A model generated the notes under the pieces. The model searched no databases and was not told the origin of the DNA. It saw only the letters and a list, made by a program, of their open reading frames with translations. From Tubiluchus corallicola (lineage: Eukaryota; Animalia; Priapulida), in the NCBI GenBank assembly GCA_030141605.1, contig JAQGDQ010001321.1, forward strand, positions 1 to 47,460: a DNA stretch of 47,460 nucleotides, given 5' to 3'. The position numbers were made by a program, and so were the translations under genes. Shown here piece by piece: positions 1 to 47,460 of this stretch (its first letter is position 1; every line of letters starts with the position of its first letter).

Positions 1-20
1 GAGTAAACAAATGGGAGTGA

Positions 21-401
21 TAAACAAATCAAGTCCCTATCAGCATTTAAAACAAAATTAAAATCACTAATATTAACCAGATATGAAATACCATCACACC
101 AATACGACAACATACACACTAATTCAGAATTCATATATCCACGGCCATATTAATTAAATCATAGTTTTTTTCATTTTTTTGTGCATAGTTGCAAATATGT
201 TTGATTTTATTCGTCGTTACTTTCCATTACTGCAAAGTAGTTTAGATTGCACTGACGCATTTGCCTTTAGCAGTGTAAGTTTTTATTAACTAACACTGAT
301 TGATCATCTCTGTAAAGTTTTTATCAGTGATTAGCAATGTATTTTAATGGCAAATAAAGATTATATATATATATATATATATACATTATATATATATATA
401 T
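21..401 (+). mobile_element. 3' end of a CR1/L2-group LINE with (AT)n tail
   Basis: KQIKSLSAFKTKLK C-terminus, 3'UTR, GGCAAATAAA and (AT)n. Close copies in reverse orientation at 24.0 and 31.4 kb. Confidence 0.75.
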
Positions 402-947
402 AAGTTGTCAACGTGATTGTAATTATTATTACAACTTGCACGTGTGAAACACCCACATGGTTTTAAAGTATGATAATTAGTAACAAATTACTCGACATTT
501 GCAGATGTCAGCCAACGTCCAACTCCGCAACACGTTGACGCACAATCTCTTAGTATGATGTAATTTGTTAACCACGATGTAACTAAATCAACTGCTAGCA
601 TAATTCACCAGGATGTAACCGAATCAGCGGCCACCACATTTCAGCGTCATAATCTGCCGCCCGTCAAGCTAATAATCTAAACCTGGTGACAATATTGGCA
701 CGAATAATCTCGAATAAGCGACCATATTGGTATAAATAATCTCGAATAATCGACTATTTTGTCACGATTGGTATTAAATACACATAAAACTGATATGATA
801 AATGGACTAATGTTTGCATAAGCTTATAATAGTGACAAGTTATACTAATAGATGACCTAATAATTCATTATGAAACGTCTAAGACATTGATAAAGCTGTG
901 TGTACGATAAGCTCACATGTACCTATAAGGTATGCCTGTACAGCAGC

Positions 948-1293
<346 letters not shown>

Positions 1294-1699
1294 ACAGCAG
1301 CTAAAGGATTTTTAATTGAGGTACAGTAAACACAGTTACATGATATTCAACAATTATATTCAATAATAAAATCTATCATAATTATGGTACCGGGTGGCAC
1401 TGAAAAAATGTGCCAACGTTCAGATTACAATAATATTAGAAGTTAGTGTCACACATAGCTGAAATATCACAGCATGATATCACTATTAGCTTTTGTCTGT
1501 GGAGCTAAAAATTAAATGCTGGAACAATGTAAGCTGTAATCAGCCAATAAAAAAACAGCCACGTTGAGATATAAATAAAAGACATTGAATAAAAGTACTG
1601 TACATGGCAGCAAAACAATAAAGAAATCATTCAGTTTACATCATGTCTTAACCACAGGAAATAAAGCACTGATAAAGATTTGTTACCAAGGAGAAATGG

Positions 1700-1908
1700 G
1701 GCTTAATCCTCTGAATTACGGTATCTGGTATTCCCTTAAACAGGAAGTGTCCAATGGCCACACAGAGCCATTTAATGCAGAGGAACTAAAGGTAAAAAGT
1801 GTTAAATATTGGGTCCAAATACCCCTTAACGAAGTGAGACTGTATCAGCTATTGGAAGAAATGACTTCGTCAAATGAAAATGATGGACACATACAGCCCT
1901 TGCTGTAA
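1700..1908 (+). pseudogene. Tc1/mariner transposase C-terminal remnant
   Basis: LNPLNYGIWYSLKQEV..AEELK..W..I...ENDGHIQ resembles the (SPD)LNPLDYxIWxxLKxxV...GGHIE end of Tc1/mariner transposases. Confidence 0.65.
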
Positions 1909-1975
1909 ATTTTAACAAAGTAATACAGAATTTTTTATGCTGTTTTTGGGACTTATCTATCTATCACCTGATCAT

Positions 1976-2320
1976 TAGGGGTAAGCATCGAACTTTCGAA
2001 TCGAATTCGATTCGAGCGAGTTTTTTTTTAGTTCGAATTCGATTCGAATCTAAGACTATAGATTCGAATAATTCAGCACTTCAATCACACACGTTCTTTA
2101 TCAGTCAAACGATTGAAACATCATGAAAGTAGTATAATTCAGCTGTGATTTCTGCGCACAAGTTTAAACAAATTATTGGTGGTTTTACTCCAGAACAAAA
2201 TCGAGTAATATGCACGATCTTTTTAAGACAAATTTTTACTGGAATTTCGAGAACTTGTTCGAAAATCTTTCAATCTCAATTCGAATTCGAAATACCGAAG
2301 TTCGGTTCGATTCGATTCGA
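1976..2320. mobile_element. Truncated, inverted copy of the hAT-like MITE at 40390-40787
   Basis: Begins TAGGGGTAAGCATCGAA and is colinear with the reverse complement of 40787 to ~40450. Second TIR missing. Confidence 0.78.
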
Positions 2321-2630
2321 TGTCCGCAGTGATGCGGACATATAACCGCATCACTGTGATTATCATACAGGTAAAATATTTGTTTACCACATGTGTACAA
2401 ATGTTTAGTAAATAGTTTTTTCGCTTCATAGAGTTCATAACTAAATTTGTATATCTGTGTATATACCTTGTGCAGCTATGTTGAGTCAAATTGTTAGTAT
2501 GATCTGGAAATCATTACCCGAGCTCTGCCCGCTGATTAAACCATCGGGTATGCGTCGAGTTTGTAATTTTCCTGTTGGAAATTAGATATTTTAGATAGAT
2601 AGATATTTTATTTCTGAAAATCAAATCTAC

Positions 2631-2672
<42 letters not shown>

Positions 2673-3091
2673 GTCTAGGCCTATAGTGTTACAGCAAGAA
2701 ACTAAACTCCTAAACCCAGTCCCAGGGCCATACATTCGCTTCAAAAATCAAGAATAATTCTGCTCCCATGTGGGAGGCGCATAATAGAATGACAATGAAA
2801 ACTCCCCCCCCCCAAGTTCGAGACATTGAAAACTGAGAGTCCCCCCCTCGCTGAACGATTTCTGTTATTAACAGACTACAAACGTCTGTACGATTACACG
2901 TCCTTAAGCAGTTTTTCACTGTAATTTAAGACGTTAAAGTGTTAAATAGGATTAAAATTTAAGTCTAAAATTCTGTAGGTCGCATCTACTATAGTCCAAG
3001 CTTGAAATTATGAAAAAAAACGTTAAACTCTCCGAAAATGACTGGTCCACATGGAAGAGGCAACGTCTGTGAAAATTTCGTAATGTTTTAA

Positions 3092-3407
3092 CCCTTTCAG
3101 TCCCAAATTATTTTTTTAATAAGAAAAAAATTTTTGGCTTGGCACTTTTTTTAAAGTATTTAAGACATTTGGTATGCAAGCTATGCTGATCTGTACAAAG
3201 TCGTCTCTAAAGTACTGTACTTTGCGCAGTTTTTTATGCTATATAGATTTTCTAGTTTGCCATTTTATCACCATTTTTAGTCTATTGTTATTGGCTTAAA
3301 TCAAAATAACTATTAACAGATCAAATAAATGTCAGTTTTAAAATTTTATTCACTTTAAAAGCAGAAAATATTCTCGTATCCCACGGGATACAAAGGGTAT
3401 GAAAGGG
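3092..3407 (-). mobile_element. piggyBac-type MITE (internally deleted copy)
   Basis: TTAA-CCCTTTCAG...ATGAAAGGG-TTAA; same family as five other copies. Confidence 0.85.
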
Positions 3408-4224
3408 TTAAAATTTTATCATTATTTCCCTACGTTTCACTTGTAGATGTCTACGTAAATGTGCTTATGTCATTTACGAGGGTTAATTGTCCTAAAAATA
3501 ATCACTTCTACGTCAGAAGCAATTACCTATTTTCCTGCATTTAATTTCTCAAAAATTTAATTCGACTGTTTTTTCAAAATGTATATAAGTCTAATAATTT
3601 CAATATGTCTTCCCAAGTCCTTCCATGTAAAGACGCGAACAACAAAATTCGTGTGTTAAACTAAGAGATGATTACAATAAGTTAAACTGCTTTAAAAGTT
3701 AAAACATAATCTTTGCATAATTATATAATCAAAAAGCAATAATAATGCAATTGTTTGTTAACCGATTAGAAAGATGGATAGACGCGAATTTCGTTAGAAA
3801 AATACTATTATTAAGTTAAAATAACATAAAAAAACAACACTTAGTCTTCTGCTTTCCTCATGATGTGTTGAAACGAATAGTTATTTTCAATTTTTATTAC
3901 ATGAAAAGAGCCCAATTATTGATGACATTGACATCACAAACCAACATAACAAAAACATTTAACTTTTCCAATTTCCTCGTGGTCTTATGTATGTTTAACG
4001 TAATAATAGTATTTTTCTAACGTATTTTCTAATTAATGACGTCAGATTTTTATTACTTCAAACATGTCAGAACAAAAATGACCTATCGTAAGAATGTTTC
4101 TCCACTCTATTAATTAGAAAATATGTTAGAAAAATGCTATTATTACGTTACACATAAAGAATATTACTAAGTTATAATAGGAATAATTAAAGAGACGAAT
4201 TAAACAAAATGATTTGATTAATAG

Positions 4225-4409
4225 TTTAGACTTGAATATTGATAAAGAGCTATCGTACTTATAGCATATATAGCATCGTACTTAAAATGAATAGTACTTA
4301 AAAATTTGCTTGGTAAGCGTTTTAAATTTCCTTTAAGTACTATTCATTTTAAGTACGATGCTATATATGCTATAAGTACGATAGTTCTTTATCAATATTC
4401 AAGTCTAAA
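4225..4409. repeat. 78-bp inverted repeat with 29-bp spacer (one mismatch)
   Basis: 4225-4302 is the reverse complement of 4332-4409. Confidence 0.9.
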
Positions 4410-4920
4410 TTAAAAAAAACATTTAATGACTCGTTTTGAATATCCGACATACGAACACGATGATACTCACTCAAATCATAATTTCATTTTTCCTAAACCT
4501 TACTAAACTAGTTTATATTTTACTTGTTGAATTTCTAGTTGCACTTATAGTTTACCTTGCACCAGACGCATTTGCCCAGAACAGTGTATGTTTTTTATAT
4601 GAACTAACATTGATTGTCTGTCTTTTAATATGATGGTCAATGTAAAATGGCAAATAAAGATTTTACTACTACTACTATGCGTTTAATTCGGCAAACGAAA
4701 ATATTTAGAGCTTCCATTAGACTTCAATATTGCATAAATTTATAAACAACGTAACGCTCTATTAAGATTAGGCAACAGCTGTTTATAACACAAGACATTT
4801 TTGATATGCTGTTATGTATACGCTATTGCAGTTCCTTAACAATTCTATACGAAAACGACTCTAGACAAGAGAATTAGAGGAAGCAAAAACAAAAGCAATA
4901 ATAGATCTTTGCTTTCATAC

Positions 4921-5299
4921 CTTTAACAAACGCCGGATGTCTGTCTAATAACGGGAATTCTCCAGGTCTAGGATAAGGTCCTAACGTGTAAGGCACAGCG
5001 CCAGAATGATAGAAGGCTGGATGATACTGCACCGGTCCATGTGGACTCGATTGTTCTAAATAATGCGACTTGAACGACAACGCCTGTGTCGCTGTCGTCG
5101 GCGACAGTCCAGGCAGTCCGTGAGGCGACACCGGGTTAATAGGCGTTGGTCGGGCGGGACCGCTGTGGCCACTGTGACCGTTCGCCTGCTGATTTCCTAA
5201 AATGTCATCTATGAGAAACGATGTCCGATGTCCGTGATGACCACCCGCGTGCCAAAGTGCGGACATTGTCCCGCAAGGAGGTTGACCGGGGAACTGCAT
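4921..5299 (-). CDS. Hhex: First coding exon of an Hhex/Prh-like NK-class homeobox transcription factor (homeodomain exons not seen in window)
   Basis: MQFPGQPP start resembles vertebrate Hhex MQ(F/Y)PHPGP. Also has eh1 motif TSFLIDDILG, PTPINP, HPAFYH and GPYPRP..LLDRH, matching the Hhex exon-1 layout. Ends at a phase-1 donor AAAG|GTATG (GT at 4920-4919). GC-rich against AT-rich flanks. An alternative in-frame ATG lies at 5338. Confidence 0.8.
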
Positions 5300-5559
5300 G
5301 ATTCTCTCTGCGTCGCTCAACAACGTTGACGTTTGCATCGGATTGTCAAAAAGTGAAAAACTTGAAAAACGAAACACCACGAACAATAATCTTCACCTCA
5401 TAACAAACACATAATATGCATCACGGGATTTCTTTAACAATGAACACGCGCGCGCGCAGAACAATTCAACAAGTTTTGTTCCTCGCAGATAAACTTATTC
5501 CACGACGCTTTTGGAGCTGCTATTTAACACTCGATGAAACCCAACATGTAGTTAGCGTA

Positions 5560-5800
5560 CAAACATGTGTGTGCTAACATCTTTCACTCGAGAAGAGAGC
5601 AAGCGGTTCCGGCCTGATCGCTGGGGCGGAGTTTACACATCCGCTGTGACGGTAATCCCTCTCAGAGCTAATCAGTGCCGCCTCCTCTTTTACTCGATTC
5701 GGTAGGTGCTTGGTGAGCGCAGCTCAGAAGGCGGGGCGGAGGTGTTAATTAATAATCGAGAGTTACTCAAGAGATAAAGGCTGTGTTAATGCGGGTTTAG
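5560..5800 (-). promoter_or_regulatory. Putative proximal promoter of the Hhex-like gene
   Basis: GC-rich patch 260-500 bp upstream of the ATG with two GC boxes GGGGCGGA (5623-5630, 5733-5740), a GATA site AGATAA (~5772) and TTAATTAA. Function inferred from position only. Confidence 0.45.
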
Positions 5801-6734
5801 AAGGAAAAGCTGGTAGCATATTGCAAAAGGAGATTTTCATAATTATTATTTTCCATAATGCACGTTGCAAATAAACCTTAAAGCAAAACCGGACCCAGTC
5901 TTAAACTGTAGGTCAATACAATCTATTTTTAAAAATTTTGAAGGGAAACAAACTATTTTTTCAAAATTGACGTACGTGAAAGAATTATTACCACACAAGT
6001 GCCGGCTACAATGGAATATAAAAATAATTAAGAAGAATTTTAAACTGCTATTGAGAAAATAAATTGAGTTGAATTGAATTGGTGCGGTGGTGCAGTGAAA
6101 AGGGTGTAGCTGCACCTTCAGTTACACTTTTGTTGTCTGGGGTGCGACAAGACTGACTGTAATTTTGCCTCGTTTGATTACCAAAACTATAACTAAGACA
6201 CAGAGATAGTGTTTCTTATGACATATTATTATTATTGACTGTCACCAAAGAGTTGTGTTTAGGTCTATTGTAATATTTTTCTGAAATAAACGAAACGCAT
6301 GTACTGATATAGGATATGCAAATTTTATCAATTAATGCAGGGTACAACATAATTACTCCTGTATCACTTATCAGCAAACGCATTCTTATGTTAGTTTCGT
6401 TCCAGTTCTTGTGATGAATTTTAAGTTCATTAAAGCAAAACCGGACCCAATCTTAAACTGTAGGTCAAAACAATCTACTCTTTAAAATATTGAAAGGAAA
6501 TATATTATTTTTTCAAAAATGACTTACTTAAATGAATTATCACCACACAAACACAATTTCACGTTCGCGCCACTAGTTCTTTGCTGTTATTTGCATTTCG
6601 CCATTTTGCCGGTTAGACGGGCACCAGCGCCTACATTTCGGAAACCGTTGCAAAAAAACAGGTACTGCACCTTTTAGTTCAGATGTGTTCGTTTCAATTT
6701 ACGCTTTCACAAACACGTACAACGCGCTCGTGGA

Positions 6735-7207
6735 ATATTTTTGCTGTTGAAAGTTATGTTAATTTGTGATGTCAATGTCATCAATAATTGGGCTCTTTTC
6801 TAGTGATAAAAATTGAAAATAACTATTCCGATTTAAACACAATAGAATATTGCCTATAAGAAATCAAAAAGAGACAATTCGTTTCAAAACATCACGAGGA
6901 AGGCACAAAACTCTTTTTTATGTTATTTTATATCGTGAGCATGTGCATGTGATGATGTGTTTAAACGAATGGATTTTTACAGCGGAATGTTCGGATATTT
7001 CAATTCGTTTTCAATACATTTCAGCTCACCATTACACATGCACAGGCTAATGCGATAAAATAACATAAAAAACAACAGTTAGTTTTCTGCATTCCTCATT
7101 GATGTGTTGAAACGAATAGTTATTTTTAATTTTTATTACATCAAAAGAGCCCAATTATTGATGACATTGACATCACAAACTAACATAATTTTCAACAGCA
7201 AAAATAT
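6735..7207. repeat. Diverged long inverted repeat; its right arm is also copied at ~3817-4115
   Basis: tttgtgatgtcaatgtcatcaataattgggctctttt (~6763) versus aaaagagcccaattattgatgacattgacatcacaaa (~7143 and ~3904). Confidence 0.75.
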
Positions 7208-7402
7208 GTTGCTGCAATAACCTAACAAAAAACATTTAACTTTTTCATTTTCCTCGTGGTCTTAGCTACAGAAAGCGAAGTGTCTCTTTCATTTTCATTA
7301 AGGAATTTTCAATTTAGAATAAATCGGAATGACCTCAGATTTTTATTATTTCAAACAAGTCAGAACAAAAATTGCCTAACGTATGTTTCTCCACTCTATT
7401 AA

Positions 7403-7855
7403 CCCTTTCATACCCGTTGTATCCCGTAGGATACGAGAATATTTTCTGCCTTTAAAATTAATAAAATTTTAAAACTGATAGTTATTTGATCTGTTAATAG
7501 TTATTTTGATTTAAGCCAATAACAATAGACTAAAAATGGTGATAAAATGGCAAACTAGAAAATCTACATAGCATAAAAAACTGCGCAAGGTACAGTACTT
7601 TAGAGACGACTTTGTACAGATCAGCATAGCATGCAAACTAAATGTCTTAAATACTTTAAAAAATTATCAGCAGTTGGAAAATGAAGCACAATTTATGCTT
7701 CCATTGAATCCCAATGTATCCTGTGGGATACAGGCTATACTTAGCAAGCGGGCACAGGTAGAAAAAAATAATTATTAAGTGTAAACAAGATGGACATACT
7801 GAACAAAAGTACCAAATAAAAAAAATCATTAAAAAATAATTTGGGACTGAAAGGG
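7403..7855 (+). mobile_element. piggyBac-type MITE (~453 bp)
   Basis: TTAA-CCCTTTCA...TGAAAGGG-TTAA. A paralogous empty site CTCCACTCTATTAATT lies at ~4100-4115. Confidence 0.9.
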
Positions 7856-7975
7856 TTAATTAATAATATAATAGTTATAGTTAAAACAGCACAACTTTAT
7901 TAAAACTTTTAAATTACATTCTTTTATATTACAAATCTGTCTGCTTAATGTCTACAATAGACAATGGATTTAAGG

Positions 7976-8350
7976 CGATGGTGATGATGACGACGACGAT
8001 GATGACCATGATGATGTTGATGATGATGATGATGAAGATGATGATGGTGATGATGACGATGACGATGATGATGATGACGATGACGATGATGACCATGATG
8101 ATGATGATGATGAAGATGATGGGTGATCATAACGATGACGATGATGACCATGATGATGAGTTTGACGACGACGATGATGATGATGATGAAGATGATGGGT
8201 GATGATAACGATGACGATGATGATGATGAGTTTGACGACGATGATGACGACGATTATAATGATGATAGCGATGATGATTATTATTATTATGATGACGACA
8301 ACGATGGTGATGATGGTGATGATGGCGATGATAATAATGATGATGATTTA
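7976..8350. repeat. (GAT/GAC)n microsatellite
   Basis: Read directly from the sequence. Confidence 0.95.
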
Positions 8351-8635
8351 TTATGACTAGCATTAACAGCAGTTGGCACAATTAGTACAAATCTTCTCCA
8401 CGTTTGCCTATTGCCAGAGTAGATCAAACAGCCATGTTACCTAATAAATGACGAAAACTCTTATTGGTTTTCGTCGGGCAGGCAAATTATTTGAAAAATT
8501 GGCAATTATTTAAAAATTTAAATAATATTTTTAGTCATAAATTCTCCATTAGTTTTAGTGGTTTTTTATTCAACGAAAACTAATACGTGCTGGTTTAAAA
8601 ATATCAAGCAACTGAAATTTTTTGAAATCCTTTAA

Positions 8636-8990
8636 CCCTTTCATACCCGTTGTATTCCGTGGGATACGAGAATATTTTCTGTCTTTAAAATTAATAAAAT
8701 TTAAAAACTGATAGTTATTTGATCTGTTAATAGTTATTTTGATTTAAGCCAATAGCAATGGACTAAAAATGGTGATAAAATGGCAAACTAGAAAATCTAC
8801 GTAGCATAAAAAACTGCGCAAGGTACAGTACTTTAGAGACGACTTTGTACAGATCAGCATAGCATGCATACTAAATGTCTTAAATACTTTAAAAAATTAT
8901 CAGCAGTTGCAAAATGAAGCACATTTTTTGCTTTTGTTGTGTTTTTAAAAACGTTTTTCTTATTAAAAAAATAATTTGGGACTGAAAGGG
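8636..8990 (+). mobile_element. piggyBac-type MITE (internally deleted copy)
   Basis: TTAA TSD and CCCTTTCA/TGAAAGGG TIRs. Confidence 0.88.
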
Positions 8991-9586
8991 TTAAACAATA
9001 ATCGTGCTTTCGAAATGTCCATCTTTTCGGGTCTTGAACATAACACGTGATCGGTATATTCATCTCACGTGGCACAGGCTACAGGTGTTACGTGCCCCAA
9101 ATCGGCATAAAGCACATTAGTTTATTGACACGCATTATTTAAAGCTGTTGATATGAAAGCACTTTTGATTTATTTCCAAATTGCTAAATTACACGGTGCA
9201 AATTTACAACAGTTCTCAGCCAGGGTTAATTACGTAGTCAGGAGAGTGATTGTCAAGTATTACGAGTGATCAAGTATCATTATTGTTACGTAATTAGTGT
9301 TGGTTGTAATTTTTGTTCTCATTAGCGAACGTAGATTAAACAATTAGAGGCTATAAATTATGCTATTTTACCCCCGTATTGTAGTTAATTAGGAAAAACT
9401 GGTTTATATTGAGGGTTTTAATATAAAAGGGGGAGAAAATGATTTAAACACTCCGTTAACGTTGTAAACAAACAATTTGATGTTTTTTGACAAACAAAAC
9501 GGCAATTATTAAACTCTGGCAATTTTCAGCTTTTTCAGACGAAGGAATTGGCTAATACAGGAAACTATGCATAAGCGTACGTAGAA

Positions 9587-9734
<148 letters not shown>

Positions 9735-10532
9735 AGAAGTAGGATAAAAGACTGTTGAAAGTTGCAAGGATCGGTGGTGAAAGAAAATTTTCGAATAATT
9801 TGAATAATTCGATTAACAGTTTCTGTAACTTTTGCAAAAATTAAAATTTAATTTGATTAAATCTGTAATAACTATACGGGCTTGAGTGCATGTTATTCTT
9901 AGTGACCAGTTTGACACATTTATTTCTTTTGTCAATTTTCAAAAAGTGACTTTTATTACCAATTTGTAAGCAACTATACATGCACCAAACTCACCTCTCC
10001 TAGACGTTAATGAATCTGCAAACAAGACTAGTTTTCTTTTGAAATAACCAACCCGGGGGAAACTTAACGTTTTTTCTTCCCCTGCGAATGGTGGTCACGT
10101 GCGACAACACGGAGGCACCTCTCTTGTAAAATATTTGCAGACAAATTTGCTCTCTTCTGTGACGGCTTGCAAAGAACAGGGGTAACATTGTCACCCTCCG
10201 CGTGGAGAAGCAGCGCCTCTCACAATCGGTTCTTCTCCGTAAATGGTGGAATAACAGAAGTGGGTAAATAGGCGCAGGTTTAACAGGCAGAAAATAGAGA
10301 GGTCTTATTGCATGAGAATAGACGTCGTATGCGTTGAAATTGACTTGTTATTGCCGCATATAGAGCCGTTTGTTACAGTTTGTACCTCTTGTGGACAGAC
10401 GGGGGTTTGTCTGTCTGCGCACAAGTTTTTGAAAAACCGAAATGCGATGGTGGCATTTTTACACTCAGAACAAGTTTTACTTGTGCCTTATTTTTATTGT
10501 TCTATGGACTGTAAATGTTTGAAATAAAATAA

Positions 10533-10721
10533 ATAATAATAATATTAATAATAATGATAATAATGATGATGATGATGATGATGATGATAATTATGATGAC
10601 GATGATGATGATGATGATGGTGGCGATGCTGATGGTGATGCTGCTGCTGCTGCTGATGATGATGATGGTGATGATGATGATGATAATAATAATAATAATA
10701 ATAACAATAATAATAATAATG

Positions 10722-10761
<40 letters not shown>

Positions 10762-10865
10762 TTATAATGATAATAATAATAATAATGATGATAATAATAA
10801 TAATAATAATTTTAATAATAATAATAACAACAACAACAACTACGACAACGACAACACCAACAATG

Positions 10866-10911
<46 letters not shown>

Positions 10912-10967
10912 CGACGACGACGACGACAATGACAACAACAACAACAACAACAACAACAAGAACGACG

Positions 10968-11021
<54 letters not shown>

Positions 11022-11045
11022 GCAATAATAATAATAACGATAATA
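10533..11045. repeat. Compound (GAT)(AAT)(AAC) microsatellite
   Basis: Read directly from the sequence. Confidence 0.95.
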
Positions 11046-11804
11046 AATTTTAATTATTTACAAATCTGTGGTAAATTAAAATTTTGACAAATTGATCTTG
11101 TCATATAGCTTTCTTGGGCAAAGCTTAGAATAGCTAATATGAAAATTTAGATCCCTGGATGTACAGAACCCTCATTACACCGAGATATCTTCTTATATTT
11201 GACCGTAGACCCACTGATATCATTGCAACCAGCATTGCGTGTTAAACATGCAGGTACCAATTCTTGTACAGCAATCAGGAGGATTAAATTGTCTTTTTGT
11301 GTTAGCAAAATCCGCATTTTCCCAGATAAAAATTTGCACAAATACAAAAGCTGGCGAGTATTTCGTACTAGCAGATATGGCAGCAGTGATCATGCAGTCT
11401 TTCACTGCAAGAGAATATACTCATGCTAAACTTGACAAATATAAAGAGAAAGAGGAAACAGTCCTTGTGTGTCTGTTGTCATTATGGACGAGTTAATACT
11501 TTAAGCTTAACCCGGGGGTGATGCAGGTGAATGGGATAAGGTACAGAACCCGGGGGTGGACACAGGTGAATGGGATAAGGTACAGAAAAATTAGCATGTA
11601 GGCAAACTTATTAAATTTTGCATGAACAGTGGGCGGGCTGTAAACTTAAGTCTCAAATCAGTTTTATGCTTGACCATCCACATTTTGTTGTGTAGATAAT
11701 GTTGTCATCAAATAAATGAAGCTTAAGTAATGGGTCATCTGCATTGCAGTGTATTACTAATTTGCTTTTAAGATAAACCACAACTACAATAGAATACAAT
11801 GAAT

Positions 11805-12300
11805 TATTGGCATGCTTCTGTCTCGGAAGACAATGGAATATGCACCAAGAGAGTCCGATCCTTGAACGTCTCCACGGCGCATGCCTGGGCAAGGTGTATG
11901 AAGATCCTGAGTTGCCCAGACCGCAGGAACCCCCTCTCTTCCTCCCTGGTGTAGTCCAAAGGAAAGCGGCGCGATACGTTTTGGCACCAGGTTGGCTGCA
12001 GGAGCTGCTGGAGTCAGTGAGCATGCTGCACTGGTCCGCCTTCGGGGCTCCACTCCTGATTTGGAAGGTTTACTCCTCTACACATGGCCGTTGGGTCACT
12101 TGACCTCCTCCGCCCTCTAGCCGTTGCCTTTATTGTGCAGCTCCTCCGCCTGGTGTCGAGATACAGTGTGGGCATCCCGCAAACCTACAGCACCTGATAT
12201 TGCTAGTAGGTCACCAATCCAAGTACTAACCAGGCTCTACGTTGCTTAACTTCGGTGATCAGACGAGAACCGGCGTTTTCAACGTGATTTGGCCATAATT
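11805..12300 (-). mobile_element. 5S rRNA-derived SINE (SINE3), copy 1
   Basis: 5S-like head at 12300-12182 with a degenerate C box, plus the same body as copy 2. Candidate 12-bp TSD AATACAATGAAT at 11793-11804 and 12312-12323. Confidence 0.85.
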
Positions 12301-13727
12301 TGGTACTAGGTAATACAATGAATGTTACTTAAGTAAATGTAGATAAGATATATTTATTAAGACAGAATTTTTCACGTATGGGGAAGTCTACGTACGAGAA
12401 TTTAGATCTCGTTTGAGGCCTCCAAAACGTGTTTAAATGCAGCAAAATACGATGACGGCCGGGGCACCCAGACCCCCTAGCAGCCTGGGCGTTCAAATTT
12501 TAACCTCGCCCATGAGTGATTCAATAAACAAACAAAAATTAAGCTTTGAGACACTGAATCGGATAAATGTAATCTGTGATTTGAATTGAAATTTCAGGTT
12601 TATATTTGTTCTATTTTAACAAAACAAAGATATAAAAGGCTGTCGTGAAGCCCACGATTTCGTGATTTTATTTTTTATTTATTATGTCATATTATTACAT
12701 TCTTTTGTTAAAAATTAAAAATCCCACACAAGAAATTTCAGCTATAAAATAAGTCTATGTCTTTATATACAGTCTAAACTTTCATCCTTGAACTAGTGTG
12801 CACAACATTTACCTTCACTGAATTGCTGGCTTCCTTGCTTCATGGAAAAACTTACCTGGGCAGTTGGCTTTCAGAGATCATTGAGTAAGCATGTGACTTA
12901 AACTGAGAGAGCAATGTATAGTGTTGTTAATGATTTATATAAATAAAGCTCACCTGTATTCTACCTATTCTGATGTCTTATGAAGAAAAATGACATATCT
13001 TACTGTTATAAAAAAACTAAGAAAAATATAACAAAAATTTTTTGCACAAAGGAAAACAAAGAAAAATGTGAAAAAGTACAAATGTTTTTATAAACATTTA
13101 AAAGAACGAATGCAAATTTTCAGTTTCATAAAAATGAAAAACTTAGTTTTTTTTCAAAAATTTATAAATTAATTATATTAATTAATTAATGAAATGAGAA
13201 TTATGTTATGCATTTGGCATTAAGCATAGTGCTAATTTTTACTACCACTGCAAAGAAAAATTGACGCGCGGTGGTAGCCCTCATTCACTTGAAAATCGTG
13301 ACGTAACTGGTGGACTTTGTGACATTTCGTATCGTGGCGTTCCGTAAGCGCATGCCACTTAAGCTAATTTAAACTTCTGCACTGCTTGCTTGATGTTAAT
13401 GCAGAAATATAACAAAATTAATTTTTTGTGACAACTTATTGTACCTTTAACGGAAATTGACACAGCGCTGCTTTTCTTCAATCGATCAATGACGTCACTG
13501 GTGGAAGAATGGACGTTGAAAATAGAAGCGTCCAAGCGTGAAGTGATCGCGACTTTAAAGTGATTTTACTAATTACAGAAGCCGCTTGCCGCACTTTTAT
13601 TACTAAATCCTTCTAACATTTTTTACGAATTTTAAAGCAAACTTCAAAAAAGCTTGACCTTTCCTTTAAATCTGGACTCATGCTTTGTGCAGACGGCTTC
13701 GTTTTTCTTTATTTAAAATAAGTTTAA

Positions 13728-14152
13728 CCCTTTCATACCCGTTGTATCCCGTGGGATACGAGAATATTTTCTGCCCTTAAAATTAATAACATTATAAAAC
13801 TGACAGTTATTTGATCAGTTAGTAGTTATTTTGATTTAAGCTAATAACAATAGACTAAAATGGTGATAAAATGGCAAACTAGAAAATCTACATAGCATAA
13901 AAAACTGTGCAAGGTACAGTACTTTAGAGACGACTTTGTACAGATCAGCATAGCATGCATACTAAATGTCTTAAATACTTTAAAAAATTATCAGCAGTAG
14001 CAAAATGAAGCACATTTTATGCTTCCATTGAATCCCAATGTATCCCGTGGGATACAGGCTATATTTAGCACGCGGGCACAGGTAGAAAAAAATAATTATT
14101 ATGTGTAAACAAGATGGACATACTAAACAAAAGTGGCTTGGGACTGAAAGGG
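13728..14152 (+). mobile_element. piggyBac-type MITE
   Basis: TTAA TSD, CCCTTTCA/TGAAAGGG TIRs and two internal TGTATCCC-GT-GGGATAC palindromes. Confidence 0.9.
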
Positions 14153-14759
14153 TTAAGTAAAATTTTGTATAGGTCAATCTCACATAAGTCTATAAGAATT
14201 TATAATATAAGAAATCTACATATATAGTAAAAGAAATAAATTTTATTTCACTTTCTTACTATAAACAAGTTGTGAATATATGTGTTCATGTAGAATTTGC
14301 TCGTGATTTGACAATACAGCTATTGCTCAGTTGAAAACATTCCTAATTTTACCTCTCGAAAAATAAGAAAGTTTTTCAGAAAAAACACGGATCACATTTC
14401 GCTCGAGCTCCCGTCTTGCAACGTCTAAAAATCGAAAAAACTCGCGGAGCACTGAACCGGTTACACGGAACAGTGGGAACCCCTTTTCCGACACCTTCTC
14501 CTCGGGGGTCCTTTCTCCAATTTCATTAACGTCTCACCAGTGAACTTCAAGCTTACTCTTCGTGTTGCTGATGCTGTAGGAAAAGCATGCAATACGAGGG
14601 CATTTTGCGCCAAATTGTGCTAATTTAAGCCAATATGGCGCACTCTAGGCTACACTCACGCGTCTTCACTCTTGGATCAACCTTCCCCGGCAGACTGGGC
14701 AAGAGGCAACCGATTTTATCTCCTCTTGGCATCTCTTCCAGTCTGTTTTCTAAACAGGG

Positions 14760-15375
14760 CTTATCGCAGGACGATCAAAGCGTGGCAGGAATTGATGACA
14801 GTAATCGAGAACAATATGGGGAATCTTGAGAACGGGTGTATCGATACGGGAAATCTTGAGACGGATATTGATGGCTTATTAGCTGGTCGATCAAGGCGGA
14901 GGTCGAAGCATTCTTGCATAATATGGGGAATCTTGGGAGCTGGTATTGATGGCATATTTGCTGGTTGATGAAGGCAGAGGTCGAAGTATTCTCGCAACAA
15001 TATGGGGAATCTTAAGAATGGGTATTAATGGCTTATGAATCTAGCTGGTTGATAAAGGTGAAGGTTGAAGGATTTTTGCAGTAATATGGGACATCTTGAA
15101 AATGGGTATTGATGGTTTATGAGCCTACCTGGTTAATTAAGTTGGAGATTTAAGCATTCTTGCAGTAATATGGGATATCTTGAACACTAGTATTGACGGC
15201 TTGTTAGCTGGTTAATCAAACCAGAGATTAAAGCATTCTTGAAGTAATGTGGGAAATCTTGAAAATGAGCATTGATGAATTATTAGCCGGCAAATGAATC
15301 TAGAGGTTGAAGTACTCTCGCAGTAATATGGGGAATCTTAAATACTGGTATTGGTGGCTTATTAGCTGGTTGAAG
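14760..15375. repeat. Diverged ~85-bp tandem repeat, ~7 copies
   Basis: Recurring gcagtaatatggggaatcttga...ggtattgatggcttattagctggt. Confidence 0.8.
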
Positions 15376-15633
15376 TTTTACGCATAGCAATACGGATTTA
15401 AATAAAAGTTTTACTGAGTTTAATCGCTTCAGTTTTCAAACAAAAATTTTCAAAGACCACGTCAGCAGATGTTAATACGTACAATGTTCATTCTAGAATC
15501 CTGGGTTCAAATCTTTTTCTTGGATTATTTTTTATTATTAGATACCACGAATTTTTTTACATTTTGCGCGTTTTGAAAAGTTGCGCAATATTTGCTTGTT
15601 TTGAAAAATGTAGCTAGTATGTAATTTAGAAAG

Positions 15634-15798
15634 AATAACAACGATAATGACAATAATAATGACAATGATGATGATGACGATAATAATAATGATGATGATA
15701 ATGATAATAATAATAACAACAACAACAACAACAACAACAACAATAATAATAATAATAATAATAATAATGATAATAATAATAATAATAATAATAATAAT
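15634..15798. repeat. Compound (GAT)(AAC)(AAT) microsatellite
   Basis: Read directly from the sequence. Confidence 0.95.
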
Positions 15799-16889
15799 CA
15801 TTCATATTATCATTCATTTCGTCTTGCCAAAAATTAATTTACCAATTATTGAGTAGCAGGTTAAGACGGAAATGGTTTTTCAAATTAATCAAATGATGCA
15901 TGGACATTGTTAAAAGCCCTAACCTTTGAAGAAACTCATAAGTTTCTTATGCAAAAAATTATTAGAACAGCAGATTTTTATCGAGTTTTAAACCGCTCTG
16001 CAAAAAGCAGAACAGTTGCAAAAATACGTAATCATAATAATACGTTAAATAACTTCAATGTTTAGTGTGTGCTTGAGGCTGCCAGTTTGCTACTTATACG
16101 ATATTGCTAGAAAACTGTTTGTGGTGTATTGACGCATCACCGCTCTACAAATTTTTAAAAGCCAGTTTGCTACTTATACGATGTTGCTGGGAAACTGTTT
16201 GTGGTGTATTGATGCATCACCCGCTAAGGTGCCAAATTCTAGATATAATTATTTAATTTCTAAGTCTAGCATAAGTAATAACTTCATACATGCATATGTG
16301 ATTGCAATTGCTTAAGTTTACAACACTTTAGTTAAGTGAAATGAATTTCTTGAGTTATTTTCATGCAAAAATGATTCATTCAGGACACGGAAATGTCTTC
16401 CTGCAATAAAACCTTTCTCTTTTCCTGGCTTTCTAATGGCGCGTTCAGACTAGCGAGAGTTTTCTCTCTGACTACCATGTTTAGAAGTAAGTTGTAGCAA
16501 GTTTTGAACACGTATGTGAGAAAAAACTCCTTAGACTGAACGCGCTGTAAGGTACAACATTTCAAGGACGTTCAAGAAAAAATTAGAAATTGTTTGCGTA
16601 GCAAATTGGAAACTCGAAATTAACAGGCCAATCACAAAAAATAATGAAGGAAATAAATTACTGAAAATTTAAACTTGAGTTTGAGCTTGAAAATTATTTG
16701 ATAGCGCAGAAAATCTTAAGAAAGGCTGAAATAAGCTTTTGCAAAATTCTGGATTAATTCACGTACCAAAACTAGTGAAACAGGAAGGTATCATAAACCA
16801 GGAAAGCTTCCTGTTAATAAACAACTTTGCACGTTTTGCAAAGAATCAAGTATTGAAGATGAGCAACATTTTTAATGAATTACATTAGA

Positions 16890-17151
16890 TGTACCTATTT
16901 TACTATATGTAACTATTTTACTAATGTACCTATTTTACTATATGTAACTATTTTACTAATGTACCTATTTTACTATATGTACCTATTTTACTATATGTAA
17001 CTATTTTACTAATGTACCTATTTTACTATATGTACCTATTTTTCTATATGTATCTATTTTACTAATGTACCTATTTTACTAATGTACCTATTTTACTAAT
17101 GTACCTATTTTACTAATGTACCTATTTTACTAATGTACCTATTTTACTAAT
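16890..17151. repeat. 17/19-bp minisatellite
   Basis: tgtacctattttactaa and tgtacctattttactata variants. Confidence 0.9.
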
Positions 17152-17460
17152 ATAAACAATGTTGACAAATATTTATTTTCGGCAAGGAGCAAAGATCTAG
17201 AAATACTAACAATTGTTTCTAATCTAATAAATGTTTTGTAAACAAAAAGCTATAGAATTTTGTATTTATAAAACTGGATTGTTAATGTTAACATAGTTGT
17301 CAATTTTAGTGTGTTGAATCTGCATGTGAAGTTGGGTTTATGATATACATCAGTATTTCATGTTGTTTTTCGTATGGTAACGTGCTATACATTATTGTTA
17401 ACATATATGTTATTTGTTTTTTCTGATACTTCGTAACTAGTGATCGTATAATTTTGTTAA

Positions 17461-17897
17461 CCCTTTCAGTGCCAAATTATTTTTTTAATAAGGCTTGGTA
17501 CTTTTGTTCAGTATGTCCATCTTGGTTACACATAATAATTATTTGTTTCTACCTGTGCCCGTGTGCTAAATATAGCCTGTATCCCACGGGATACATTGGA
17601 ATTCAATGGAAGCATAAAATCTGCTTCATTTTGCAACTGCTGATAATTTTTTAAAGTATTTAAGACATTTAGTATGCATGCTATGCTGATCTGTACAAAG
17701 TTGTCTCTAAACTACTGTACCTTGCGCAGTTTTTTATACTATGTAGATTTTCTAGTTTGCCATTTTATCACCATTTTTAGTCTATTATTATTGGCTTAAA
17801 TCAAAATAACTATTAACAGATCAAATAACTGTCAGTTTTAAAATTTTATTAATTTTAAAGGCAGAGAATATTCTCGTATCCCACGGGTATGAAAGAG
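17461..17897 (-). mobile_element. piggyBac-type MITE
   Basis: TTAA-CCCTTTCAG...TGAAAGAG-TTAA, reverse orientation. Confidence 0.88.
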
Positions 17898-18103
17898 TTA
17901 AAGTACTTTCACGCAATATATTATAAAGTCACAGGGACTCATTACTCTGCTTTTGCGTAAATTTTATGTAAAAATAAGAGATTTTTATTGAGTTAAGCTG
18001 CTCTGTATGCAAACAGAACAGTTGACAAAAATAAACAGGTAAGCGAAATGCTTTTTAACGGTAAGTCGTCCGTTACGTTTACCGAGATTTCTTTTATATA
18101 ATC

Positions 18104-18289
18104 GGCTGAAGTAACTGCCTGTGGTGTGTTAACGTGTCATGTAGTTTCAAGTATAAAGTTGTGATGGCTGAAGTAACTGCCTGTGGTGTGTTAACATGTC
18201 ATGTAGTTTCAAGTATAAAGTTGTGATGGCTGAAGTAACTGCCTGTGGTGTGTTAACATGTCGCTTAGTTTCAAGTATAAAGTTGTGAT
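18104..18289. repeat. 62-bp tandem repeat, 3 copies
   Basis: ggctgaagtaactgcctgtggtgtgttaac... at 18104, 18166 and 18228. Confidence 0.88.
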
Positions 18290-19565
18290 AATCCTGGCAA
18301 AGAATTTAGTCATACCTGAATTATAATTATGCGAGAATAAATAAATAAACAAAAGAAACAAATAAATAAATAAATATGATTTATGATTTATTTGGTACAA
18401 AAACGTACAGTATTATTGCAATCAACTGACAGACATCAAAAAAGTGTGCCTCATGTTACAGTATATTTTAATGATAAACAAATACAAAAAATATTAATAA
18501 ATAAGTAGAATGTAAATTAATTAATGCATAATCAAGAAATAACTTCACATCAGGACAGCGATGACTGTTAATGGCGATGACAATTATGATGAATGCAATG
18601 ACAAATTTCTAATATTACAAGAAACTTGTAAGTTATATAAACTGACACATTTTTTATAAGTTTAAACTGCGCTATGTACAAAACAGAACAGTTCCTAACA
18701 TGAACTTTGACATTATAATGGCGAAGCGTTATGCTGAGCAGATAATTGTGCAAAATTCTTACTTGTAGAACGCTGTGAGATAACTGCTTGTGGTGTGTTG
18801 GCATACTAAGTAGTTTGGACGTGTAATGATCATCCTAGCAGTGAGCTTATAATCATAACCGAATAATTATGCGAAAATAACAAAGTAAATAGACAAAAAT
18901 AAACAGGTACATAAATAAATAGACAAACAAATAAATAAATAATTACATAATTTATTCATAAACAAGTAATACGATATAATAGAGATGTAATGGCATATAC
19001 AATCCATGCAGTTAAATGGCACGGGAACGTCATATTCACGACCAGTAAGAGATCACAAGTCAAACCTCTGCAACAGAATTAAGAACAATGTTTAAAATCT
19101 CAATTTTACAAGCACATAAAGACTTCTACACAATCTTATTCTTACATAAACACATCAATAAATTAACACGTCCATCATCAAAAAAAAGCTTCCACTCCTC
19201 TTGGAGGCAACATTAAACCCAAGAACACACAATATTAAACAAACACGCACTAGTAACAAATACGGCAACAATTCTGTCACTAAACAACGAGTTTCTACGT
19301 GTTCAAATCAAAACTAAAAATACATGCATTAAATCGTTTTGAAAACCCTACATACGTTAATGATAATATATATTCATCCGTTTTTGTACCAAATAAATCA
19401 TAAATCACATTTATTTATTTATTTGTTTCTTTTGTGTATTTTTTTATTCTCGCATAATTATATTTCAGGTATGACTAAATTCTTTGCCAGGATTATCACA
19501 ACTTTATACTTGAAACTAAGCGACATGTTAACACACCACAGGCAGTTACTTCAGCCATCACAACT
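18219..19565. repeat. ~185-bp inverted repeat arms (18219-18404 / 19380-19565) around a ~1 kb spacer
   Basis: The arms give near-identical ORF translations on opposite strands (YQINHKS..QLLQPSQL). Confidence 0.85.
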
Positions 19566-20153
19566 TATATATATATATTCCGGTCCCTACACATAACTGA
19601 CATTGCAAAAGTTGAATTCTGGCTTGCAATGTGGTGTGCACTGACTGTCGCTGAACATAAAAAAATTAATAGCCGTTAAATCACATTAACTGATTCTCTC
19701 ATTACATCGCCTCCCAGCCAATTAGGGGCGCCTAATTCATGACAGATAGAATTTGTTTTTAGAAATTTGGCTATTCCCCCGGAAGCTGAATCGGCGCTCT
19801 GCTTTGTACTGCCTACTGAAACCGAATCGGCGCTCCGCTTTGTAGTGCTTTGTGAACAACACCGCCCCCTTTATTTCGCTCTAACGATTGTTTACCCAAC
19901 CAATAGTGAATACATATCATATCATATATAAATAATTATCTGTGTATGTGTGAAATATGGTCTAGGTAAGAGGAGGAATGTGCCGCCGAGTGTAAGAGCA
20001 AAATCTCACAGAAATATGATCCCGCCAAGTTTTTCATTGGTGAAACTTTGAGCTGAGTAAACCGTTTCCATAAGACGGGTTAGTTTGACTTATTTAGGAT
20101 TGGATCAGACAGTTTGAACAACATGATTTAGGATCCTCGTCACAACAGTCTAC

Positions 20154-20351
<198 letters not shown>

Positions 20352-20450
20352 TCTCAGTTTAAACATAATTTATGTAGGATTGGATCAGACAATTTGAACA
20401 ACATGATTTAGGATCCTCACCACAACAGACTTTATACACTATTTACAAGA

Positions 20451-22031
20451 ACATTTACAGTAAGAATTGACTATAACTACACAAGCTGACAAGTTTTACT
20501 ACAAGATTACATTAGACATTAGTAACATTTACAGTAAGAATAGACTATAACTACACAAGCTGACAAGTTTTACTACAAGATTACATTTGACATTAGTAAC
20601 ATTTACAGTAAGAATAGACTATAACTACACAAGCTGACAAGTTTTACTACAAAATTACATTAGACATTAGTAACATTTACAGTAAGAATAGACTATAACT
20701 ACACAAGCTGACAAGTTTTACTACAAGATTACATTAGACATTAGTAACATTTACAGTAAGAATAGACTATAACTACACAAGCTGACAAGTTTTACTACAA
20801 GATTACATTAGACATTAGTAACATTTACAGTAAGAATAGACTATAACTACACAAGCTGACAAGTTTTACTACAAGATTGCATTAGACATTAGTAACATTT
20901 ACAGAATAGACTATAACTACACAAGCTGACAAGTTTTACTACAAGATTACATTAGACATTAGTAACATTTACAGTAAGAATAGACTATAACTACACAAGC
21001 TGACAAGTTTTACTACAAGATTACATTAGACATTAGTAACATTTACAGTAAGAATAGACTATAACTACACAAGCTGACAAGTTTTACTACAAGATTACAT
21101 TAGACATTAGTAACATTTACAGTAAGAATAGACTATAACTACACAAGCTGACAAGTTTTACTACAAGATTACATTAGACATTAGTAACATTTACAGTAAG
21201 AATAGACTATAACTACACAAGCTGACAAGTTTTACTACAAGATTACATTAGACATTAGTAACATTTACAGTAAGAATAGACTATAACTACACAAGCTGAC
21301 AAGTTTTACTACAAGATTACATTAGACATTAGTAACATTTACAGTAAGAATAGACTATAACTACACAAGCTGACAAGTTTTACTACAAGATTACATTAGA
21401 CATTAGTAACATTTACAGTAAGAATAGACTATAACTACACAAGCTGACAAGTTTTACTACAAGATTACATTAGACATTAGTAACATTTACAGTAAGAATA
21501 GACTATAACTACACAAGCTGACAAGTTTTACTACAAGATTACATTAGACATTAGTAACATTTACAGTAAGAATAGACTATAACTACACAAGCTGACAAGT
21601 TTTACTACAAGATTACATTAGACATTAGTAACATTTACAGTAAGAATAGACTATAACTACACAAGCTGACAAGTTTTACTACAAGATTACATTAGACATT
21701 AGTAACATTTACAGTAAAAATAGACTATAACTACACAAGCTGACAAGTTTTACTACAAGATTACATTAGACATTAGTAACATTTACAGTAAGAATAGACT
21801 ATAACTACACAAGCTGACAAGTTTTACTACAAGATTACATTAGACATTAGTAACATTTACAGTAAGAATAGACTATAACTACACAAGCTGACAAGTTTTA
21901 CTACAAGATTGCATTAGACATTAGTAACATTTACAGTAAGAATAGACTATAACTACACAAGCTGACAAGTTTTACTACAAGATTACATTAGACATTAGTA
22001 AAATTTACAGTAAAAATAGACTATAACTACA
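20451..22031. repeat. 74-bp satellite, ~21 nearly identical copies
   Basis: Unit acatttacagtaagaatagactataactacacaagctgacaagttttactacaagattacattagacattagta. Confidence 0.95.
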
Positions 22032-22261
22032 CTACTATACTTTAATTTACTGTATCAATTTCTTTTCTACAGGTCTGCTTATTCATTATCTATTTGGCTT
22101 CTGTTAAATACATAATTAGTGCATAATTTACTGTATCAATTTATTTTCTACAGGTCTGCTTATTCATTATCTATTTGGCTTTTTGTAAATACATAATTAG
22201 CGCATAATGTTCTATACTGTGGGCTCTGCCTATATAAACTGGTTGTATGTTTGTAAAAATT

Positions 22262-22304
22262 TACCACTGATGATGACAACAGTAGCTCTGTCGAAACGTT
22301 TGCA
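22262..22304 (+). ncRNA. Minimal type-I hammerhead ribozyme motif of Penelope-like element type, probably partly degenerate
   Basis: CTGATGA (22267-22273), T, stem II GACA/TGTC around a 10-nt loop, then GAAAC-GTT with palindromic AAACGTTT stem III. Stem I is only ~2 bp (CA/TG). Preceded by TATATAA, as in Penelope pseudo-LTRs. Confidence 0.6.
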
Positions 22305-22707
22305 TTAAAATTGTAAATTAAAATTTTAATACAATTGTGCTGTTTTAACTATAAATTTTATTACATTTTTATTAAGAAAATCAGGATTTTTGATTTCCCA
22401 TTGCACGCTGAAAATTATCTACAGGAAATGAAAAATGATTAAAAAACCGACTCGTAAACTCTTATCGCACCTTCTGTTATTTTTCTATTTTTACAAGCTT
22501 TTGAAAGTCCAGCTAAGCACCGGTGCACTTTTCCAAAATTGCCTTTCTTTCAAATTTTACTGGACAAAGCAGTAAAATTCTAGTTTTGTTGTTGATAATT
22601 TTAAACAAACGTTTAGTGCGAATTTTTGCCGATAGATGTCGCAATTCTCAGCCGCAATTTGGCTTTCGTAGCAACATGATAACAACGCCACAAATAACTT
22701 GCACGTT

Positions 22708-22945
22708 GCAACTAACACGCCACAAGTTGTTTAGTAGAAGGTGCACAGCGCAACTAACACGCCACAAGATGTTTAGTAGAAGGTACACAACGCAACTAAC
22801 ACGCCACAAGTTGTTTAGTAGAAGGTGCACAACGCAACTAAGACGCCACAAGTTGTTTAGTAGAAGGTGCACAACGCAACTAAGACGCCACAAGTTGTTT
22901 AGTAGATAGTGCACAACGCAACTAAGACGCCACAAGATGTTTTGC
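22708..22945. repeat. 42-bp minisatellite, ~5.5 copies
   Basis: Unit gcaactaacacgccacaagttgtttagtagaaggtgcacaac. Confidence 0.92.
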
Positions 22946-23356
22946 AGAAGTAAATTGCCCATAAATACATTTAGTAAGACTAAGTTTATTGGGGAGAGTT
23001 GGGGTAGATCCTTGCTTCTTCAGTCAAGCAAATGTTGCCTCAGCAAGGGCTTATCCTTTCAACGATCAGCCCTTCACTGTTGTAAGTCACAAGGTGCATC
23101 GTGCAACCAGCTGTGAACTGGAGACCCACATAATAGGTAATAGAGGATAAGCTATGGTCTACACTCTGATGAACCCAGCTGTAACTGCGCATGCGCCCGT
23201 TTGCGAGACGGGAGCGACAGGTTGATCCGATCTCCGAACTCGACCTTTTGACTTTTAAAACATGATAAGTTTCAGCATAGTCAATAGCGCCACTCGACCA
23301 CATTTAGTCTTGAATGCAAGAAGTTACTTAGAGACAAGAGTGATAGGTAGCATTAC

Positions 23357-23671
<315 letters not shown>

Positions 23672-23992
23672 GTTGACATCAGTTTATTGCCAGCCAGCAA
23701 AAAGAAGAGAAAAAACACACGTACACAGAAATTCTCAACCCAGTCTAATTTCACAGATAAAAGTTTTCTGATTTCGAAAGTGTAGTTTAAATGCTGAGTA
23801 TGCTCCCTTCGGTCAGCCATCATGGTAACCTGCTTAGACTATTGAAACGTCTGTATGCTTGTTGGTAGAACAGCAAAATGGACAAATTATTAACCTCTCC
23901 TTGTCGTTTGCAGAATGTAGCATCGTAAAACTGAAACTATTGACTTTAAATTTTAACAACATTGGATTGCTATATGTATAAGGAAATAAACT

Positions 23993-24332
23993 TATATATA
24001 TATATATTTATTTGCCATAAAAATACATTGATAATCACTGATAAAAACTTTACAGAGATGATCAATCAGTGTTAGTTAATAAAAACTTACACTGCTAAAG
24101 CGTCAGTGCAATCTAAACTACTGTGCAGTAATGGAAAGCAACGACGAATAAAATCAAACATATTTACAGCTATGCACAAAAAATGAAAAAAACTATGATT
24201 TAATTAATATGGGCCGTGGATATACGAATTCTGAATTAGTGTGTATGTTGTCGTACTGGTGTGATGGTATTTCATATCTGGTTAATATTAGTGATTTTAA
24301 TTTTGTTTTAAATGCTGATAGGGACTTGATTT
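23993..24332 (-). mobile_element. 3' end of CR1/L2-group LINE (same family)
   Basis: Reverse complement of ~28-370, with (AT)n tail. Confidence 0.75.
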
Positions 24333-24619
24333 ACATATGAGCAAGTTTCGGTAAAAAGACAGTTAATGTTCACTTCGGTGCGTCAATTTCCAAGACCCTA
24401 TCTGAAAAAAGAATAGATTTATTTATTTATTTAAAAATCTTTATTAAAAAACCTCTATTTGCAGGTACAACATTAGCATAAGTATAAATTATACAAATTT
24501 TCTAATAAAATAAGGTGACTCTAGACACAGTGTAAATTACTAATTAAAATTACAAAGATAGCAACAGTACAACCGCTAGTTTAGTAACACGTTTCAAAAT
24601 ACTCCTGACATTTGCTGTC

Positions 24620-26335
24620 TAATGAAGTCATCCTTAATTACTTCAACAAATGATCTCTAAGTGTTTCTATCATTTTGCTTTTGAATTAACGCAGCAATAT
24701 TAGTGGTGTTAATGTTATTCTTAAAAAAACATGCGCTTTTGTGAGTCTACGAAAGGGCAGTCGAAAAGTAGATGTTCGCAAGTTTGGGGATGACCACATA
24801 AACAAGAATTGTCAGGTATGAATCCTAATCGGAGTAAAAAATGTTTAAAAAATCCTTGTCCATGAATAAAACTTAGAGCAATGGATTCCAACTCTCTATT
24901 TGTAGGTGAAATTGGTAAATTAAAGGGCTTGAGTTGTGGGATTATGCCAAACCATTCATTTCTGTTTTCTAACAAAGTATAAGTATTGAATTGTCTGTGC
25001 CAAAGAGTTTGCTTGAATTTATCCAGATCAGATTTTGTAACAGACCAATTAACTATAGAAAGTTCTTCGTTGTTAATTCGCCCTGCATCTCTAGTAGTAG
25101 CTAAAAATTGCCTTAAATCTCTAGCATAATATTTTACAAAGTGATTATATGACAGATAAAAGTTAGTATTAAATATATACAAAAGTTCTTTCTTAACTAG
25201 ATCATCATTACCATTCTGCAATATTTTACTTTAAATTTCCTCTTTAAATACAGAGGAATGAGAATGGCAACTATTATACAACTGTTTAAAACATTTGTAC
25301 TACCTGTTATACTATACAGTGCCAGTGTTTGGTTAGCTAAAAACATTCATTATTTGATGACTTGTATTATGATGTCCTCAGAACTGCAACGGGTTCATCC
25401 TTTAAACCTTGTAGGGTATTGTTAGAAATTTTATGTGGTTTGCCTCCTTTAGAAATCGAAATGAAAGCTCATAATGTAAGATTCCTAACAATACCCTGCA
25501 AGGTTTAAAGGATGAACCTGTTGCTGTTCTGAGGACATCATAATACAAGTCATCAAATAATGAGTGTTTTAGATAACTAAACACTGGCACTGTATAGTAT
25601 AACAGGTAGTACAAATGTTTTAAAGAGTTGTATAATAGTTGCCATTCTCATTCCTCTGTATTTAAAGCACAGTTGTTTAATTTGTGTCCATTTGTGCCAT
25701 GCATTTTTCCTAACTCTATTGGTATAGCAATCAAATTTCAGATTACTATCAATAGTGATACCCAGTACTGTACTATTTTGAACATATTCAATTTCATTAT
25801 CACCAATTTTTAATTTAGGCAAATCATTATTTACTATATTTTGCGTAGTCCCCATGATCATAACTTCCGTTTTATTCCTATTACAGTTGACTTTCAGCCG
25901 CCATTTTTTACACCATAGATGTAACTTATTACAACAGATTTGCGCAGTATTACGACACTCATCAGAGTTTGTTTTAGATGCGTAAAATGTGCCATCGTCT
26001 GCGCATTTCAAGACGTCTGCCATTTTATTGGATCTTACATCATTTAGCATTTCTGAGATGAAGATTATGAATAATAGAGGTGAAAGGACAGAGCCTTGAG
26101 GGAGGCCAATATTACTGTTATACAACTGAGAACAGAAATTTCCTACACTGATAGAAAATGATCGACTCAACAAATAATTTTTGATTGTAGCCAAAAACTT
26201 TCCAGCAATTCCTAATTGATAGAGTTTGAAGATTAGGCCTTTGATCCACACACTGTCAAAGGCCTTTTCAAAATCACAAAAGACAGCGATGGCGGGATGT
26301 TTCTTTATATGGTCGCTTTGCATTTTACTAATTAG
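24620..26335 (-). mobile_element. 5'-truncated, rearranged non-LTR retrotransposon (LINE, I/Jockey-group-like) ORF2 remnant
   Basis: RT motifs AVFCDFEKAFDSVW, GLPQGSVLSPLLF, CADD and LGITIDSNLKF. C-terminal CCHC finger CLCGHPQTCEHLLFDC. Premature stop at 25577 and an internal inverted duplication. Confidence 0.9.
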
Positions 26336-26406
26336 GCGAAACAGATATGGTTCAGTACTATGTCCTGCGACAAAGAATAGAAAAGAGTGAATAGATAAAG
26401 AAAGTA

Positions 26407-26845
<439 letters not shown>

Positions 26846-27308
26846 GAGGGGACGAGGAAAAGATAGAACCTGGAAAATGGATTGAACAAGTGAAAGAAGA
26901 AGTATGAATATCCCAGTCAAGAATCTGACGTTATAGTGACGTTACCCGTGACGTTACAGTGACCTCACGCTTGAGGTCATAACGAGATCAAAATCATGAA
27001 CTCAAACATAGCTACACCACGTTTTTAGATCATACTGACCGCATGTCATGACATCATGCTGACCTCAAGTCATGAGTGAAGTTGACTTTTGAGGGAAAAA
27101 ACTTTCTGCTGGAGAATTTTGTAGATAAGAGGCCCGTATGATTTATAAACAGCAGTTCTGCATCTAGAACTGTTCAGGTAAACCTATGAATCAGCAGAAA
27201 AAGGGCGTAGACAAAGAACAATTTATTTTTTTATTCACACCCAATAGTAAAATACAGAATACAATAAAAACAATATATATAAAACACGTAGGCAAAAAAA
27301 CATACAGG

Positions 27309-28140
27309 ACACAAAGAGATGTCCTGCTTACACGTGCCTATTGTGTACAAGGAATTTATGTAAGTTAACTTTACACAAAGAGATTAACTGCTCACATGTG
27401 TCTATTGTGTACAAGGAATTTATGTAAGTTAACTTTACACAAAGAGATTAACTGCTCACATGTGTCTATTGTGTACAAGGAATTTATGTAAGTTAACTTT
27501 ACACAAAGAGATTAACTGCTCACATGTGTCTATTGTGTACAAGGAATTTATGTAAGTTAACTTTACACAAAGAGATTAACTGCTTACATGTGTCTATTGT
27601 GTACAAGGAATTTATGTAAGTTGACTTTACACAAAGAGATTAACTGCTCACATGTGTCTATTGTGTACAAGGAATTTATGCAAGTTAACTTTACACAAAA
27701 AGATGTCCTGCTCACATGTGTCTATTGTGTACAAGGAATTTATGCAAGTTAACTTTACACAAAGAGATTAACTGCTCACATGTGTCTATTGTGTACAAGG
27801 AATTTATGTAAGTTAACTTTACACAAAGAGATTAACTGCTCACATGTGTCTATTGTGTACAAGGAATTTATGTAAGTTAACTTTACACAAAGAGATTAAC
27901 TGCTCACATGTGTCTATTGTGTACAAGGAATTTATGCAAGTTAACTTTGCACAAAGAGATTAACTGCTCACATGTGTCTATTGTGTACAAGGAATTTATG
28001 TAAGTTAACTTTACACAAAGAGATTACCTGCTCACATGTGTCTATTGTGTACAAGGAATTTATGTAAGTTAACTTTACACAAAGAGATTAACTGCTCACA
28101 TGTGTCTATTGTGTACAAGGAATTTATGTAAGTTAACTTT
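27309..28140. repeat. 64-bp minisatellite, ~13 copies
   Basis: Unit acacaaagagattaactgctcacatgtgtctattgtgtacaaggaatttatgtaagttaacttt. Confidence 0.95.
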
Positions 28141-29654
28141 ATATAACCGGCTTTTAAATAACTCAGTATTTCGTGCAGTTACGAGGGGTGCACCATGAAC
28201 ATATGCAGGCAATGAGTTCCAAATCAGTGCAACTTGATTTGAGAAAAAATGACCAAATGATACAAGCTGGTTTTGGTTTTGGATACCGGTATAGGGCAGT
28301 GTAGGGTTACTGAAGGAAACCTAAATATTCCTTGGGCCTAATGTGAAACTTTACCAACGATCAATTTCGACAACCCGGATTCCAGCAGTCATTACCGTAT
28401 TAACATTCAAAACCAGGCACCCCGTCGTTCTCTCCCGCCCTGTTGCGTTCCATCACTCCATCTATCTCTTCGGCGAGCCCTCCTCACACGCGGGACGCGT
28501 CTAATTTACTCCTCGCGTAAACAAGTTCTCCTCGGGAAATCTTTGTTTGTTTACTCGCTGTTGCTTCAACGCAGAGTTATTTGCACGGTGTTGTTTCAAC
28601 GTGCAGCACTACGCGCGAGGATCAGCAACTTACAAGCGTATCGTGTTACGAGCGGTGGGTTTGTGCTGCAATCGAAACCAAATGGATAGGAGGTGCCGTC
28701 GATCAGCGTTCGCAATCAGCGCCTCTTTCCGGAGATATCAACTAATTAGAAGAGCTGTCGTTGTTTAGTCGGAGTACATCCGGTCATACGTCCGGTCACT
28801 GCGCGGTGATAATTGCCGGACATGCGGGAGTTCTTGCAGGAATTGTGCGCATGCGTCTTTGGACATTAATCTATTTCTATGACTTCTAATAAAAAAGATC
28901 GAATTGTGATTTATTATGGCTGTTCATTTTCACAGTTGCATAAACTTGAGTTGTAGATGTATCATCTTTTCATTTATTTATATATTTTTTTGTCTTTGCA
29001 TTTTTTATTAGCTTATTCAATCGTTCCTTTATTCATTCATTTGATTATTTGTTTAGTTGTTTATTGGGCATGATTTTTTTCTTTATTTGTTTGTTTATTT
29101 GTCAGCTATATTTCTATAAATATTAAAACTTTTCATCTATTATTTGTTTTGTGTGTGTTTCTTTGTAGTCATTTATTTATGTTGTACATTTAATAATTTG
29201 TTTGTTACTTTGTTTGTTACAGTTTATTTTCGTTTGTTTATTCATATTTGCATTTGTTTGCTTATTTGTGTATCTAAAATCACCACTCATGTTTTGATCT
29301 ATATTTGTTTACAAACTGTAGTTTTCTTATAGTTCTTTCAGTAAATCAGTTCATGGATAAAGGATAATCAATCTAATGGATGAAAAAATAAAAAATGTAG
29401 GTAATTGAACGAAATAATGAATGAACGAGGGAGCGAATGATTAAGTGAACGGATGAATAAAGAACGAAGAAATGGTAGAATAGATGCATGGATGGATAGA
29501 CGAAAAAATGGATAAACGAAGTAAAGAAATGGATGGATAGATGGATGAACAAATAGAGATGCATAAGGAAAGAAAGAATGTAAGGAATAAGGATAGTTGA
29601 ATGAATGTAAGAATGGAAAAAATGAATGAGTGAATGAAGGTGTAATAATTAATG

Positions 29655-29775
29655 AACGAAATGAGCGACGAAAAAAATTTGCTCTACCATAGTAAATTGA
29701 ACATTGTCGTAATATATCTAAACCATCTCTATTGTCATCTGATAAAATATGACCCAGACATTGTATACATGGCAA
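29655..29775 (-). pseudogene. Short LINE reverse-transcriptase fragment
   Basis: CLGHILSDDNRDGLDILRQCSIYYGRANFFRRSF resembles the YLGH..DD..DIxRQ..Y.RAN...R.F segment after the RT core of non-LTR elements. Confidence 0.55.
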
Positions 29776-30053
29776 TTCCTTTCAGCCTAATCGTGTCTCT
29801 GTCAATGTTGAGAGCCATTCTTTTCATCTTTGATGTCCATCATAGTTGTCGACAAACATGAACTGACTTAATGACTTACTGTCATCTCTGTTTGTTGACA
29901 AAAATTGTGAAACCACCGAAGGCAGCCTGCGGAAATATTCGGAAAAGATGAATTTAACTATGTCGCTAACTGTAAAATATTCCAATGTATACATGACTTT
30001 ATATTACGTACTAAACGCTTCCAGTAGTTTCTATCTGACATAAAATGCACCAG

Positions 30054-30485
<432 letters not shown>

Positions 30486-31373
30486 GACAGGCTGCGTGGG
30501 TCACAGTATCACAGACATGCAGTGCAGTGGTGGGAAATCACAGTTTCTAAACATAATACTATTACTTCTGTGTATTTTAACGGTTATTAAGTACAATGAT
30601 AGTTAACAAATAGAAGCTGCTTATGCGTGAGAATTACACAGATAATAATTAAGCTTTAGAAACTGCGTGATTTGGGGCGGCTCGAGGAATAACCGTATGT
30701 GCCAAATTTCATTTTATGTAAAATTTTACATACAATTCTCTAGATTGGATGCTTTACCACATTGAATTTTAGCTGCAAGGTGTTTGGTGACGGCTTCGAG
30801 GTGAATTTATCCACTCCTATGGCTTCCTGAACTCTCCCATCCCCCGCCAGGTAGCAACGCCCTCTCATCAAAGATTAACACGTCATCAACGCGACTAAGC
30901 AGCGCATCAACATTCTCTGTTAACCGACCACTCAACTGAAATTTATCGTTTATTTAAAATTCAAACAAGCAGCGAGATTCTCGTCATTCCGACGCACCGC
31001 CGCTGTCGGATTATCCACGACGACCGCTGACTGTTACAGAGTGGCTTTTGACTGAGCAGACAGGGCAGGTAGTGTTCGTCCACTCAACGCCAATTACGGG
31101 TTTAATGGCATTTAGTCAGATTGTTAAGTGCTGCTCGACTAGGTCAATAAAGACAGTATTATACCATACGGTGGGCAATCCGTGCGTTTTTGACAGACAA
31201 AATTTGACGGGGTTTATTATGGCGACATACAATGAGAGCTCTTGTCATGGAGTCTAGTGTTAAGCTACTTGAAAATCGCCTCTTCAGCAAGGGCGCAGCC
31301 ATGTTTGAAAATCAGCGGCAGAGTGCAAATAAAAGGGCGCCATCACACGCACCGAATTAATTAATTTTAGTTC

Positions 31374-32030
31374 TATATATATATATATATATATATAATA
31401 ATCATTATTTGCCATTAAAATACATTGATAATCACTGATAAAAACTTTACAGAGATGATCAATCAGTGTTAGTTAATAAAAACTTACACTGCTAAAGGCA
31501 AATGCGTCAGTGCAATCTAAACTACTGTGTAGTAATGGAAAGTAACGACGAATAAAATCAAACGTATTTACAACTATGCACAAAAAATGAAAAAATTAAG
31601 ATTTAATTAATATGGCCGTGGATGTATAAATTCTGAAATTAGTGTGTATGTTGTCGTACTGGTGTGATGGTATTTCATATCTGATTAATATTAGTGATTT
31701 TAATTTTATTTTAAATGCTGATAGGGACTTGATTTGTTTAACCTGTAATGGTAGAGAATTCCAAAGTAGAATTGCTTACTTGATTACAGAGTTCGTTCCA
31801 CAGTGGGTATTTGTCCTAATTTGTTTTAGATTGCTTGTTCTGGAATTAACGATAGGATTTGGAAAAAAGATAAATCTGTTATTCTGGAATGGTTTGCTGA
31901 TGTTGTTAATGTATTTAAATATAAAAAGCAAAGTAAAATATTCTTTGTGTGCTTCAATGATTGGGAATTTTAAAGTTTTTCTCAGGTTAGTTGTTGAAGA
32001 TTTGAATTTTTTGAATTTTTGAATTTTCTA
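31374..32030 (-). mobile_element. Longer 3' fragment of CR1/L2-group LINE (same family)
   Basis: Minus strand reads ..RTNTHCGTNSVIK*AILLWNSLPLQVKQIKSLSAFKIKLK, the typical WNxLP..FKxxLK ORF2 end, followed by an (AT)n tail. Confidence 0.78.
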
Positions 32031-32192
32031 AACTTTAATGAAACATTGTACGTATTTGCATTTAATACAGCCAAGGGCGTAGCCATGTTTGAAAATTAGT
32101 GGTAGCATGGAAAATAGACGCTTTGACGTGTCTTTGCATTTAAAGCGCAAAAATAATAATAAAATTTTAGACATCATATGTTTCAAAGGATA

Positions 32193-32685
32193 ATTCTTTC
32201 TGAGAGTTCTTTCTGATAGTTCTCTCTGAAAGTTCTTTCTAAGAGTTCTCTCTGGGTTTTCTCTCTGAGAGTTCTGTCTGATAGTTCTCTCTGAAAGTTC
32301 TTTCTAAGAGTTCTCTCTGGGTTTTCTCTCTGAGAGTTCTTTCTGATAGTTCTCTCTGAAAGTTATTTCTAAGAGTTCTCTCTGAGTTTTCTCTCTGAGA
32401 GTTCTCTCTGAAAGTTATTTCTAAGAGTTCTTCCTGAGTTTTCTCTCTGAGAGTTCCCTCTGAAAGTTATTTCTAAGAGTTCTCTCTGAGTTTTCTCTCT
32501 GACAGTTCTTTCTGAGAGTTCTTTCTGATAGTTCTCTCTCTGAGTTTTCTCTCTGAGAGTTCTTTCTGATAGTTCTCTCTGAAAGTTCTTTCTAAGAGTT
32601 CTCTCTCTGAGAGTTTTTTGTGAGAGTTCTTTCTGATAGTTCTCTCTGAAAGTTCTTTCTAAGAGTTCTCTCTGAGTTTTCTCTC
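32193..32685. repeat. Pyrimidine-rich ~15-bp degenerate minisatellite
   Basis: Recurring gagagttct(c/t)tct(g/a)a. Confidence 0.88.
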
Positions 32686-33380
32686 ATATAATTTGCAAGA
32701 ACTTGCCGAAAGAACTCGCAATGCTGTTCACACTTCCGACTTTACTCTCAGAGAGAAAACTCCGTAGTATGGACGCGCCGTTAGTCTGCCTATAGTCCCA
32801 ATCAACACGAACACATCTAGCGGCTTTTTACTTTTTTCATTGCGTAATGTGATTTTAAAAAAATAAAGTTTTTGAATTGAAAACGGGCGGTTGGTCGATT
32901 AATTAGTCCAGAAAATGCTGGATAAATCCTGCGAAAAAGAAGCATTTTCAAAATAACTGACAAGTGAACTTAAAAACTTGACTATTTTTGATTAAAAGTG
33001 ACACTTTTGAAGCAAAAATTGTGCATTGTTTTTTTGAGAGGGGGCGCTCTCGTTTTTCTCTGCTCCCCTTCTAGCTACGCCACCCACCTAGTGCAAAGCT
33101 ACTGGAAAACAGCTTCCATTTCAATGGGAAACGATCGTCTAATGGCACTACGGCTTTTCAGAGTAATTAGGTAACCTGATAAGACGGTAACGGCTGATTT
33201 AAGATCGGCATTTGATACTTAAGCAGGAAATTACGTTTTAATAGGATTATCACTTGAGTATTTCGATGTTATTTTAGTACTGAGAAATAAGATTTTTGAT
33301 AATTTGTCAGCAATGGAAAGATCTGAGCAAAAACTTAAAATTTGGCCAAAAATTTTTAATCAGTGTTTGGAAGAGTTTAA

Positions 33381-33834
33381 CCCTTACATATCCGTTGTAT
33401 CCCGTGGGATACGAGAATATTTTCTGCCTTTAAAATTAATAAAAGTTTAAAATTGTCAGTTATTTGATCTGTTAATAGTTATTTTGATTTAAGCCAATAA
33501 CAATAGATTAAAAAAGTTGATAAAATGGCAAACTAGAAAATCTACATAGCATAAAAACTGAGCAAGGTACAGTACTTTAGAGACGACTTTGTACAGATCA
33601 ACATAGCGTGCATACTAAATGTCTTAAATACTTTAAAAAATTATCAGCAGTTGCAAAATGAAACACATTTTACGCTTCCGTTGAATCCCAATGTATCCCG
33701 TGGGATACAGGCTATATTTAGCACGCGGGCACAGGTAGAAAAAAATAATTATGTGTAAACAAGATGGACATACTGAACAAAAGTACCGAATCAAAAAAAT
33801 TTTCTTATTAAAAAATAATTTGGGACTGAAAGGG
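33381..33834 (+). mobile_element. piggyBac-type MITE (~454 bp)
   Basis: TTAA-CCCTTACA...TGAAAGGG-TTAA. Confidence 0.9.
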
Positions 33835-34865
33835 TTAAGTTTAGCATTTAGTTTAGTTACTAATGCAGTAGAAAGTGGTTATTTGAGGGTGGTAAATATA
33901 ACAAGATTTGGTAGTATTTTCAAATTTGGTATTTCTTGCACTCGAAATAGTAACTTATAAGCGTTATTATTCGAAGACAATGGTCATTTTAACAAATTTA
34001 ATTTCTTAGACGCAGAACTACTCCTTGTATATTCAATTTTCCCTCGGGTTTCGTATCTGTGGAATTCCTACAAATTCTTACCTCTACATGCATTGTGAGA
34101 AAAACAACAAGAAATATTTTATATTAAAATAGACTATGCGTACAATTTGTCTCACGCTCATAAAATAATTCTTATTTTTAATTTTAAAAACAAGATTTTT
34201 TACGATAAAAGACACCACTCACTTTACGTCCGGGTCTGAGGTTGCTCGTATTATGCACACAGGGTTACCGTTAGCAATAACGCTGCATAAAACATGAAAA
34301 CGAACTCCGCGCATTTCATATACAGGCACGGCCATTTTGACGAGAAGTTTTTTGAAACAAGTTTAGATAAGATTGCGTAAAGTTTGAAAAAATAATCAGG
34401 TGATTCGTATCCTCACTCTTCACTAACTAAGCAAAAGTATAAATTACTTTGAGTAGTCATATAAGTTTTTGTGAATCAGTGATGCACACTGGGGAGACTT
34501 GGTTGGTTGGCGTAAATTGTTATTAATTAATGTCAATATAGTCTACAGATTTTTATATCAGTACTTAGTTATAGCAATACATTTAATCATGCAACTAATT
34601 ATCTTCTACTCAATGCAAATTAAACTAAATGTTAATAATTGCATTTCAGAATAAAGAAACTTTTGGTCAACACGTTAAACTGATGTTTTGTATCCATTTC
34701 AATCTTTATTATTAGTTTTCGAAACCTCTTTGATTGTTTGGTAGGTGCTGCCCTCTACATAACTCGTAATGCTAAAGCATTAACGGTTCAAATGCTGAAC
34801 CTAAGCTTGTACTATTATAGCAAAGTATTGAAAATTACATATTCATATTAAAATACAGGCAAATG

Positions 34866-35411
34866 TGGTTGGCATCCTTCTCTCTCAGAAGACAATGGAG
34901 TGTGCGCCAAGAGAGTCAGTTATTGATCACATTGATGGAGCTGCAGCGTCGACTGTGGCTGAGCAGTCCGATCCTTGAACGTCTCCAGGGCGCACGCCTG
35001 GGCAAGGTGTATGGAGATCCTGAGTTGCCCAGACCGCAGGAATCCCCTCTCTTCCTACCTGGTGTAGTCCAAAGGAAAGTGGAGCCATACGTTTGGCACC
35101 AGGTTGACTGCAGGAGCTGTCGGAGTCAGTGAGCATGCTGCACTGGTCCGCCTTCGGGGCTCCATTTCTGATTTGGAAGGTTTACTCCTCTACACATGGC
35201 CGTTGGGTCACTTGACCTCCTCCGCCCTCTAGCCGTTAAATGCTTGTGCAGCTCCTCCGCCTAGTGTCGAGATACAGTGTGGGCATCCCGCAAACCTAGA
35301 GCACCTGGTATTCCTAGGCGGTCACCCATCCAAGCATTAACCAGGCTCTACGTTGCTTAACTTCGGTGATCAGACGAGAACCGGTGTTTTCAACGTGATT
35401 TGGCCGTAGTC
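34866..35411 (-). mobile_element. 5S rRNA-derived SINE (SINE3), copy 2, apparently full length
   Basis: 35411-35293 reads GACTACGGCCAAATCACGTTGAAAACACCGGTTCTCGTCTGATCACCGAAGTTAAGCAACG..TGGATGGGTGACCGCCTAGGAATACCAGGTGCT, a 119-nt 5S-like head with A and C boxes. No T4+ terminator follows. A ~430-nt body is shared with the copy at 11.8-12.3 kb. Confidence 0.85.
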
Positions 35412-37032
35412 ACTGAGGAGACTATTCAATGACATTTTACCAGTTGCAGGGACATTTTAGTTTACTAAGAATTTTAATTTTTTAGTCATACAAAAATCTT
35501 CCAAGCGGGTAAGCACAGTGCTAAGTAATATATCTTTGTATGAAAGCTTTCTGGCGCATTTCCATTTCTTCCTCTTTAAGTATGAAAAATTTACAAATGT
35601 TTTTAATCTGCAGTTTAGCCAATAAACATTTAATCCTTTTTATACGGTTTGAAACTCGCAAGCTGAAATCCAGTATCCAACAACACTGTATATACTGTTG
35701 TGGCAAGACCGGCACCTAAATCACGGATCAAAGATGAGACACTGAACCAGTAGAGGCGTTTCAGCTACATTTAGATGTCTACACAACGTTTCTCGACGAG
35801 GTAATAATGCCCAGGGTCAGCGTAACAAATGAAATATCCCTTAACAAGTACTGAAGCAGCTATCACCTATCCATTTACTGAACAAGTGCAAAGTTGCTTA
35901 ACTTTGATTGTTTATGAAAACCAATGTAAAAATTGGTCCTAGAAATGCGATAAACCAAAGAGGCTATGCTAGGTGCGAGCACATGTCTTTAGGTGGTACT
36001 GAAGCATATCGCTAAGCAGTGGCCGACCAGCAAATGGCACCTGGCATTTGTTAGTAATGTAGTTTATACTAGAGAGAAAAGAATTATGTAATAAATGTGA
36101 AAAAGGAAAAGTTAGGTAGGTCAATAAGAACAGGACAGCGCTAAAAACAGTTTGGAGAAAGAGGGTCATGGGAGCAGGTTTACATATCGTAGTTTTAGTT
36201 TTTTGAGAGGTGATTATATTTTCATTGTTGCAGAAGTGTAATTAGTAATTATAAAATGGTTTGTGTTAATGGAGAGAAATTTTGTATACGTATAAGTTAT
36301 AATATTTTGCAAGGAATATGTTATGAAAGGAGGAAGGAACACAAAACGACAAAAACAAATATAGGTTTTTTGGAGTCCTCAGGAGGAGACTTGAGAGGCG
36401 AATTTCGGCTGCTAAACTTTGGTTGTTAAGCACACGCAGTAATTACTAGGCTATTCACCTCTTACCAACCTAAGCCTCACCTAGGGCTAATCAAATTGTC
36501 TTAAATTAAGTAAACAAAATAAAAAATAAGTTAACAAAACAAAAAACAAGACAAACAACGAATGAGTTAAAACAACATTCAATTTTCTTTGTCAAATTTC
36601 AATCTCCAATTTTAACAGCAGCAAAGTTAACATAATATACAAGATTGCAGTTTATGCAATCAAAAAAAACGTCTCGACCGCCGTGGCGCCCTCTAACGAT
36701 CAACTAATTTATTTTTCACCCGTTTCACGTCTTTAACGTAAAAAAAATCATCAAATATTGCATAGAAAAAAATCGATTTAGAAACACTTTCTAAACAAAA
36801 AACACAAGAACATCTTATAATCAACTTATTAGAGTATATAATGCAGCAAAGCAACAAAGTTATGCATTACCTAGTAGACGTCACTGCCACCTATCCGTGG
36901 TGAAAATAAACTTTTATACAATAAACAATGCAAATGCAACATCTTGAACTTAATAAACAATATCCTGGATTTAATATTTTCCCAACTTCCCATTCTTACC
37001 ACATTCTAAGCATAACTTTGCTTAGCAGAAAA

Positions 37033-37915
37033 TATTATTAAATTTTTCGTTTAGAAATATTTATTTTCATTGTTTGACTAAATTAGTGTAACAGGTACCT
37101 ACGTTTCAGATATACGCTAATGCCTCGTCCACACCGAACACAATTCTACCAGTGTGAACAGATATGCGATCAAAAGACATCTGTAATGCCTAGTCCACAC
37201 TGAACACAATTCTACCAGTGTGAACAGATATGCGATCAAAAGACATCTGTAATGCCTCGTCCACACCGAATAGAATTCAACCAGTGTGAACAGATATGCG
37301 ATCAAAAGACATCTCTTTTTCGGCAAATATAATTAATAGGTACAGACGTGTTTTACATACTCGGTAATGCCCAGCCACACCGAACACAATTCTACCAGTG
37401 TGAACAGATATGTGATCAAAATACATCTGTTTTTTCAGCAAATATAATTACTAGGTACAGACACGTTTTACATACTGGGTAATGCCTAGTCCACACCGAA
37501 CAGAATTCTACCAGTGTAAACAGATATGTGATTAAAAAGACATGTTGTAGCTCAGCAAACATAATGCCCTAGATGTAACACGATTTTTCAAATGAGCAAG
37601 CGAAACATGAATTACTGCGAGATTTTCAACTTAAAATTAAGAAACCAATTTTCTGGTTAATATAGTTGCAAATACCTCACATAGAAGTAAACGATCACAA
37701 TTCTGTTCGGTGTGAACGGGGCATTACCGAGATGTAAAACACGTCTGTACCTATTAATTATGTTTGCCGAAAAAAGAGACGTCTTTTGATCGCATGTGTT
37801 CACACAGGTAGAATTGTGTTCGGTGTGAACTAGGCATTAGCGTATATCTAAACCTGTTAAACTAATTTAGTCATACAATGAAAATAAATATTTTGAAAAG
37901 GAAAATTTAATAATA
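37033..37915. mobile_element. Foldback/MITE-like element with long TIRs and internal 66-bp repeats
   Basis: 37033 to ~37180 is the reverse complement of ~37780-37915. Internal repeats taatgcct.gtccacaccgaacacaattctaccagtgtgaacagatat occur in both orientations. Confidence 0.7.
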
Positions 37916-38428
37916 CTGCGAATTCCGTCACACTAAACAAATAACCAGCACCTCTTGTAGTATACTTAGATGCTTAAACATTTCTAAAATAAGACAAAAT
38001 GTAAACCAGCTTTGCCAAGCAGTTAAAATTCCGGCTACTATTCTCCCCAATAAAAAAATTGGTAATACGTGGTCACCAAACCAACTACCTGCGTACGAAA
38101 AAATATGGCACTTCGTTTGTCTGTTATACACGAAATTAGATTCTTGAAAACGTATAATACTGCAGAGAAAGATGATACCCAATACTTGTAGATACGAAGA
38201 TTTGCAATTCTTAAAACAATCTTTACCCTTTAAACATAACGAGAAATTTAATGAGGCTAGTAAAATAAAGTACATTTAAACAACATACCTAACAGTGCTA
38301 TAATAGTAAATACTATGCTAGTAATATCTATAATAAATACTATAAAGTAATAGCACTATACTATTATAGTATTAACGTAGGTATGAACTTCTGATGGAAC
38401 GTCATGGGCTGAGGTGCCTTATAGAAGA

Positions 38429-38955
38429 GTTAATACGACTAACCTCACCTACGGGTTGATGTACCCTCATGGACACGAAAAAGCACAACTTAATCTAACA
38501 GGTATTGAACATTTTGTACTACCTCTCTTAACAACATGTTTTATCTAACATTTTCTTGTAATCGACAAGCAAGACAATCAAAAATAAAGTATGCATACTT
38601 CATTATACAGTTAATACGACTAACCGCACCTACGGGTTGATGTACCCTCATGGACACGAAAAAGGACAATTTAATCTAACAGGTATTGAAAATTTTGTAC
38701 TACCTCTCCTAACAACATGTTTTATCTAACATTTTCTTGTAATCGACAAGCAAGACAATCAAAAATAAAGCATGCATACTTTATTATAGATAGTTAATAC
38801 GACTAACCGCACCTACGGGTTGATGTACCCTCATGGCACGAAAAAGGACAACTTAATCTAACAGGTATTGAACATTTTGTACTACCTCTCCTAACAACAT
38901 GTTTTATCCAACATTTTCTTGTAATCGACAAGCAAGACAATCAAAAATAAAGTAT
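38429..38955. repeat. ~182-bp tandem triplication
   Basis: agttaatacgactaacc...gacaatcaaaaataaag, three times. Confidence 0.9.
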
Positions 38956-39530
38956 AATCCAATGACAGGAAATACGTTAAACATAAAATTCCTCTAATTA
39001 TAACAATTATGCAAAAATATTCAACTAAATAGTAACCCATTCTACAATGTGACCGCTAAACATACCGCATATAAACATTTTCTTGTTTAGATAATTAAAG
39101 TAATTAGATTTAAACCAAATTTGTATAAAAGTTAACAAACATCCTGTTGAAGCTGCTGTACCACGCGTTCCCAAAAATGATTCTAGTTGGAAATATGGCA
39201 TGCAAGCAACTACAGCTGAACACGTGCCAATAGTGAACATTTAAAAATAAGGCGGATGCCATACAAGTACCCTAACACACTTCCAAATCGCACAAAACAA
39301 AGTTCAAGTAAAATTATTTCGCTGTAATTATGATTTGATGAGTATCACACAAGCTTGTATGGAATGTTGATAAAATCTAATTTAATACTAGGCTTGCATA
39401 ACAATATAATATCACTCTACATCACAAGAGTTTTAGTCAAAGCAGAATAACGTTAGCACAGACAACTAGGCTTACAGAGCCATCTACAGGAGAACGAAAA
39501 AAGCAATGCACTCGTAGGAAAATAAACTTA

Positions 39531-39973
39531 CAGTCATTTGCAAAAGTTTAAGACCAAGCTCGAGTTTTCGGGATTTTCATCATACTGTACCCTGATTGCA
39601 TCAGATTCTTTGTTGATTGCATCATACTGCTAGTGGTTTGAAACAGTACGTCTAGTGAGTATGAGTGACTCATTTGCCTGCCGCTATCCATACAGATCGG
39701 CCGTTTTTGTATTTTTCTTGTGATCCAAAAAATGGGCAAAAAATCGTCATTGAGTGAGACTCAGGGGGTTCAAATCGTGACTTTACATCAAGAAGGATAT
39801 ACTGAAAGGGCGATAAGTGCTGGATTACGGTTTTCCAAAACAGCCGTGCACCAAGCTATCATCAAATTCGAGACTGTAGTATATTTTTCTAGAAGAATAA
39901 ATGGTTTTTAGACATGGTTTTGTCAAGTTTCATGAAAAAAATCACTTTGGTCTTAAACTTTTGCAAATGACTA
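39531..39973 (+). mobile_element. Internally deleted Tc1/mariner transposon
   Basis: TA-CAGTCATTTGCAAAAGTTTAAGACCAA...TTGGTCTTAAACTTTTGCAAATGACTA-TA (27-bp TIR, TA TSD). Retains the transposase N-terminal HTH from ATG 39732: MGKKSSLSETQGVQIVTLHQEGYTERAISAGLRFSKTAVHQAI. Confidence 0.9.
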
Positions 39974-40389
39974 TACTAGCGAACACTTAGATTAACATTT
40001 ATAGCATTATTAATGTGCAAAAGCAAATGCCACACATACCAGCACAAATATACCATAGCAATGGGAAAAAGTTCAAAGCAGAAAGTAATAAAACCACAAT
40101 ATAAAATGCCAACTTATTCTACACCAAACATCATAAATAATAATACAAACAAAGTTGAAGGGAAAAATAAACAAATAAGCATCTTATTTACAAATTATAG
40201 CTCCACGTTATACCCCAGTTAAATGATTCCCCATGAGCAACACTCTTCAACTGTCACCGTACACAGCTAGACTGCGTAAGTGACGGTCTCAAACTACCAG
40301 GTGACGGTCTAAAACTATCAGGTTAAGTTAAAACGATCACAAGTTACGGAAATGTGACGTCATGCTACTTAAAACCTACAGATAAACGG

Positions 40390-40787
40390 TAGGGGTGAGC
40401 ATTCTCTACCAGAAAGTGAATTCGAATCGAACCGAATTTGTGACTTTCGAATTCGAATCGAACCGAACTTCAGTGTTTCGAATTCGAATTGAGATTGAAC
40501 GATTTTCGAACAAGTTTTCGAACCACCAGTAAAAGTTAGTCTTACACAGATCATGCATATCACTAGATTTCGTTCTGCAATAAAACGACTAGTAATTTGC
40601 TTAAAGTTGTGTGCAGAAATCACAGCTAAATTATACTAATTGCATGATGTTTCAATCGTTTTAGTGATAAAGAACATATGTGATTGAAGTGCTAAATTAT
40701 TCGAATCTATAGTTTTGGATTCGAATCGAGTTCGAACTGAAAAAAAACTCGTTCGAATCGAATTCGAGCATTCGATGCTCACCCCTA
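40390..40787. mobile_element. hAT-like MITE with TCGAA-rich subterminal repeats
   Basis: TIR TAGGGGTGAGCAT / ATGCTCACCCCTA. Flanks ATAAACGG and ACAGACGG match at 6/8, a possible decayed 8-bp TSD. Confidence 0.8.
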
Positions 40788-40955
40788 ACAGACGGGTTCA
40801 CCTAGCTAGAAATATAGAAAGCGCGTTGTAGCATAAAGCTCTTTTACATAAATCTAATATGGAAGTCTAATAAACGCCCGTCTTAGATGCTAAACGTACT
40901 AACGTCTGTGAGTTATTGCATTCTTTCTTAGACCGAGAGGGTTAACCGTTTAAAC

Positions 40956-41360
40956 CAGGGGTGTGCAAATTAACTGACTAGCAGGGCCACATTAAACATT
41001 CCCGCATTTCCTGTGGGCCACATGCAGTTTGGTCAAGGAGCCAAGTATAGTAGGACCTAATAACGATTTTTTTTTTGCATCCGATTTGCGCACATCATCA
41101 CTACTGCACTACTACACTCCAGAAACTATTTTAGAAATTATTAAAATTTATATCAAAAACCATATATTTCGTCATGTCCGACAGTGACATTAAGTGACAA
41201 TGGTCTTGTAAGGGTTAATGCCATCCGATCTAGAGGAAAAAACTACCCGCACTATCTTTGCAATATTGGCACAGACATCAGCTGGATCGCGTGGGCCGCA
41301 CGTTGACAAACCTCTTTGCGGGCCGCAAGTGGCCCATGCGCTGCAGTTTGCACACCCCTG
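40956..41360. mobile_element. hAT (Charlie-like) MITE
   Basis: TIR CAGGGGTGTGCAAA / TTTGCACACCCCTG, 8-bp TSD GTTTAAAC / TTTTAAAC, and GGGCCGC/GGGCCAC subterminal motifs. Confidence 0.85.
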
Positions 41361-42108
41361 TTTTAAACGTTTAACCGACAGCTAACTGGTGTAACCATTT
41401 GCAAAATCACTAACCGTTTAGCGATTACTTTAGCCAAATTTCCTACGCATCCGTTTTAGTGAAACCTTGCGTCTTTTCTGAGTCGGCAATGCCCGGCCCA
41501 CATAAACCTGAACTATTTACAACACTGTTTCAATTAATCTTCTAGCCTAAGAAGCATCTAAATGGTAAATAGCAAATGGTCAATAGCAATAGCAACAGAC
41601 AGTGTATAGCACCATGCTGGACATTTGCACTGGCCAATGGCAGATTTGAACTGTGCACGGTTTACTCCTGCAAGGAAAGAATTTGCACACATGGTGATTC
41701 CACGATGTGTAAGTAAACATGGCGTGATTCAGAGGGGGTAACTGCGTCGCAGGTACTTCTGGGATTTTGTGCTTCCAAAACTTCTTCAAACATTCAAAAG
41801 GGTTCATGAGTTATTCACGTGCTGGGAAATACTAAGTTGAGAGAATTTCTATGACGAGTTGGGCAATTTCTTCATAATAGTTCATCGTGTGTATTCGATA
41901 TTTTGTTACATGCATGACGTCATCGGGAACGGTTAACCGACCGCAATCAATAACGTTTACACGGTTAGTTAAAAAGCCTAGCTGTCTCAGCCCTAATTCC
42001 TTCATCAATTTTCTAAAATCTGCCAAGACTTACGAGGTGGAGACTTGCAAAATTTCTTACGTGGAACTGTTTGAAATGTGTACCAAGCGTAGAATGTGAT
42101 TTTATGGC

Positions 42109-42404
42109 GTAGTACTCAATTTCATGTAGTATTTAGGCTCATGTTGTACTCAGTTTCATGTAATACCCAGTCTCGTGTAGTACTCAGTTTCATGTAATAC
42201 TCAGTCTCGTGTAGCATTCAGTCTCGTGTAGTACTCAGTTTAATGTAGTACTCAGTTTCATGTAATACTCAGCCTCGTGTAATACTCAGTTTCATGTAGT
42301 ACTCAATTTTATGTAGTACTCAGTTTTATGTAGTACTCAGTTTCGTGTAATACTCAGTCTCGCGTAGTACTCAGTTTTATGTAGTACTCAGTTTCATGTA
42401 GTAC
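42109..42404. repeat. ~19-bp minisatellite
   Basis: gtagtactcagtttcat variants. Confidence 0.88.
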
Positions 42405-42941
42405 ACGCTGCATGAACACAGCGACAAGTGCTGCGAATTCCTAGAAAATACATTCCGGAAAAAGGTGCAGTACAATTCTCACAGGCAAAGCATTGCAACG
42501 TTGATTGTAAATAAACTAGGAGCGAATCAAACGCCCCAACAAGGTGCAGTACAATTCCCACAGGCAAAGCATTGCAACGTTAATTGTAAATAAACTAGAA
42601 CTGAATCAAATGGCCCAACAAGGTTTCTGATAAAGACTTATACAAGAAAGAAACCGAAGAACCGAGATGAAAAACTTGCACAAGGAACCGAGTACCAAGA
42701 CCAAAAAGATATGAAGACAATGGATAGGACACGCAAACTACTTCCAAAAAAATTTCCCATGGGAAATGGGCATTTTACAGAATTACTACAACCCGGTGGA
42801 CGAAACTTACAAGGGAAAGAAACAAAATAGTCAAAGTTCTTAGGAACACTAGAATAAATGTGGACAAGAACAGATGAAGCAAGAAATAGAAAATTATAGA
42901 GAAACAAAATGATCAGAACAATGATCAGAATGATCTCTACT

Positions 42942-43452
42942 ACAGGTGAAACCTAGCCGTCAAAACATTCGCACAGGTGAAACCTAGCCGCCAAAACATT
43001 CGCACAGGTGAAACCTAGCCACCAAAACATTTGCACAGGTGAAACCTAGCCACCAAAACATTCGCACAGGTGAAACCTAGCCACCAAAACATTCGCACAG
43101 GTGAAACCTATCCACCAAAACATTCGCACAGGTGAAACCTATCCACCAAAACATTCGCACAGGTGAAACCTATCCACCAAAACATTCGCACAGGTGAAAC
43201 CTATCCACCAAAACATTCGCACAGGTGAAACCTAGCCACCAAAACATTTGCACAGGTGAAACCTAGCCACCAAAACATTCGCACAGGTTCCACCAAAACA
43301 TTCGCACAGGTGAAACCTATCCACCAAAACATTCGCACAGGTGAAACCTGTCCACCAAAACATTCGCACAGGTGAAACCTAGCCACCAAAACATTCGCAC
43401 AGGCGAAACCTAGCCGCCAAAACATTCGCACAGGTAAAACCTCGCCACCAAT
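42942..43452. repeat. 31-bp minisatellite, ~16 copies, just downstream of the LARP6 stop
   Basis: Unit acaggtgaaacctagccaccaaaacattcgc. Confidence 0.95.
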
Positions 43453-43667
43453 AGCTGTACAACAAAATTAACTCAGCAACTCAGGGGGTGGTCAGTCAGT
43501 CAGTCACACATAGCTGAAACTAAAACAAACAAAAACATTTGAGGTCAGATGAAATAAATTGTTGAATATGTACAGCTTCCTTTGAGATGCGATTAAGCAG
43601 GACTTGTAAAACCGAGGTATTGACAGGACAAGTGGATATAATACCCAATAAAAATCTCAAGGAACGT

Positions 43668-44914
43668 TCAAGCAAAAGTTTTGCTTCGCGGCTTTCCTCT
43701 GCCAGTGCCGCCGTAGAATCCGGGCGATCCGTCCGGACCTTTGGGCTGCCGAATAACTCCCTCCATGTCACCGACTTGTCGACGCCCGGCTCTTGGACTA
43801 TTGCTCAATGAGCTCATCGTTGAGGAACCTCCGGGACTGTTGGCTGCCGCTAGGCGACGACGCTGTACCCAAGGACTAGAAGGAGAAGAAGAAGGTTGAG
43901 GATCGCCATTGTCCTTCCTCTTAGAATGCGGACTGCCCTTCGGGCTGCACTTTGCCGACGACTCCGGAGATGACCGGCGTCCGCCGCCGCCCGTCTGCAC
44001 CCGAAGGCGGTTGCTCAGACCAGGATCCAGAGAGTTCCACGTGTGGCTTCGAGGTCGTGTCTCAAATCTGAGACTGTCAAATGCCTGAGGTTTCCTCGTG
44101 GGATTTGGTGGAGAAGTGGACAAATCCGTTTTTGAACTAACGCCAGTCACGGCGCCGTCCGATTGCGCTCCGTCTTCGCTACTGCCCTTACTCGGCACGC
44201 GCTTCCTGCGGCGACGCTTCTTCTTCTGCTGGTCACCTCCACCTTCCTTCTTACCGATGTCCTTGGCTACATTTTTGTCCTTTCCCTTTCCCGCCTTGTC
44301 TTTTTTCTTAGCGGCCGCCAGCTTCGCAACCCTCATCCCACTTCTCCAGTCGGTTTTGTCGTTCATCAGTTGAACCGCCTTCTCCGCGTACTCGGACTTC
44401 TCAAACTCCACCAGTGCACACGTGGTGACGCCTATCTCCGGATGAGCGTTCACGTGCGGTTTCACGTCGGACGGTACGGCCTTTCCGGGTCGCAATATCC
44501 GGACCAGGACGATTTCGCCGCACTTAGAAAACAACTGACTCACCATCTCTATACTCGGTACTTCGCACGGCAGGTTTATCGCCACGACGGTACGAGACGG
44601 AGTCGTTTCGTCCACCTCCGGTAGCGGATCTTTACGTTTCACTTTGGTCCCCTCTTCATTGACGTGCAATTTTTCTGACTTCCGTAAACTGTGGGCGACC
44701 GTCCGGTAGTCTTTCGCCAGGCTCTTCATCTTCTTAAATGATGTTATCAACTTGATGCTGACGTATCCTTCGCGATTTTTACGAACGTGTTTCAACAGGA
44801 ACGTGTCTTTGGTTATATTAGCATCAGAGAAGTAGAACTCAGCTTGTTTTATTATCTTTTCCTGCACGTCTGCGGAAGGCGGTTGCCAGTCTCCGCTGCC
44901 TTCGCTCACACCAC
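43668..44914 (-). CDS. LARP6: La-related protein 6 (Acheron), large last coding exon; upstream exon(s) not identified
   Basis: La motif (WQPP..KIIKQAEFYFSDANITKDTFLLKHVRKNREGYVSIKLITSFKKMK), RRM (PSRTVVAINLP..CALVEFE), basic NLS KKKRRRRK, SPWVQRR and C-terminal LSA/SUZ-C motif VIRQPKGPDGSPGF. Preceded by acceptor TTATTTCAG|GT (AG at 44916-44915, phase 1), so the GTG start in the ORF track is not a real start. Stop TGA at 43670-43668. Confidence 0.93.
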
Positions 44915-46505
44915 CTGAAATAATGTATAAAATTACCGGACTTTGTTCACACTATTTGAAATACTGTGTGACACTTACCTGCCTTTGTTCACACCACCTG
45001 AAATAAAGTATAAAATTACACAACTTTGTCACACTACCTGGAATATTGTGTGACACTTACCTGCCTTTGTTTACACCACCTGAAATAACGTATAAAATTT
45101 ACCCAACTCTGTTCATACTACCTGGAATATTGTGTGACATTTACCTGCCTTTGTTCACACCACCTGAAATAACCTATAAAAATTACCCAACTTTGTTCAC
45201 ACTACCTGTAATATTGTGTGACATTTACCTGCCTTTGTTCACACCACCTGAAATAACCTATAAAAACTACCCAACTTTGTTCACACTACCTGGAATATTG
45301 TGTGACATTTATCTGCCTTTGTTCACACCACCTGAAATAATGTATAAAAACTACCCAACTTTGTTCACACTACCTGGAATATTGTGTGACATTTAAATGC
45401 CTTTGTTCACACCACCTGAAATAACGTATAAAATTTACCCAACTCTGTTCACACTACCTGGAATATTGTGTGACATTTACCTGCCTTTGTTCACACCACC
45501 TGAAATAACCTATAAAAATTACCCAACTTTGTTCATACTACCTGGAATATTGTGTGACATTTACCTGCCTTTGTTCACACCACCTGAAATAACCTATAAA
45601 AACTACCCAACTTTGTTCACACTACCTGGAATATTGTGTGACATTTATCTGCCTTTGTTCACACCACCTGAAATAATGTATAAAAATTACACAACTTTGT
45701 TCACACTACCTGGAATATTGTGTGACATTTATCTGCCTTTGTTCACACCACCTGAAATAATGTATAAAAATTACACAACTTTGTTCACACTACCTGGAAT
45801 ATTGTGTGACATTTACCTGCCTTTGTTCACACCACCTGAAATAACCTATAAAAACTACCCAACTTTGTTCACACTACCTGGAATATTGTGTGACATTTAT
45901 CTGCCTTTGTTCACACCACCTGAAATAACGTATAAAAATTACCCAACTTTGTTCACACTACCTGGAATATTGTGTGACATTTACCTGCCTTTGTTCACAC
46001 CACCTGAAATAACCTATAAAAACTACCCAACTTTGTTCACACTACCTGGAATATTGTGTGACATTTATCTGCCTTTGTTCACACCACCTGAAATAACGTA
46101 TAAAAATTACCCAACTTTGTTCACACTACCTGGAATATTGTGTGACATTTACCTGCCTTTGTTCACACCACCTGAAATAACCTATAAAAACTACCCAACT
46201 TTGTTCACACTACCTGGAATATTGTGTGACATTTACCTGCCTTTGTTCACACCACCTGAAATAACCTATAAAAATTACCCAACTTTGTTCACACTATTTG
46301 AAATACTGTGTGACATTTACCTGCCTTTGTTCACACCACCTGAAATAACCTATAAAAACTACCCAACTTTGTTCACACTACCTGGAATATTGTGTGACAT
46401 TTATCTGCCTTTGTTCACACCACCTGAAATAACGTATAAAATTAGCCGACTTTGTTCATTACCCAGCTTTGTTCACACTACCTGAAACATTGTGTGACAT
46501 TTATT
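44907..46505. repeat. 84-bp minisatellite (two 42-bp subunits), ~19 copies, overlapping the LARP6 splice acceptor
   Basis: Unit ccacctgaaataacctataaaaactacccaactttgttcaca + ctacctggaatattgtgtgacatttacctgcctttgttcaca. Gives the 28-aa periodicity of the spurious + strand ORFs. Confidence 0.95.
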
Positions 46506-47343
46506 TGCTTACGGACGTGTCGCCGTAAACACCCAAAATCAGCATGGCAATTGAAACTGTCCTTGACAGGTATTGAACCCGTCGATATAATCCATCAATC
46601 TTAACATCAATATCTTATATTTTTTATCTTTGTTATAGCACTTAACGCTTACTTGCTCTAAAGCACTTATATTAGCCTTACTATTCAGGGATGGCACACA
46701 ACATGACCATATGGTCTTTCAAAATTTTGTTGGCTATTATTATGTATTATGTATTTAAGCTGGCAATAAAAAAAATCTGTTTCAGTCTCGTCGTCCCAGG
46801 TAATTTTTTTATCGCACAGCCGGCGGAGAACTTTACAACTTTTTCCTACATTAATAAACTTACCCGACGCAACCATATTTTTTTATTCAAAATGTAAAAC
46901 AATAATTATTATAACTTCGTCGTTTCGGGGACAACACAGCCATGTTTTTCTATGGCTAACTCTTTGCCAGGATTGCCGTTTCGTATTGGAGGCTAATAAG
47001 TATCGTGTCTTCCGCCAACTTGCTGTACTAGCAGCAGAGCTGTGTAGTCATTTATATAACAGTTCAGAGCATACAAAAAGAGACTTCAGAATAATAGAGA
47101 ATTTAGTAATGCAAAATAAAAACCTAGAAAATGAAAAATAAAAAATGTGCGTTGAAAAAATTTAAAACGTTGCTGCTAACCAGGGTGAAGTAAACAAACT
47201 TTCCATTGTCAACTGATTTTAAACATTCCAAGATTCAGCTTTAAACATTCACAAAGCTTTAAAATAATTATTTGAAAAAAAAAATTTCCTCCCTACACAC
47301 GAGGTAAGACGAAGACAATTTTTTCTGCGGCTGACCTTTAAAC

Positions 47344-47460
47344 CAGGGGTGTGCAAACTGCGGCCCGCCGAGATACCTTGTGTGGCCCACGAAGAGGTTT
47401 GTCAACCTAATGAAAGTGCGGCCCATGAGATCCAGCTGAAGTCTGTGCCAATATCGCAAA
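47344..47460. mobile_element. Related hAT (Charlie-like) MITE, runs off the window
   Basis: CTTTAAAC-CAGGGGTGTGCAAACTGCGGCCC; reverse-complement similarity to 41265-41360. Confidence 0.8.

What the first reader, a model, noticed from the sequence alone, without database searches (positions are those of the whole stretch)
44896..46505. Minisatellite made of the LARP6 splice acceptor: ~38 tandem 'micro-exon + GT..AG' cassettes upstream of the real exon
Seen: on the gene strand each 84-bp unit reads GTGGTGTGAACAAAGGCAG|GTAAATGTCACACAATATTCCAG|GTAGTGTGAACAAAGTTGG|GTAGTTTTTATAGGTTATTTCAG, i.e. two 42-bp subunits of 19 nt plus a 23-nt GT..AG block. The real exon starts TTTCAG|GTGGTGTGAGCGAAGGCAG, 17/19 identical to the repeat block, so the array and the functional junction are homologous. 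The two copies nearest the exon carry a consensus donor CAG|GTAAGT (~44982-44974, ~45063-45055). Every acceptor is an AG|GT, the recursive-splicing configuration. Reading through from an upstream TTTCAG decoy gives GGT GTG AAC AAA GGC AGG TAA, an immediate stop. One 19-nt micro-exon would shift the frame and three would restore it. Inference: either a neutral expansion that the spliceosome must traverse (possibly by recursive splicing), or a copy-number-tunable poison-exon/NMD device on an RNA-binding protein gene. The 23-nt blocks are too short to be normal animal introns.
Basis: partly seen in the sequence, partly recalled or inferred. Interest (0 to 1): 0.8.

Follow-up and report, generated by a model that had tools for sequence, protein, structure and literature searches.

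The report
Splice-acceptor "mirage" repeat in LARP6
A 1.6-kb tandem repeat, likely in a priapulid worm, has copied the predicted intron-exon boundary of the RNA-binding gene LARP6 into 35 spare splice acceptors that are likely ignored, which makes it a new example of a repeat type already described in lancelets, not a new control device.

Summary
The array is real: 19 units of 84 bp (window 46504-44896, minus strand), each two diverged 42-bp halves copied from 23 bases before and 19 bases after the predicted acceptor of the LARP6 terminal coding exon. The protein groups with Priapulus. This anatomy matches the 'mirage' minisatellites of amphioxus, where normal splicing was reported intact (PMC3087553, PMC3902484); the scan's earlier notes list 8 such arrays in at least 7 other genomes. 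Three micro-exons never restore the frame (0 of 7770 triples). The bases after the AG match a donor at only 6 of 9 positions, and the segments are 42 nt, unlike recursive sites. Every stop would fall in the last coding exon. One oddity remains: the last unit forms a 64-nt block with a perfect donor and no inner acceptor, so a 19-nt frameshifting micro-exon could leak in. The splice junction itself is inferred, not observed, and exon 1 was not located. Verdict: new member of a known kind, likely neutral.

The parts
43668..44914 (-). LARP6 terminal coding exon (2 nt + 414 codons + TGA): La motif, RRM, SUZ-C. No in-frame ATG before the La motif, so an upstream coding exon is required
   Evidence: 35 of 40 listed differences in a related lineage are synonymous
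44915..44936 (-). Predicted functional acceptor block (22 nt, T-rich, ends TTTCAG), phase 1
   Evidence: sequence; the only acceptor whose direct use gives the full frame
44896..46504 (-). Mirage minisatellite: 19 units of 84 bp, each = decayed acceptor block + 19-nt exon copy + intact acceptor block + 19-nt exon copy; the last 19 nt are the real exon start
46482..46504 (-). Lead-in 23-nt block, the distal edge of the array; holds an in-frame ATG directly after a stop
44979..44997 (-). Most proximal 19-nt pseudo-micro-exon: T-rich TTTCAG acceptor before it, perfect CAG|GTAAGT donor after it; inclusion would shift the frame and stop after 30 codons
44915..44978 (-). 64-nt intron-like block (GTAAGT ... 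TTTCAG) whose middle acceptor is mutated to TTTCAA
45061..45079 (-). Second 19-nt block followed by a perfect CAG|GTAAGT donor
46863..46875 (-). Unverified candidate for a first coding exon: ATG, 4 codons + 1 base, then G|GTAAGT in the needed phase
   Evidence: about 5% of shuffled flanks give such a candidate

Best explanation
This is a 'mirage'-type minisatellite: a 42-bp piece spanning the predicted splice acceptor of the LARP6 terminal exon was likely duplicated, then amplified as an 84-bp pair to 19 units, and splicing likely uses only the last, exon-adjacent acceptor. Shown: the array, its homology to the boundary, its two kinds of half-unit, and that only the last acceptor gives the full protein. 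Inferred history: after the first duplication the distal copy lost constraint (its acceptor block decayed, its exon copy drifted) while the proximal copy stayed functional; slippage or unequal exchange then multiplied the pair on the intron side, the only side that selection tolerates. Inferred mechanism of choice: the decoys are followed by only 19 exon bases, so the site next to the full exon and its enhancers wins; rare errors give short dead-end products.
For: Unit = -23..+19 of the boundary; exon start 17/19 identical to one block. The half-unit type that includes the real acceptor keeps on average 10.8 T in 17 positions (19 blocks; real site 10), the other type 5.1 (18 blocks), as expected if only the exon-adjacent copy was under selection after the first duplication. 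Edge units diverge most (20 and 11 alignment differences from the consensus, the first including a 16-nt insertion; inner units 0-5), and rare variants recur in distant units: the turnover pattern described for mirages (PMC3087553 section 16). Only direct splicing gives the full frame: 0 of 666 pairs and 0 of 7770 triples of blocks are open, 1 of 37 singles (an 18-nt variant with a 6/9 donor), and 1 of 1671 acceptor-donor-phase combinations (the same block). The window is rich in minisatellites: 16 arrays cover 15.8% of it, and 4.1% of its bases lie in an end unit of an array, so overlap with a splice site needs no special cause. The exon is under purifying selection (35 of 40 listed differences in run X6 synonymous). 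Amphioxus Adh3, globin, troponin C and PGBD5 mirages are reported not to disturb splicing (PMC3087553, PMC3902484), and copies of a donor in the human F7 VNTR stay silent (PMC1557585 abstract).
Against: Eleven 19-nt blocks have a good acceptor before and a donor of 8/9 or 9/9 after them; a shuffled unit holds such a donor in 5% of trials. The two perfect donors and one of the two lost acceptors sit in the last two units and make a 64-nt intron-like block, about the minimal intron length (about 60 nt, PMC3265369 passage). Several decoy acceptor blocks are as T-rich as the real one, and the most distal holds the array's only CTAAY-type branch motif. Exon 1 was not found, and 12 of 13 homologous loci on contigs over 5 kb have no intron here, so the origin of this intron is open.
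Confidence: 0.72

Rival explanations
1. Leaky or regulated poison micro-exon: the 64-nt last unit is removed as a short intron and the 19-nt block at 44997-44979 is joined in, shifting the frame. A share of LARP6 mRNA would be wasted, perhaps in step with array variants.
For: Perfect donor at 44978, middle acceptor lost at 44956, T-rich acceptor before the block; inclusion stops after 30 codons; PMC3087553 Fig. 7 legend proposes that a mirage unit can be recruited as an exon.
Against: The perfect donor is one base change shared by two neighbouring units, and the lost acceptor also occurs at 46298, far from the exon, so both can be drift. No UGC in the array, against the eMIC micro-exon code (PMC8797185 passage). 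The stop lies in the last coding exon, so junction-dependent NMD would not see it (established knowledge; junction-independent decay in some invertebrates is recalled, not tested).
Confidence: 0.12
2. The array is itself a young intron (Rogers model): an exonic AG|GT piece was duplicated, and splicing runs from the first AG|GT (46482/46481) to the last (44915/44914), with translation starting at the ATG in the lead-in block.
For: The lead-in ATG is in frame with the exon across such a splice; 12 of 13 homologous loci on contigs over 5 kb (9 of 10 without three distant La proteins) are uninterrupted here; the mechanism works in cells (PMC3265369 passages).
Against: A stop lies directly before that ATG, so the protein would have about 31 residues before the EFYF motif; 108 of 116 homologues have 70 or more (median 99). 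The donor would be a 6/9 site. The copied unit carries a textbook TTTCAG acceptor, easier to explain as an acceptor that existed before.
Confidence: 0.07
3. Recursive splicing: the spliceosome ratchets through the AG|GT sites of the array.
For: All 35 AG sites at subunit ends are followed by GT.
Against: Regenerated donors score 6/9; steps would be 42-84 nt, whereas fly recursive segments are nearly all over 1 kb and have strong motifs (PMC6110457); the GT is simply the exon's first two bases.
Confidence: 0.04
4. The array has disabled this gene copy, or is an assembly artefact.
For: No first exon found in the 955-nt flank by similarity. No single contig spans the array in the runs laid.
Against: Intact 414-codon frame with all domains. 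Array-derived pieces occur in runs X1, X2, X4 (one sample, perhaps the source) and in X3 (another study); an X2 contig runs from 44404 to 44960 across the boundary. Units carry ordered, shared variants, unlike an assembly loop.
Confidence: 0.05

Closest known systems
Amphioxus 'mirage' minisatellites (Adh3; globin BflGb6 and BflGb9; troponin C; PGBD5). PMC3087553 (passages and section 16 read), PMC3902484 (passages read); the original Adh3 paper is recalled and was not read
   Same: Tandem unit spans an exon-intron boundary; BflGb6 copies the 3' end of an intron plus the exon start, as here; most but not all units keep AG/GT; inner units homogenised, edge units divergent; unit size in the reported 10-160 bp range.
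   Different: Likely a priapulid rather than a lancelet; two-level structure (42-bp halves, one decayed, amplified as 84 bp); 19 units against 3-7 in the globin and PGBD5 cases; the unit junction also creates a good donor in 11 copies; intact splicing not shown here.
Human F7 intron 7 37-bp VNTR (PMC1557585, abstract read)
   Same: Minisatellite whose end unit spans an exon boundary and multiplies a splice site; only the exon-adjacent site is normally used.
   Different: F7 copies a donor and is explained by 5'-to-3' scanning; here acceptors are copied and the last one must win, which needs a different selection rule.
Intron gain by AG|GT duplication (Rogers model; ATP2A1, PMC3265369, passages read)
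   Same: Tandem duplication with AG|GT at both ends; splicing first-to-last would restore the original sequence.
   Different: There the copied piece is coding on both sides; here the upstream side is closed by a stop and looks like an intron end.
Recursive splice sites of Drosophila (PMC6110457, passages read)
   Same: AG|GT inside an intron.
   Different: Weak regenerated donors, 42-nt spacing, origin by copying an exon start.

Membership tests
Mirage minisatellite | Tandem repeat unit spans an exon-intron boundary | tested here: met
   Unit covers 23 nt before and 19 nt after the predicted acceptor; 17/19 identity to the exon start. The boundary itself is inferred from frame and signal.
Mirage minisatellite | Minisatellite-size unit (10-160 bp in the described cases) | tested here: met
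   42-bp halves, 84-bp period; range from PMC3087553
Mirage minisatellite | Many but not all units keep the splice signal | tested here: met
   36 of 38 blocks end in AG; 2 lost
Mirage minisatellite | Concerted evolution inside, divergent edge units | tested here: met
   Inner units 0-5 differences from consensus, edges 20 and 11
Mirage minisatellite | Length or sequence instability between alleles | tested here: inconclusive
   One low-depth X3 contig shows a block variant absent from the window; array lengths could not be read
Mirage minisatellite | Normal splicing is undisturbed | not testable with these tools
   No junction-spanning transcript was available in the runs offered
Recursive splice site | Strong donor regenerated directly after the AG | tested here: not met
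   6 of 9 consensus matches at all 35 sites
Recursive splice site | Segments over about 1 kb in a very long intron | tested here: not met
   Spacing 42-84 nt against PMC6110457; total intron length unknown
Recursive splice site | Saw-tooth coverage or intermediates in nascent RNA | not testable with these tools
   No nascent RNA data
eMIC/SRRM4-type micro-exon | UGC motif near the 3' splice site and strong CUAAY branch point | tested here: not met
   0 TGC and 1 CTAAY-type motif in 1590 nt; code from PMC8797185
eMIC/SRRM4-type micro-exon | Inclusion keeps an open frame | tested here: not met
   1 of 37 singles, 0 of 666 pairs, 0 of 7770 triples
Poison exon (AS-NMD) | Inclusion creates a premature stop | tested here: met
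   Stop after 6 codons from decoys, after 30 from the +19-nt form
Poison exon (AS-NMD) | Exon junction downstream of the premature stop | tested here: inconclusive
   Stops fall in the exon that holds the normal stop; a 3' UTR intron is not excluded
Poison exon (AS-NMD) | Observed inclusion, NMD sensitivity, conservation across species | not testable with these tools
   No junction reads; the related-lineage runs X5 and X6 do not reach the boundary
Intron gain by AG|GT duplication | Coding sequence on both sides of the duplicated AG|GT | tested here: not met
   In-frame stop directly before the lead-in ATG; N-terminus far shorter than the homologues' median of 99 residues
Intron gain by AG|GT duplication | Orthologues lack the intron | tested here: inconclusive
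   12 of 13 distant loci on contigs over 5 kb uninterrupted; no priapulid genomic locus available

The most novel reading that the evidence does not exclude
The array is a mirage caught becoming gene structure: its last unit now works as a real 64-nt intron (perfect donor gained, inner acceptor lost) behind a 19-nt frameshifting micro-exon, so that array turnover sets how much LARP6 mRNA is productive. It would be a direct example of exon and intron birth from a splice-site repeat, in a gene that is uninterrupted here in most distant relatives checked.
Probability: 0.12. Interest if true: 0.6.

Novelty: new member of a known kind. Interest (0 to 1): 0.2.

Why it matters
As a mirage it adds a likely priapulid example to a class first described in lancelets; a search for priapulid + genome + minisatellite found no paper in the library. 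It is a tidy natural test of 3' splice-site choice: 35 decoy acceptors, some nearly identical to the real one, that must be passed over. If the last unit is spliced as a 64-nt intron, it would show intron and exon birth from such repeats in progress. Otherwise it is an ordinary by-product of a minisatellite-rich genome.

Tried and rejected
No whole genome is held for this window, so no genome-wide count of repeats over splice sites and no search for exon 1 beyond 47460. Run search: no RNA holder listed. Laying runs on 43460-44960: the only RNA-like run (X6, a guess, about 90-92% identical) covers 43917-44333 and 44626-44798 and does not reach the boundary; X5 does not either; this says nothing about splicing. 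Summed contig depth at the boundary is about 16 times the exon's in X1, but the tool states that it is no copy number, so it is not used. No near-identical protein that could show the real N-terminus was found. tblastn of 120 homologues found no N-terminal exon in the window. Metagenome loci gave no priapulid genomic copy and no transcript/genome pair with an intron at this place. The antisense frames of 362 and 129 codons on the + strand are rejected as chance: 60% of shuffled 84-mers give an open frame. No other copy of the unit in the window. Literal removal of 23-nt introns is rejected: below the roughly 60-nt minimum (PMC3265369) and it gives no open frame. No paper on invertebrate LARP6 gene structure was found. 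The NMD search was seen as a listing only and is not used as evidence. Supplementary files were not opened.

Full report
Observation. On the minus strand a tandem array runs from 46504 to 44896. Tandem Repeats Finder reports period 84, 18.7 copies, 94% matches. Cut into pieces it has a lead-in 23-nt block, 37 subunits of about 42 nt, and the first 19 nt of a long exon, 19 units of 84 bp in all. The two halves of a unit share 30 of 42 bases, so the 84-mer is a dimer of an older 42-mer. The exon start matches one 19-nt block at 17 of 19 positions. Of the 37 subunits, 30 have a block starting with GT, 35 end in AG and 28 have both; with the lead-in there are 35 decoy acceptors and one predicted real one.

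The gene. The exon 44914-43668 encodes La, RRM and SUZ-C domains; named hits are LARP6, best Priapulus caudatus at 55%. In a tree of 34 proteins (the window's and 33 of the 120 hits; no other named ecdysozoan included) it joins Priapulus and one unnamed protein with 100/100 support, so the animal is likely a priapulid. The exon holds the normal stop. Its first in-frame ATG lies inside the La motif, and 108 of 116 homologues have 70 or more residues before the EFYF motif against 24 here, so an upstream coding exon joined in phase 1 is needed. It was not found by similarity. In a related lineage (run X6) 35 of the 40 listed differences are synonymous (the tool's lists were cut), so the exon is under purifying selection.

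Is the array real? Array-derived pieces lie at the boundary in runs X1, X2 and X4 (one sample, possibly the source of the window) and in X3 from another study. An X2 contig runs from 44404 to 44960. X3 shares the last unit's private variants and shows, in one low-depth contig, a block variant absent from the window. Units carry ordered variants that recur at distant positions. An assembly artefact is unlikely; the copy number was not checked independently.

History read from the sequence. Each unit is: block 1, exon copy 1, block 2, exon copy 2. Block 2, the type that precedes the real exon, keeps on average 10.8 T in 17 positions before the AG (real site 10); block 1 has 5.1. Exon copy 2 is 17/19 like the exon, copy 1 13/19. 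This is what one expects if a 42-bp piece around the acceptor was duplicated, the exon-adjacent copy stayed in use, the distal copy decayed, and the pair was then amplified. Inner units differ from the consensus at 0-5 positions, the edge units at 20 (including a 16-nt insertion) and 11. The window is full of such arrays: 16 with period 14 or more cover 15.8% of it, and 4.1% of bases lie in an end unit. An array that touches an exon can only grow on the intron side (inference).

Testing the proposed mechanisms. Micro-exons: a 19-nt block entered in phase 0 holds a stop in 11 of 11 distinct sequences, so 0 of 7770 triples and 0 of 666 pairs give an open frame; 1 of 37 singles does, an 18-nt deletion variant with a weak donor. 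Of 1671 acceptor-donor-phase combinations inside the array only that one is open. The array has no TGC and one CTAAY-type motif, against the UGC and CUAAY code of eMIC-dependent exons (PMC8797185, passages). Recursive splicing: the bases after the 35 AG sites match the donor consensus at 6 of 9 positions and steps would be 42-84 nt; fly sites have strong motifs, lie in very long introns and bound segments nearly all over 1 kb (PMC6110457, passages). Poison exon: decoy use stops after 6 codons in 33 of 34 tested cases, but within the last coding exon, where junction-dependent NMD has no downstream mark (established knowledge; junction-independent decay is possible).

What speaks for something more. 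Eleven 19-nt blocks are followed by a good donor (9 at 8/9, 2 at 9/9); a shuffled unit has such a donor 5% of the time. The two perfect donors are in the last two units, and in the last unit the middle acceptor is lost, leaving a 64-nt block from GTAAGT to the real TTTCAG, close to the minimal intron length of about 60 nt (PMC3265369, passages). Splicing it would add 19 nt and stop after 30 codons. Both changes are single substitutions, and the lost acceptor also occurs at 46298, so drift suffices. Second, 12 of 13 homologous loci on contigs over 5 kb (taken as genomic from their length; 9 of 10 without three distant La proteins) run uninterrupted through this place, and the exception has an intron at another position. 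The intron may therefore be lineage-specific. The lead-in block has an in-frame ATG, which allows a Rogers-type reading in which the array is the whole intron, but a stop precedes that ATG and the N-terminus would be far shorter than usual. A different candidate first exon, with ATG and a G|GTAAGT donor in the right phase at 46863, arises in about 5% of shuffled flanks and is only a lead.

Comparison with what is known. I recalled the term 'mirage' and confirmed it in print. PMC3087553 (passages and section 16) describes tandem copies of an intron's 3' end plus the exon start in amphioxus globin BflGb6, units of 10-160 bp, AG/GT in many but not all units, homogenised interiors with divergent edges, and RT-PCR suggesting normal splicing. 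PMC3902484 (passages) adds troponin C and PGBD5. PMC1557585 (abstract) shows silent copies of a donor in the human F7 VNTR. Four structural features of mirages are met here, allele instability is inconclusive, and undisturbed splicing could not be tested. After I had formed this reading, the scan's own notes returned 8 such arrays in at least 7 other genomes, several said to splice only at the last copy (unchecked AI notes, not independent support). Notes on other pieces of this genome also call it likely priapulid.

Verdict. A real array and a new member of a known kind. Best explanation: neutral mirage with use of the last acceptor (0.72). Rivals: leaky poison micro-exon (0.12), array as newborn intron (0.07), disabled copy or artefact (0.05), recursive splicing (0.04). 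Interest 0.2.

Noticed in passing
window 5392-4874 (-): Open frame with FLIDDILG and TPINP motifs ending at an AG|GTATGA donor near 4920; looks like the first exon of an Hhex/Prh homeobox gene (motif assignment recalled). Homeodomain motifs were not found in the window.
   Followed up: partly
window 46875-46863 (-): ATG in a good start context, 4 codons + 1 base, then a G|GTAAGT donor in the phase needed for the LARP6 exon; candidate first exon, seen in about 5% of shuffles.
   Followed up: partly
window 46752-47342: Stretch bounded by TTAA at both ends with loosely similar inverted ends; may be a decayed non-autonomous DNA transposon (pattern recalled; the repeat finder shows only a 13-nt, 77% match).
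   Followed up: partly
window 47334-47460 and 41257-41370: Two 77% similar copies of a dispersed repeat end, in opposite orientation.
   Followed up: no
window 45397-46485 (+) and 45007-45396 (+): Antisense frames of 362 and 129 codons through the array; chance level is 60%.
   Followed up: yes
window 20450-22032, 27309-28141, 42942-43451, 14844-15371: Other minisatellites (74 bp x 21, 64 bp x 13, 31 bp x 17, 79-84 bp x 6); one copy-like piece of the 74-bp unit also lies at 30054-30181. The 31-bp array starts about 220 nt past the LARP6 stop and may lie in its 3' UTR; the nearest poly(A)-like hexamer found is ATTAAA at 42244.
   Followed up: no
window 24721-26941 (-): Broken reverse-transcriptase-like frames (a non-LTR retroelement by appearance), interrupted by AC/AG microsatellites.
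   Followed up: no
L024, L038, L043-L045, L048, L049, L057, L077: LARP6-like genes on long contigs have no intron between the start codon and the La motif, so the intron in the window is not widely shared.
   Followed up: partly
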